Positions 1-64,000 of a stretch of DNA of 64,000 nucleotides are shown one piece after another. This stretch comes from Trypanosoma brucei (lineage: Eukaryota): positions 608,001-672,000 of the forward strand of contig CM000207.1 in the NCBI GenBank assembly GCA_000002445.1. Reading direction: 5' to 3'. Below the pieces are notes generated by a model that saw only the letters and a program-made list of their open reading frames with translations, ran no database searches and was not told the origin of the DNA. Each line of letters begins with the position of its first letter. The first letter of the stretch is position 1. Made by a program: the position numbers and the translations under genes.

Positions 1-2839
1 TCCCGCCCGCTGCCGCTCTTTGTGATCCCTGTAAATTCATCAAGTAGCCGCCTCTCATCCCAATAGAATACTTACTGGTACGGACGCCGCCGTTCCTACC
101 ACTCACAAAGAACTGGAACAGCATGTGTGTGACGTCGGCCAGCTCAGAATCATAAGCTGTTGATAATAGCGCCGCGCAGCCCACGCAACACTCGAGCATA
201 ATTGCCCTCGCGGAAGGACGGTCATCTTCGTTAGCCTCACGCAGACACAGCAGCCGCTCGAGGGTCGGACGAACCTGCACAGAAGCCTCATGGTAGAGCG
301 CCAACAGTAATGGGGTGCATTCAAACACAGAAAGGCAGAACCCCTCCTCCCCTTGTTCATCGTCTAAGAGACTGGTCACACCACCCATGAAGGCCGCGGC
401 GCTCTTTCCGCCTTCAGTGCTGGCATCACAATCGGCAAATTCATACAGTGGATCACATCCCGGGTACAACGCAGGGGTAAAGAGAGTTGCCGTCCGACCA
501 ATGCCCGGAACGGTTTCCACCAAATGCTTCTCTAATTTCATCACCAACTTAGTCAACTCGGCATCTGTACTTTCCCCGGCACACAAACGCTCCTTGGCGG
601 ACCCTCCATTGACACTCCTTTCCCGCACAAGCAGATCAATAGCATGTACGTACAACAATGTCGCATAGTAAAGCAGCAGACCCCATCCGATACGACAGGC
701 ATCTCCCATCTCGGGAACTTTCAGCTTCTTCTTCGACCCACCCAGAAATACCCCCCGTTGCTCATCAACCTGTTGCATGAGTGGAAGGAGGATCAACTGG
801 TAGAACCTCTCCTGTATCGCAACACAGCCTTGAGTGACAGTCATCGTCCAGAAGCAACGAAACAACCTCCGCAAAATGCCGATCGCGTCGTCCACAGGGT
901 TGCCGGAACCCTGTGTTTCATCTGAAAAAGACCTTGAAGGCGTTTCCCCGGCCCCCGCTCCACTTGACAGGATCACGCGTATAAGTTTGTTGGACGCAGC
1001 ACCGGCGACTTCCAGAAACATCATGGCAACTTCTGGTGACTGCTCGTACTGCGCTACGTGGCCAAGAAGGTCCAGAAGAGTGTTTCCCCTTTCATTACCT
1101 CGGCTACCGTCCAGTGTCGATAAGGATGACGTGGTTAACTGTCCGATAGACATCTCCCTCATGCGCTCCGCCGCAAATCGTCGCACCTCTGCAACCGGAT
1201 GCAGTAGACAAGCGAACAACGGCAGTTGTTCCGTTGACCCAGACGATCCACGGACTTCCAGCAGTTCGTACCGCGCACCACTGAGGTGCCGCGCAAGAAA
1301 CCTTGCGGCAGCATTCTGGGTAGTGACATCATTGAGCAACTGCGACAGCGTAGTATCAAAAACGTGGCAGAAGCGCCTCTCGAGAGCTTGTATCCACATG
1401 GTCACACACTTCCTCCCGGTCGAACTCTGCCCATGTTTACTACCCCCTCGGCCGCTTTGTAACTGCTTCACGCCCAAGTGGACCTCCTCTTCGTTCTCTC
1501 CGTTTTGGTGGTTCGCCATTGTCGCCGTCTCCTCAACGTTGCACGACACTAACGTCGCTATCGTCTCTGCCACAAGTGCATCGTTGAGAGGTAAAAACTC
1601 CACAGCACACTGCACAAACACCAGGACGTCAGACGAAACTGACTGCAGTGAATGGGTCGATTTAAGCCGGTAGAGACAGTCACGCAACAGCACGGAAACA
1701 AGGGTGTCGCATATCCGCGCCTCAGAAGAGTCGATAAACCGGACCCAATGTCCCCACGGAAACGAGAGCATGAACTTAAGTTGGGGCGAAAACGTGACGT
1801 CCAACACAGCCTCGCGCTGAGTATGGAAGAGTACATCAAGAACCGCTAACAGATCAACCACTGAAACGGTGAAAGAGGCGGAACCATCCACACCTGTAGT
1901 CAACAGATGGTAAATTGGTTTCACAACGGCTCTCAGGGTTGCGGATGACAACTTCACCTCATTACTCCACGCCACCAGCGCCACGAGCGCGCTGCACGCA
2001 GCCTCCCGACTGGGTGAAAATCTCGACACCCCGCTGCCATCTAAGTCCTCACCAATCCATGGACTCTCGTCACCTTCATTTACCTCCTGCAACTCAGAAT
2101 TAGACAGTTTCTCTGTTGATCTCCCAACGGTTATGAATTCCACAACAAATGGTAAAAGTACGCGCCATGTTGCCTCGGCGTTGGGGTAGGAAGCCAACTG
2201 AACCGCCACACCGGCGAAAAGCGCGTGTGCAGCGCTGTTGTGAACGCGCATTCGCACCGATATCGCAACGGTAAGACACACGAGTTGCAATACTTTTCTA
2301 CTCACAGCGCACGCCTGCACCAAGTGTTCCCGAAGCAGTGGGGATCCGGTCTCCTGATTTGCTGCAAGGAACTCAAGACCAGTATCTCGCAAATCCAGCA
2401 GCAGCAGCACACGAGAAAACAAACTGTGATCATGGTATGGCAAGAAGGCACGTAGCACCGCTGAAACGTTGTAAACGTGCACCTCATGCACACGTACGAG
2501 ATATTCGAAAACTTGATGCGCTGCAGTAAGAAAAATGTGGGGACTAAGCAGCGTAAGGAACTGTTCCACCGCCTCGTTCAGTTCCTGGTTGGCGTCCCTT
2601 CTAAGTTGCTTCCGCTCTGCACGAGTACCATGTGGGTCAAAGAGTCGGTTAACAAAGAAGTGGAAGCGATTGTCAACCGCAATCAGTGTTTGAAGACCGT
2701 GGACAGCAAGCTGATGTATCTGTTCACGCGAAAAGTTACGTGAATCACCATCGCTGAATAAGAACGACCCGGATAGACGTTTGTCGTCCACTGGTCGATG
2801 CTGCAACTTCTGTAGCTGCGAAGCGAGTTGAGACGACAT
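1..2839 (-). CDS. UTP10/HEATR1-like SSU-processome HEAT-repeat protein. Only the N-terminal ~946 aa lie in the window; the gene continues past position 1 and is absent from the ORF track because it has no in-window stop.
   Basis: I hand-translated the minus-strand frame from the ATG at 2839..2837 and found no stop codon down to position 1. An in-frame TAA lies just upstream at 2854..2852. The N-terminus (MSSQLASQLQKLQ ... LLSPHIFLTAAHQVFEYLVRVHEVHVYNVSAVLRAFLPYHDHSLFSRVLLLL) closely parallels the conserved BP28/HEATR1 N-terminal domain (MTSLAQQLQRL ... LSPYFLL.PAQKCLEWLIHRF.IH.YN ... LPYHET.IFVR). The rest is Leu-rich and helical, consistent with HEAT repeats. All plus-strand ORFs in this interval are short antisense fragments. 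Confidence 0.7.
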   Translation of the reverse strand, partial: MSSQLASQLQKLQHRPVDDKRLSGSFLFSDGDSRNFSREQIHQLAVHGLQTLIAVDNRFHFFVNRLFDPHGTRAERKQLRRDANQELNEAVEQFLTLLSPHIFLTAAHQVFEYLVRVHEVHVYNVSAVLRAFLPYHDHSLFSRVLLLLDLRDTGLEFLAANQETGSPLLREHLVQACAVSRKVLQLVCLTVAISVRMRVHNSAAHALFAGVAVQLASYPNAEATWRVLLPFVVEFITVGRSTEKLSNSELQEVNEGDESPWIGEDLDGSGVSRFSPSREAACSALVALVAWSNEVKLSSATLRAVVKPIYHLLTTGVDGSASFTVSVVDLLAVLDVLFHTQREAVLDVTFSPQLKFMLSFPWGHWVRFIDSSEARICDTLVSVLLRDCLYRLKSTHSLQSVSSDVLVFVQCAVEFLPLNDALVAETIATLVSCNVEETATMANHQNGENEEEVHLGVKQLQSGRGGSKHGQSSTGRKCVTMWIQALERRFCHVFDTTLSQLLNDVTTQNAAARFLARHLSGARYELLEVRGSSGSTEQLPLFACLLHPVAEVRRFAAERMREMSIGQLTTSSLSTLDGSRGNERGNTLLDLLGHVAQYEQSPEVAMMFLEVAGAASNKLIRVILSSGAGAGETPSRSFSDETQGSGNPVDDAIGILRRLFRCFWTMTVTQGCVAIQERFYQLILLPLMQQVDEQRGVFLGGSKKKLKVPEMGDACRIGWGLLLYYATLLYVHAIDLLVRERSVNGGSAKERLCAGESTDAELTKLVMKLEKHLVETVPGIGRTATLFTPALYPGCDPLYEFADCDASTEGGKSAAAFMGGVTSLLDDEQGEEGFCLSVFECTPLLLALYHEASVQVRPTLERLLCLREANEDDRPSARAIMLECCVGCAALLSTAYDSELADVTHMLFQFFVSGRNGGVRTSKYSIGMRGGYLMNLQGSQRAAAGG

Positions 2840-3723
2840 TTGCTCAAGCAGTTACTTAAGCCTTCCACCGCTTGCACCCTCCCCCTTGCAGGTGGTACTG
2901 CTTTCTTTCGCTTTACTGAGATGCTCCAGCAGAATAATTGAGCGAGTTTGTTACGACTCTGATCGAAAGGTAAAAAGAGTTCCTTATATTAAGCGCCAAC
3001 GCACACGAAATCCTTTCCTTCCGCTCTATTCCCACCAATGCTATATCCCTTCGCCTTAATAATGTTAGTACTCGTGACAGACTACTCTTTACTTGTCTCC
3101 TCGTGGGATCCTTATTGCCACGATTATTAGCTACACCGTTCGTAAAACTTCGCCCTGAAACCTTGTCACTGTCCCCAGAGCCCGCAAACAACGAAAAGTA
3201 AAAGTACGTATACGTGCCTATCGACGACAACCGAAAGAAAGCACCACAGAAACCACTCCGCGGCTGCTGTTGTCGTTTCGACTCTTCCCCTGCTTCCTCC
3301 ACCAGTTTTCACCTTCTTCCCTTTCCAATTTCCTACTACTTTTCTGCTTGGCAATCCACACGTCAGGTAGAAGCTGTAGTAGGGAGCCTGCAAACAGCGA
3401 GTGGCAGCTTCTTTATACACGCGGTCGTGTAAGACAGCTAAAACTGGTGTGAACAGTGTAGGGGGGGGGGAAAGCGACAAAAAAAAAATACAAGAAGTGG
3501 TTCGACCGTATTCGATCTAAGGTAAACAACGCGCAAAAAAAACCAAGCATATATGTTACAAGATGGGTGGAAAGGCACAAAGAAAACTAGTCAGCTCGGT
3601 CAGAAACATTACCCTGACCCAGTTAAGAGGTGGAAATGCCCATCAACGTGCGCATCAAACTGGTTCCCAGGAACGCGAAACGGTTAACACGCCGAGACAT
3701 GTCCTTTCATCGCCACGACCATA

Positions 3724-4266
3724 TTATCCCTTCCCACGTGCCCGCTTACGCGTGCGCTTCGTTGCCTCTGCCTCCTCCTGAGCGGCTTCAAGAGTTTTCA
3801 CCCGCTCAACAGTCCCTAGAGCCCCAACGGATGATGCGGTAAAGATTCGATCACTGGGCGTGAAGCGGTGCAACCGCTCGCGATAAGCGGCAACTCTGGC
3901 ATCGAGAGCCGTACCCAACGATGAGCTGCTGGCGGTAGTGCTAGCAGAAGTCGAGGTTGCAGTGGCAGTTGCAGTTGCGGTACACCACAGTTGCTGCCGC
4001 TCCAGGCCAAAACCATCAAAAAGGCAGCCCCCGAGCTCTACATAGTGCCGAAGATAGGTAGTCTCAAGGTCGTATACGCAAACATCCAGCCCCTCTAACT
4101 GCCTCTCTATAGCTTCACGACGAGCCTGCAGATACTGCAACTGCGACTGTGCCGTCGCGGTGCCGTTCTCCTGTGGCTCAGCAAGAGCGGAACTGGCTTT
4201 TACTTCCCTTTTGCTCCCTGGGGGCGCCGCTACCCCTCTACCCCGACCATGACCCCTACCGGACAT
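3724..4266 (-). CDS. Eaf6/MEAF6-like subunit of a NuA4/MYST histone acetyltransferase complex
   Basis: 180-aa ORF with a true ATG at 4266..4264. Central motif LEGLDVCVYDLETTYLRH..GGCLFDGF matches the Eaf6 coiled-coil core (IY.lE..YLe...GNiikGFd). C-terminal DRIFTASSV resembles Eaf6 DRLFS.SSV. Contains a TATATATAT/STS low-complexity insert encoded by a GCAACT hexamer repeat near 3955-3975. Confidence 0.55.
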   Translation of the reverse strand: MSGRGHGRGRGVAAPPGSKREVKASSALAEPQENGTATAQSQLQYLQARREAIERQLEGLDVCVYDLETTYLRHYVELGGCLFDGFGLERQQLWCTATATATATSTSASTTASSSSLGTALDARVAAYRERLHRFTPSDRIFTASSVGALGTVERVKTLEAAQEEAEATKRTRKRARGKG

Positions 4267-5921
4267 GCAACCAGCTCGCGCCTCTAAAGTGCGTGTGAGT
4301 TCTTACAGTCTATTACCCACTGTGGCAACGCTCAGCGTTCACCAGAGGCAATCTGAACTACCTTACGACGGCAGCAACCAAGGAAAAGGCAAAAAAGAGA
4401 GAACACAAAAAAACGATCAAAAGAAAACACAGGTACCGGACAACTGTAAGTAGCACGAAACTAAAGTATTATTTGAGTCCCTCACATACAGACCGCAAGG
4501 TAAGCAGCGCCAACACGCACAAAAGGAGGCAACAAACTGCAAAAAGCGGAGAAGGAACTCAAAGAAAAGAAAAGGGGGGAAACGTCCTTAAGCCCGTTAA
4601 TTTTACATTGTGGTCGGAGAACTGAGAAGGTGCCTCCCACCGCCAGCGGCTTCGATGTAGAACACACAGAGAGGCAGGGGAACAATGAACTTATGAAGGG
4701 GTAAGATTCTGAGAAGATTGCGAAGAAAGAGACAAAGAAAAGAGAGAAAACGCAAAAACAAAGCAGAGGGACGTCGAAATCATCCTGTCTCACGCTGCTT
4801 TTTCCGTTTATTTTCTCTCGTTGGTATCTACTTTTTTTTTTCGTCGTCCACTTCCACCCATCTACTATCAGTAACCCTTTCATTGTCCGTGCTTAATTCC
4901 CCTCCTCCCGCATCCAAAGCGCGAACTGCTCACTCGCTGAAAAATACACGACACCCTCATGCGTCCTTAAAGAAACGGCTGCAACGTTCTGAAGCCAACA
5001 TAAATGTACACAGGAGAACTGCAGCTGAGCAAGATACAAAACGACGGGGGAAGAAAATATTATAAACGCGCCTGGAACAAACAGCGTACAACGTTTTCCT
5101 GTACTTGTATGTGCACAAATGCACAAAGACAGAGAGGTAGACGCACATCTACTCAAGAAACAGATTGACAGTACAGTGGTGGGGTAGCGTTTGAAGCCCA
5201 TATGAGCCACCAAACGCAAATGCGGAAACCGAAAAAGAAAACAGCGATGTAATGGAATGCAGCGCAATACGAATGATGATAATTGGGACAATAAAGTACA
5301 CAATAAAACAATCGTCATACGATGTAAAAGCTCCTAACAACTACCACTATTGCCCGGAGAATTAAACAAGGGGAAAGAAAGTTGCGATGAAAAGCACTGG
5401 TTTAACGAAAGTCTCCCTTAAAATGTTGCGCTGCCACTTTGGAGGAGTCCGCTGTCTCACGAGTATCTCCCAGTACCTTTCCATTGGTTGTACTACCTAG
5501 CCCACTGCTACTTCCAGCCATTGCCTTCCACCCCTTCTCATGTATTGCTATCTAACCCTTGTACACAGAGTTCCACCTCATACCTCCACCACTACCCGCT
5601 TATTTCTCATCCTCTTTACAAACCATCCTCCTCGGCCGCACGAGTCCTTGAACTGCGCCCATCCACCAACGGCGAGGTGGAGCAGCCACAATAGACGCAA
5701 TACCCGACATGGAGACGCCAATCCCAACGCCAGTGATCCACTCACGCCCGCTCACTCACCTCAATTATGAACGACAGGTTCTTACCACTGTATGAGTGTA
5801 CGTATCCGCATACGTCCTTACGTCGTTCGAACCCAGTACAGACAGGGCCCCAGGTTCCCCCTTCCTCTTTTCTGCTGAAGTCAGCTATGCAAAGCCACAT
5901 CCCAAGTCCAACTCCCAATAC

Positions 5922-7409
5922 TCAACGATGTTGGGGAATGAGGTCATAAAGCTGCATTAAGTTGGGGAAGCCATGTTCCCAGAGGGCAGACTGAAACTGG
6001 CGGCTCGTGCGTGTATCGTAGCTGAGCCTTGTTATGATTACCAATAACGAATTGGGGGCACTAAACGACGTCGTGATAGCCTCACGCGGTATGCCCAAAG
6101 AAGAACAGAGGTCTAGCACAACGGCACCCGTCAATCTGCCAAAGTCTTTCTGAATCAAATCACTCCATTCCTCATCAGGGGAAGTCAGACGCAGTCGTGT
6201 GACCCGGGGAACGCACTTGTCCGGCTCAACCTTCATCGGACTGTCAACATGAAGAGAAAACAAATTCATACGTTCTATAAGAGACAGCTGAACCGATGAC
6301 GAAGGCTCATCCGAACAATTTCCGTTATTCTGCGCCGGCTCCACACGTTCGGAGGACATTTGTAATGAAGCCTGATCAGTCGATTGCGGTAATTCTTCCA
6401 CTTGGGTTTGCTTGCAGTTAGACAGTGAATACCTTGACATTCTGTACATCGCCGTGCTCTCAGTTGCACGCAGGATGAGTCGTGTAGTAGCCTCATCGGA
6501 ACTTATCTTCCCGCGGCTTATCTCCTCCTCTACGCTAAGATCACGGCAAACGGCCTCATCAAGTCTCAGCTCCTCTTCAGGTGCTGGTACGTGGCCCTTA
6601 ACCTGTGGAGCCCTGAACAACAGCGAAGCCAATGCGTTTGGAGAACTCAACACAGTCCCGTAACCGCCAGTTCGCTTTACAACACCATCCACCTTCAAGA
6701 GGGTCTTAGTCCCCTCCACTGCAAGTGCTTCCGATGGTGCCGCAAGCTCTAACGGCACATCTGCCATCTGGCCCGTCTCATCTTTTTTCACTTCAACAAT
6801 TACATGAAAGCAGTCGGCGTGGAATTGCACCGTCTGTGGCGTCAGCAACGCAAAAGAATCAAAATCCTTATCCAAGTATGTAACGTACAGCACCTGAAAC
6901 TTAAGAAGTGCAGCCTTATCATGAATTATACCCATGACGTCGTCAAAATTCGCTCCCTCCTCTTCACATGGTGCTGGTACTTTCAACTCGCCCAGTTTGG
7001 CACCGGACTCCGTTGCAAAGCACAAGGTCCAATAGCCGGAGTCGTTGATGCAACAATCAGCCAAACAACGATCGTCTGAGGCTGCCACCGGCTGGCGGAA
7101 TCCGTACTCGACAGCCACTTCGCTGAGTTGTATATTTGGAAGTGCCGACGATGCCTTGCAACCCTTCACTTCAAACGGCATAAGACTCTCAATTGACCTT
7201 GCCGTGTCCATTAGCCCTGGGTTTGGTATGTGTTCCTGATGTGCTCTTAAGCAAACACCATCCGGATATGGCGAGAGCGTCTCCGCAGTTGGTAAAAAAC
7301 GGCCGGGCGTCGTCCCGCTGCGAACCGTCAAGTGGGATCCCGATTCCTTCGGGGGAAGGGTATCCACATAGCGCTCAAAGAAGCCACCACGGGGCGATTT
7401 GTCGATCAT
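5922..7409 (-). CDS. hypothetical protein (496 aa from the first ATG)
   Basis: The 538-aa track ORF begins with TTG. The first in-frame ATG is at 7409..7407 (MIDKSPRGGFFERYV...). Long uninterrupted ORF in the sense orientation of the minus-strand cluster. No recognisable domain. Confidence 0.5.
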   Translation of the reverse strand: MIDKSPRGGFFERYVDTLPPKESGSHLTVRSGTTPGRFLPTAETLSPYPDGVCLRAHQEHIPNPGLMDTARSIESLMPFEVKGCKASSALPNIQLSEVAVEYGFRQPVAASDDRCLADCCINDSGYWTLCFATESGAKLGELKVPAPCEEEGANFDDVMGIIHDKAALLKFQVLYVTYLDKDFDSFALLTPQTVQFHADCFHVIVEVKKDETGQMADVPLELAAPSEALAVEGTKTLLKVDGVVKRTGGYGTVLSSPNALASLLFRAPQVKGHVPAPEEELRLDEAVCRDLSVEEEISRGKISSDEATTRLILRATESTAMYRMSRYSLSNCKQTQVEELPQSTDQASLQMSSERVEPAQNNGNCSDEPSSSVQLSLIERMNLFSLHVDSPMKVEPDKCVPRVTRLRLTSPDEEWSDLIQKDFGRLTGAVVLDLCSSLGIPREAITTSFSAPNSLLVIITRLSYDTRTSRQFQSALWEHGFPNLMQLYDLIPQHR

Positions 7410-7630
7410 AGGAAGGCTTTCAACAAAATTTTCTAAATAACGGTACAAAAAGACGGCCGCACCCAACCGCAAATACACAAAGATGTGTGTAGCTCTATGG
7501 ATGGGTGGGTCCCCGTCAAAAATAAGATATATGAGCAATACCCTTTCAGTCGGACACCTTCTAACAAAAAGGTGAAGAAAAATTTAAAAATATACAGACG
7601 CAGATCGAAATAACAAATCAATAAAACAGA

Positions 7631-8612
7631 GAAGGCAACTATATCAGCACGTTTCCCGTTAAATCTGCTATCAGTACACCCCAACAAGAGGGCACCGTGC
7701 CATTACATTCCATTGCACGAAAGTGCTGAAAAAAGGTACACTCAGTTCGCGGGATCATCACGAAGCAGACGAACACATGCTTCTCCGGAGCCACCAGAAG
7801 GCATCATGCGGCACGAAGTGAAGCTCACTGACCTCGGATTGCCCCGTGTTGTGCCTTGAATGCATGGAGGGGAGAGAGTAGGTTCAAATCAAGAAAGCAC
7901 AGAGGGTGAAGAAAGGATTAGATTAAAACTAAGGCAGACACTCCTGGGGAAGGTACAAAATAACGCATCTCGCACAGTGTCGGCACTAGAGCAGCAGCGG
8001 TACGCCATAACTAGCTTCATTTTCTGTGCTGTACAACACTCACACTCTCACACGCCTCAGGAACCCAAGTGGAAGCAGTCATACCCGTTGGGAGCTAATA
8101 GCGCGTTCTCAGTGTACGGAGAAGTTGATATCACTGTAGTGAAGGCAACTATATCAGCACGTTTCCCGTTAAATCTGCTATCAGTACACCCCAACAAGAG
8201 GGCACCGTGCCATTACATTCCATTGCACGAAAGTGCTGAAAAAAGGTACACTCAGTTCGCGGGATCATCACGAAGCAGACCAACACATGCTTCTCCGGAG
8301 CCACCAGAAGGCATCATGCGGCACGAAGTGAAGCTCACTGACCTCGGATTGCCCCGTGTTGTGCCTTGAATGCATGGAGGGGAGAGAGTAGGTTCAAATC
8401 AAGAAAGCACAGAGGGTGAAGAAAGGATTAGATTAAAACTAAGGCAGACACTCCTGGGGAAGGTACAAAATAACGCATCTCGCACAGTGTCGGCACTAGA
8501 GCAGCAGCGGTACGCCATAACTAGCTTCATTTTCTGTGCTGTACAACACTCACACTCTCACACGCCTCAGGAACCCAAGTGGAAGCAGTCATGCCCGTTG
8601 GGAACTAACCAT
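7631..8612. repeat. Tandem direct duplication of a 510-bp unit, about 1.9 copies. Copy 1 is 7631-8140; copy 2 is 8141 to about 8612 and diverges at its 3' end.
   Basis: The string gaaggcaactatatcagcacgtttcccgttaaatctgc... recurs at 7631 and 8141 with near-identity over about 470 bp; one difference is g/c at 7761 versus 8271. Track ORFs 7860..8369 and 8370..8624 have identical 74-aa N-termini. The first ORF is exactly one unit long (510 nt), with its stop overlapping the next ATG (tgaatg). Confidence 0.9.
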
Positions 8613-9242
8613 ATTGTTCTCTAAACCACGAAATATCAAAAAAGGGGGGAAAAGTGATTACCGTGCTTGGGTATCCCTCAATGAATCTTAGCTCAGCAGT
8701 AAACAATGTAAAAGAAATATAATTGTTACTTTACGATTCCATACCTCTTCCTCGGGTGTCAGGGTTAGTAAAGGGACGGACAAAATGCGACACCGTACAT
8801 TCCGTAAGTTTTTATTTTTCAACCGTATCTTCTCTTTTCTTCTCCTCGTTTCCAACTGCTTTCCCTCTATTCTACCTTCCGCGGTCGAGTGGGGCACCGC
8901 ACAAAACAGTGTGGACCATATCCTTCCCTACAGTAGGAAACGGGCATGGCATAGTGGCCCCCTTCACTACAACGCTGGCACAAAAGGAAAAGCATGAGAC
9001 GTTGTCGATCGGGAGGTGAAAACGCCGATAATTATACAGCTTCACATGCAAAATTCAACGCCAAACACCATCTGTCTGGTGTTCAACCACATCAATTAGA
9101 GTGTGCGTGTGGAGGCGCTCACAAAAAATACATTCATGCTTCCCTGGTACATGGAGTTTGGCATCTCACACTCAACAATCAAACCCCACATGCTCATCTT
9201 GTCACTTTCTATCCTCTAAAAGGCAGATGTTTCTTGCATCGC

Positions 9243-9488
9243 TTAGGCAGTTGCGGTTAACCGCGAGCGGTAGTTTCGGAAAGCGCGTTGAATGACTCGG
9301 GCAGACTTTTCATGAGTGGCAGCCGTCGCCTTCGCGCACCGCGCAGTCGCCCATTGTCGTAGGAACTCGTAAACATCATTAGGCTTCTCGCGGACAGCAT
9401 CGGCAACGAAATCCTCAAGGAGGGGGCCTACACCAATGCGCTCGAGATAGTCGCGCTGTCCCTCGCTGTATTCAAGGCCAAAACTCAT
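9243..9488 (-). CDS. small RIIa-like dimerisation/docking domain plus IQ-motif protein (~81 aa)
   Basis: C-terminal part of track ORF 9243..9836. From the internal Met, MSFGLEYSEGQRDYLERIGVGPLLEDFVADAVREKPNDVYEFLRQWA fits an RIIa/DPY-30-type helix-turn-helix docking motif. It is followed by an IQ motif (VIQRAFRNYRSR). The upstream part of the track ORF is Cys/Phe-rich, low-complexity, and begins with a non-ATG codon. The start coordinate is approximate, within a few nt. Confidence 0.4.
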   Translation of the reverse strand: MSFGLEYSEGQRDYLERIGVGPLLEDFVADAVREKPNDVYEFLRQWATARCAKATAATHEKSARVIQRAFRNYRSRLTATA

Positions 9489-10222
9489 GATGCCCGGTAT
9501 GCACTCACAAACCTTACCTTTCCCCCTCACCCTTCTCAGCACTCTAAACGTATCCAGATGAATCCAGCAGAAGGGTGACAATGAGAAGAGGAAGCAGCAC
9601 TGGCACTGAGAAAAAATACAGTCAGCACATGTCCGCCAACGACTGGCCTTACATGCGGATTCACACACACAACACACGCTCTTATCCTTGTCGACGTTAA
9701 CCAATAAATAGCAAAAAAAAGGTAACCAAACGAAACGTACTGAGGTACGACTTTGGTGTCCAGTGAGTTTTGCTACAACTATGGTTGAAAAAAAAAAAAC
9801 AGTACGTAACTCCAAAACATGAAAACACACACACACACGTTCGCAGCGGCCAAACCAACAAAAAATCGCGCAGAGATCTGAAACATATCATCCAAGGCAA
9901 CACACGGACAGTGAACTAAAATAAAAAAGTATTATAAGATAATTCGGCAGCCAGGAAAGCATGTGCCTTACACCCACACGACAACAGAGCTCTGTGGGTT
10001 GGAAACCCCTGTACGACTGTGTACACAGACCCCATGCCCCACCACCGCATACCCAAATCCCCCTAATATCTGTTCCCATTTGTTATTCCAAACCCGCCTT
10101 CCGAGGTAGTGCACTAACTTACTCGAGGCATAGTGTGAAGACCGGTGTTGCTCAGGGGTTGGTGGGGCTGGGGAGAAAACCCATGTTCCCGTCGGCCCAG
10201 GCAGAGGAAGAAGAGCATAAAG

Positions 10223-10879
10223 CTAATTCTCCCACGAAATTCTACTTCCCAGACTTGAGGGGCACGACCGGCACCGAGGTAAGGTAGCAAAAGACTCCTC
10301 GTAAGGCATTGGCGACAGAAATACATTTGATTCCCGCCGCCGCCGGCGCCAGTGCGGCTGTAAACTTCGGGGGTACTGTTGGTGGGAGTCACCCGTCTGC
10401 TTTTCCTCAACTTCTGTATTGTCAGCGAACCCCTCGGCAAGGGGGCACTCATTAAGCAACCGCCAGTACGGCGAGTCCTGAGTAATGCAACGCTGCTCCC
10501 GTATGCATATCCGCCGTCCAGCTGCCTTTGTGAAGGCTGTGGGAACCCAAATTGTGATAGCTGGTATATCATGATTATCACCACTCTCCACGTCGATGTT
10601 GATCTCGTTCTCAGCGGCGGCATAAAATGCAGTAACGCCCTCTGTAGCGCAGCTTCCGGGCGACTGCATCTTTCCAAAGAACTCCCCATCACAGGATCCA
10701 CATAGAGAAGGCGACTTTTTGTGAACAGGGGACAAGAAGTCAGCAGCAAAGGCGGCGTCTGCATCACCGCGGTCCACAGTAAATCCGTCTGCAGCCGCCG
10801 ACTGTACGGCAACCTCTCGTTCCCGGGAGTATTCACCACCACCTGCGTCCAGTTGGACATTCTCTTTCGCTTCCTCCAT
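10223..10879 (-). CDS. hypothetical acidic protein (218 aa from the first ATG)
   Basis: Track ORF 10223..11068 starts with TTG. The first ATG is at 10879..10877 (MEEAKENVQLDAGGG...). It is in sense orientation of the minus-strand cluster. The competing 306-aa ORF in another frame (10114..11034) is Arg/Ser/Pro-rich and looks like an artefact. No domain recognised. Confidence 0.3.
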   Translation of the reverse strand: MEEAKENVQLDAGGGEYSREREVAVQSAAADGFTVDRGDADAAFAADFLSPVHKKSPSLCGSCDGEFFGKMQSPGSCATEGVTAFYAAAENEINIDVESGDNHDIPAITIWVPTAFTKAAGRRICIREQRCITQDSPYWRLLNECPLAEGFADNTEVEEKQTGDSHQQYPRSLQPHWRRRRRESNVFLSPMPYEESFATLPRCRSCPSSLGSRISWEN

Positions 10880-11123
10880 ATGGCTTTTAGAAGTTTTGAA
10901 TAGTAAGGAATGCCTTCTACTGCGAAGCGAGGCTGGCGCTGACGCCGGCGGCTGTAGCAAGAAAAGGAAAGAGAAAGCACAGCTCGAAAGCTCTTTTTTC
11001 TTGTGCGGGCCCAAATGTGTGTCATGTGATGCAACAGGGCTGGGGTTACGGGGACAAGTGCTATCCAAAATACAGTGGAATCACTTCAAATACCTGCCCA
11101 GCGCATACATCCACCCACACAAT

Positions 11124-11126
<3 letters not shown>

Positions 11127-11161
<35 letters not shown>

Positions 11162-11162
11162 T
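11127..11162. repeat. (TA)n microsatellite, about 17 units
   Basis: tgtatatatatatatatatatatatatatatacatatat, read directly from the sequence. Confidence 0.9.
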
Positions 11163-11778
11163 CGACTGCTACGTCCACAATCAACTTTTTTCTGTGAAAC
11201 AATCCAAAACGGTATAATAAGCAGCAGCAAAAGAAAAAGAATCGCGGGAAAGTTGCTGCGGACGAACCAAGCACCCAGCTAGATGGCCCCTCAGCCACGT
11301 GCCGGAAGAAGCGAGATGAGGAAATTTTGTGTTCATTAAGGAAGGATCCAATCCCGAATCTTCTCCTCGGTTCCTCACTTTTCAACGCAACACAGTCACG
11401 GTGTTAAGAAATCCTGACCACCCTCCTGTCTATCACGTTAAGAGGATTGAAAATGTTACAACGCCTTTCATTGTTTCGCTCAAACTATAGTTACCAACTG
11501 TTGGGTGAACGATTGTTACTCGCATCCCTGCTGCTCATTCACACCCAAGTCCTTTCGTGTAGACTCAGTGAAGCCAACCTGTGAAAAGGTGGGAAACAGT
11601 CCTTGAACGAGGCTCGCACGTGCAGTGAGAAAACACACTACTTATCATCTGGGGGTACGTAATGATGAGCCCAGTTGCTTCATCGTGCATATGTGCTCAG
11701 AAGATTATCGCAGCATTAGATGAAGCACTCCAATTTATTCACTCCCGCACTTCTCTCGCCCCCTCAGAAACCGTTTAC

Positions 11779-12327
11779 TCAGAAAGTTCCTGGACACCTT
11801 GAGTGTTCTCCTGTCGCAAGTGCGGCCACGTCCATGCCGATACTGCTTGGTCCGAACGGTTGCGGCAGCAACTCTGAAAGTCGAAAGAGCCTCGCGTGCT
11901 CCTGGTCAAAAGTAACAAGGACAACAAGAAAGTCGTTCATATTTCCCGATAAATCAGCAACTTCAGCGAGCAGCTGCCGGCAGAATCCACATGGAGGGAC
12001 TGTGGCATCAGCCGCTGCGGCAGCGGCAGTGGGTAGCACACTGCGGCCGTAAATAGCAACCGCTTGCGCGGTACGATACCCATCCATGTTAGCCTTCACA
12101 ATAGCACAAGCCTCGGCACATGTCCCCTTGTAAACACAAGTTTCGTAATTGCAACCCGAAGTAACCTTCCCGTCGTCGTGGAGGAGCGCAGCACCCACCG
12201 CAAAGTTAGAATATGGACAGTAACTTCGCTGGTGGGCACTAACTGCGGTGCGTCCAGCTTGCTGCAGCCCCTCTGGAAGTTGAGATAGTAGCTTCAAGCA
12301 ACCGGTCTTCAATGATGAGCATTGCAT
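11779..12327 (-). CDS. cytidine deaminase (zinc-dependent CDA family)
   Basis: Zinc ligand motifs CAEACAI (C/H-A-E-x-x-A-I) and PCGFCRQ (PCGxCRQ) are present. N-terminal Y..PYSNFAVGAALL matches the CDA substrate-binding segment. The first ATG is at 12327..12325 (MQCSSLK...); the track ORF start at 12366 is GTG. Confidence 0.8.
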   Translation of the reverse strand: MQCSSLKTGCLKLLSQLPEGLQQAGRTAVSAHQRSYCPYSNFAVGAALLHDDGKVTSGCNYETCVYKGTCAEACAIVKANMDGYRTAQAVAIYGRSVLPTAAAAAADATVPPCGFCRQLLAEVADLSGNMNDFLVVLVTFDQEHARLFRLSELLPQPFGPSSIGMDVAALATGEHSRCPGTF

Positions 12328-13015
12328 TGTGACGCGATGCTTCTCCCTATAGTAGTGTCTAAACACGTGGCCGTAACAAAATGGGGAAAAATAGGAAAAG
12401 ATTGCAATGTCGTTCGTTACCGTAACCCCCCCCCCCTGCCTTCGACAACGTTTTTACACACCAGAAAACAGAGAGTGCCATTGGCCGTGGCAAAGCGACA
12501 CCTTCTAGTGATTCGCACGCATATTCCCACACAGTTCTTATAAATGATGCCGCGACCATCTCCTAAAAAGCCCAAATACCCACCAGCCGCAGGGTTGAGT
12601 CGCGGCGACATTAAAAGGAAGATGAGCTTACACAGTGGTGCAGTTCCCCCATCAATTGTACATATGGAAAATACATCTGAAGTACGGGGGGAAATCGCAG
12701 CAAAAAACACAGATACCTTTACGCTTCTACATGTTCACAGGCAAAATAAGAACAAATACCGCGGTGTCTTCCCACAAACTTCGTCCAACCACACACGCAC
12801 ATCACATCAATGCGTCATCGGTGAAGATAACCCACTCCCCCCATAACCTTTCGCGTATTCGCGCACAACCAGCCTATTTGCGCCTCTGAGTGCCGGCTAA
12901 CAGATGTTACCACCGAAGGGAGGTACTCAATTCGCATATCCGATACCCTCGAGCTACAGAAAGACGTACTCGAGGGTGGTGTGTGACGAAATCACATGCA
13001 CTGCCGAGGCCCAGC

Positions 13016-13246
13016 CTATGATCCAGCGGCCGAAGTGGGCGCTTGGCCTCCTGAAGTGTTCTCAGCATTTCTCTCCCTCTGTTTCCGGGAGGCCCACAAG
13101 GCGAAATACTCGCATGCGTTCTCTGGCCGCTCTAAAATCACATCGGCAATGAGAAGTTCAAGCATTCCTCGTACATTGTGCGAGTGCAGGTACTCCTGGT
13201 CCCTCTGAATGCTACTGATGCTTCCCACACTGCTCTTAGAACTCAT
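13016..13246 (-). CDS. small Dpy-30/RIIa-motif protein (76 aa)
   Basis: True ATG at 13246..13244. QEYLHSHNVRGMLELLIADVILERPENACEYFALWASRKQ matches the Dpy-30 motif (...YL...V.P.L..GL..L...RP.DP.EFLA.YL). It is in sense orientation in the minus-strand cluster. Confidence 0.5.
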   Translation of the reverse strand: MSSKSSVGSISSIQRDQEYLHSHNVRGMLELLIADVILERPENACEYFALWASRKQRERNAENTSGGQAPTSAAGS

Positions 13247-13674
13247 CCCCCCAGCGAAATCCCCTGAAACTTTTTCTAATTGATGATGCCCTCGAGCACG
13301 CTACCTTTGCTCTTTCCCTACTGCTGCTGATAGTACGCTTCACATGACAGAAAAAAAAGGTAAGGTAGGTAAAGACACTCCTCAATAACAACACATTCGG
13401 CATGTCCGCACATAACTGCTTTCATCACGCTATGATTTTTTCCACCCCAATGGCAACTAGAACAACACAGGTCGCCAATAAATTGGTCAGCCTTTTATTC
13501 ACATAGAATTTCCCCGTAAAATATCGGTTGACACACAAGCGGACACACAACACCAGTCACCGACAGATTTCAGGGAGGTCACAACATAATGAAATCTAAA
13601 GCCAATAAAACACAGAAGAAACGTATCTCAGGTAATGTCGTGGCGTCCACCCCTTCAGGTTCCTGCCATCAGCT

Positions 13675-14805
13675 TTAGCGCTTTTTACCTATTGGTGGTA
13701 GTTTCCCCTCAGAAGTAGGCGGTGGAACGGGGGTGGGTTGTACTCCCGATTGCGTTCCGGGCATGTGCGAGGCGGCGAATTTGGGCTTTGCGGAATCCAG
13801 CATTGATTCGGGGAGTGGAGGGGGTGGGGGAATAGTTTTCCCGTACGATCGCACGTAGTAACCGAGGTCCTTATCAAAGGACACACCGCACGACGCACAC
13901 TTTTTGCTTGCTTTTGGTCCCTCAAAAATAGAGGTATTTCCGCGGCCGTGTTTACAGGACTTTACGATCTGCTCTTGCTCCTTCAAATGACGAACCATTT
14001 GCCTCTCATACTTCTGTCTCAACTTTCCTTCCACCCTCTCGCGCTCCTCACGCAGAATCACCTGCTCTGGACTATTATAGAAATTCTCGTAAGCTATTCG
14101 CTCCGCTTCCTCGCGCTCTTCCCGCTCTTTTCTCCACAACTCTTCCCACGCATCGCTCTCCTCTGCCACCACCCCGCGCCGGTACCGCACCTCAGTTCCC
14201 ATTACAAATGCGCATGCGGCACGGACGGTGTTTTCTTGCTCCCTCTTCCATTCCTCGAAAGCCCGCAAGTACTCCCCATACGCGGCCTTCTCCTCTACCT
14301 CCCGCCGCCACTCTGCACGGCCTTCTTCGCGCAGGGCCTCCTCAAGGGCATATCGACGTTGATCCTCGATTGCCTCTCTGTCCTTCAGACGTTCAATAAA
14401 ATACAACAGCTCCCTTCCCCTCGCCAACTTCTTGCATTTCTCGACGTTACGCGTCGCTAGTGCTTCAAAAAAAAATAGTGCTTGCTCGACGAGGCGCTCA
14501 CGCGCGTCGGCCTCCATACGCTCTACATCCGACAACTCATCAGCCATTTTCATCCTTAAATACTCCCGCAACGCATCCTCCCTGATGGCACACAGCTCCT
14601 GTGGCTCAAACATGCGGCGAACCGCCAGGCCAGGATGTGAGGTCTTGAGTTTAGAATGGCTCCCCGACAACGAATGAACCGCAGCAGTGGACACCAGAAG
14701 CAGCGGAGCAGAGGCGACAAGGGTGACATCCGGGCCCGAAGGCACACCCACATTAGAGCGCACGACCACATTTTGCGAATCACGGCCAGGGGGAAAAACC
14801 GACAT
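13675..14805 (-). CDS. hypothetical Glu/Arg-rich coiled-coil protein with a Pro-rich C-terminus
   Basis: The track ORF (434 aa) starts with TTG. The first ATG is at 14805..14803 (MSVFPPGRDSQ...). There is an extended charged heptad-like region (EEALREEGRAEWRREVEEKAAYGEYLRAFEEWKREQ...). The C-terminus contains CASCGVSFDK and PPPPPLPE. Called on ORF length, orientation and composition only. Confidence 0.5.
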   Translation of the reverse strand: MSVFPPGRDSQNVVVRSNVGVPSGPDVTLVASAPLLLVSTAAVHSLSGSHSKLKTSHPGLAVRRMFEPQELCAIREDALREYLRMKMADELSDVERMEADARERLVEQALFFFEALATRNVEKCKKLARGRELLYFIERLKDREAIEDQRRYALEEALREEGRAEWRREVEEKAAYGEYLRAFEEWKREQENTVRAACAFVMGTEVRYRRGVVAEESDAWEELWRKEREEREEAERIAYENFYNSPEQVILREERERVEGKLRQKYERQMVRHLKEQEQIVKSCKHGRGNTSIFEGPKASKKCASCGVSFDKDLGYYVRSYGKTIPPPPPLPESMLDSAKPKFAASHMPGTQSGVQPTPVPPPTSEGKLPPIGKKR

Positions 14806-15741
14806 GAGGCACCTGCACCTCACTAGCTTTGGAAACGAAAAAAAACCGGGAAAAAAACGTGAAAGCAGCACCAGGAAAAGAAATGAGGGACCTACAAAAA
14901 AAACAGAACCAATGATGTACAAAGACGTCACAGGTCCTTCCCATTCAGCCAGCTGGGCAAATCGAGCACCTGGGTGCAATACAGTTCACCTGCTTCCAAT
15001 GCTGAAAAAATCGCACCAGCGCGCCCAGCCGTAAGGCTCAAAAATCCCTCCCTCTTTCCGGAAACCACGGGTGAAAACCAGCAACAACGTACTTTGTCCC
15101 ACAAATGAACTAAACCCCGGTCATTCATTCACAAATATACACAAAAGTGAATGAAGCGAAGCCTGCGAACACGCTACGCGTTTGCGCCATAGGCAACCGC
15201 ACATATTACGCATCAACCTTTCCTTCGTACCCAGTCGCTGCGCCAACTCAACATGAAGTGGCCCTGACATCGCTGTTTGGTGGGTGCGAAAAATTGGTGC
15301 TCAGCACCCACAACACAAATGAATGAGGGAACAATAAATAAAAATAAAAATGCACAATACGCGGCAGAACACCATACAGCACAGTCGGACGCAACATTTC
15401 CTCCACCAGAGTCAACGGCACTTCCTCGCATACACTCACCTTAGTGGGCATTAACCACAGTAAGAACAGCATAAAGAGAGGGGAAAGCAACGAGCAGATC
15501 CTCGATTCGAGTAAACACGAGAAGGGTGAAGAAGGGGTGAGCTCACCTGGGAGACATTGCATTAATACACTGCTAGCGAGAGGACGTGTCATCAGAGCAA
15601 CAAAATCAGTTGCTTATAAGTAAGAAGAGGAAAACACCCCCGGACGCGTCTCTGTATGGTTAGTGCCAAGTTTCTGACAGCATCCTGAGCAAATGACGAG
15701 GCAATATTGCGTGGCACAACTTTCCTACCAGCGCCGTGCCA

Positions 15742-17028
15742 TCAAACGATTTTGTCAATCGGCGGGGCGGAAGCCCGATCGCAGCGGAAAACCTCTATCA
15801 GGTCGTTCAACAGTTCCAACCTTCTCATCTGCGTGCCCCCTTCCAGGGTGTAGAGCCGAACACCATTTGAGATGAATGCATCCGACGAAAGAAGCCCTGC
15901 GGGGTCATTTCGCAAATAATCCTCCATCGTTCTGATGGTGCCACCCAACATGGTCGCTGGCGCCTTACCTCGCAACGCTTCATATGGCATCGTCACCACG
16001 TGGGAGGTTGTTGCGTTAACGAGGAGTTGATGAAAGGCATGCCGACAGAGCTCGGATAATGCAAGTGCATCGCAACCATCGGCAACGAATTTTAGTTGCC
16101 GGTTAGAAACCGTGGGCACATCAGTCGACATTAGTTGCGACGCACCCAGAGCGCAGTAGTACTCTCGACTCTTCGTCGCCACATCACAAAACACTTTCAT
16201 TGAGTCCTGAACCTTACCGTTAAACGACAACCATATGCCCGTGTTGAAATCTACAAGGCATTCGTGAAAGTTCTGCACACAAGGAGCAGCTTCACTAACG
16301 TTAATACTGGCAATACTTTGGTAAATGCTATTTGCAAAGGAAGCATTGCCACAAAATAAGGCCAGCGCTGCAAACTGGTGAAGGTGCAACATGCGCCGGA
16401 GCAGCGCGTAGGATCCCATGTCGTCGCCGTCGGCGTTTCCCTCCACCGCAATGAGTTCATTGTATATTCGAAGCGCTTCTGAATACTGTTCTACTTGATA
16501 GTGGCTCACAACCAATGCACGCTGCACTCGCTTGATGCGAGCTACCCAAACTGCAGATGCATATTTTCCCAGATTCTCTCTGCAATCCCGTAAGAGAGCG
16601 TAGAGTCGCTGCTGAGAATCCATCTTCGTGCCGATATACAACGGAATAATGGCGCTAATAAAGCGAAGGGAAAACGGAACAGTAGACTCACTCGTTTTCG
16701 GGTCAATATACCGCTCACTGTTCAGGTCACCTAAAGATTCTACCAGTTTCTTCGCCACGTTGTAGCGCTGCATGTGAAAATTCGCAGTTACCTGCACAAG
16801 AATGAACTGCAACCTCCTTGACAATCCCTCAGCCGTTTCTTCCGTTGCCGCAGCACTCAGTCGCTCTGCGAGCTCCGCAACGGCGCTCCAATTTCCGTCG
16901 GCAGCCAAACACCGCAGACCCGCCTCGTTATGAGGCACACTGTCCAAACCGCGGTCGCAGCGTACTGAGTCCTCCGCTACGGTGCCTAGGAATGACCGTG
17001 CGGACTGCAACGCTGACGGCTGTGGCAT
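15742..17028 (-). CDS. hypothetical protein, helical and possibly TPR-like (428 aa from the first ATG)
   Basis: The track ORF starts with TTG. The first ATG is at 17028..17026 (MPQPSALQSARSF...). Long ORF in the sense orientation of the cluster. No diagnostic motif. Confidence 0.5.
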   Translation of the reverse strand: MPQPSALQSARSFLGTVAEDSVRCDRGLDSVPHNEAGLRCLAADGNWSAVAELAERLSAAATEETAEGLSRRLQFILVQVTANFHMQRYNVAKKLVESLGDLNSERYIDPKTSESTVPFSLRFISAIIPLYIGTKMDSQQRLYALLRDCRENLGKYASAVWVARIKRVQRALVVSHYQVEQYSEALRIYNELIAVEGNADGDDMGSYALLRRMLHLHQFAALALFCGNASFANSIYQSIASINVSEAAPCVQNFHECLVDFNTGIWLSFNGKVQDSMKVFCDVATKSREYYCALGASQLMSTDVPTVSNRQLKFVADGCDALALSELCRHAFHQLLVNATTSHVVTMPYEALRGKAPATMLGGTIRTMEDYLRNDPAGLLSSDAFISNGVRLYTLEGGTQMRRLELLNDLIEVFRCDRASAPPIDKIV

Positions 17029-17621
17029 CCTGCACTTTTTCCACCACACCACTAATTGTCTCCCCTTCTTTGTTTTATCCCCTATTACCCTCCGGCACAA
17101 AGCTCTTCTGGAACGCTCTTTTGTACCGCCAGTGTTGTACAGTGCCAAGAAGTTGCCCCAGGGATAAAAATATATATATTTTTTTTACAAGAAGAGTTGA
17201 AGTTCATAGAATACCCAACAAGCTCAAAGGAGAGAGCCTGCCGCGGGAGACAGCGGAAATGCACAACCGAAAACAACATTGCTGACAACAAAAAACAAGG
17301 CGGGAAATATATTTAATTAGCAGTGCAGAGGACTCGAAAAATAAAAAAAATAACAATGGTGAAAGTGAAGCAAAGTAGGAAAGCACACGGACGAAAATAA
17401 CAAAACGAGAACAAACAAACGAAAAAAGAACTGTATGAAATAATGTGATAAAGTGAATGCAAAAAATTGAAAATAGGGCGGGCATATCTCGTGGATCTAA
17501 ACCGGGTAGCAGCTGAAAAGCACTAGTGAGGGCCAATCCTTCACCCAGAGCGTCTGAGCCTCATACTTGCTACCCAGTGCCCTGCCAAAAGCAGAAAACG
17601 AGCACGTGACTCCCCGAAGTT

Positions 17622-18827
17622 TCACCGCTGGCTGGATGCAACAGTACACTTCACAAACGCTCTTATATTGCTTGTTGGCGAGTAACAGTGCTCCACAACG
17701 GGCACCATGCTGTTGCCCTCGTCATCTCGTTCTGTAGGCCACTTTGAACCAAATTTTAAGAGAAGCTTCAGAAACTCAACAACACTCCTCTTCCGTAAGC
17801 CAAGTACACACCACATTGCGGGAGTGCGTCCCGCATTGTCCTTGTCGTCCACGTGTTGATGGAGCCCGTAGTGCTGGAAGAAATCCAATAGCAGTTCCTT
17901 GCAGCCAAGGCGTGCCGCGTGATGGAGTGCAGTGGCTCCGTGGCTGTCAGGGCGCCACACAACCTTCTTGCCCAAGGTGTGAACAAGTAGCTGCAGGACG
18001 GCGGTGAATCCTGCTTCAGCGGCGGGGTAGAGGGCCTCAACAGCGACCTCATGTGATGCTAATCCGTGGAGTTGCATAAAATACCGAAGGGAATCCGCGT
18101 GTCCGTACAGGGCAGCACGCTGAACACAACGCACGGCGTTTTCCTCCGCAGGCCCCAACGCACAGAAAGGATGTGAAGTATCCAACCAATGCAAAACAGG
18201 AACTGAACCGTACACGAACGCCGTTTCGTACACACTGAGCGACTGCCCCAAAGGCTCAAGGTCCGGATGCGTGTGTTGTCCTAATATGGCGGCCGCTCCA
18301 AAGCGTCGCACCAGGGCAGCAATAAATTCAACATGACCCTTTTTTGCAGCAATATGCGAAAGGTAATTCCCTTCACCATCAGGCAGGGTGAAGGTGATTA
18401 TGTCCAACGGAACTTGTTCGAACGCACATGAGGGCCCTAGAGCATAATTCGTTACATGTACACCCCGAGGCAAAAGAATCCCACCTTCAGCCATACCAAG
18501 TAGAGGGATGCTTCCAAGTTCTGCTGCGAAGTGAGCCACCGTGTAGTTTTCCAACGCCCGGTAGCCTCCGGGAAGCTGTGCTTCACTAAGTTTTTTATTG
18601 AGCAACTGCACCTCATACAAGTGATAGCGTCCGGCGCACTGATTAGTCGCCGTTGCCGGTGTCACACCACCCTGCCCAGTAGTGGCGACTGCCTCAATGA
18701 GCAGAGAGCGCTCATACCATCGATGTAGCACGTCAGCAAAGCAAGAAGCTGAGTTATTTTGCAATGTCTCCTCGACGAAACTGCGGCACCGCTGTGGCTG
18801 GCAAAGTTGGACAATCGTACGTCTCAT
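17622..18827 (-). CDS. ankyrin-repeat protein (401 aa)
   Basis: True ATG at 18827..18825. There are several canonical ANK units, for example GATALHHAARLGCKELLLDFFQHYG, GNYLSHIAAKKGHVEFIAALVRRFG and GRTPAMWCVLG. Confidence 0.7.
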   Translation of the reverse strand: MRRTIVQLCQPQRCRSFVEETLQNNSASCFADVLHRWYERSLLIEAVATTGQGGVTPATATNQCAGRYHLYEVQLLNKKLSEAQLPGGYRALENYTVAHFAAELGSIPLLGMAEGGILLPRGVHVTNYALGPSCAFEQVPLDIITFTLPDGEGNYLSHIAAKKGHVEFIAALVRRFGAAAILGQHTHPDLEPLGQSLSVYETAFVYGSVPVLHWLDTSHPFCALGPAEENAVRCVQRAALYGHADSLRYFMQLHGLASHEVAVEALYPAAEAGFTAVLQLLVHTLGKKVVWRPDSHGATALHHAARLGCKELLLDFFQHYGLHQHVDDKDNAGRTPAMWCVLGLRKRSVVEFLKLLLKFGSKWPTERDDEGNSMVPVVEHCYSPTSNIRAFVKCTVASSQR

Positions 18828-19366
18828 ATCCCAAAGCTACGAGAACCCCATCCTTTGAAACCCACGGGTCACACAGAAAGAGAGGACGAGGAATTGTAAA
18901 TGAAGAAGAGTGCGGGGGAAAAAAACGACAGTCAAATGGTGAGCGACAACACAAGACCATGGCAATCAATGATCATGAAAAAAAAAATATGGTGGCAACA
19001 ACTGAAATCATACCCACCACCCCCGACACACACACACACACTGCAACGTTAACTTGGCCATGTCGTATAAAGAGCCTCCCATCGCAGAATGAGAACCCCC
19101 AACCACAACGAGTTCAACAGCATGATGTCTACACTGATGCGTGCTGAACGCAGCGTACACGCAAAGCGTTCCACGGCGTAGTCACTTCACCAAACAACTA
19201 AAGATAAACATTACCGATTACATACTACGAACGAACAAGAAGAAATGTACCGTCAGAGAGAAAAAACTAAATGTAAAAGTGAAACAAAAATGGAACATTA
19301 AAAAAAAAAGCAACAGTTTCTGTACGTTCGCGGCTACACATTAGCACCAACCATGAGTACGTTTGC

Positions 19367-22300
19367 CTACGAATGGGGTTGTGTGGTGATGGTAAGCGAA
19401 CTCACATACTGCTTCTCCCTGCTAAATATATCAGGTAGTGACTCCACCTCAGCACTGCAACTGCTACTGAATAGGCGGTGCAACAGAAGGTCAGCCGCAG
19501 TCGCTCTCCCTTCAGGTTGGAGGCAGAAACACATGCGTAAGAAATCACAGAGGACAGGGTTGCTTGTAAGTCCATCTACGTAGTAATCAACATCTGTCAT
19601 ATCTGCTAGCATGTGGGGAGTCTCCATAAATAAGGGTGGGCAGTCAAAGAGCTCAGCTGCTACACAACCAACTGACCAAATATCGCATGGGCTGCAGTGA
19701 TCCTCACCACGGTACACCTCAGGCGCCATGTACCGCAACGTGCCCTGTACGTCCTCGCTTCCAACCCCTTGGCGGGCCGTTCCAAAATCAGTGATTTTCA
19801 CAACGTCGCCCTTTATCAGAATATTCTGCGGCTTCACATCACGGTGTGCCACCCCACGCGCGTGCAAATAGGTCAGTGCTGTGAGCAGCTGCCGAAGGAC
19901 CTTGATAACCGTCAGGTCTGGTGGCTTCTGACTTCGGCCGTATATGATGTCGCCCAGTGAACAACAACAAAGCTCCATGAAGAGGTTCACACTGTTTTCT
20001 TTCCGCTCACAGTGAAAGTAGTGAACAATATTTGGGTGATTCAGGCTACACATTATCTTAATTTCATTAAGTAAGGCGTTAATAGACTCCTCTAAGTCCT
20101 CCGTAAAGTAAAACATCTTCACTGCCATCTTCCCCCCTGTCAAATCACTGGTGGCCTCATATACGGCACCGAAAGAACCTCGACCAAGCAGCACACCTTT
20201 CGTCCACGGTGAGTCTTGCCTCAGTGTCAGAATACGTTCTCGCTCCTCCTGCGCGGTAGCTGCATTCTTCCGCAGTGACACTGCAGTGCCGATCGCCATC
20301 AATACCTTACGGACTTCAGTACTCGATATGGGGGTGTTTATAACGTACTGAAACCCCTCTAACGCAAGGCGTACACCCGGTTCAGAGATGGGGACAACAA
20401 TAATATCGTAACTGAGGGAATGTACTAAATCCTGCACCGAGTTTAGCCATCCACGATCGCATACAATCACATCGATATCACTTGGTGATGACTGCAAGCG
20501 CTTCTCTAACTCGCATCGCTCCCGGACACTTGTCAGAGAAACAAACATCGTCCTGAGCAGGATCATAGAAATATTGTGTTGGTCCACAAGGTTTGTTATC
20601 AGCGTCAGCACATTCACAGTGCAATTCACGATGGCACGGGTTTGATCGATAACGTAGCGTTCATTCAGTGCGTCAGCTGGTCGGAAGGTTGCGTCATCAA
20701 TGTCCTCCAGTGCGGCTGTGATTTGGCAAGGAAATCGGAATACAACGGTGCCGTCGTCCTCGCGAATACTTCCACAGGTACTGCGCAAGTGGGGCAGCAA
20801 TTTCTCGCGTAACTCGCTTATCTGGGCTGTGCTTGGCGCTGCCTGGGCAACAGGAGTTGCGACAATCTGTAGAGCAAAGGTATTCCTGGAAGAGTTCAAA
20901 ATCTGCAACCTCAAATGGCATGGGACACGCAGACTATTCAGCAACGTGGCGACAGCTTCCGGGATACATGGATGGAGACAAAGCGTGCCGGGAAACAGCG
21001 AATCAACGCTCGTCTTGTGATCAAGTGGAGACAAGCGGAGCATCTGCCCCAGAAGCTGTTCTGAAGATGTCCACTCCCATTCTGCTAGCATCCCTCGCGC
21101 CAACTCCTCCACTTGCTTCCCGTACCCATATTCCAAGAATGACTGAAGAGGACCAATAACGGACAATCCTCTTGGCGTAACGGCTTTTCCTTCTAAGATC
21201 TCAGATAACGATAAGTTTACTTCCGACACCACGTAGTCGCGAATGTAGGTGCGGTACTCCCCCAAATTGTCCTTTGCATTAGCACAAATAAGAATCCTCC
21301 CAATTAAGGACCCCTCCTGGTTCAATATGGGGACAGCGACAGTGAACAATGTGACGGGAACTGTGGCAAAGGCACGCAGCTTCAGTTTGAGTACCTCACC
21401 TGAAAACACCTGGAGAGGTGCTAAGTCTCGCTCAATGTCCCCTGTTGGGGTTATAACCAAGTCGGAGAGCGGTTTTCCGACACATCCAGACTCGAGAAAC
21501 CCTGTCACAACCTCGGCGGCCATGTTCCACCGGGTTATACGGTATTTGTCATCGAAGCCAATCATCACGACCTGGGCGTCAACGTGCTTTCCTTCAATGT
21601 AACCCAATGCGTTGCCGTAGGGGATTGTGTAGTAGCCGTTCTTTGTATTATGTCCACGAGTAACCTGCGGAACCGCCGCCCCGGCCGACGGCCCCGTTGT
21701 ACTGAGGTCTCCTTCAGACGATGCGGAAGAAAGCAGCACGGTGTACATGCGCTCTTCAAGAATCCAGGTGTGGAGCACCTTCAGTGCCTTCGCCGATGTG
21801 ACAAAGAGGTAAAGGAATCCACAACTAACAACACTCACAAGGAGAAACGCAGTCAACCCTACCAGTAACCCCACGGTGGTTGAGGGTGACAGTGTCGGCA
21901 GCGTCACCAACACAACGAGGGTGAAGACAACGGAAGCCGCAAAAATCGCAATAACAAGTATAAATGCAACAGAGCTGTATGAAACTGCCTCCCTGAGTAG
22001 AACTGACATGAAAGGAAACTCAACATAAGCACATCGCATCCGCTGTGCGACCTCCTCTGCTAAACGCATCACCGGTACCCTCCAGTTCAATGATTGAGGG
22101 CCAACCACAACAATGTCACCCAAAAAAAGATGGCCCATTCGCTTAATCCGTTCATAAATTTCCCAGTCTATACTTCGTTTCTCATCGTTTGTACGGTAAG
22201 CGGAGGCAGGTACCCTGCACAGAACGCTGACTATAGTTTGAATACTGTGGTACGTAGCGAAGGCCTGCTTTGCCTCTTCACACTTGCCATCCGTGTACAC

Positions 22301-22438
22301 ACGCTCAAGTGAGGTAAAGAAATTTTCAACCATATCTGGTAGGGAAAGAATGCTCTCTTGCACATACTGTCTGTCGTCATCTGACGCTAAAATGGGGTGA
22401 GGCAACATCTTTGCTATTCGATCACATGTTGGTCCCAT
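19367..22438 (-). CDS. receptor-like Ser/Thr protein kinase with two TM helices, a PAS-like domain, a receiver-like domain and a STE/MAP3K-like kinase domain
   Basis: The track ORF starts with TTG. The first ATG is at 22438..22436 (MGPTCDRIAKM...). Two hydrophobic helices are present (VAFILVIAIFAASVVFTLVVLVTL and VGLLVGLTAFLLVSVVSCGFLYLFV). The PAS-like segment is ITRWNMAAEVVTGFLESGCVGKPLSDL. The receiver-like segment is IDVIVCDRGW...DIIVVPISEPG. The kinase has LGRGSFGAVY, AVK, HRDVKPQNILI, DFGTA and GTLRYMAPE. Confidence 0.8.
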   Translation of the reverse strand: MGPTCDRIAKMLPHPILASDDDRQYVQESILSLPDMVENFFTSLERVYTDGKCEEAKQAFATYHSIQTIVSVLCRVPASAYRTNDEKRSIDWEIYERIKRMGHLFLGDIVVVGPQSLNWRVPVMRLAEEVAQRMRCAYVEFPFMSVLLREAVSYSSVAFILVIAIFAASVVFTLVVLVTLPTLSPSTTVGLLVGLTAFLLVSVVSCGFLYLFVTSAKALKVLHTWILEERMYTVLLSSASSEGDLSTTGPSAGAAVPQVTRGHNTKNGYYTIPYGNALGYIEGKHVDAQVVMIGFDDKYRITRWNMAAEVVTGFLESGCVGKPLSDLVITPTGDIERDLAPLQVFSGEVLKLKLRAFATVPVTLFTVAVPILNQEGSLIGRILICANAKDNLGEYRTYIRDYVVSEVNLSLSEILEGKAVTPRGLSVIGPLQSFLEYGYGKQVEELARGMLAEWEWTSSEQLLGQMLRLSPLDHKTSVDSLFPGTLCLHPCIPEAVATLLNSLRVPCHLRLQILNSSRNTFALQIVATPVAQAAPSTAQISELREKLLPHLRSTCGSIREDDGTVVFRFPCQITAALEDIDDATFRPADALNERYVIDQTRAIVNCTVNVLTLITNLVDQHNISMILLRTMFVSLTSVRERCELEKRLQSSPSDIDVIVCDRGWLNSVQDLVHSLSYDIIVVPISEPGVRLALEGFQYVINTPISSTEVRKVLMAIGTAVSLRKNAATAQEERERILTLRQDSPWTKGVLLGRGSFGAVYEATSDLTGGKMAVKMFYFTEDLEESINALLNEIKIMCSLNHPNIVHYFHCERKENSVNLFMELCCCSLGDIIYGRSQKPPDLTVIKVLRQLLTALTYLHARGVAHRDVKPQNILIKGDVVKITDFGTARQGVGSEDVQGTLRYMAPEVYRGEDHCSPCDIWSVGCVAAELFDCPPLFMETPHMLADMTDVDYYVDGLTSNPVLCDFLRMCFCLQPEGRATAADLLLHRLFSSSCSAEVESLPDIFSREKQYVSSLTITTQPHS

Positions 22439-22944
22439 TAAGAAAGGTGTAAACGCAGTGGAGATTAACAACGGAGAAAAAAAACGAACAGGGCAAAGGC
22501 AATGAGAGAAAAACCAACTACGTGTTAAGCAATATTGGGGAGGCAAGTGAAAAACAAACTGTTGTTAAAGTTACATCATGCGAGTGATTCTGGCGGCGCC
22601 ACTTGCTATTAACGCCCGCCCACCACCAAATTTAGCCGTGTAAGCGGTAATTGGTACATGACATCTACAACGAAGCCTTCACAAGGGAGGGAACTGCCAG
22701 TGGCCAGTAACGTGTCCCCAAGCTACTGACCCTTTCACCTAATATATTGGCGAGTGATCACGCGCGCTTGTACGACCACCCGAGGCAGCGATCACAAACT
22801 GAGGGCGGAACTGGACAATGCACCCCTCCATCATTCTACCAGCTGTCGAACACTTTAGCCGCACAGAGGGCAATAGCAACCCGTCTCGCCTCCAGATCCG
22901 TACCGGAATAACATTTTTGAAAGAGGCGGAAACCGTCCTCTCTT

Positions 22945-24645
22945 CTATTGCTTTTCTGTTCCCCCCCTGCTTTTGCAACTAGACTTCCGTGAAGAAGATC
23001 TCCGCTTCCTACGGCTATGGCTACGGCTACGGCTACGACTCTTTCTCTTTCTTCTCGGCTTGCCCTTTCGGCGTTTCTTCCTCGAAGGAGAACCCAGGCG
23101 CGTGCCTCTCGAACAGAGCGTAGGTCGCCGGCGGCCCATATGAGGGAACGTAGATGAAAGCTCGGGTGGTATAGGAGGACGCAGGAAGCCCATTGTCCCA
23201 AAGGAGAACCGACGTAAGTCCAGTGATGTAGGATTTACAATAGGAGGCAGGTTAGTACTGCCATTACCAAGCACATCAGCGCTTATCAGCCCATATTCTT
23301 CGCGGCGATCCACGTAGTGGTGGGTAAGTCTGTCGGAGCACGAACCGATATTGTATGTCTTATCATCGTAGCGAACAGGCAAGGTGTCTGTGTATTTGGG
23401 TACGACGGCACGCAGTGCGTCCTCGGTTACTTCATCATCATCAGAACTGTCTCCTTCTGCGACGAAAAGGTTAACCGCAGACCGGCCAACACTATATTGG
23501 CGTCTTCCCTCTCGTTTCACCCGTGGTATATTGCGAAGCAGATCATCTGGTGCAAGGCTGTCGGTAAATGGAGTTGGACTCTTCTCGCGCAGGTGATCAG
23601 CATCGTCTATGTAGTCGTCAAAAGAATCCATGCTCTCACTATCATGGTCAGCGGCTGAATGGCTGAGAAAGCGAAGGAAGTCAAACGTGTAGTTGGCAGG
23701 ATCCACAAGCCCTCGGGATTGGAGAGCCTTTACGACACCCTTGACGTCCTGCTGCACCAGAGTTTCTCCAAGTCGAACGAGCTCCCAAGCACTCTCAGAA
23801 CAGTTTTTCCTTTTGCGTACCATCAGCACAATGCATGAATTATGCCCCACAGTCGTCACTTGCACGGGAACAATTGCTAAGGGAAGTCTTTCATTTGCCT
23901 TTTTTACCGCATAATACACTCCTGTCGCTTCGCAGAGGGGCACCTCTTTCGTAAATAAAGTGGAGCACAAAGAAAAACCGGCGCACATCGACACTTTCTT
24001 CAAGTTTGCAACGACAGTATCACCAGCCACCACCTTCGGACCACCAGCAGGTTCGAGGAAGTTGTCTGAAACTTTACAAGCAGTGTCAACAGAAACCACA
24101 TCGTGCGCCCTATGCAGGAGGCCTTTATCATTCGTCATCCTTCGCCCGACGCCAACATAATCAATCTGTCTCCCATGTTCTCTAAAAAGACAAGCTGTTG
24201 TGTCGAAAAATAATAATGGTTTACCGTCCTCAGGCAAGGGACGATAAAGGGTTATCTCAAGCTCGGTGACGTGACTGCTGATGAGTGAAGATTCGCCTTC
24301 TCCAAGAACTGGAACTGGAGATATCGCCCCTTCGGGGGAGTTAGTTCCTGACTCTGACGAAGTCATCCCCGCTTTGCTCACTTTCCTGACCGAGCCGCGT
24401 CGCTTTCCACGCCTCGACCCGGTCCGAGAGCGACGAGACGAACGACGAGACGAGCGGCGTCGCCTACCCTTTGATTTACTTCTCCGGCCACCTCTACGTT
24501 TTGTTTTAGATTTACTTTTTGATCTCCTCCGCCTCTGGCGCGGGGAACCCGCTCTCGAACCTTTTCTCGTTGGTGGCCCAGTGGGAATCTTTGTCCCACT
24601 CAGCGTCCCGGCTAAGCTCCGATCCTCGTCACTACCAAGATCCAT
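22945..24645 (-). CDS. Arg/Ser-rich (RS-domain) protein with RS/RK tracts at both termini
   Basis: True ATG at 24645..24643. N-terminal RRRRSKSKSKTKRRGGRRSKSKGRRRRSSRRSSRRSRTGSRRGKRR and C-terminal RKRRKGKPRRKRKSRSRSRSHSRRKRRSSSRKS flank a unique central globular region of about 350 aa. This resembles SR-related splicing/RNA-processing factors. Confidence 0.55.
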   Translation of the reverse strand: MDLGSDEDRSLAGTLSGTKIPTGPPTRKGSRAGSPRQRRRRSKSKSKTKRRGGRRSKSKGRRRRSSRRSSRRSRTGSRRGKRRGSVRKVSKAGMTSSESGTNSPEGAISPVPVLGEGESSLISSHVTELEITLYRPLPEDGKPLLFFDTTACLFREHGRQIDYVGVGRRMTNDKGLLHRAHDVVSVDTACKVSDNFLEPAGGPKVVAGDTVVANLKKVSMCAGFSLCSTLFTKEVPLCEATGVYYAVKKANERLPLAIVPVQVTTVGHNSCIVLMVRKRKNCSESAWELVRLGETLVQQDVKGVVKALQSRGLVDPANYTFDFLRFLSHSAADHDSESMDSFDDYIDDADHLREKSPTPFTDSLAPDDLLRNIPRVKREGRRQYSVGRSAVNLFVAEGDSSDDDEVTEDALRAVVPKYTDTLPVRYDDKTYNIGSCSDRLTHHYVDRREEYGLISADVLGNGSTNLPPIVNPTSLDLRRFSFGTMGFLRPPIPPELSSTFPHMGRRRPTLCSRGTRLGSPSRKKRRKGKPRRKRKSRSRSRSHSRRKRRSSSRKSSCKSRGGTEKQ

Positions 24646-25250
24646 TCCCTAAAAAATCACTAAACAAAGAGGGGGTCACGACGTATATGTGCACCCAGAG
24701 AAAGTAACACAGTCACAACCCCAGTAAAATATCGTAGTGTGAGCAATACAACTGGTTTTTAAAAAAAACGAAGCCTCGAGGGCTCAGCTCGTCCGTCCCT
24801 ACAAAAACAACATGCGCTAAGACAAGAGAACTTTTGCTTAGCCACGGCGAACAAGAAGTTGCTGAAGTTCACATAACACAACCGGAAAAAGCAAAAGTGA
24901 AAAAAAGTGGTAACAAAAAAACGGAAAAAATAAATACAAAAAATGGGTAAACTTTCCATGAACCGTAAGCACGAACTACACATAATTGAGCATACAAAAT
25001 AAACATATGCATTATAAACACCTGGAACAAAATAAACAGCAGTGCAAGACACCGGCTAAGCACCATGACCTTGTGATCATATGCAGCAAGGGTGAACTTC
25101 GGGTACTTTCCTCCCCCCCCAAAAAAAAAGCCCCTTAACCCATAATCATGTCAACTTACACAACAAAGAAAAAAATCATCAAATATTAAAAACCGAACGA
25201 AGCAAAATTAAACGTAAAAACAAGTAAGCGATTTTTAAAAAAAGGGTGCA

Positions 25251-25253
<3 letters not shown>

Positions 25254-25282
<29 letters not shown>
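25254..25282. repeat. (TA)n microsatellite
   Basis: aaaatatatatatatatatatatatatatatac, read directly from the sequence. Confidence 0.9.
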
Positions 25283-25286
<4 letters not shown>

Positions 25287-26722
25287 CATACAGTGATAGC
25301 TGATCGTGAGAAGATGCACGGAGGTTTGATAACGACTCATTTTAAAACAATGGCGTACATGGGGGAAATATTTAAGTTCGTTTGTTTTTGTTTTTTTTTT
25401 TTAAACAGGCACATAACCGCCTTTCGTGGAGAATTTTCGGTGTCCACGAGTAGCCATGCCAATAAACCAAGTAAATTTCTTAACTACAGCTTGCCGAGAG
25501 CGAGCGTCTTATCGCTGGAGTCCACAATCGTAAAAATATTCATCACACGTCATACATAAATGGGAAAGAAAAAAACATTAAAATGTAACGTGGCGATGGG
25601 AAAACAAGAATTTTATCCACACAACCTTATGGCTCCACTATTTTCCCCCTCCCCAGCCTCGCGCACAAAATCCTACCAAATTGTCGCTGGTTACATTCTT
25701 CACCCGAAATGAAATGAGCATGTCCTGCATCCAATGAGAGAGTGAGTGAATGGAAGAAGGTCTGTTTTAAAAAGGGGGGGAGGAAGTCGCTCTTCAACAA
25801 GAAAACATGCTCGCCTTCTGCAATCACCATTTAACAAACATGGTTGAAGCAAACGAACCATCTTCCAAAACACTCGTTTTCTAGCTAATAACTACGTATA
25901 TGTATATTATAACTAAATTGACAAATATTCGTATTTGTATATAAACAACGACAACAACACCAATAATAATAATGGTGATAGCAATTGAAAATGTGCACCT
26001 CATTCCCTTAATTGAACACTTCCGTTGAAGCAGTAAATTAAAGGGAAACACAAAGCATTATAATGATCCCACGTTGAGTCCGAGTGGTGCGATTATGTGT
26101 CATTAAAGCGAATATTCCGTGGAAAGAACGGGTCTCAGCAACAGCATCACCTCGTCAGATCAGTATCCACTACCACAGTTCATTATATCATTTAATTTTT
26201 GCAGCATATCAGGTACCGACACTAGTTCTGGCATGTCAAAAACTGCAATAAAAGGGAAATGGCTAGCACAACTGCTCTCAGCCGGAGTTACCCTCAGTCA
26301 CAACAACCCATATAACTAAGCATTTTTATCCTACACTACCAAAGATAGTAAAATAAACAACAATGCTTGACAATGTTTTTACCCAATAAAAAAAAAAGGT
26401 CAGCTGGTGACAAAAGGATAGAAAAGTTAGAGTAAAACAGATACACCGAGAAGAAACATAGCGCACATTCCAAACGCGACAATTATGTTTCGCCCACCCA
26501 GAGAAAACGTATGTATTGTTCCACAACCCTCCGCTACGGTAAGGGGTAAAAGATATATATGTATGTGTCAACAAAACAGGCTAACAAAACGACGGAATAC
26601 AGTCCTTTACATCAACTCAACCCATTGGGTGTTATACTAGTATTGGCTATGGTCCTACTTTAAAACAATCAAAAAAATAAAAAATGGAAGTAATAACCCC
26701 ATCCGTGAAGATACTAAAGCTA

Positions 26723-27313
26723 CTAGTTACTGATTTTGTTCCCATCCTTGAAAATCTCAGGTCGTTCAATGACAGCAGGTGTCTGGAACACATGATCTGG
26801 TATCTCCGCTCCACGATAAAGCGATTCGAGAAGCGAGGCGGCACCTCGGGGAGTGGCCTCCCACTTCATGGTCTCCAGAAGGGACTTTGCCAAAAAATCC
26901 ACGAGCTCAATGTGTGGTATAACCACCTTTGCATAATCGTCATCAGGGTCAGCAAATGCCTCGAGGTGGTGTCCATCCATCTCAACAGTAAGTTGTCCAC
27001 CTTTGTCATCAAGGATTGGGTAAGCTGTGAGGCTGTAACACTTCAATAGTCGATGTGGGTCACCCAAGTGAGGTGGAAGAAACACCCGAATGTATGTCTT
27101 GTTTTCTTTGGCAACTTCACCTAATCGACGCAGAACATCGGCATCACGAGGATCCATCGTCGAGGCGTACTGACTTCTGATGCGGTCATTTACTTCGGGC
27201 TTGCGAAGCATGCAGCTGAAAATTGTGTCCAACGCCGCATTATCCCAACCTTTCCCAAAGAAGTTACGACTCAAAGGCACAGTTGCCAAAAATGGTGTGA
27301 CAAAGCGCTTCAT
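26723..27313 (-). CDS. conserved hypothetical protein (196 aa), possibly organellar
   Basis: True ATG at 27313..27311. The N-terminus MKRFVTPFLATVPLSRNFF is basic and hydroxylated like a mitochondrial presequence. It is the first gene of the minus-strand cluster next to the strand-switch region. No family recognised. Confidence 0.5.
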   Translation of the reverse strand: MKRFVTPFLATVPLSRNFFGKGWDNAALDTIFSCMLRKPEVNDRIRSQYASTMDPRDADVLRRLGEVAKENKTYIRVFLPPHLGDPHRLLKCYSLTAYPILDDKGGQLTVEMDGHHLEAFADPDDDYAKVVIPHIELVDFLAKSLLETMKWEATPRGAASLLESLYRGAEIPDHVFQTPAVIERPEIFKDGNKISN

Positions 27314-28293
27314 CTAAAACAATAGATCGTTCTATTATCTCTTCAACTTATCTGCTCGTTTGAATTGGGCGATCAAAAAAATACAGAAGATGTTTAGAAC
27401 GGTAAAAATAGGGGTTTACAAAAAAAAATCTCATCGGGAACAGGAAAATGATTTTAAACCAAAGAAAACTCTCGCCTTAACCCTCAATATTTTTATTAGT
27501 CGTTAAAAGGTCAAACGGCATTTTCGGTACCTAAATATTCCATGTAAGTAGATAGACAAGAGCCACCGTGCGATACTGACACCGCCTCAAACCATAAATA
27601 AAGCGGCGAGGGAAAACAACCCGACAATAGATGATGGGACCGACAGAAGACATATTTCGGGAACATATTGTTCCATCCAATTGAGGGGGAACAAGCAACG
27701 AAAGCGTTTTGATTAAATCCTATCTCTGCTTAAGTGTTACCTTACATTGACAACAAGTTCTTCTTTGTATCAACGACCACAGCACCAATAGTGAAACAGG
27801 AAGCGCAGATGCTTTCTATTATGTTCAAATATGTATATATATACATATATATACATATATACATGTAGTTATTGACAGTGTTTTCCAATAGTGTTGATAA
27901 GTGTGCTCTCGACTTTGAAACAATAATTTCACTCAACCGAAAACTACGAGAAATCAACGTAGTGTCGTATCACTAACAAAAAACTTAAGGTGAAAAAGTG
28001 CAAGAATAGTGCTAACGCACAGGAAAATCTGAGTGGAGCATTAGAATAATTCCACCATCAACAAACTGAGCATTACTACCCCCAAGACGTTCTTGGTTGA
28101 AATTTACACTCCGAAAAAAATCGTCAATTATGCATCAACTCTTTCCTCACAAAGTACGGTACCTTCAAGGCAACGCGACGTTGAAAGTTAATAAAGCTCA
28201 TGGAACCCATACATCAACCACATGTGCATAAAGCAAAAACATCTTTTTCCTTCAAAACAAGAAATTAGGCCACAAAACTTAAAGATCATTCAA

Positions 28294-28304
28294 CCCCCCC
28301 CCCC
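28294..28304 (-). repeat. G11 homopolymer on the minus strand (C11 on plus) at the minus-cluster edge of the strand-switch region
   Basis: caaccccccccccctcag, followed by G7 at 28328-28334. Read directly. Confidence 0.85.
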
Positions 28305-31300
28305 TCAGTCAGGAGCTCAACACCACAGGGGGGGTACTCATCTCCCACATCATCGATGTTACGATTACCCTCTAAATAAATCCACATAATGTGGCAAAAA
28401 AAACCCTTCTACATAGACTAGAAACGTAAGCAGGTAACGGGAAACAATACTAAGAACATCCTTTGTAAGGAAAAGGAAAACGCAAACATCCCATAGACAA
28501 GAGCCAGGAATCACTGCGTATTTATTAGCATCCCGTGGGCACCCACAAACTGTACGCCGCAAGCAGTAAATTCCACATAATTAAGGTCAAAGTAATGTCA
28601 CTGTAGCGTCAGCTGCACCTTGCTTACCCTTTTAGGTGCCGCCAATAAGCATACCACTTGGACTACCAGACGATGAAAAGTTAGGTGCCCGCCGGCAAAC
28701 CAATACCAAAAATTAATAACAGTAATGATAACTTTCATAAGGGTGGGACCATGTTGTAGGTATGGACGGCATGCCCCACATGGCAACAAGTGAATATACA
28801 CCAACGCCAAATACCAAATGCACAACCTCAAGTTATCATCAAAGAAAAATATTAATATGGGCGGGAAATGACCAGCCTGACATGGGTTGCACTGGCCAGA
28901 GCGCCTCACCAACCAGTCAAAAGGCATATGGCGGGGGCAAGACACTTTCTATCTGTTACTACCCGAATATGCTCACAAAAGCAATGACATCACACAGAGC
29001 CACACTCTCTCTCTCTCGCCCTCCTTGTCTCGGTTGAAGGAGAAGCGTAGCGGGCCGTACCACCTTAGCCGTTCCACGAATCACCTAAGCCAATCCATCA
29101 CAGCATTCAACTCCACACAACATGTAACTCCGGTTCAGATTATACGTACGCAACCCCACCCCAACCCGCTCATCACATAAATTTAAAATATTGCGGTGCA
29201 TCCTCGCCTCGGTTTCTCGAACAAAAACAAGCAACATCCGCAAAAACTAAACAAAGTAGAGGGACCAAATATGAAAAGGCATAGAATGCGTCGACCCTCA
29301 GCAGCCGTCTCGAAACTGTTGGTGCCGCACCACACACCACAACAACTGCAGCAACAACAACCGCATTCGCTACCCATGGGATAAGAGGGGGGAAATGAGC
29401 AGGTGGGAGCGTGTTCAGGAAATTCTCCACGGCGAGGTAGCCCCTGAGTAGCGACAACCCGAAGCAGAAAGACTTGGGAAGGGGTGGTCGAGCCACAGCA
29501 GTGGCAACCAATCGACGCGCACCGCCAGCATACGCCAGACGGGGAAAGGACTCCCACGCCACCCCGCATTACAAGCAGCGCCGCCACCACAGCGCCGCAG
29601 AAAATAAGGTAAAGTCAGGGGGGAAAACACTCCAACCAGCAACGCGGTACAAATTCCCATACCTTTACCCATGCAGGAGTCGCCAACGTGCCTCAACCCC
29701 CAATACCCCTCGTCAGGAATAGATTGAAATGGAAGAGTATGAAAATAATCTGTCGCGTGACGTCCAACAGTAGCGTTACGGTTCAAGAATGGACACCAGA
29801 ACCCCCTACCACGCAGTTGTGCCAAACACCCAACAAAAAACACAGTCCGGACGAAGTCACCTCGCACCGGCCATATGGAGGTGAGTCCCAGGCCTGCCCC
29901 GCCCAGCACTAAGCACAATGCTGCCCATCTCTCTTATACAGAACGAACAAGGTCAAAAAATGTGCAAACTGCGAAAAAAGCCATCTTCTCTACACCGAAA
30001 GGGCAAATTTCAACCGGTGGAAGAAAAACGACCCCATCCACCCCTCACAAGAGCACCGGCTGCCGGCTGTGACTCAAAGAGAAAAGGAATGCCCATCCTC
30101 TTTCTTGAACACACGGCGATAGTACTTACGTTGCGGCGTTTCGCCGCAAAAAACTTATCCGCACGTCACAGCACACAGCGCAGTTTCCCCGTCCCACATT
30201 CACATCCGGCCGCTTCCCTGCGCCCCAAAAAGGTTATCGCGGGACGACCGGACGACACCTACCCCTTGGTGTGCGCTAAGCCCGTCCCCTCAGTTGACGA
30301 CAGAGATTCTGCACTTTATTGGCGCGCGTTTGGTATCTGCAACGACAAAAAACGTGGTGGGGAACCCCCACCGCAATATTCATCAAAAAAAAAAAAAGCT
30401 GGCGTTGTACGCGACACAACTTGCTAATGGAACTACCCTGTTGCAAACCGAGTGCCACGGGCCACTAAGGACAATGAACGCCACACAACGTTATTTACTG
30501 TTTTGGTGTGTGCCGCAACTCCGAAGAGCCACCAATTTCACTGCAAATATCCTTAAGAGAATCATATCCGTGGAAACACGATAACTTGGGGAAGCCGAAA
30601 CTCATCACACAGGAGAAACTTGGAAATACTAAGGACTAGAGAAATACCCACAGCCATACCGACGCACAGCTGCAACAGTCATTCATGATGGACCGCCCGC
30701 CGCAGCCCGGTGGGTAGAACAATATCGGGGACCCTTGTTCCGTGACAATGGGGTTGGCCAAAATGGAGAATGAGACGGATGCTTCCGCAAGTAATATTGA
30801 GCGGAAACGCCATGCAGCACAGAGGCGAACGTCTTTATATGGCGGTGCTCGACTCCAACGGTGTCAAGAGAAACGTTACAAAATGAGTATATCCAATAAA
30901 AACGGCCTGAAACGTCAGCGGCCGAGTTTAGTACAGTGCTTCCAGGCAGCGACCGCCGGATTTGGAAACAGAACAACGAGGCAACACCATTCCACGCACC
31001 AGTTAGTGATGGCCTGCGCCACGATGCCATCAAAACGCTACAAACACGTACTGCGGGTATACCGAAGGGTAAAAACACTACTGGAATAAGATAATGGAAA
31101 AGGGTTAGTTCCTGTTGAAAACGAACAGCATAAATTCGTGCTAAGACTCTTGAGAACCCCCAGTAGTTCCTAATTCCCAACCCTTCTTGACGACAAACTT
31201 GGTGTGAGAATCACATCGCACCGAGGGAGAAGATGGGCAATTACTCCATAACTCCGAATATATCTGAAGGGTTAAATCCTGTCCCATCTCCTTCCCCGCC

Positions 31301-33599
31301 CGACACTGACCATTTCAAAGGTGATAGAAAGAGAAAACTGTGAGAACATATGGCGACAGGTGAAACGGTGAAAGTCCAAGCGGGGGTTTAGCCACGCCAT
31401 CCTCTTTATTGTTTGTTCCAAATCACCTCAAACAGCGAGCTAAATGAGGGGTGCGCAACAAATTCGCAAACATGGTGCATCAAGCTCACCTACTCTCTAC
31501 ACCGCCTTCTTTCCAACAGATCAAGTGGCAGCAGCTCAATTGGACGAATCTCCCCGACTCCAACAAGTATAGTTTAACAAAGGTTAAACAAAAAGCACAA
31601 TCCCAAAACTCTGCTGTTACTAGCCGCAACTGCTTTCTTTCCCAACCTACGTCCCCTACTGCGGAACTAAATCACCAAAATAGTTTCCTCCCTAACACCC
31701 AAGCGATAAGGAGCAAGGCTGCTAATGAATATGCGCCACGGAATGAGCGCCGCACCTACGAATAGGACACGTAAACACATTGGTAGACTCAAAAAAAAAA
31801 AAAGAGGCATATATAGTCCAGAAAATCCTTTCGAGCTACTGCGACCCTGACAAGCTCCGACAACCACGTCAAAGCAAAACTATATTCCTCTCGTCACCTA
31901 TTGACAATCCGAGGTTTGTAGCGTTCTGTTCACATCAGGAAAAAGAATATGGTCCTGCACTATTCAAAACGAAAAAGAGAAGGCTACTACCGACAAGGCT
32001 CCTCAGATTGAGAACTCCTTTCTCGACAGTGTGGGATTCAATAGCCCGAGCACTGCGTGCACCCCGACTCGGAGCGGCAGGGAAACGATCATGCAGGGAA
32101 TCGAGCACCGCCACATTTTCCCTCATTTTTTTGGAAGAATGCGGTGGGGTCACGACGGCAAGTAACCAACATGATCACAGGCGTGACGGGTGGAGAGAGC
32201 GGGGAAGATGCGGTTGAGTTGGCTCAGCTGATCATCGTTAGGGGTGTAGTTTGCAAGAGGGGAGTGGAATGTTACCTGAAATGGGAAGCCGTCGATTAAA
32301 CATTCAGTGAAGTCATAAGAAAAGCCGGACCTTCTGGACTACCCTATGCATAATGAGTTGGATGCTGCCAAGTGTTAGTGTAACAAAGTGGGGAAGACTT
32401 ACCGCAAAAGGAAAGCTTGGTGTGGATCGTTTTCGGGGTTGCAAGCACGGCCCTATCCCTCGAGTGGGCTGAGGGAAGATGCGCCGTGCGAAGAGAAAAA
32501 TAGAGGTGTCCGTTGCCATCCACCACCAAACCTGAACAGAAGGTTCTGCTGAATTGGATATGCCGAGCGGTGGAGAAACTTTCATATTTGATAAGGCAGA
32601 AAGACGGCTGAGTTACGCAGAAGGATCGGTAAGCTGCCACGTGACTTCCGAGGGGGGAGGGCTGCAATGAAGATTGTGCTTGAAAGGCCTCTAAGAGAAA
32701 CGGCATACAAGGCAAAGGGTGGGGTCCGGGTTAGAGACGTTCAACAAATTCGAACCGTCCCTCTTTTCTTTAAAGGCGGAACCAACACGTATAAAAGGTT
32801 ACGTCCTTCGCCCTATATGGAGAAGGGATCGGTGCAGCTCGTTAGGAATATGCCCCTATAAGTGCATTATGTTTTCTATTGCTCTAATTTTTATTGAAAC
32901 TAATTACCCGGCTACGGGGGCGGGTCTACAACCGGAACACCCTCCGTGCGGCACTAATACCGTGATATAGTTGTCGATTCAAAAGGCATCAGCGGTGAAT
33001 ACTTCAATTTTAACGCAGCAGTTTGAGGGCCGTCACGCACGGTATCAACGCTTTCTCTCATACCCCTTCTGCTAGGAAAGATATGGAAGCGGCGCGGAGA
33101 CAAGAGAAATTTCCCGCTTGGTTTTTCTTCTGGCGCAACGAAACGGTTCGGATGATATCTAGGATGGCTGAGCAACTGCATCAACCGAATGAGAGACGCG
33201 GTTGGTGCAGAATAGAGCAAATAATGAGGAGTCGCCGCCCCCTACACACACACACACATAATGTGAAGTTTAGTCGGAACAGCTCATACCTCGCGTGGTG
33301 GATAAACGTTTGGCGCCCAGTGATACGCCCGGGCAGTGATGCGGTATCGTTCCAGCGATTAACGTGGGTTGCTCATGCGACGGGGAAAAAAATCTGTAGA
33401 AAGGGTTGGACAAGGAACGAGTTGGAAAAACGCCTCAGAACGCGATGGGAATGTCGGGGATTGTGCATATCCTTTGTATGCGCGTGACTGTCCAGGACGC
33501 CCAAACACCCGAGAGTGCGCGCCATCAAACACAGAGGGGCGCTGCTATCCGAAACGAGCGACACCCAATGCGTGCACGTGTGGTTGTGTGGGAGAGCGC

Positions 33600-33615
33600 G
33601 GGGGGGGGGGGGGGG
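33600..33615 (+). repeat. G16 homopolymer
   Basis: gcgcgggggggggggggggggagtgg, read directly. It lies about 770 bp upstream of the first plus-strand gene. Confidence 0.85.
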
Positions 33616-33795
33616 AGTGGTGGGCTCGATGGCTGAAAGATACGGCTAATACGATGGTGCCCGATGTCTGCGGTGTCTGAAAACGCGTTTTATAGCAGTC
33701 CAACCAGGGGTGTGTATGGCGCACAAGGATTGAGGAGGAGAGTCAGCAGTAGGAACGCAATCGCAGGTAATGGCAGGAGGGGGTGCGTGTGTGTT

Positions 33796-33808
33796 GGGGG
33801 GGGGGGGG
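33796..33808 (+). repeat. G13 homopolymer
   Basis: gtgttgggggggggggggcagtg, read directly. Confidence 0.85.
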
Positions 33809-34260
33809 CAGTGCGGTGGTGATGTATTGCCGAGGTCGGTGCATTTTATGCCGGTGCTGGCAGTTGTTAGTGAATAAGAACGCTGGGACATAGTTCTGTG
33901 GGCCTTATTCGGTAGGGTACAGTCTTTTTTTCTTGTTGTCATGCCTATGTGTGGGGAAGTGGGGATGCGGGTCAGCACCGTGGTTTATGTGACTCTTGTT
34001 GCTGTGCCCTCGCTCGTTGATGCATTTCACCATCAGCTTTACAGATGTGTGCGCTTCTTACGTTAATGGATGCTGACGTCGGCATTTTTTTTTTTGATGC
34101 TATTGATGGGTTTGGTAAAGTGTTACCTGGAGATTGTAGAAACTTGCGGGCGGTCAGGTGTAATTTTTTTAAATCGGTCCCTTCCATGTGAAATGACTAA
34201 GTGTTGTGTTCACTACTGGCAAGGTATGATTTCCTGGACTCAACTTTAACGTTTAGAATG

Positions 34261-34290
34261 GTTTGTCATTTTTTTCCTCGTTTTTTTGTA
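34261..34290 (+). promoter_or_regulatory. polypyrimidine tract; candidate trans-splicing signal upstream of the first plus-strand gene
   Basis: tttttttcctcgtttttttgtacaactgcc, with AG dinucleotides downstream before the ATG at 34371. Inferred from general trypanosomatid mRNA processing. Confidence 0.4.
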
Positions 34291-34370
34291 CAACTGCCTC
34301 TGATTATTGTTGTGAGTTTTTCTTCAATTATATTTTGTCCTACGCTTTGGGCACTTTCCGGCCTTAAGAT

Positions 34371-35522
34371 ATGACGGCAGTGGTGAATGAGTTCCTTAAG
34401 CGCGGTGTACGAGCGTTAGCAGCTCGCCAGGATTCCGTTCTTGTGATGGGTAACGAAGGAGGTGACATGGACACCGTGATTGGCTCTATATTTCTGGCGA
34501 TGTACCTGGAAAAGCGTGACGTATTTGGTGTTGGTAGTTACGTTCCTGTACTAAACTTCGAAAAGGATGACTTACCACTGCGACAAGATGTGGTTAAGTT
34601 ACTGTCACGACACAACGTTTCTACAGACAGTATTTACTCAGTCAAGCAAAGTGGGAATGGTGTGGATTTCCTGGACCTACATCAAATGAAGCTTCCCATC
34701 GTTTTGTATGATCACAACAAGCTAAGTCCTGAGCAGGTTTATTTGGGAGAAAGGATCGTGGGTGTGGTCGACCATCACGAAGATGAGCAACTATACGTGG
34801 ATCAGACCAAATGCCTCCGAAGGATTTGCAAGACGGGTTCGGCTTGCACCCTTGTTGCAGAACTTTTCAACGAGGCGGGGTTGGAGGTTCCGTGCCCTGA
34901 GCTCCTCTTAGCCCCAATTGTAGTAGATACTGTAAACTTTGAACCGTCGCAAAAGAGGGTAACTGAACGAGACATTTTGGCCTCCAGGCTGCTGGTTGGG
35001 CGGGACGATTGCGGCGACTACCTGACGGGCATGTTTAAAGAACTAATGGCGTGGAAAAATGATATCCACTGCCTCACTGTTCCTCAGCACCTACGGCGGG
35101 ACTATAAAAACTTTGAATTTCCCTTTATTAGTGCTGAAAACAAGATATTGCGAGTTGGAATAAGCAGTATTTCGTGTCGTTCTGACGAATTACTATCCGT
35201 CCATGGTGTGAGTAGTGTGTCATCAAATTGCATTGAATTCATCAAACAGAGGTCAATCGACATGCTTCTCTTGACCTTCGCTGGTGAAAGAACTCCAGGG
35301 AGTTACTGTCGTCAGTTAGGTGTTGTTGCGAAGGATGAGGGACTCGCGGCTCTGCAAGCCTATTGTAAGAAATCACCCAGCGGGCTCGACTTTACTCTTC
35401 TGGAGGATGTAACAGTTAATGAGTGGGCCTTTTCAATTTACGAGCTGAGCGACCCTTCCGTGTCTCGGAAAAAGTTGGTTCCATCGCTGACTAGTTTTTT
35501 GTCAGTGTGGAACAATTTGTAA
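34371..35522 (+). CDS. DHH-family phosphoesterase (exopolyphosphatase/prune-like; DHH plus DHHA2)
   Basis: True ATG. Motifs present are GNEGGDMDT (motif I DxD), LYDHN (motif II), VVDHHEDEQ (DHH motif III) and a C-terminal DHHA2-like region. 383 aa. Confidence 0.75.
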   Translation: MTAVVNEFLKRGVRALAARQDSVLVMGNEGGDMDTVIGSIFLAMYLEKRDVFGVGSYVPVLNFEKDDLPLRQDVVKLLSRHNVSTDSIYSVKQSGNGVDFLDLHQMKLPIVLYDHNKLSPEQVYLGERIVGVVDHHEDEQLYVDQTKCLRRICKTGSACTLVAELFNEAGLEVPCPELLLAPIVVDTVNFEPSQKRVTERDILASRLLVGRDDCGDYLTGMFKELMAWKNDIHCLTVPQHLRRDYKNFEFPFISAENKILRVGISSISCRSDELLSVHGVSSVSSNCIEFIKQRSIDMLLLTFAGERTPGSYCRQLGVVAKDEGLAALQAYCKKSPSGLDFTLLEDVTVNEWAFSIYELSDPSVSRKKLVPSLTSFLSVWNNL

Positions 35523-37345
35523 AGATAAAAGAAAAAGAAAAATGGACCATTTTGTTATGTTGATCTGTCTTGTTGTGACCGGCACTATTACTTTAAGGCT
35601 AAACTCCATGTGAGAATGTCCGTAATAACACAACTTCGCACTGTCCTTTCGTTGTATTTGTTGGTGATGGGAACTTGCTTGCACTGGTCGTACCAATGAT
35701 GTTGCCTACTGTTGTTTTCTATATAAACTGTTGGTGACTGCGTCTACTGTTGCGCCATCGAAGGGAAAGATAGAGTAGCACCATGACGTCTAGGTCTTTT
35801 TAGTTATGATTTGCGGTCGCCCCGACTGGTGTACCTGCCACGATTCCATAACTCCTGACCCCTCCTCCTGAACAGCCTGAGCTTATCGATTTGCTTCGCG
35901 GGGGGCATGCTGCTGTGCTACCAGCCAGTTACACTAAGTATTGAAAATAAACATCGAGGCGTCTTTTTCTGGGGAACTTTGGAGTGCGGGGTTTCAATTT
36001 TACTGGAGTGTCGCAAAACTAGTAACGAGTCTGGTTGAGTGCTCCGACTTTAACCTTTGCCATGTAAGGAAAGGTACGTAGGTCCGCAGCCTCACAAGCA
36101 GTGATTTTAATAAACTCTTCGAACTTCTTTACCTCGCACGAGATTGTAGCTGCTGATACGTCACACTTGTTTTGCTGATCATGCGAAATACTCAGGTTTG
36201 TTGTTGGTGGACACTCTTCCTTTGCCCTAGCTTCCATGAAAGGTGCATGAATACTAAGAAAAATAGTGAAGACGGAGATATGTTGTACGAATGGGTGTGC
36301 CGTCTTTGTTAGATGTGGTTCAAACCACAACGTCATATACGCGTATACTTGGGAACCAAAAAGTGGCGTTGAAGTTGAGTGTCTTTTTTGCCTGTTGTAA
36401 TGAAACTGGAACAGATTTCTCTCTTCAGTGATGTTACTTTGTTAATGCACTTTCTGTGTTGGCCCGACAGTGTCGACAGAATGCACAACCAGAAGGAAAA
36501 AGAGTTAGAGGCTCTAACCGAGATGTTGGCGGCATGAAGAATGATGGTAAAATTGATTTCCCCCTTTGAACTGGAAGAACATCTTGTCAGTGCATCAGTT
36601 CCTGGGGGGGGGGGTGCCTTATTCTTTGTTGTTAATATTGTTTGGCCACACAGATAACAGTTGAATTCAACTGCTGATTGATGCTAACTATGTCAAAATC
36701 TACATTGTTGCTTATATGCGCGTGTCTGCGAAAGCAGATTGTTATCGGTTCGATTGGCTACATATGCATGCCCGCATTTCAGAACTGAATGTCTGTTCGA
36801 GATCCCGTTGCCGCACAGAATCTGGCGTGAAAACACAAGGGGATGCATTCAAGGGATCACACTTGCGATGGGGGAGTGCAATAATTCACACCCGGAAATC
36901 GGGAAGGAATTAGTTCTCACGCTCCCTTTTATTTTGTATTCCTTTGGGAGTGCTGAGGTGCATGTGACGTGCTGCCACTTGAGTTATTTCCACGTTGAAG
37001 ACGAAGGCTGAAATGGCCGCTCGTTAAAGTGTCGTTCCAAGGATACTAATGAAATTCATCAATATTCCAGTTGAACGATACATTGGCAGGTTGTTATATG
37101 CTCCGTTTAACGGCAATCCTTACTGAGTGGCCGCGGTTGGCTCATCACGGCTATTTTCCTTTTAGTTTCATCATAAGCATTCAGTAGAAAGTTACTATTA
37201 TTCTTGATATTTTGGTGGTTGTGATGTGGAGTTAAAAGGCTTTATGCAACTCTTCTTGTTACATCGCTGTTGCTGCTATGTGTGCAGTTTTTTCTTCCAG
37301 TAGGCTGAAGGCGGTACCCATATTTTTGCTGAACCAAATTTACAA

Positions 37346-37516
37346 ATGTCGCGCGGCAACCAACGGGAACTTGCTCGCGAAAAGAACTTGAAAAAGAAGG
37401 AGAAGACAAAGGGGCAACGGGACGACGGATTAACTTTCGCCCAACGAAAAGAAGCTGATGCCGAGCGGATGCGCAGAAAGCAAGCGGAGGCTGATGCGCG
37501 GAAGACTGGTTGTTGA
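37346..37516 (+). CDS. SERF/4F5-family small EDRK-rich protein (56 aa); absent from the ORF track because it is under 60 aa
   Basis: ATG at 37346, TGA at 37514-37516. MSRGNQRELAREKNLKKKEKTKGQRDDGLTFAQRKEADAERMRRKQAEADARK is near-identical in its first 14 residues to the SERF/4F5 signature MTRGNQRELARQKN. It is on the sense strand of the plus-strand cluster. Confidence 0.6.
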   Translation: MSRGNQRELAREKNLKKKEKTKGQRDDGLTFAQRKEADAERMRRKQAEADARKTGC

Positions 37517-37943
37517 ATATGATTTGTTGCGCGGGGCTTCCCATAGGACCCATGAAACTTGTCGACCTATTTGCTAGATACCTGATGGTTTCCCTGTTTT
37601 CTGCCAGAACACAACATTCGTTGAGCCTTCAGTTGAACACCCAATGGTTTCCGGACTGCATGCCAAATACAAGAAACTGGGGGTTGCGGTATGCCGTGTC
37701 TCCCCTTTTTAAATATGAGTAATGAAGGACACGACTTGCATTAATAAAGGACACACTATCCTCCACGATTCTGAGAAGAGCAGTTCAAAAGGAGGGATTA
37801 ACCACAGGACCGCAGATGTTACTTGTTCCTCAATTTTTCAAATAACGTTCAACACTACTCGGCTAGTTGTTTTGCTATTCATTTTCTCCCCCCAATGATC
37901 TTTCATTTTTTCCATCTGGCATTACCTTCTGCGAGTGCAGATT

Positions 37944-38450
37944 ATGTCGTACTACGACAAGTCTGACAAAATAGGCTATGACGACACTGACAAAGAGCTT
38001 AACGAAGAGCTGGAGGAGATGCTCGCTCGAACACCCCCTCATATTCAACGACATTTGCAACATCGTATTCACGATGGCATACTGCAGCGTATGAAAGAGG
38101 ATACCGCGCGAAGGTGCTGGGAGTTCATCAAAAAGTATGAAACATGTGTCAATAGCGTCAAGCCATATGACTTAACGGACTGCCGTCCCCATAGGGACGC
38201 CCTCAATGATTGTGCCCACGAGGTGAACCGCGAACAAATCTATCAAAAGTATCGTATGATGTATCTCCGAGGTGAACTTCTCAGATTACATGAGAGCCGC
38301 CTTGGTCAAAAAATGGAGACCATGAAGGTCCGTGCACCCGATTCGATTAGGGGATGGAAGCCGGACTATGCACCGAAGTATGCGGAAATGATGTCAGATA
38401 TTGGACTAAATTTGGGGCCGGAGGCGGCGGACGAGCGAAAGCTCAGCTAA
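37944..38450 (+). CDS. twin Cx9C (CHCH-domain) protein, likely mitochondrial intermembrane-space
   Basis: The first ATG is at 37944 (MSYYDKSDK...); the track start at 37935 is GTG. Two Cx9C motifs are present: CWEFIKKYETC and CRPHRDALNDC. Confidence 0.6.
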   Translation: MSYYDKSDKIGYDDTDKELNEELEEMLARTPPHIQRHLQHRIHDGILQRMKEDTARRCWEFIKKYETCVNSVKPYDLTDCRPHRDALNDCAHEVNREQIYQKYRMMYLRGELLRLHESRLGQKMETMKVRAPDSIRGWKPDYAPKYAEMMSDIGLNLGPEAADERKLS

Positions 38451-38614
38451 CAGGTGAAAAAGTGCGCTTCGCTTTCAAAGAAAAAACTTTTTTCCGGAGG
38501 AGTGGAGGGGTGACCGGCCTGCTGTCGGTTTCTATTTCTGTAACCAGGATTCCTTTTCTTTTTTTAAAAAAAAACACGACCTTCCACCATTGTGTTTGTA
38601 TTATAGAAGACTAC

Positions 38615-39835
38615 ATGTTGCATGCCGTTCGCCTACTCTCATGTTGGCGTCCCGCTGCCATTCAACACTTGCCCGACGTTGCCCCCCACGCACCGGTTCA
38701 GGAGGTCGAAAAGTCGCATGCTCGATATCGGCCGCTCTCTCTGAGGGCTAGACAGACTCTTTCGGAAAAATCTGATGACCTTCAGTATCACGTCGTGACT
38801 CAGGAATGGTTTGGGGAACGTGTTGACAGCTTTCTTACATGCCATTATCCCCAGTGGGACTACGAAACTATCAAAAGATTGGTGCAGCAGGGACACATAT
38901 ATAGGTATAGGAAGAACGGGAAAAAGAAATTTACTCGTCTCACAGACAGATTGGAGTTCGATGAACTGCTTGTCGTACCAACACGAGCCTTCTGGGAGAA
39001 GCAACTTGCTCCCCCCAGTGGTGTCCTAGAGGAGACTGACGGGCCGAAGTTTAAGTTGTCAGCTACTGCACGAGAAATGGCTCATAATATGGTGCTATTT
39101 AAAAACGAGCATGTTATAGTAATAAACAAGCCCCATGGTTTACCTATGATGCCGACAGACGACCCTCAGGAGATGAGTATAGCTGCGATGTTGCCAGCCT
39201 GGAAATTCACGAACGTTGCGAAGCCAGTTGTTTGTCATAACCTAGACAGGGAAACTAGTGGGTGCGTTGTGCTAGCTAGGACAAGAAATGCACATCGTAT
39301 GCTGGGTCGAATGTTTGTGAAGCGGGTGGTACCCAATAGTGTGTACTGGAGTTTCTGCGTTGGTAAACCAACGGTTAATTATGGTAGGGTGCGTATGCAC
39401 TTTGACATAACCAGGGGGAATAAAGGCGATATTATCGTTGCAAGGCCTTCGCCGACCAAGACGTCCAAAGTGGCTATCGCTGAGTTTGTTGTCAATGCAA
39501 GCGCCCTAGAGTTTGGTAGCTTTATTTCCTTTTATCCGCTAACAACCCGTCGCCACCAGGAACGAATTATGGCAGCACATGCCCTGCGCTGTCCGGTGTT
39601 GGGGGATGCTAAGTATGGAGGCGACGCGGCCTTTCCATCGTCGCTGTCGCTTTTTTGGGATCCTGAAAACAAGGGTTTGCCACTTCATCTACATCATCGC
39701 AAAATTCAATTACCCTACAAAAATACGGCGGGGGAGTTTATTTGTGTCACTGCCCCTCTTCCCACCCAAATGGAGAAGACATTTAAAAAACTTGGATGGC
39801 CATGTGAAGTGGACGACCCGCTGATACCGGGCTGA
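38615..39835 (+). CDS. RluA-family pseudouridine synthase (406 aa from the first non-overlapping ATG)
   Basis: Catalytic motif HNLDRETSGCVVLART (the HRLDxxTSG consensus with the catalytic Asp) plus ...ITRGNKGDIIVARPSP and S4-like N-terminal features. The track ORF starts at 38354 and overlaps the upstream gene. ATG at 38615 (MLHAVRLLSCWRP...) gives a presequence-like N-terminus. Confidence 0.8.
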   Translation: MLHAVRLLSCWRPAAIQHLPDVAPHAPVQEVEKSHARYRPLSLRARQTLSEKSDDLQYHVVTQEWFGERVDSFLTCHYPQWDYETIKRLVQQGHIYRYRKNGKKKFTRLTDRLEFDELLVVPTRAFWEKQLAPPSGVLEETDGPKFKLSATAREMAHNMVLFKNEHVIVINKPHGLPMMPTDDPQEMSIAAMLPAWKFTNVAKPVVCHNLDRETSGCVVLARTRNAHRMLGRMFVKRVVPNSVYWSFCVGKPTVNYGRVRMHFDITRGNKGDIIVARPSPTKTSKVAIAEFVVNASALEFGSFISFYPLTTRRHQERIMAAHALRCPVLGDAKYGGDAAFPSSLSLFWDPENKGLPLHLHHRKIQLPYKNTAGEFICVTAPLPTQMEKTFKKLGWPCEVDDPLIPG

Positions 39836-40182
39836 TATCAATGAATCCCAACGCGCACCCTGTCATGAGGTAGCTTTGTCGTGTGTCTCTTCTAGTTTCT
39901 CTCCGGGTGTTGCTTGCGGGAGCGAGTGCCTCGCGTCGACCGGTTGTAAGACTAGGGTCGATGGACGGTACACGTTGGTGAAAGAACTGAACGGGTGTTG
40001 TTTGACCTTTGCTTTCCTCGCTCTTCCTCCGTCGCTGTTTATATACTTACTCGCTGCTAGAATGAAGATTTTCTTTTCGTGTTTTCACTTCTTTACTCCT
40101 TTTTGCGATGGGTCCACATGCTATATCTAAAAGCATCGGTTAAAATCTGATAGCGTGGGAACAAGTCATTGGCGTGCATGGA

Positions 40183-41253
40183 ATGAACCGAGCGGCTCGC
40201 ATTATTCCCCCACACCGGTACCGCACCGCAGACGGCGAGCAGTTTACGATCAGACATATCAGGAACCGCACCGCATATAACAGCGAGTGGGTAGAGGTCC
40301 GTGAGCGGCTTGTGAGTGGCGCCTCACTGTTACCACAAGTTTTGGATGTAGCGAGCGATTCGTCGTTGTCAGTAATTTTTATTGCTGTTGGAAGTGAGGA
40401 ATCTGCGGAGACCGGGATCATGGGCTATGTTGTTGTAAATATGAGCTTCATAGCATCAAAAACCGTCTCAGTTGCATGGATATCCGTTTTGAATCGCTTC
40501 CGTGGGAGACACGTGGGCCGTTCTCTGTTGCACCATGTAGATAGCTTCTGTCGGGCAAACATGATAAATCACATAGAGGCTATGCGGACGGATGGTTTGA
40601 CGAATCTGTTTAAAAAGTGTGGATTTCGTTTGTCAGCTTCTCCTGTCATATTCAAATCAAAGGCACAACGAAAAGACGTTCAGTTACCCAGCCAACCGCA
40701 AGTCCCCTATTGTATCACCAGCGGTGCCGTAACCCTCCGTTGCACAACTGCGGAAGACAGAAAAGGGTGGTCTTTATGTATTTTGGAAGCGTGCAGCTAC
40801 CTATCCGGCTGTACTGAACTAGTTGTAAATGCCTTTTCGGCCGATTTTCGTGTTTCTGCAGTGAACAGCGAAACTAAACGCATAATAGGGATTGTATCAA
40901 TTGACTCCACTGGATGGATCCCGCTCATTGCATGCCTCCAAGAGTATCGTGGCCAAGGTCTGGGCTCATTTATGATGTTTATTGCTATGGAATGGCTCAG
41001 GCGGCAAGGTGGCAGCGAGGTCACCTTGAGCCCATTAAATGCAAGCGTTGTCAACTTCTACAAGCGTTGGTCCTTTGTCGTGGACAAGAAGTCTGCAGGG
41101 AAGAGAAAGCGTTGCGACGATGGGATCCCTATCCTTGTAAGGAGGCTTAGCGAGGGCGAACGCTTTCTGCCGGATGGGTATGAACTGGAAGATTTCGTTC
41201 ATTTCGCTTCATCAAAGCAGAATGATACCCTCAGGGTGGCTGGGAGCGGCTGA
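40183..41253 (+). CDS. GNAT-family N-acetyltransferase with two acetyltransferase-like halves
   Basis: The first ATG is at 40183; the track start at 40174 is GTG. Acetyl-CoA binding motif A occurs twice: RFRGRHVGRSLL and YRGQGLGSFMMFIAMEWLRRQG. Confidence 0.7.
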   Translation: MNRAARIIPPHRYRTADGEQFTIRHIRNRTAYNSEWVEVRERLVSGASLLPQVLDVASDSSLSVIFIAVGSEESAETGIMGYVVVNMSFIASKTVSVAWISVLNRFRGRHVGRSLLHHVDSFCRANMINHIEAMRTDGLTNLFKKCGFRLSASPVIFKSKAQRKDVQLPSQPQVPYCITSGAVTLRCTTAEDRKGWSLCILEACSYLSGCTELVVNAFSADFRVSAVNSETKRIIGIVSIDSTGWIPLIACLQEYRGQGLGSFMMFIAMEWLRRQGGSEVTLSPLNASVVNFYKRWSFVVDKKSAGKRKRCDDGIPILVRRLSEGERFLPDGYELEDFVHFASSKQNDTLRVAGSG

Positions 41254-41665
41254 GGTGGACAACAAGGAATTTGTCCACGCGGCGAAACTATCAACTCATA
41301 TAACATTAATTAACGCGGCACATGATGGTCGTTGTTCGAGGTGGGCCCCATGGTGTACTAGATATATGCTATGTTGCCACCGGATCCTGATCGCACCCTA
41401 GTGTTTACTTCCTCATCTTGTTTGTATTGTGCCTTTCGTACTTTTGTCTTTTCCACCTTCGGGCTGCTTAGCAACCTATTCATTGAAGTTTTTTCCCCTC
41501 TAGGGTTGTCGTCGTATCGATTGCACGGGGCGTGAAAAGTGAACCGCCCACGTATCGCTCGCATCACCTTCGAGTGGGTAGAAAGTACGAGTCCACACCG
41601 CGTAAGACGTGCTCGTGTGACCGAGCCAGGCAAAGCGGAGTAACTCAGTTCGAAGTAAGGGGAAA

Positions 41666-41989
41666 ATGTCGGTAGTGGATGTTTATAGCGTGGAACAGTT
41701 CAGAAACATAATGAGCGAAGACATTCTCACAGTGGCTTGGTTTACTGCCGTGTGGTGCGGTCCATGCAAAACTATCGAGAGACCTATGGAGAAGATTGCG
41801 TACGAATTTCCAACGGTGAAGTTTGCCAAAGTGGATGCTGACAACAATTCTGAAATAGTGTCCAAGTGCAGGGTGTTACAGCTCCCTACCTTCATTATCG
41901 CGAGGAGCGGAAAAATGCTTGGACATGTGATTGGAGCTAACCCTGGAATGCTGAGACAAAAATTAAGAGATATCATCAAAGACAACTAA
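41666..41989 (+). CDS. thioredoxin
   Basis: True ATG. The active site WCGPCK is in the canonical context (VAWFTAVWCGPCKTIERPM). Length 107 aa. Confidence 0.85.
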   Translation: MSVVDVYSVEQFRNIMSEDILTVAWFTAVWCGPCKTIERPMEKIAYEFPTVKFAKVDADNNSEIVSKCRVLQLPTFIIARSGKMLGHVIGANPGMLRQKLRDIIKDN

Positions 41990-42509
41990 GAGTTCCGGAG
42001 AAAAGGGGCACAGTACAGCGAGTCATACCCCTTTTTTCACAGCACCACGGGGGGAAGTCAGTGGGGTATGGGAATAACAAATCAGGATGGTAAGTCCCAC
42101 TGGCATCTTTTTTTTTTTCTTAAAAGCTTCGGCTGTGCACTGGTGTATGGCGTTTTCTCAGAGTGTAGTAAAGGGAAAATGGAGCAGAATTTCACCGCGT
42201 TCCGGGGAGGGGAACGTGTGTGTGTGTGTGTTCTCGCCACATCGCATCCAACTGATGAAGGTAGCTTTCTTGCTTGCGTTCATTGGCAACAATTGTGGGA
42301 TCTCTGTTCGTTCTGCTTCGTGCAGACTCTGGTTTTCTGATTTGCATTGCGTTAACACCGTTCCCGTGCATTTAAGGAAGGAAGCACACTTGTGGAGACC
42401 ATAGGAAAAGCGCAGAGTAGCTTTACAAGTTGAAAGCATTTCATTTGTGCGAGAGTCCCGTACACACGGGAGTGAAGTCAGTTTAAGTGCGGTTTTGCCC
42501 CTATAGCCT

Positions 42510-43271
42510 ATGCCGACCGGTGCCGCCAGGCTGAATTTCCTTCAGATAAAGGAGCAGCAGCAGCTGAACCGCGAACGCCTCCGAGAAGCAGCAGTAGAGG
42601 AACAGCGTGCCAAGGAGGCTCTGTGTCGCCAGAAGGAGCAGTACAGCCACGTGCAGTCCCATGGGTATGGGCGAGTTGTCGGTAAACCCGCCAGCGACGT
42701 GCAGATAAAAGTGTATATACGCGAGTGCGATGGTGAAAGGGCGCAATGTCATACTTTTATGGAGAGTGAAGCTATGAGACACAATGCTAGCTGCAAGCAA
42801 GAAGGGAAGCCAAGGCCTGCACAACCTCCTAGGCAAAAGGTGCAGAAGCTGCCCCCCGTTGCTGCGCCGCCACAAAAGAAACAGGAGCACACTCAACAGC
42901 AACAACAGCGGTTGTCAGGCCCAGCCAATGCATCCGACACCCAACGGGGAATCGTGCCAAAATACTTACTGCAGCGGAAGGCTGAGCTGGCAGCACAGAA
43001 GGAGGCCACGCAACGTGAAGCAGAACGACAGAGGGAAATAGCCAGATATCCCCCGGGGCATCGTCTCGTAAGCGAGGAAGAAAGGAAGGAAACACTTGAA
43101 AAGCTTGCCGCTAGGCGACGCGAGTTGGAAATGGAACTTCACAAAATTCCCATCCGCTATGATACACAATCAATCAAGGAAAGGAGGTCGAAGATAGAAA
43201 ACGAGCTGAGTGAAATTGAGGCTGCGGAGCGAAAGTTTGGTTCAGCAAAGGAGCTCTTCGTTCCCATATAG
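42510..43271 (+). CDS. enkurin-domain protein (ciliary/flagellar)
   Basis: True ATG. The C-terminal approx 100 aa (IVPKYLLQRKAELAAQKE...YPPGHRLVSEEERKETLEKLAARRRELEMELHKIPIRYDTQSIKERRSKIENELSEIEAAERKF) follow the enkurin domain pattern (IPKYL..RK.E...E...P.G...L.E.ER.E.L..L...L...L..LP...DT...K.RK..LE..L.EIE.AI). Confidence 0.6.
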   Translation: MPTGAARLNFLQIKEQQQLNRERLREAAVEEQRAKEALCRQKEQYSHVQSHGYGRVVGKPASDVQIKVYIRECDGERAQCHTFMESEAMRHNASCKQEGKPRPAQPPRQKVQKLPPVAAPPQKKQEHTQQQQQRLSGPANASDTQRGIVPKYLLQRKAELAAQKEATQREAERQREIARYPPGHRLVSEEERKETLEKLAARRRELEMELHKIPIRYDTQSIKERRSKIENELSEIEAAERKFGSAKELFVPI

Positions 43272-45125
43272 GTTCGAAACGATAGACAATGCGTATAGAT
43301 TTGTATATGAACAGGGGCTTTCCCTCTCGTCGTATCCACGACTGCCTCCAATGTACCCGGTAAGGGAACACAATTTTTGGTTATTTCACTGTTGTGGAGC
43401 GGCGCCATTTAGTTCGAAAATGTTCTCCCCCCCTGAATAAAATGCATGCATGTGTTAGCTGTAGTACCTCTCTCGTTATATTTTGGAATTTACAAGCGCA
43501 GACTTACGACCACCACCCGGAGCTTCCGTTTGCTATCATTCTGCGATGTGCATGCAACAACGGGCTTGCGATGCGTCACGTGTTGATATTGTCTCAACGG
43601 CTCAACTCTCTGGGTCCCTTTTTTCCACCACTGCAGCAAGTAGTTTTATGTCCTTGATTAACAGGAATCATGGGGCCACACCCTCTTTCCCACTCCCGCA
43701 CCGTTGAGTCGTTTCTGCAAGCTTGTTACGAACACTCTGTAGACAAACAAAGGGTGGTATGTAAACGTATATATGTACCCCGGGAGCGCGTGCTCGTCGA
43801 GATTCGGTGACGGATGGAGGTATCGCAGCTAACCAGTGGCGTTGTGTTCCCTTAGCGGGGGGCAAAGTAAAACATCACCGCGAGAGGTGGTTGGACTCGA
43901 GGTAGCTGGGGAGGCGCGGCGCTGGAAAAAAAAGAGATCGTAGTTTGAAGGAGGGGGTGCAGTGGACACGGCAGGTTCGGCGAGAGAGTTGGGTCCCTTA
44001 TTCCGTGTGGAAGAAAGGGAAGACTCTCAAATTGTTGTCACTACCTCCGTAATTATGCATCGGGACATTGCTGGGTTCACTAACACCGTCATTTTCCTCG
44101 GGCCAGGCTCAAAGAAAAGGGGGGGGTCGGAGATACGGTTGACGATAGCACTTGGCGGCAATTGTTTTGCAGGTTGCACAGCTAGTCAGCTTGGGTCCTG
44201 ACGTGATGTGGAAGTGTGTCCCTTTTGTCTGCCACCGGCGTGAGGTCTCAACGTGACCTCGGCAGCCGTAACCGTAGAAGTGGGCGAATCGGGTGGAAGT
44301 TCCGAGTACTTTTGTCGTTTCGCGGGTTCACTACAAGGGACAGGATTCGACGTCCGCGGGTTCGCTTCTCGTCGTGTCCTGCTGTTTTGCTCAAACGATC
44401 TTTTTCCTACGGGTTCACAAGGTTGGCTGTTGCCACTCCGTAGCTACCAGGAACGTCTGTTGCGTTAATGAAACTTCTATGCACCTTTGCGATGCAGAAG
44501 CTGAGGTGAATTGGCTTTGGATCTGGTTACGATCGTAACCCACCAAGGTGCCCGGTTGTACGTCGGCTGATTGCGCATCTGCGTCCCCGTCATTTACCTA
44601 GAGTTACTGTGTTACGTGAAAAAAAGAGAGCTGTAGTTTGTGCCCCTGCTGCGCGATGAATGAGGGAGCTTCCCGGATGGAGAAAGTATCGAGTGCAGCG
44701 CCAGTTGGAGGGGAGGGAAAACCTCATGATTTTGTTCATCCATTGAGAATACTTGTGCCGTAATAAATGCTCACGTTTTTTCGCCCCTCACTACGGAGTT
44801 TTTCATACTTCACTGCTGTTGATGTCCTTTGTCCGACTGTTTGTTGTTCTCGGCACCCATATTACGCGCGGTGGTGTCTATACTGTAACTGAGCCATGCA
44901 GAGGTGCAATTCATCACCTTGCAACTGGCTAATGTCCTCACCTTATCCACCCCGTCATCTCCCGTAGCCTTTGTTTTGCTCGTTCACCTGGACAAGGGCC
45001 GGCGGCTTCCTCTTAAAGTGAAACAAGTTGTAAAAAAAAAAAGTGATTGTATAACTCTTTGAAACTCAACTTTCTCTTTTGGCTGTGAAAGAAGGTCGTG
45101 CGCAGTGTTCTTTCAAACTTTAACC

Positions 45126-48100
45126 ATGGCCACATCTCTTGTGCAGTTGTATTGCTACGACCTCAGCGGAGGGATGGCGGAGTCCATGAGCCTCATGTTG
45201 ATTGGGCGCCATTTGGAAGCAATATGGCACACTGGAATTGTTGTGTATGGAAAGGAGTACTATTTTGACGGCGGGGTTGGCATTGTTCACTCCTCACCCG
45301 GTGGATCTCACTTTGGCACGCCAAAACGGGTAGAAACACTCGGTACAACAACGAAAGGCGAAGGCGAGTTTCTTGAATGGGTTAAGCAGCGAAGGCTTGA
45401 TACATTTGGCCCAACACACTACAATCTCCTTAACCGAAATTGTAACCACTTCACGCAAGCGGCAGCGCAGTTTCTCGTAGAGCGTGACATTCCTAGTGAA
45501 ATCCGCGATATGATTCCCACTGTGCTGGATACTCCCCTTGGCCGCATGCTTAAACCCATGCTGGAAATGGCCACCAGAGGCTTGGAAGCATCCGCAAAGA
45601 CATCACAACTTTCTACTTCACCGCGGAAGAAAGTATCAAACACCACTGAAACGCCCACTGTGAGTGATTCCTCTACCTCCCTCGACGTTGCAACTGGCCT
45701 GAACTCGGAGAAATCTCATCTCTCAGTGGAGGAGCATGAAGAAGTAATGCTTGTCCGTGCGATGCTGCAGAGTAATGAATTGCTCTCGTCAGGGACGCGG
45801 GAAGGCTTTAACACGACGATGGGAGCACTTATCCTGCTTCGGATGGTCATAACAAATATCCTGAGGAATCCAACTCAACTCAAGTACAGGACGCTTTCTA
45901 CTCAAGATAAGGAGTATAAGTCGAAAATAGCACCTCTGGAAGAGTTTGGTGCAGCCGATATACTGCGTCTCTGTGGGTTCCGTCTGTTGCAGCACCCGAC
46001 GTTGAATCAAGCTGTGTGGTTCCTGAGTGATGCGGACGGCAGTGAAGATGTTCTGGCCATAATGGTGACCCACATCACCGAGTTGATTGAGTTGGTGGAA
46101 AGTGAGTATCAATCAGAGTTTTGCGCAGTAGAGGGAGATCCAAATATAGGGACTTTCCATAAAGAAAAATACCCAGTTCCCCCCCTTACGTCAAACGCGA
46201 GTGATCCAGGGGACAGGGCAATGGAGGTCATAATGCACGACGCTGTGAAACCTATCTCTTCGCTTGAAGACTTGATGAATTGGTCCCCTACATCACCTGG
46301 AGCAATTACCCCAGCAGCGCCGTGTCGCCGCCGCGTGCAGGCCAGTGTGGAAGATGGTCCGAGGCTTTTAATTTGCCATGACATGAAGGGTGGTTATCTT
46401 CCAACTGACTACGAGCACTTCGCTGTCTGTAATAGACTGATGAAGGGTGCATCAGCTCTCGTCCCGTCGGTGGTGAATTGTAGCTATACGGTGAGTTACT
46501 GGCATCATGTGGACTACTTTGTTTACTTTTCGCACAACTTCGTTACGGTTCCCCCAAAGGAGTGGATCAGCTACGCCCACCGCGAGGGGGTTCCAGCCCT
46601 TGGAACGTTTATTACCGAAGGCGAAAGCTTAACTCTTCGCAAGATTCTACATGATGCCCAAAGTTCGGCGTCCACCATTAGGAAGTTGGTGGATTTATGT
46701 GATGCACACAACTTTGATGGATACCTTATGAATATCGAAACAAATTTAGATGAAACCCTTGCAAAGCGCTTGATAACGTTCGTGGCTACGTTAAAGAAAT
46801 CCCTCAACAAATCGCGACCGCCTAACTCTGGGGAGCGCTTTGTATTCTGGTACGATGCTGTCACTGTGGAGGGAATCGTTTCGTATCAGAACGGTCTAAC
46901 GTCCAAGAATAAGCCCTTTTTTGATGTCTGCAACGGCTTGTTCACAAACTATGGCTGGAGACCGTACAGTCTCCCTTTATCCACTGCGATTGCGGGGCAA
47001 AGAAATCGCGATGTGTTTGTTGGTGTTGACATATTTGGCCGTGGTGTCTACGGAGGCGGAGGATACGATAGCCATAAAGCTGCAGACTGTGCATCTGGTG
47101 CAAAGCTTTCCATTGCCATTTTCGCGCCTGGTTGGACTTCTGAATGCGTAGGAAATGGCTGTCGCGAAAATTTTCAGCGTAACGACGCGCACATGTGGAG
47201 TAAAATGCAGGATATATGGACTACCAAGTATCTTGAGTTGGACACTTTGCCGGTATGGACGTGCTTCCTTGACGAAGTTGGAACACAATTCTTCGTGAAT
47301 GGAGCTCCCGTTTTGGGTTGCGTTTCCAATCAAAATAGCCTTGGAAGCGGTGTAAAGTGCAGTAATGATGACACTGATTTTTTTTTCCCTGAGTGGTGCC
47401 AAATTTCACAGACACACATAAAGCCTTGTTACAAGCTGGTGCGCGGTGGGGCGGAGGGGGATCCATGGTGTGTGCTGCCGTTCGAAGTGGTGGGTAAAGA
47501 TGGGTGCCACACCAATAAAGATGGACAGACTGTGCCCCTCGATTGGTCGACAAAACAGGTGTGGATGGGTAACCGTAGCATGAGCTTCGCCGCTCCGCCA
47601 AACGCTACCGTTCCACTTATGCGATGGAAGGTACGTCTTGAAGTCGGAGCAGCTGACGGTGAGAAGACGTCCGACGCGCTGGCGTTCCTTGACATTGCCT
47701 GGTTGTGTAACGCCGTAGATGCGCAAGCGCACTCCGTGCGCTGCGTGTGTGTCGAGGGTGTAAATGGCTCTTCCACGACACGGGTCGTGTTTGACGAGCA
47801 GCTTGCATCCCCAGAGAGAATAATTGTCGTAGCAACTGTGGGAAATTGGCAGATTGTTCGTTACGTAATTCCGGACAACGTTACATGGACGCACGTCACT
47901 TGTTTGTCGATACTAAACCCCTCTGAGAATGAATCACTTGTTTGCACTGTGGGTGGCGTTGCCCTGACTGAGCCGACATACGATAATTCCACCAGTGTGT
48001 TGCTTTTGGGGGATGCACAAATCTTGCCCTCAACTTCGTATACGGTGGACAAAACATCAGACCCAACCACATGCGTAGTCACACTTGACGTGCCGAATGA

Positions 48101-48281
48101 ACTGAGAAAAAAATCAAACAAGGTCATTCTGTTCGCGAAAATTGGGTTTCCGGGTGGAAAACTTCTGAGTGCGTACTTGGGAACGCATGAGATATCGAAG
48201 CAAATTCTGTTACCGTTGAATATACCGTCTGATGCTTTTGTTTACGAAATGTTCTTCTATGGATCAGCTTCTGGAAACTAA
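45126..48281 (+). CDS. three-domain protein: N-terminal PPPDE/DeSI papain-fold peptidase, central PUB (p97-binding) domain, C-terminal GH85 endo-beta-N-acetylglucosaminidase (ENGase)
   Basis: The first ATG is at 45126; the track start at 45105 is GTG. PPPDE: catalytic His context WHTGIVVYGKEYYFDGG and catalytic Cys in YNLLNRNCNHFTQ. PUB: NPTQLKYRTLSTQDKEYKSKIAPLEEFGAADILRLCGF. GH85: LICHDMKGGY and the catalytic N-x-E in DGYLMNIETN (compare human ENGase DGWLINIEN). Confidence 0.8.
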   Translation: MATSLVQLYCYDLSGGMAESMSLMLIGRHLEAIWHTGIVVYGKEYYFDGGVGIVHSSPGGSHFGTPKRVETLGTTTKGEGEFLEWVKQRRLDTFGPTHYNLLNRNCNHFTQAAAQFLVERDIPSEIRDMIPTVLDTPLGRMLKPMLEMATRGLEASAKTSQLSTSPRKKVSNTTETPTVSDSSTSLDVATGLNSEKSHLSVEEHEEVMLVRAMLQSNELLSSGTREGFNTTMGALILLRMVITNILRNPTQLKYRTLSTQDKEYKSKIAPLEEFGAADILRLCGFRLLQHPTLNQAVWFLSDADGSEDVLAIMVTHITELIELVESEYQSEFCAVEGDPNIGTFHKEKYPVPPLTSNASDPGDRAMEVIMHDAVKPISSLEDLMNWSPTSPGAITPAAPCRRRVQASVEDGPRLLICHDMKGGYLPTDYEHFAVCNRLMKGASALVPSVVNCSYTVSYWHHVDYFVYFSHNFVTVPPKEWISYAHREGVPALGTFITEGESLTLRKILHDAQSSASTIRKLVDLCDAHNFDGYLMNIETNLDETLAKRLITFVATLKKSLNKSRPPNSGERFVFWYDAVTVEGIVSYQNGLTSKNKPFFDVCNGLFTNYGWRPYSLPLSTAIAGQRNRDVFVGVDIFGRGVYGGGGYDSHKAADCASGAKLSIAIFAPGWTSECVGNGCRENFQRNDAHMWSKMQDIWTTKYLELDTLPVWTCFLDEVGTQFFVNGAPVLGCVSNQNSLGSGVKCSNDDTDFFFPEWCQISQTHIKPCYKLVRGGAEGDPWCVLPFEVVGKDGCHTNKDGQTVPLDWSTKQVWMGNRSMSFAAPPNATVPLMRWKVRLEVGAADGEKTSDALAFLDIAWLCNAVDAQAHSVRCVCVEGVNGSSTTRVVFDEQLASPERIIVVATVGNWQIVRYVIPDNVTWTHVTCLSILNPSENESLVCTVGGVALTEPTYDNSTSVLLLGDAQILPSTSYTVDKTSDPTTCVVTLDVPNELRKKSNKVILFAKIGFPGGKLLSAYLGTHEISKQILLPLNIPSDAFVYEMFFYGSASGN

Positions 48282-49530
48282 AAGGAGCTCGTCCGAAGGT
48301 GAAAAGTTGAAGATACAAATTGACTTGTGCAGGCACCCTTTTTAATTTCTGTTCCCCTCATTCCAATGCAGGTTTCTTTTTACCACATTAATTCTACTTA
48401 TCGCTTCTTTCTTGCTGCTTGAGAGCTTGTAACCTCACTGGGCGTCATGACACTGTTACCATGCAACGGAGGGTGGTAAAAATGTTTCACAGCCTTTTTC
48501 TTTCTGTGTCAACCTTTTTTCTCTGGTTTCTTCGGAGTAAACGTCAACGGCTTGTACGCAGAGAGTCACGACTTGCACGGGATTTCTTTTTGGCGTACTG
48601 TCCACGGAAAGTTTCGTGTGGTTGGAAGGGTGAGTAAACCGTGTCGTGGCGGTTTTGCTCCAACTCTTTTCTCTTCATTCTTAGTAGCTTGCTGCTTACT
48701 CCGCTGTATGTTGCGCATCCGCCGAACAGCCTTCAGCTTCCTTGGAGGGTTTGCGATCGCTGACTTCTACGTAAATTGCACGAATCTTGATGATATACAA
48801 AACGAACTGGGTGTGCAGGGCGTTGAGCGTGTTGCGAGTCCCAATTATTTTTCTTGGATATTCCGTTCCACACCTGTGAAACCGCAACAACCCGCATTTG
48901 GCTCGACGCTGCGTGAAGACGTCGAGTTGCTGTTCCAGAAGTCTCCCCTCTCCGGAGCGGCCCTGGTTTTCACAGCGGTGTCACTTGGAGGCATTTGGTC
49001 ATTGCTTGGTTCCTGCGCGGCTGTTGTGCTTGATGGGGATGAGGGTAGCGAGCGCTACGATGCTCTGAAGCGTTGGCTGAATGGATAGGCTCGCCGTTAG
49101 TGAAGACGGTGTACTCTGGTGCCTGTGTTTGTGGTGACAATTCGCTGTTTCTAAAGCTACGAAACGAACTGGCTTGTTTGGTGGGTGTGGTATCTGCTAT
49201 TGTTCTTTGTGAATACGTGTTTGTCAATTACAAAATTTGGGTTTGGTGGTAGCTATGGAGTGGTAAATTATAATGGCGGTATTAATGGCAGCAGTGAAGT
49301 TGAAAATAACCTTGATGCGTTCTATTCCCTTCGTGTTTTCCCCATTTATTTGACTACCTCGCTCCTTTAATCAACGCTTTGTGCAGAGAAGCCGCACAAC
49401 GGTCTTCTAGGAAGTTGAAGTGCCTCCGTGTGCATTAAACAGTGGAGCCGGTAGAGGGGAGTAATACCGGGAGCACCTGTAGTTCCATTTGTTGTTGGTA
49501 TCTGGGCGGGTGCTGTCTCCGTCCCTGTCT

Positions 49531-50487
49531 ATGGCAATCGTCGGGGACTCGTTAAATAAGAGGCGCAACTACACCGTCTGCGGTCTTGTTAGCAACCCGT
49601 TGTTCCAGAAGTGCGCGGAGGTCGCTCAGTATGTGGCAGAAGAGTACAGTGATGAATTTTATGTAGATATATTCCGTGAGATGCCTTGCGAGTTCTACAG
49701 TCGTAGAGAGCAGCTGTTAAACAGTAAGAAGATAGAGGACGGTGGAATGGAGGTCATCGTCCTTGTGGGCGCCGATGGGCACACCGGCCCCACCAACGGA
49801 GAGGGCGAGGCAATGTCCGGGGATGACTTCCTGAACATGATGCAGAAGGCAACTTGCTTTCGAGTTCTTAACATCCCACCCGAGAGACCTGACTCTTACG
49901 AAAATATGGCGCATCTTTCGTGGAAGAATTACCTTCGGGAGCGGGGGAACACTTACTGCTGGATGGAAATAAGCATTGGTGAGATGGTCCACGGGCGCGT
50001 TACGTTTGAACTTTACTCGCGCGTAGTGCCCCACACCTGCAGCAACTTCTGGCACCTCTGTAAGGGCGACCTGAGTCGGGATGCGGACGAGGGAGAAGAG
50101 CAGGTGCCAATACTAAGCTACAAAAATTCAACCTTCTTCCGCACTTTGCATGGAGCGTGGGTGATGGGCGGTGACATCAGTGGAGGGAATGGTCGGGGTG
50201 GATATTCCATTTACGGTCGTTACTTCCCGAATGAGTCTTATGCCATTCCCCACGATAGGGTTGGGGTGCTTGGAATGTGCAATGACGGCGGAGACACCAA
50301 CGCATCTTCTTTTTACATCACAATGAAGGCCATGCAATGGATGAACGGCCGCTACGTGGCGTTTGGCCGTGTGGTCGACGGCTTGGAAGTCGTACATGCT
50401 ATCCACGCAGTAGATGTAAAACACAATCAGTGTCCGAAAAAGGTGATAACCATAAGTGACTGCGGTGTGATTGACCTTACAGAGTGA
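49531..50487 (+). CDS. cyclophilin-type peptidyl-prolyl cis-trans isomerase with a ~160-aa N-terminal extension
   Basis: The cyclophilin domain includes GRVTFELYSRVVPHTCSNFWHLCKG, FFRTLHGAWVMGGDISGGNGRGGYSIYG, FYITMKAMQWMNGRYVAFGRVVDGLEVV and KHNQCPKKVITISDCG. The first ATG is at 49531; the track start at 49489 is TTG. Confidence 0.85.
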   Translation: MAIVGDSLNKRRNYTVCGLVSNPLFQKCAEVAQYVAEEYSDEFYVDIFREMPCEFYSRREQLLNSKKIEDGGMEVIVLVGADGHTGPTNGEGEAMSGDDFLNMMQKATCFRVLNIPPERPDSYENMAHLSWKNYLRERGNTYCWMEISIGEMVHGRVTFELYSRVVPHTCSNFWHLCKGDLSRDADEGEEQVPILSYKNSTFFRTLHGAWVMGGDISGGNGRGGYSIYGRYFPNESYAIPHDRVGVLGMCNDGGDTNASSFYITMKAMQWMNGRYVAFGRVVDGLEVVHAIHAVDVKHNQCPKKVITISDCGVIDLTE

Positions 50488-51204
50488 TTAGAGGTGCTTT
50501 AGAAACTGTAGACGGGGAAAGTGAGATAGGGAAAAGATGGGAGTGTTGTTATGCGGAGAATTTCTTTGACAGCCTTCGTCCTGACCCGGCTTGCCAAGCT
50601 TTTCATTTTCTCATCTAATGTGCATGTCTTGGAAATCGCTCTCGGTTGGCGGCCCGTCCTTTCTAAACTTCTTCTTTTCACGTGCTTCAACCCCCCCTTT
50701 CTGTCCCTTCCTGGCTTCATGCTCACACAGGGTCGACGGCCCTCTTGTACATAAAGCGTCACGGGTGGAACTAATGTGTTTCTTTCTTTGAGCAGGTTTG
50801 TCAACTGTTGCGTCCCCTCTGGGAGGTGGAAACTGCAGAAAGCCATCAGAAGGAGAAGGGACAATGGACGAGAGTGCGGGGGGGGGGGAGAAATAAAAGT
50901 GTGTATGCGCAATGAGGCGGATAGAAGGACTGAAAAGGGATCCATTGGGGAAGGGGGCATCGTTTACTGTTTCCACGGAGTGATGTAAACCTCACAAGAT
51001 ACTTTGGGTCTTGTGTGTGGGAGCGTATGTATAAATAACTCGATTGGTGGCACATTCAGCAGGTCCACTACTATTAATCGCAGGGTGATTTATCCTGTTC
51101 ACACAACGCGCCCCTTACTCTCGTTCCCTTGCCTACCAACCCCATCTTTTCGTTTTTTTGCGTGTGCACCGCACGCGCGGAAGTCCTTCTTTTGCATTAC
51201 CGGG

Positions 51205-53595
51205 ATGGGAAGGAAGGATGACGCCATTAAAAAGTTAATATCGCTTAATTTTAGTAAAAGCAAGGCAACAGAAGCACTTAAGGAGGCTAATGGAGACTTT
51301 GACGTTGCCCTGAGAATTTTGCAGAACAAAAAAGTGAAAGAACAACAGGTTCCGGTGAAATCATTGGCAGAAAAGCCAAAGTTGAGCGGTAATGATGACC
51401 GCGTGGGTGACGGTGGTGAGGTGAAGCAAAGGAAACACCCGTGTATAGTGCAATACAAAAAATGCCAATATGGAAAGTTCTGTCGACTTCGTGACTACCC
51501 GGGTGATGTCTGCATCAACTACTTCAATGGTACTTGCTTGTATGGAAACTTCTGCAAGAGACGACACTATGTTGATGGAGTAGACATACGGGCCGACCAA
51601 CGTCCGGAGACAAGTAGTGGAATAGTTAAGCACCAGTCGGGCACCATCCGTATATCCAGGTCATGTGGCAATGGGGTGTTTGTTGGGGATGTGATACAGT
51701 GTGTTGACGAGGAATCGTCTTCCCAGCTTGCCGGTGCAACTCCTGAGCCATGCCGCTTTAATCTCATCCAGGGCTCGGAACCTACGTATACGGATCCCAG
51801 AGCTCTAGATTGGCAGTCGCGTGCTACTTCCGTCATCGGTACCACCCCAACTCCATTCTTGGATGCAGTAAGGCAAAATGCGCAGAAACAGGCTTTCGAA
51901 GAGGTCGCACCAACCTCTCCCGTCCCACTTTCAGTAACTTCTAGGGCTATCTCAAGGAATAAACACCCCTGTATAGCGCAGCGCGGTTGCTGTAAATACG
52001 GAAAGAACTGCCTTCATGCAGACAGGGACGCAGACGTTTGCGTGTTCTTTCTGAACGGAAGATGTGCGAGGGAAGGTTCCTGCAAGTACCGACATGAAAG
52101 CGATGCGGAATATTTGAGACGTGTTCGACCTGATTTATGGGGTGGAGGCTGCGATGACGCTAGCCAAGGCGGCGAGACGGTACCACTAACCGCCGAGAAG
52201 GTGTTGAAGGATGTGACAAGAGCGCGGTGGTGTCAAGCTGATGATGGGGAGGTTAAGGATGGGGAAAGATACCAACAAACCGGTGTTTCCCTCTCGGATT
52301 TTCTTCCGACCGCGCGTGTGGACGACGCACCCGAGGGCGGTACCCAGCGGGGGGAGCACGATGAAGATTCGATGGCACCTGACCAAAGCGGGGACAATGA
52401 GTTTGCCTCGCTTCTGAGTTTGATTGATGCGTTCCCAAGCGCCGAACCATATTTGTTGCTGCACGCCCTTCGCTGCGCTGACGGTAATCCCCATTACGCC
52501 GCCGACGTCATAAACCGAGTGAGTAATATTGATTCCACTGAGGATATCGATCTTTGCTTCCTAGCAAGCCGCTTGGAAGACGAGGATGAGGAGAGAGAGG
52601 CCGCAATCCGGGACAAACACGAGTGGTTTCTCACACTCTGCACGCTGTTTCCAGGCGTAGACACACCGTCGATTCAAGCGGTGTTGGATCGATGTGGAGG
52701 GGAATACGGAGAGGCCTACGACATTTTGCTTTGCCAAAGTGGTTCAGTAACAGCGAAGGCTTATGGGACCGCCTGGAGCGGTAAAGTTAAGGGAAGCGAA
52801 GAGGCTCGCGTGGAGAAGTTGTGCGGCATGTACCCGGGACTTCCCAAGGACGTGGTACAGAATGCCTTCGGGACTGCTGATGGCAATTTTCTCGTGGCAA
52901 GCGGTATATTGAATGATATGACCAAAGATATGTTGGTGGCGGGAGACGTTGTTGCTGATAGCCACCCCTGTCCGGCTCGCGGAAAGGTTGTTGTTACGAC
53001 GAAGCGAACGTCCGAAGAAGATGAACCGAAGAAGGTGTCGTTCCAGTTTCCGGTGAGCAGCCCATCACGCGAGGAAGTGGAGGCGTTTTACAACAGTGTG
53101 AAGAACGAGGTACGAGAGCTTGGTGATTGGCGACGGGTGCGAGAGCAGGCGTATATCATCAACAGTTGTCGTATCCGCGTGCTCAAGCACGCTGCAGCGG
53201 CATACCGACGTGGTGACGGCGAAGCCGCCAAGACTCTTAGTCGTCATGGGAAAGAACTTGGTGCCCAGTATCAGCGTCTCAACCGCATTGCGATGGTCGC
53301 ACTGGAGCGGGAGCGTCTGTATAGTAGCCCAGTCGTCACGCTTGACCTCCATGGCTTCCACGTTGAGGAGGCGATCGAGGTAGTGCGACGTCGTGTGAAG
53401 TTGTGCCAGCAGAAAGGTGTGAGGAACCTGCAAATTGTCACTGGCAGTGGCAAGCACAGCCGTGGCGGGAACTCTGCCCTTCACTCCGCAGTGCTGAAGC
53501 AGCTTCAGGAGGATACGCAACTAGACGGCATCGTTAAAATCGGGTCAATAAAACCTGCTTTTTTTGACGTTCAAATTGCACCGCGGCGTAAGTAA
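51205..53595 (+). CDS. UBA/CUE, tandem CCCH zinc-finger and Smr-domain protein (Cue2/N4BP2-like; candidate no-go-decay mRNA endonuclease)
   Basis: The first ATG is at 51205; the track start at 51004 is TTG. The N-terminal UBA is LISLNFSKSKATEALKEANGDFDVALRIL. There are two pairs of CCCH fingers (HPCIVQYKKCQYGKFCRLRDY...CINYFNGTCLYGNFCKRRH and HPCIAQRGCCKYGKNCLHADRD...CVFFLNGRCAREGSCKYRH). CUE-like segments include AEPYLLLHALRCADGNPHYAADVI and LFPGVDTPSIQAVLDRCGGEYGEAYDIL. The C-terminal Smr has TLDLHGFHVEEAIEVV and IVTGSGKHSRGG. Confidence 0.75.
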   Translation: MGRKDDAIKKLISLNFSKSKATEALKEANGDFDVALRILQNKKVKEQQVPVKSLAEKPKLSGNDDRVGDGGEVKQRKHPCIVQYKKCQYGKFCRLRDYPGDVCINYFNGTCLYGNFCKRRHYVDGVDIRADQRPETSSGIVKHQSGTIRISRSCGNGVFVGDVIQCVDEESSSQLAGATPEPCRFNLIQGSEPTYTDPRALDWQSRATSVIGTTPTPFLDAVRQNAQKQAFEEVAPTSPVPLSVTSRAISRNKHPCIAQRGCCKYGKNCLHADRDADVCVFFLNGRCAREGSCKYRHESDAEYLRRVRPDLWGGGCDDASQGGETVPLTAEKVLKDVTRARWCQADDGEVKDGERYQQTGVSLSDFLPTARVDDAPEGGTQRGEHDEDSMAPDQSGDNEFASLLSLIDAFPSAEPYLLLHALRCADGNPHYAADVINRVSNIDSTEDIDLCFLASRLEDEDEEREAAIRDKHEWFLTLCTLFPGVDTPSIQAVLDRCGGEYGEAYDILLCQSGSVTAKAYGTAWSGKVKGSEEARVEKLCGMYPGLPKDVVQNAFGTADGNFLVASGILNDMTKDMLVAGDVVADSHPCPARGKVVVTTKRTSEEDEPKKVSFQFPVSSPSREEVEAFYNSVKNEVRELGDWRRVREQAYIINSCRIRVLKHAAAAYRRGDGEAAKTLSRHGKELGAQYQRLNRIAMVALERERLYSSPVVTLDLHGFHVEEAIEVVRRRVKLCQQKGVRNLQIVTGSGKHSRGGNSALHSAVLKQLQEDTQLDGIVKIGSIKPAFFDVQIAPRRK

Positions 53596-53949
53596 CTGCC
53601 GCAAATATGGTATTACCAAGGACTTCACGCTTCATGGGACGGGGTCTCCTATAGGAGAAAATGGGGATTTACTTGATAAGTTTTTGTGCTGCCGCAGTGT
53701 TTGGCTCGGCGGAAAGAGGCTTCAATTGGAGGCCAACTAAGGGGTAAGGGTGTTATAGGGGGATGACTGGCGACTCTGACGCCGCCGACGGTAACTTGCA
53801 CTCTGTCCAATAATAAAATTGACTCATTTTATTGTTTTTTGTTGCTTTGCCGTGGTTGCCTGATTGTGTAGCTGTTTGGATTGAGCACTGTTGCTGGTGC
53901 GTAAAAAGGTTACTTTCTGCAGTGCCCAGAGGAGTGAAGAGGTGTTAGG

Positions 53950-54741
53950 ATGTCCACCAGCAGCCGCGGTATTTTGATTGCCGGGTTGACGAACCGTGCT
54001 CGAACACAGATGGCGGAGGGTATTCTCCGTCGACTGACAGCGGGAACCATATTTATAAAGAGCGGCGGTGTGCATCACGAGTCAACCATACATCCGCTTG
54101 CAGTTAAAGTCATGAAAGATATCGGCATTGACATTAGCAAACAGTCTGTGACGTCACTCGAAGCCGCACGCAGGCAACAGAACACGTACGACGTATACAT
54201 TAGCATTGACTGCAGTTACGAGCGGCGAACACTGGATAAATCGCAACCACCACGTGCGGAGGTTCGGCGTCGGGAGAGTTTCACCGTAGAATATGGAGAC
54301 GACGGTAGTGGTCCCAGAGGCGGCGATGACCCGGTGCGTTACGACCCGCTACTAGTTCCGCGCACCCCATCTCACTGGAGTGTTGGTGTTGACGCAACCG
54401 ACGTGCGGCGTCGCTGGCAGATATGGAGTCCCCGGGACCCCTCCATATTTCATGAAACCTCCACGCGGAAGTTTCAGGATCACTTATACGAAGGGGAGCC
54501 ACTCTTCATGCAGTTACGACAATGCCCTTGGAGAACTCAGGCGAAAGTTTCTGAGCGATGGGAGATGGATGAAGTGGCAATACGATATCCTGTGGAGCGT
54601 CATAGCGCACATGAGCTTCGTTTTGTGCAGGCGCGCGAGCAGCTGTTGCAGAGGTCTTTCGATCTGCTCACAAAACTTGAGAAGCATTATGGTGAAAGGC
54701 TCCTGCTTGACAGAGCGCTACTGGAGGAATTTATTTCATAG
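53950..54741 (+). CDS. ArsC/LMW-PTP-like protein with substituted catalytic cysteines (predicted pseudo-phosphatase/pseudo-arsenate-reductase), plus a ~170-aa unique C-terminal region
   Basis: True ATG. The N-terminal 90 aa align to B. subtilis ArsC (LMW-PTP fold): ILIAGLTNRARTQMAEG versus ILFLCTGNSCRSQMAEG, and SGGVHHESTIHPLAVKVMKDIGIDISKQ versus [27 protein letters not shown]. The P-loop Cys-X5-Arg nucleophile Cys is Gly and the second Cys is Ala; the Arg is retained. Confidence 0.55.
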   Translation: MSTSSRGILIAGLTNRARTQMAEGILRRLTAGTIFIKSGGVHHESTIHPLAVKVMKDIGIDISKQSVTSLEAARRQQNTYDVYISIDCSYERRTLDKSQPPRAEVRRRESFTVEYGDDGSGPRGGDDPVRYDPLLVPRTPSHWSVGVDATDVRRRWQIWSPRDPSIFHETSTRKFQDHLYEGEPLFMQLRQCPWRTQAKVSERWEMDEVAIRYPVERHSAHELRFVQAREQLLQRSFDLLTKLEKHYGERLLLDRALLEEFIS

Positions 54742-55195
54742 CGCCTCAGCCACGTGTACACACGTATATACATATTTATCACACACAAGTGCGTCTAGGC
54801 GTATCGAGCCGATATCGTTTTGCTTGAGTGGCAATCCTATTACTTCTTTCAGTGAGTAAAGAATAAGACAAGCAATATGTGACACACGTTTTGCTGCCAC
54901 ACCGTGGTCGTGCTGGGCTCTAGCGACCTCCGCCCGATCGGGTGTCTTGTTTCCTCTCCCACGTTTAAGCATTTTCTTCATTTCACCACTTTTGTTAGCA
55001 ACGTAAACATTGTTTAGTTTTTTGCCCTGGGCGGTTGAAGATTCGACAGCCAACAGTTTGTCACTTTCTGACGGCGCAGGCACAGGCACAGGTTACAGGG
55101 GCGAGGGGCGTGTGTCGTGTGTTGAGCCCTCTTTGTGCCGGTAGGTGAGAGCGAAGAGTATACACCAGCGGTTTTTAGGCGCGACGTAGTGCGCG

Positions 55196-55747
55196 ATGTA
55201 TAATGGCATCGCTCCGATCAACGTCAAAGGGACGGGCCTCAGTGGTTACGTGCAGCGTAGTAGGTCGGCGGTCACACAGCTGGCAAAATTCACTCCCGCT
55301 GAGTACACGGATGATATGCTAACAACGGCGAAGGCGAATCCACTGGAGGCGTTGCGGTCGGCAAAGGAGAACAAAGAACTTTCAGGACAGCTGGAACATC
55401 ACAGGTCCCTACGTGCCATCAAACTAAAGGTCCTTCTTTACCGCGAGGAGCGTGAGGCTGCTGGCGTACCACCTGATGTGATTAGCCGAGAGTGCGCAAC
55501 ACTTCATGGGTCGCTACTCCGTAATTACATGGAGGAGGCTCAAGAGGCAAGACGTTTGGGGGCAGCAGAGTTGGCACAAAAGACTGCGGAGAGATTCGCC
55601 TCCGCATTTCAAGTAAGACCCGGCTCACTGGGGGATGCTTTCGACCGGCGTCATCGTGAGGTGGAAAGACAGGCCGCGGAAGGGGCTCGCAAAGAGGCGA
55701 TAGAGCGGCGGATTGTGGAACGGGTGAAGCGTATCAAGGGAGAGTAA
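55196..55747 (+). CDS. cwf21-domain protein (Cwc21/SRRM2 N-terminal-like spliceosomal factor)
   Basis: True ATG. MYNGIAPINVKGTGLSGYVQRSRS matches the SRRM2/Cwc21 N-terminus [24 protein letters not shown]. Length 183 aa, with a downstream basic/acidic helical region. Confidence 0.7.
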   Translation: MYNGIAPINVKGTGLSGYVQRSRSAVTQLAKFTPAEYTDDMLTTAKANPLEALRSAKENKELSGQLEHHRSLRAIKLKVLLYREEREAAGVPPDVISRECATLHGSLLRNYMEEAQEARRLGAAELAQKTAERFASAFQVRPGSLGDAFDRRHREVERQAAEGARKEAIERRIVERVKRIKGE

Positions 55748-56490
55748 GGGGGTGGGGGAGGAATCGCACCAAGAATGTAGTGCGTGACTTTCTGGTTCTA
55801 CTCAGTTCTTCACAAATATGTTGCATTAGCTCCTTGACTTGCACAGCATTTGTTAAGTGTGTTGCACGGGGGCGGTTGTGTCCTCTTTTCCTTTCCTCTG
55901 TTGAATCGCTACCTCTTCTATATTTTTCTGCGCCACTATACTCTGGAAGTGTGCTCTAGGTAGAGGGTACCAAAAGAAGAGCGAACTTTGGAGAAAGTAG
56001 AGGAGGGTGGAACTATCACCACTGATATTCTAACAAAAGCTAAGCCCGTGTTCCCATCAAAACTGGAGCGGAGTGAGGGGGATAAGTGCGCAGTGAGTCA
56101 CAAGGTTCAGTTACAAGTGGAATAACTGAGGGAGTGACGGGAAAGTGGGGGAAAGGCAAAGGATCAATAATTTTGTACTGTCCTGTGGTCTCGGGAAGGG
56201 GAGGGCGAGCGATAAGGGTGCGCCGTCCGCTGGTTCCTGTGTTTCATGCAGTTAGTTAAGAGTGAGGAGGCGGTTAAAACAGTGACAAATAGCGAAATTG
56301 CGACGAAGAAAAAGCGTGCGAAGGTGCTAGTTGTGAATTGAGAAGAGGAAAGAAAAGGTCGAATTGGGGCGTGTTCAAGTCAAGATCAACTTAATAAGTC
56401 AGAAGTGAGGTAATATCTACAGCAAGAGGAGAAGTCAGAGTACGGGGGCAAAACTCTTAGTGAAATTAACAAAACGGCGTGCTGTTGTTG

Positions 56491-57261
56491 ATGGGAAGTT
56501 GTTGTGCGAAGAGCGACACTTCGGTTGACATCGATGATAGCGGCCGTGGAGTGGAACGGGATACTGAAGATGATAACAACGTATACATCCTCCAGTATCA
56601 GTCGCGTGGAGAGGTGCTGAAAATGCTTGAACTGGAACCAACACCTCACGAAGCAAGTGTGATGACACAGTCTCCCAGCTTACCAACGGATGGACCAGCG
56701 GCGGAGGAGTGCGCTGAGGCGGAGCTTTCTGACCCCCTTTCCTGTTCGTCGACAACTATCGTAACAGTACGGAGTGAGCGGAGGGCAGCCGATCGTTTTT
56801 CAGCCAACTCGCTGACCTGGACGTTGCCAGAGGTAAGTGCGACGACGGTGAGTACCCGCTTCGACCACGCACGAACGACATCGTTCATGGGGAGCGATGA
56901 CGATTTCTCTTCAGTGGAGTGGAGCGCTAACTCTAGAAAAGATAGGCGGTTAATGCTGCTGCGGGACAGAGATCGAGCCGCGCAGCGTGATATGGTAATG
57001 AACGAGATGGATCAAAGGCGGTTCATTGCTGAACACGCCAACCGAGCACACCGGGCTATCCTGGTGACGTACATTAGGAACCGTCTCGAGATAGAGAGGA
57101 GGGTTTCGTACGAGGAGTTCCTCGTAGAACGAAATGCATTTCTTCTACATGAGTTGGAGGCGAGGGAACCGTTGGTGCGGCGTACTGTAGAGCTACAAGC
57201 ACATTCAGAGCTCCTCAACAAAATGCAACAGCAGCGCTTGCTTCGGAACCGTGGTAAATGA
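56491..57261 (+). CDS. hypothetical protein with an N-terminal dual-acylation motif (MGSCC)
   Basis: The first ATG is at 56491; the track start at 56479 is GTG. MGSCCAKS has Gly2 plus Ser6 (N-myristoylation consensus) with adjacent Cys4/Cys5 (palmitoylation). The rest is acidic and low-complexity, then helical. Confidence 0.5.
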   Translation: MGSCCAKSDTSVDIDDSGRGVERDTEDDNNVYILQYQSRGEVLKMLELEPTPHEASVMTQSPSLPTDGPAAEECAEAELSDPLSCSSTTIVTVRSERRAADRFSANSLTWTLPEVSATTVSTRFDHARTTSFMGSDDDFSSVEWSANSRKDRRLMLLRDRDRAAQRDMVMNEMDQRRFIAEHANRAHRAILVTYIRNRLEIERRVSYEEFLVERNAFLLHELEAREPLVRRTVELQAHSELLNKMQQQRLLRNRGK

Positions 57262-58603
57262 GTCAGCGTTTTGGGGTGCGGGACACTTTGCCTCGGTGGG
57301 GGCTGAGGAAATGACTTGATCTTGCAATATGAAGCGGTGAAATCAGGTTGCGGGCTATTTTATCGCTTACTAACAGTTCTCGGATGTCCCCGTCGTCGTA
57401 CCCACCTTAGGCAAACGGGGATCGCGTTTATTTTTCCTCCAAGGTCTCGGATGTGCGGGATGCAGGTTGTGGCGGTGGGGAGGGGAAGAGGGAGGAAGAT
57501 CGTCTTCTCGTCATTAATTAATTTCCAGTTGCACTTCGTAGTGGGTGCCACTTGCTGTTGACTGTTTTTTTAATGTTTGTTTGTTTCACTCCTCTTTTAG
57601 GAAATAATCCACGGTAGCGGTGACGTGTATATGCCCGTACATCTGACCCGAAGGGGGAAGTGGGGTGTCGCCTCAAAACGTAAACCGTTTTATATTTTCC
57701 TTTACTGCCACATGGGTGCATGTTGGTAGCGTTGCTTGACTGTAAGACGTGCCCATGTGCGTTTTCTCTCATTTTACCCCTGACGGTTTACCCGTTTCGT
57801 CCGTGTGCTACACCCCCTTTTCTTTGTTTTGTGTTTGTTGCTTTCATTGTTGCTAACGCGTGCGGTTTATGTGTTTCTCAGTCAGTGGTAGAGCAGGCGG
57901 GATGGGCATATTACCACTGCACTTCTTCTATTTTAAAAGCCACGTGCAATCGGCACGAATGTGAGGGTTCTGCCGCAGCATATGCACTAGTGCTGTACAG
58001 GCCTTCCATCCACGGAGAGTGAGAGAAGGTCTCCCTATTGATATCTGTTGCTCTCTCTTTCTTCCCTATTTCTGGGGAGGACCTAGAGAAGTTAGGATAC
58101 TTCCACAGTGCATATTCAATCCCTATATTCCTTGATCATTGTTTTTCTTTTTTCTTTTTGCGTTCCTTCCTTCCCACTTATTCACTAGTGAAGTCTGTCT
58201 TCTCCGACCTCTGGTGGTGTTCTGTTTGTAAAAGATGAAGCCCCGCTCGAGCGGAAAGAGGGAAAATAACAAGAGGGGGAAGCGAGCTGATAGAACGATG
58301 TGAGTAGTGTGTCACCGTAAAACGAGACAAACACACGACAGGGAGAAAATCGTGTCAATAGGGATGAACAAGAAGAAAACAAAAGATGTAACTTCACTTA
58401 ATCGTTTATTTACCGGAACATTTTTTTAAATTGTACTATGTTGTAGTTGCTAAACCTGACATTATGCACTAAATTTCTCGTTTTTGTTTCTGTAGTCCTT
58501 CACTCTTATTATACTCCCTCTTTCTTCCTTTCGGACTCTCTTTTGTACCCTTCGTTATGCGATGGGGAAATAATTCTCTCCCATTTCTAATAGCTGAGCA
58601 GTA

Positions 58604-58864
58604 ATGGCTTCGGTGAATATGGAGGACTGGATACAGAAGCCTGCGGTGTGTGTCACCGTGTTTGGCGAGTCGCATGAAGGGTTGTTACAGGGGATAGACA
58701 ACAATTTCAACACCGTGTTAAAGCAATCCGTAGGAAACAAGGAAAATGAGCTGACCTTTGTGCGAGGCGAGTCCGTTGTGTACGTTGGTTTCAGCGATAT
58801 AGCTGAGAGTACGGTGCCGGAAGGAAACGCTGGGTGTGGTAGTGTGGCTTCCACCACTTCTTAG
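58604..58864 (+). CDS. Sm/LSm-fold protein (86 aa)
   Basis: True ATG. The Sm1-like segment is VCVTVFGESHEGLLQGIDNNFNTVLKQS (G-x-L-x-G-x-D-x-x-x-N-x-V-L). The Sm2-like segment is LTFVRGESVVYVGF (the RG motif). Confidence 0.65.
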   Translation: MASVNMEDWIQKPAVCVTVFGESHEGLLQGIDNNFNTVLKQSVGNKENELTFVRGESVVYVGFSDIAESTVPEGNAGCGSVASTTS

Positions 58865-59205
58865 TGGAGGTGCTAGCATCACGTTGCGCATGGTTAGGTT
58901 ACGTTGTACCTGTCATGGCTTGCGTCCTTGGACCATGAAGTAAAAGGAGGGGTTGTGGGTTTCCGTTTTGGCCGCTTACTTGGATGTTGCGTTTTACAGC
59001 TTAAAACCGTGGCTTTAGCTTTATCTGCCGCTCCTTGTCTTTCGCCCGTTCTTTGCATTTATTTTTCTTCCCCCCCCCCCGCTACATAACTTGTGTTAAA
59101 TGCACACAAGTGCGATTCTCCGGTGTACTCGTCTGTGCTTGAAGTGTGGATATTGAGAATATTGCACTTTTATGGTTGGTATCCTCTTTTAACCTAACAT
59201 TAGCA

Positions 59206-59559
59206 ATGTCTTCGCTTCCCGGGGTGGCGAGGTATGAACGCATGACCACGCGAAACAAGATTCAGTTCTTCTGGTGGTCCATGCTTGTGATGGGTTTTGC
59301 CTATCAGTTCCTCCAAATGACCGTGCTGCGCGTTCAGCCAAAACGTGAGGAACAGATGTACAGCCATATCCGTGAACTCTACGGCGATCAGTTGCCGCCA
59401 GAGCTTATCGAAATCGCGAAGCGGCAGCGCGAAGCACAGGACGCTTTGACACTGTCAAATATGATACGCACGCCAACGCCTGGTGAGACGGCTGGGGCAC
59501 TGCAGCACGCATTGGACCCGCGTCGTATCGCGCAGTTGCGGAGCCACAACGGGTATTAG
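59206..59559 (+). CDS. hypothetical small membrane protein (117 aa from the first ATG)
   Basis: The track start at 59146 is GTG. ATG at 59206 gives MSSLPGVARYERMTTRNKIQFFWWSMLVMGFAYQFLQ, with one predicted TM helix. In sense orientation. No family recognised. Confidence 0.35.
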   Translation: MSSLPGVARYERMTTRNKIQFFWWSMLVMGFAYQFLQMTVLRVQPKREEQMYSHIRELYGDQLPPELIEIAKRQREAQDALTLSNMIRTPTPGETAGALQHALDPRRIAQLRSHNGY

Positions 59560-59948
59560 GATACAGGAGGAAACGATCGGGCATCCGAATATTCTTGAGA
59601 GAAGTTGAGGGGTGAAGAAACTCGTCGTGGGACGCTCGCACCGTTGAGTATACTTCACTAGTTTGCCACTGTGCGGCAGGGCCCACTTGCGTACAGGAAA
59701 TCACGGGGAAGGGGGTTCGGGGCGATGTTGTTACACTCGTCTTTGGTTAAACTAATTAGTTAGAACAGAGGTCAATGTGCACCAACCACCCAACACGTAT
59801 ATCTTTGTGCCTTTATTTTATAACATTTGTTTCTTATTTAGGGAAGCGATTAACAGCTTCGTACAAACAGCGGACCCATTTAGTGAATAGGAACACGGGA
59901 GGTGTTGCAAGGGGAGTTGAAGTAAGCCGCTGATTGTATTTCGCGGCG

Positions 59949-60209
59949 ATGCGCATTTTCGTACACGTACGGGAGAAGGTCATTAAGTTAGAGTGCGGTG
60001 ATGGCACACAGAACGTAATATGGTTGGGCAACGCTGCCATGGTGCACTACGACTCTTCGTTTGGTCAGAAATATGGTTCCCCGAAGTACATACAAAAGGA
60101 GGGTGGCACCATGTGTGATCCGAATGCGCGTGTTTGTGATGTGTTGGACGATAACCAACATGTCTTCGCTGTGCTGGATAACATCGAGGAGGTTGTCACA
60201 GATGCGTAG
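59949..60209 (+). CDS. hypothetical small protein (86 aa)
   Basis: The track start at 59934 is TTG. The first ATG is at 59949 (MRIFVHVREKVIKLECGDGTQNVIWLGNAA...). The alternating hydrophobic pattern suggests a small beta-rich fold. In sense orientation. Not recognised. Confidence 0.3.
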   Translation: MRIFVHVREKVIKLECGDGTQNVIWLGNAAMVHYDSSFGQKYGSPKYIQKEGGTMCDPNARVCDVLDDNQHVFAVLDNIEEVVTDA

Positions 60210-60765
60210 TTCAATGTATGTTATTGCTCCCCCTTCAACACAACTTTTGAGTCCTCTTGTTTTAAGTGAGGATGAGCACATTGAGAGGGGATAGTTTTTT
60301 TTGGGGGGGAGGGAGGGGGTTTGCAGAAGCATATCCGTATGGATGTGTTTACACAACGGCGCGGCATTTGGGTGAATTGGGATGCAATCAGCGGTCATAA
60401 AACACCATATTTCCATTTAATGTTTCGGTTTGCAGTTGTTCTTGATTTGTCCGTTTCCACAGTTTTCTTTTAAGACTGTGTGTCGAGCGCAAACCCGGGG
60501 AAAGAGGAAAGGTGTTCATCCCTCGAATTTTCAGTATGTTTCGCCCTAATCCCTTCCTTCCGCGTCAGTATCACTTGAATCTTCATTTTATTTGCATATT
60601 TGCTCTCGCACTGGCGTGCCGAACCCAGTATCGTACCCAGATGGGATATTCCCCTTTCCGCACTTTTTTTTTTTGCAATCTCTATTCTCTATGTTTTCTT
60701 TTTGTTTTGGTTGTTGTTTTGCGCCCCACGCACGTTGGCGCGCTAAAGCAGTTTCCGACTAGAAG

Positions 60766-61566
60766 ATGGAGAGGAGTAATTCCCGGAGGAGGGTGTCACA
60801 GTCCGCTCCAAAGGGAGAAAATGAATGGAGCAAGGTGCCCCGATGCGTGCGCGAGGCTCTGGCCTCGGCCATTGTTGGCGCTCTACCGGGTGAATCACGA
60901 CGTCGTTTGACTCCAAATAGGAATCCCTCAAGGGCGAAAAGCACGTGCGCGAACAAAATCGTAGTACCGCAGCTGACAGAAGAGTTTCTTCATCGGAGTG
61001 TTCAGACTTTTGAGGATGCGGCGGTCTTGCGTGCTGAGGCTGTGCGAAGTTACGCGCAATTCCACAACACTGTGGAGATGCTTCGGGAAGTGATGCGCAA
61101 CCAGCTAGGCGCACTGTGGTATACGGCGCTTCAGTTGGATCCTGAGTTTGTGATTGACCTGCAGCAACAAAACGGACTAAGTGGGAGTGACCTGATTCCC
61201 AACGACGTGGTTATTGAGGGCGAGTCGCTTAAGCGGCTAGAAGGACTGGAGACGTTGCTACAGGAAATGAACAACAACATGGAGGTGTTACGTTCGAGCT
61301 CGGTACGTTTTGCCGCGTGTGTTCTATCAGATGAAGAGAAGTTGTCGATGGGGCTAGACCCACTGAGACTACCACGGGAAGACGTCTTGCGGTACGCCGT
61401 TGCGCCTAGCACCAGGCGCAATTCAAGTAGTCGTGGACGGCAAAGCAATAAAGACGACTCAAGCAACCATGGGCGTCGTAGCGCCTCGGCGCGGAGGCCA
61501 ACTCTCAGGCCGGACGAAACAGAGGCGCGATTGAAGCGTTTTAGAGCATATGCTGCTCGACGGTAG
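60766..61566 (+). CDS. hypothetical protein (266 aa)
   Basis: True ATG. It has a basic N-terminus, a central helical region and a basic Ser/Arg-rich C-terminus. In sense orientation. No domain recognised. Confidence 0.45.
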   Translation: MERSNSRRRVSQSAPKGENEWSKVPRCVREALASAIVGALPGESRRRLTPNRNPSRAKSTCANKIVVPQLTEEFLHRSVQTFEDAAVLRAEAVRSYAQFHNTVEMLREVMRNQLGALWYTALQLDPEFVIDLQQQNGLSGSDLIPNDVVIEGESLKRLEGLETLLQEMNNNMEVLRSSSVRFAACVLSDEEKLSMGLDPLRLPREDVLRYAVAPSTRRNSSSRGRQSNKDDSSNHGRRSASARRPTLRPDETEARLKRFRAYAARR

Positions 61567-62430
61567 GCCTTCCCTTCCCTTCCCTTTCCTTTTTTTTTTG
61601 ACGAAGTCATGCCACGTGCGTTCCAGCGGTGGAAATGGCACTGACGTTAGGAGCCGTTTGCAGCGGTAAACCAACTTTAAAGAGGCGAGGTTAGTATCTA
61701 CCGTTCGTGGTGCCCGATGGGATATTTGTCTCCTCTCTGGGCTGCAGTTGAACTTGAGGGTTAGGGTTAGTGAGTTACGTTTCTTCTGTCGTAACCAACA
61801 CAACACTTCTGGGATGTCCGTTTTGTTTCTTGATGTTTTGATTGGAAAAGGGAGAGTTTCTTGATAAAGCTGCCAACAGGGAACAAACTTCTGCGTGCAT
61901 CGACTGTCTCATTGTTTTTGTATGAAGGGAAAGCGAAAATATATGTATGCATACATATATACACTCATAGATGCATGCTTGTGGATAGACAACCGCGCTC
62001 GTGTTTGAGTTTTAGGGCGCACATGCTGTACCTGGGCCACCCGATTGGCGGGAGAATGGAGTTGGCGCCTCGTCCGCACTGACTAATTATTGCTTATGCT
62101 TCAAATTCAGGATGCAGGTATTCTCTTTCTTTCAGCGATGATCACATTTATAAAAGTAGGACAACTGTTCTGTGATCTTTTGATCCTTTTTTTTTTCACT
62201 GTGCATAACCTCATAGCAGCCGTTGTGGAGGTGCCCGCTTTAAAGGCGAAGGACAACGTCAAGGGACACTGAGGCCCAATAGAAAGACACAAGACAAAAA
62301 GTAGGGGGATAAAGGGTCGAGGCGTGGGTAAGGAAGTGGAAGAAAAATAGATAAAGAGACGCGAGAAGGCGAGTGAAAGGAAGGAGCAGGTCGCGTTCGC
62401 TGTACCCAGTGGTTGGTAACCGCCTTGCTG

Positions 62431-64000
62431 ATGCATGTGGCCTCTCCCGAGGATATTAAACACGAGATCGAGGATGGCAGAGGTGAGTGGCGGTATGTAC
62501 CACCGTGTGTGCGACAGGCATTGGCGCTTGTTCTTCCAACGACACCGAAAAGGTGTTCAAGGTCGCGGAGCGTTACGAGCGGCTGCTGTGCTCCTCGCAT
62601 GCTTTTGCCACTGCGGGGGAGTGGTCCAAAGACAGATGTGATGGAGGCTGTGGAGGCAGCGCAGTTGGCGGAGCAGCCACTCGCGGTCGCTGGGAGGGAG
62701 CTGCTAAGTTCTTCCAAAGTTTTGGCGAAGCATCTCCCAAAGCAAAGGAGAATTCCTCCCGGCAAGCCTGTTGTCAGGGTGTGTTCAAGCTGTGGTGGAC
62801 CTCTGCAGGAAACTGGGGCGCCTGGCAAGAGATGTGAAGAACGCCCCCGTAGTGGTCGCAAGGGGCGCAGTGCATCTTGTGTGTTGGACGCACACTCCAT
62901 GGGGGAGCGTACACAACTACCCGGTGATACCTCTTCAAGTGTTCCCGGGGTGACTCGCCGAACCTCCAGCGGTGAACAAACCAGTCGAAGAACCCACAAT
63001 ACCGCACGCGTCGTCCAGCCAATTAACATGGAGGCCTCGAAAATCAAACGTGTGGAGTGCATTCGGCACCGTCGGGAGGTGACGGACGCCCTGTTGCATA
63101 TGGTTGAGGCAGTGAAGGTGCTGAGCAAGGAAGTGGACACAACGGTTGTGAAATCTGTTACAGACGCCATGCGCCTTGATCCCCGACGAGCGAAAGACGT
63201 TCGAGGGGAGGTTGCACCGGTTGCCTCTCCATCGGAAGAGCAACAGGAGGCACTAAAGGGACTGTCTAATTCCGTACGGTGGCTGACGAATGCGACGAAC
63301 GAACTGGTGGCCGTTTTCCTAACCCCGGAGGAAAAGCGGTTTCTTGGTTTAAATACGCATAGACTCCAGACGCGTAAGGAACGATCAACTATGTACCAAT
63401 ACGCAAAAACATATCGTAGAAGGGACGGAGGCTTGCCGCCTCCTCCCCCTGGCGTTGGTGAAAATATTACAGGGGACTTGAAAGAGGGGCCTAGGGAAAA
63501 CCAAGATGGTGAGGGAGATGCTGACGAAGAAGATGTCTCAGGGAAGGGCAAAAGCAGAGGGGAGGGCGTACAAAGAAGCGAAGGAGGCAAATCCGCTGAG
63601 GTTTCTTCTAAAGGGGCAATAGGGAAAACGGAATGTGGCGCGGGGGTCCGTTCCCCATCGGGCGCGGCTGCTGGTGCTGAAGATCACAACCCGGAAGTAG
63701 GGATGAAGGGCGGTTGCGTGGAAATGTCGAATAATACACAGCGCTCTTCCCAACTCTCAAGCGTGCAGGCTTCCAGGAGGGAGGAAAAGTTGTCTGAGGA
63801 TAACCAAGTGAAGAAAAGACTTTCTGTGTCGACGCGTGGCACCGCTGAGGAGGTGTCGGCGAGCAACGCCCAGGGAAGTCCTGGGCAAGCGAAATTGTCT
63901 GTCGGCCGTGCTTCGGCATCGGACGTTGCAAACCCGTCCGTGAGCAGTACGGGAGCGAGGAACTCTTTACCGAAGCGAAGAAAGGCCAGTGATTCTCAGT
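62431..64000 (+). CDS. hypothetical protein, partial. It runs off the right edge of the window and is absent from the ORF track. The start is uncertain; candidate ATGs are at 62431, 62599, 62641 and 63028.
   Basis: The plus-strand frame (codon starts with coordinate mod 3 = 1) is open from the TGA at 62374-62376 to position 64000; I checked it codon by codon. Downstream of 63028 the sequence is protein-like (MEASKIKRVECIRHRREVTDALLHMVEAVKVLSKEVDTTVVKSV...). The 443-aa minus-strand ORF 62259..63590 over the same DNA is Ser/Pro/Leu/Arg low-complexity, typical of an antisense artefact. Confidence 0.45.
   Translation, partial: MHVASPEDIKHEIEDGRGEWRYVPPCVRQALALVLPTTPKRCSRSRSVTSGCCAPRMLLPLRGSGPKTDVMEAVEAAQLAEQPLAVAGRELLSSSKVLAKHLPKQRRIPPGKPVVRVCSSCGGPLQETGAPGKRCEERPRSGRKGRSASCVLDAHSMGERTQLPGDTSSSVPGVTRRTSSGEQTSRRTHNTARVVQPINMEASKIKRVECIRHRREVTDALLHMVEAVKVLSKEVDTTVVKSVTDAMRLDPRRAKDVRGEVAPVASPSEEQQEALKGLSNSVRWLTNATNELVAVFLTPEEKRFLGLNTHRLQTRKERSTMYQYAKTYRRRDGGLPPPPPGVGENITGDLKEGPRENQDGEGDADEEDVSGKGKSRGEGVQRSEGGKSAEVSSKGAIGKTECGAGVRSPSGAAAGAEDHNPEVGMKGGCVEMSNNTQRSSQLSSVQASRREEKLSEDNQVKKRLSVSTRGTAEEVSASNAQGSPGQAKLSVGRASASDVANPSVSSTGARNSLPKRRKASDSQ

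Follow-up and report, generated by a model that had tools for sequence, protein, structure and literature searches.

One ArsC-like gene per species was reported in the TriTryp phosphatome survey of 2007 (Brenchley et al., PMC2175518), namely Tb09.160.2100, LmjF01.0200, and Tc00.1047053504797.120. The encoded kinetoplastid proteins cluster with bacterial arsenate reductases (ArsC), not with protein tyrosine phosphatases of low molecular weight (LMW-PTPs); their catalytic cysteine is replaced by glycine, two landmark cysteines are absent, the P-loop arginine is retained, and the group carries "two conserved long insertions" (PMC2175518). Either inactivity or an alternative catalytic mechanism was suggested in the same survey. 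A 2010 review (PMC2994645) described all kinetoplastid LMW-PTP/ArsC proteins as lacking the catalytic cysteine and predicted them to be inactive.

A protein of this fold class, mt-SAF26, is also known from assembly of the trypanosome mitoribosomal small subunit (mt-SSU). It is part of the body of the early mt-SSU assemblosome and is retained as far as the middle intermediate; with nine further mt-SAFs it covers the body's solvent-exposed side, blocking late proteins, and in the late intermediate those factors give way to mS42, mS43, mS47, mS48, mS60, mS61, mS64, and mS66 (Lenarcic et al. 2022). The same machinery includes mt-SAF35 (photolyase-like), mt-SAF36 (malonyl-CoA-ACP transacylase-like), and mt-SAF38 (hot-dog fold) (Lenarcic et al. 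2022). Like mt-SAF26, these are enzyme folds serving as trypanosome mt-SSU assembly factors, but the folds are different ones and the stages are others, on the intersubunit side of the middle and late intermediates. Cryo-EM studies from 2019 to 2025 established the place of mt-SAF26 in this machinery, and Saurer et al. 2019 (Science) and Lenarcic et al. 2022 are the references for its structures. No report of a knock-down of mt-SAF26 itself was found in the papers examined, Lenarcic et al. 2022 among them, and the Mettl15–Mettl17 paper makes no mention of mt-SAF26.

Identity and integrity of the gene

The analyzed window, a stretch of 64,000 nucleotides from Trypanosoma brucei (contig CM000207.1, positions 608,001 to 672,000), contains a complete coding sequence on the forward strand at window positions 53,950..54,741, running from ATG to TAG and encoding 263 amino acids, as given by the open reading frame list and by identity to PDB entries. 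A PDB sequence search returned, at E = 1.4e-178 and with 263 of 263 residues identical (100%), chain FW of 6SGA, 6SGB, 7PUA, and 9HNY, for which the entry name reads "mt-SAF26" and "LMWPc domain-containing protein", and the same mt-SAF26 chains were ranked top in Foldseek. The encoded polypeptide is the one present as a chain in the mt-SSU assemblosome (263/263). We infer that the gene is Tb09.160.2100, the sole reported T. brucei LMW-PTP-domain match, which lies on chromosome 9 and has the same features. Clustering with ArsC, cysteine loss, the kept arginine, insertions, and predicted inactivity of the kinetoplastid "ArsC" group (PMC2175518) all match mt-SAF26; the general-acid aspartate, however, is retained according to that survey, whereas a weak alignment here places an invariant glutamate, Glu216, at this site.

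The gene is that of T. brucei mt-SAF26, which very probably descends from an ArsC of bacterial type, has lost catalysis, and acts as a structural mt-SSU assembly factor. Both the inactive-site reading (2007, 2010) and the mitoribosome role are already published, and the finding is correct but not new. Its discovery value is little; mt-SAF26 stands as a clean textbook case in which an enzyme fold has taken on a structural role in assembly, and a modest remaining interest lies in the near-invariant oxyanion-binding P-loop residues of a protein incapable of catalysis.

The missing cysteines might be ascribed to a sequencing artefact, as the first-pass annotation had itself considered, or to a decaying pseudogene. 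However, T. b. gambiense DAL972 (FN554972.1) and GCA_003543875.1 encode the same 263-amino acid protein, and the coding sequence in the window differs from these two other T. brucei assemblies by 1–3 silent changes only. The codons of the substituted residues, GGG for Gly12 and GCT for Ala17, are each two base changes away from cysteine, and this distance, together with the agreement of three T. brucei assemblies, excludes a sequencing error. The substitutions are common to all homologues, the cryo-EM structures physically contain the protein, and no point in favor of an artefact or a pseudogene was found. The probability of either is close to nil, and for the mt-SAF26 gene this reading is already refuted.

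Upstream of the coding sequence, a candidate polypyrimidine tract with the first AG downstream of it can be read directly from the forward strand at 53,825..53,871; by analogy with general trypanosomatid mRNA processing, this is a possible trans-splice acceptor region of the mRNA.

Relationship to bacterial ArsC

Homology to LMW-PTP-type arsenate reductases had been proposed in the first-pass annotation from the motifs RTQMAEG and GIDIS, and it is borne out by Pfam, hhalign, and Foldseek. The Pfam LMWPc profile (PF01451), against which the initial annotation had suggested a search, scores 30 bits over residues 12–109 (E = 6.9e-7), above its gathering score of 23.2, and the protein is by this profile match a member of the family. 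Comparison by hhalign of a profile of 37 orthologues with a set of four ArsC sequences, three of which agree with PDB fragments, gave a probability of 98.9% (E = 1.7e-17) over 79 columns; the register of the N-terminal motifs comes from HMMER and hhalign, and the motif match is not spurious. The paired motifs are RTQMAEG in mt-SAF26 for RSQMAEG in ArsC, and DIGIDIS for EVGIDIS or EVDIDIS. Foldseek matched the B. subtilis and S. aureus ArsC structures with a probability of 1.00 and target TM-scores of 0.75–0.85, a range that also holds for 1JL3, 1JF8, and 8P5N. The four-stranded parallel β-sheet of the Rossmann-like fold characteristic of LMWPc members, with the P-loop between β1 and α1, is present as judged by the AF2 model and Foldseek.

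NCBIfam equivalog models for ArsC gave partial matches only, at 30–52 bits against cut-offs of 157–215. The best of these was the glutaredoxin-type model TIGR02689, the type of Synechocystis ArsC (2L17), at 51.9 bits against a cut-off of 157.6, and the thioredoxin-coupled model TIGR02691 (pI258 type) scored 36.2 bits against 174.3; the protein falls short of both. The fold is held in common with the thioredoxin-coupled enzymes of S. aureus pI258 and B. subtilis (1JF8, 1LJL, and 1JL3) and the glutaredoxin-coupled enzyme of Synechocystis (target TM-score up to 0.85), and bacterial ArsC and mt-SAF26 share RxQMAEG, GIDIS, and the asparagine and arginine of the P-loop. In contrast to bacterial ArsC, mt-SAF26 has lost all redox cysteines, carries an insertion of ~110 amino acids between β3 and β4, and scores well short of the equivalog cut-offs. 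Its place is in mitochondrial ribosome assembly in a eukaryote, whereas ArsC is a detoxification enzyme.

Loss of the catalytic cysteines and the degenerate P-loop

The degenerate P-loop, G12-L-T-N-R-A17-R18-T19 (53,983..54,006, forward strand), aligns with C-T-G-N-S-C-R-S of ArsC in the register given by hhalign and HMMER, in which G12 of mt-SAF26 pairs with C10 of ArsC, T14 with G12, N15 with N13, A17 with C15, R18 with R16, T19 with S17, and D87 with C82; the profile alignment contains no counterpart of ArsC Cys89 in mt-SAF26. By this register the first-pass alignment of GLTNRAR with CTGNSCR was right in its substitutions (Cys to Gly and Cys to Ala) and in its retained asparagine and arginine. 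Sixty-two homologues were aligned, 54 of which include the N terminus. Among these 54, position 12 is occupied by Gly (42), Ser (8), or Ala (4) and position 17 by Ala (50), Phe (3), or Ser (1), with cysteine at neither position in any sequence (0/54), and the substitutions are accordingly conserved in orthologues, a point on which the earlier reading had called for a check.

The dipeptide D87-C88 (54,208..54,213, forward strand) places Asp87 at the site of Cys82 in the pI258 and B. subtilis enzymes, with Cys88 one residue off register. Position 87 is Asp in 45 sequences and never Cys in the homologue column counts, and Cys at position 88 occurs in only 7 of 62 sequences, the named ones among them being Trypanosoma species. 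Following "YDVYISI", the T. brucei protein reads D-C-S, for which the counterparts in Synechocystis ArsC are C80-G-C82.

Gly12 thus stands where an active LMW-PTP or ArsC has the nucleophilic cysteine of the C-X5-R-(S/T) P-loop. The Cys82/Cys89 redox relay of thioredoxin-coupled ArsC is likewise lacking, with Asp87 in place of Cys82 and no counterpart of Cys89, and the protein also falls outside the glutaredoxin-coupled type, which is defined by Cys8/Cys80/Cys82 together with an equivalog score that exceeds the cut-off. Because Cys10, Cys15, and Cys82 are replaced and nothing corresponds to Cys89, mt-SAF26 would be incapable of phosphatase or arsenate-reductase chemistry that relies on thiols. 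The initial reading as a likely pseudo-enzyme with an ArsC/LMW-PTP fold has support and agrees with the literature of 2007 and 2010.

A "CRG" motif (residues 5–7, window positions 53,962–53,970) immediately precedes β1 in 42 of the 54 homologues, very divergent ones included; at its cysteine position (position 5), Ser is found in T. brucei and in a few further Trypanosoma species.

The protein could still be an enzyme that relies on another nucleophile, such as the serine found at position 12 of some relatives (8/54 sequences), the "CRG" cysteine with its wide occurrence (42/54), or Cys88, and an alternative mechanism is mentioned by Brenchley et al. (PMC2175518). However, T. brucei itself has Gly at position 12 and Ser at position 5, Cys88 is confined to 7/62 sequences, no candidate nucleophile is conserved family-wide, and the NCBIfam ArsC equivalogs score 30–52 bits where cut-offs are 157–215. 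A relocated nucleophile in the form of the "CRG" cysteine is unlikely, as this residue lies at the far end of β1 from the P-loop, and the proposal of an altered but active enzyme is as a whole very improbable.

Several residues of the P-loop are kept nonetheless: N15, R18, and T19 are each present in 53 of the 54 homologues and T14 in 51, while Arg is frequent at position 16 (24/54). On the basis of this conservation, the P-loop may plausibly have kept its anion binding. The site of the general-acid aspartate, which active enzymes carry in the D-P loop behind β4, falls on the invariant Glu216 in the ungapped register and on the variable Arg217 in the gapped HMMER alignment, the C-terminal alignment to ArsC being weak (HMMER conditional E ~0.002; hhalign probability 4%).

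Such a pattern brings to mind the STYX pseudo-phosphatases, in which the cysteine of CX5R is changed to glycine with the arginine kept, and which bind phosphorylated ligands without catalysis. The inactivating change is of the same kind in STYX and mt-SAF26; the fold class, in contrast, is that of dual-specificity phosphatases in STYX and of LMW-PTP/ArsC in mt-SAF26. The first-pass annotation had proposed a phosphate/arsenate-binding regulatory pseudo-phosphatase. In the manner of STYX, mt-SAF26 might be a pseudo-phosphatase whose intact P-loop takes up a phosphorylated partner, phosphate, or arsenate, and it might serve as a sensor or regulator, maybe within mitoribosome assembly. The near-invariance of the oxyanion-binding residues (N15, R18, and T19, 53/54 each; T14, 51/54) speaks for this, as do their persistence in the very divergent relatives P0064, P0071, and P0072 and the invariant E216 at the general-acid position of the ungapped register. 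However, neither a ligand nor binding data turned up, a structural role is the one published (Lenarcic et al. 2022), and the conservation could equally arise from folding of the β1–α1 turn or from protein–protein or rRNA contact; in addition, Thr14 in place of the ArsC glycine and the frequent Arg16 (24/54) are bulkier side chains that may alter the pocket. A regulatory phosphate binder is an unlikely reading, the protein being a stoichiometric structural part of the mt-SSU assemblosome and of the middle intermediate. Strict conservation of T14, N15, R18, and T19 exceeds the obvious need of a pure scaffold and hints at a retained ligand, and the near-invariance of these four residues and of E216 points, at rather low probability, to a phosphate or a specific contact still held by the pseudo-P-loop.

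Fold anatomy, the insertion, and relatives of mt-SAF26

The AF2 model of mt-SAF26 (mean pLDDT 75.9) comprises β1 (residues 8–14), α1 (18–29), β2 (36–42), α2 (49–57), β3 (82–87), β4 (200–205), and a last helix (218–247), with a long low-confidence stretch separating β3 from the high-confidence β4 and final helix. Residues 7–87 (53,968..54,210, forward strand) form the N-terminal half of the ArsC/LMW-PTP fold (β1, α1, β2, α2, α3, and β3), as indicated by LMWPc, hhalign, and pLDDT values of 85–97. The insertion that follows has two parts, both on the forward strand. The first, residues 88–133 (54,211..54,348; pLDDT 45–63), is variable in length and composition, with large indels between species. 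The second, residues 134–197 (54,349..54,540), with the pattern TPSHW..D..WSPRDP..STRKFQDHLYEGEPLF, is conserved more strongly than any other block in the family, and W143, D177, Y180, G182, and E183 within it are invariant in 62 sequences. The chain then returns to the ArsC fold (54,541..54,699, forward strand; AF2 pLDDT 92–96) with β4 (200–205), a loop containing E216, and the C-terminal helix (218–247), in which region E216 and R224 are invariant in the homologue alignment.

Foldseek alignments to ArsC structures of 121–139 residues extend over ~235 query columns, and residues 200–245 weakly match the ArsC C terminus by HMMER and hhalign, F225 and R229 pairing with F114 and R118 of the pI258 enzyme. 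As modeled, the ArsC fold extends over the full length of the protein, broken by the ~110-amino acid insertion between β3 and β4 (~88–199). The earlier domain picture is corrected in this respect: the "170-aa unique C-terminal extension" that it placed behind an N-terminal domain does not exist, the C terminus consisting of β4 and the last helix by the AF2 model, Foldseek, and the weak HMM and hhalign matches, and the protein consists of a single fold into which a large internal segment is inserted. Two candidates for the ArsC general-acid motif were considered within the inserted residues and rejected. "GGDDP" (123–127), as an equivalent of "DDP", belongs to the variable part, and orthologues do not conserve it; "WSPRDP" (159–164), as an equivalent of "WGFDDP", conflicts with the topology of the AF2 model and with the alignment of the C-terminal helix, both of which put β4 and the loop at 200–217.

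Insertion part 2 has low AF2 confidence in isolation, and the cryo-EM chains nonetheless model 238–247 of the 263 residues. Because confidence is low for the protein alone yet nearly the whole chain is modeled in the complex, the insertion is probably ordered by its partners. As published cryo-EM shows, mt-SAF26 is built into the mt-SSU body and kept to the middle intermediate; with nine other mt-SAFs it shields the solvent side, departing when late mS proteins occupy its place. The ~110-residue insertion, above all the invariant block 134–197, would provide the interfaces that hold mt-SAF26 in the complex, the ArsC core acting as a rigid scaffold. The TN..RT pseudo-P-loop may possibly still hold a small ligand or a phosphate, for example one in the backbone of the 9S rRNA.

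An exhaustive HMM search across 1.84 billion representatives returned 23 matches below 1e-30. Some 35 further proteins (to ~1e-16) match the N-terminal half together with the insertion and C-terminal part of the profile, and beyond ~1e-16 the matches are ordinary bacterial ArsC and LMW-PTP proteins that align over the N-terminal half only. Divergent relatives retain "TN..RT" and the "HW...FQD.Y.GEP" block, with no Cys at position 12; the P-loops of P0064, P0071, and P0072 read "LSRTNSFRT", "LGSTNHFRT", and "LSKTNTFRT", respectively. The divergent full-length relatives that were looked up (P0054, P0071, and others) come from environmental metagenomes or read assemblies. P0054 is encoded on metagenome contig Ga0609847_3839 (1–16,097) among twelve closely spaced genes on one strand, including those for a kinase, UDPGP, GPAT, and Dus, and this layout suggests an uncultured kinetoplastid-like eukaryote. 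Further protein searches with the family profile and with P0071 yielded essentially nothing new.

Because very divergent full-length relatives occur in metagenomes, the family with the insertion may predate trypanosomatids. A more far-reaching proposal joins this older origin to a pseudo-P-loop (T14-N15-x-x-R18-T19 plus E216) that works as a phosphate-recognition site, reading the maturation state and gating release of the factor; the phosphate so clamped would belong to a phosphorylated partner, to a nucleotide, or to the 9S rRNA, in its backbone or at its end. This combination is doubtful, and the structural role set out above is preferred.

Neighborhood of the gene in the window

The mt-SAF26 open reading frame sits within a run of same-strand open reading frames. 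Its neighbors encode an Smr/DUF1771 protein, a cyclophilin, a PPPDE-PUB-GH85 protein, and a protein with a weak cwf21-like match that does not reach the Pfam cut-off; they are functionally unrelated and provide no functional clue to mt-SAF26, as would be expected because trypanosome genes stand in polycistrons.

For the upstream neighbor (51,004–53,595, forward strand), the mechanical open reading frame starts from a TTG that lies upstream of the probable ATG; the protein is annotated with 789 amino acids in other assemblies, corresponding by offset to 51,226–53,595. It has a weak UBA-like match and, at the C terminus, DUF1771 and Smr domains, and several C-x-C-x-H zinc-finger-like motifs were spotted by eye in its translation. 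At 45,105–48,281 (forward strand), a 1058-amino acid open reading frame combines PPPDE/Peptidase_C97, PUB, and glycosyl hydrolase family 85 (ENGase) domains, which looks like an unusual fusion tied to deglycosylation and ubiquitin-like processing.

Between 24,000 and 28,000 of the window, local GC content is 0.41–0.43, as against ~0.50 elsewhere; one open reading frame of at least 150 amino acids starts there (26,723–27,313), and another (22,945–24,645) extends into the start of the stretch. Long open reading frames are all on the reverse strand up to ~31 kb and on the forward strand from ~33 kb, and the sign of the GC skew flips at 32 kb; the interval at ~31,200–33,000 looks like a divergent strand-switch region, that is, a start region of polycistronic transcription on a trypanosome chromosome.
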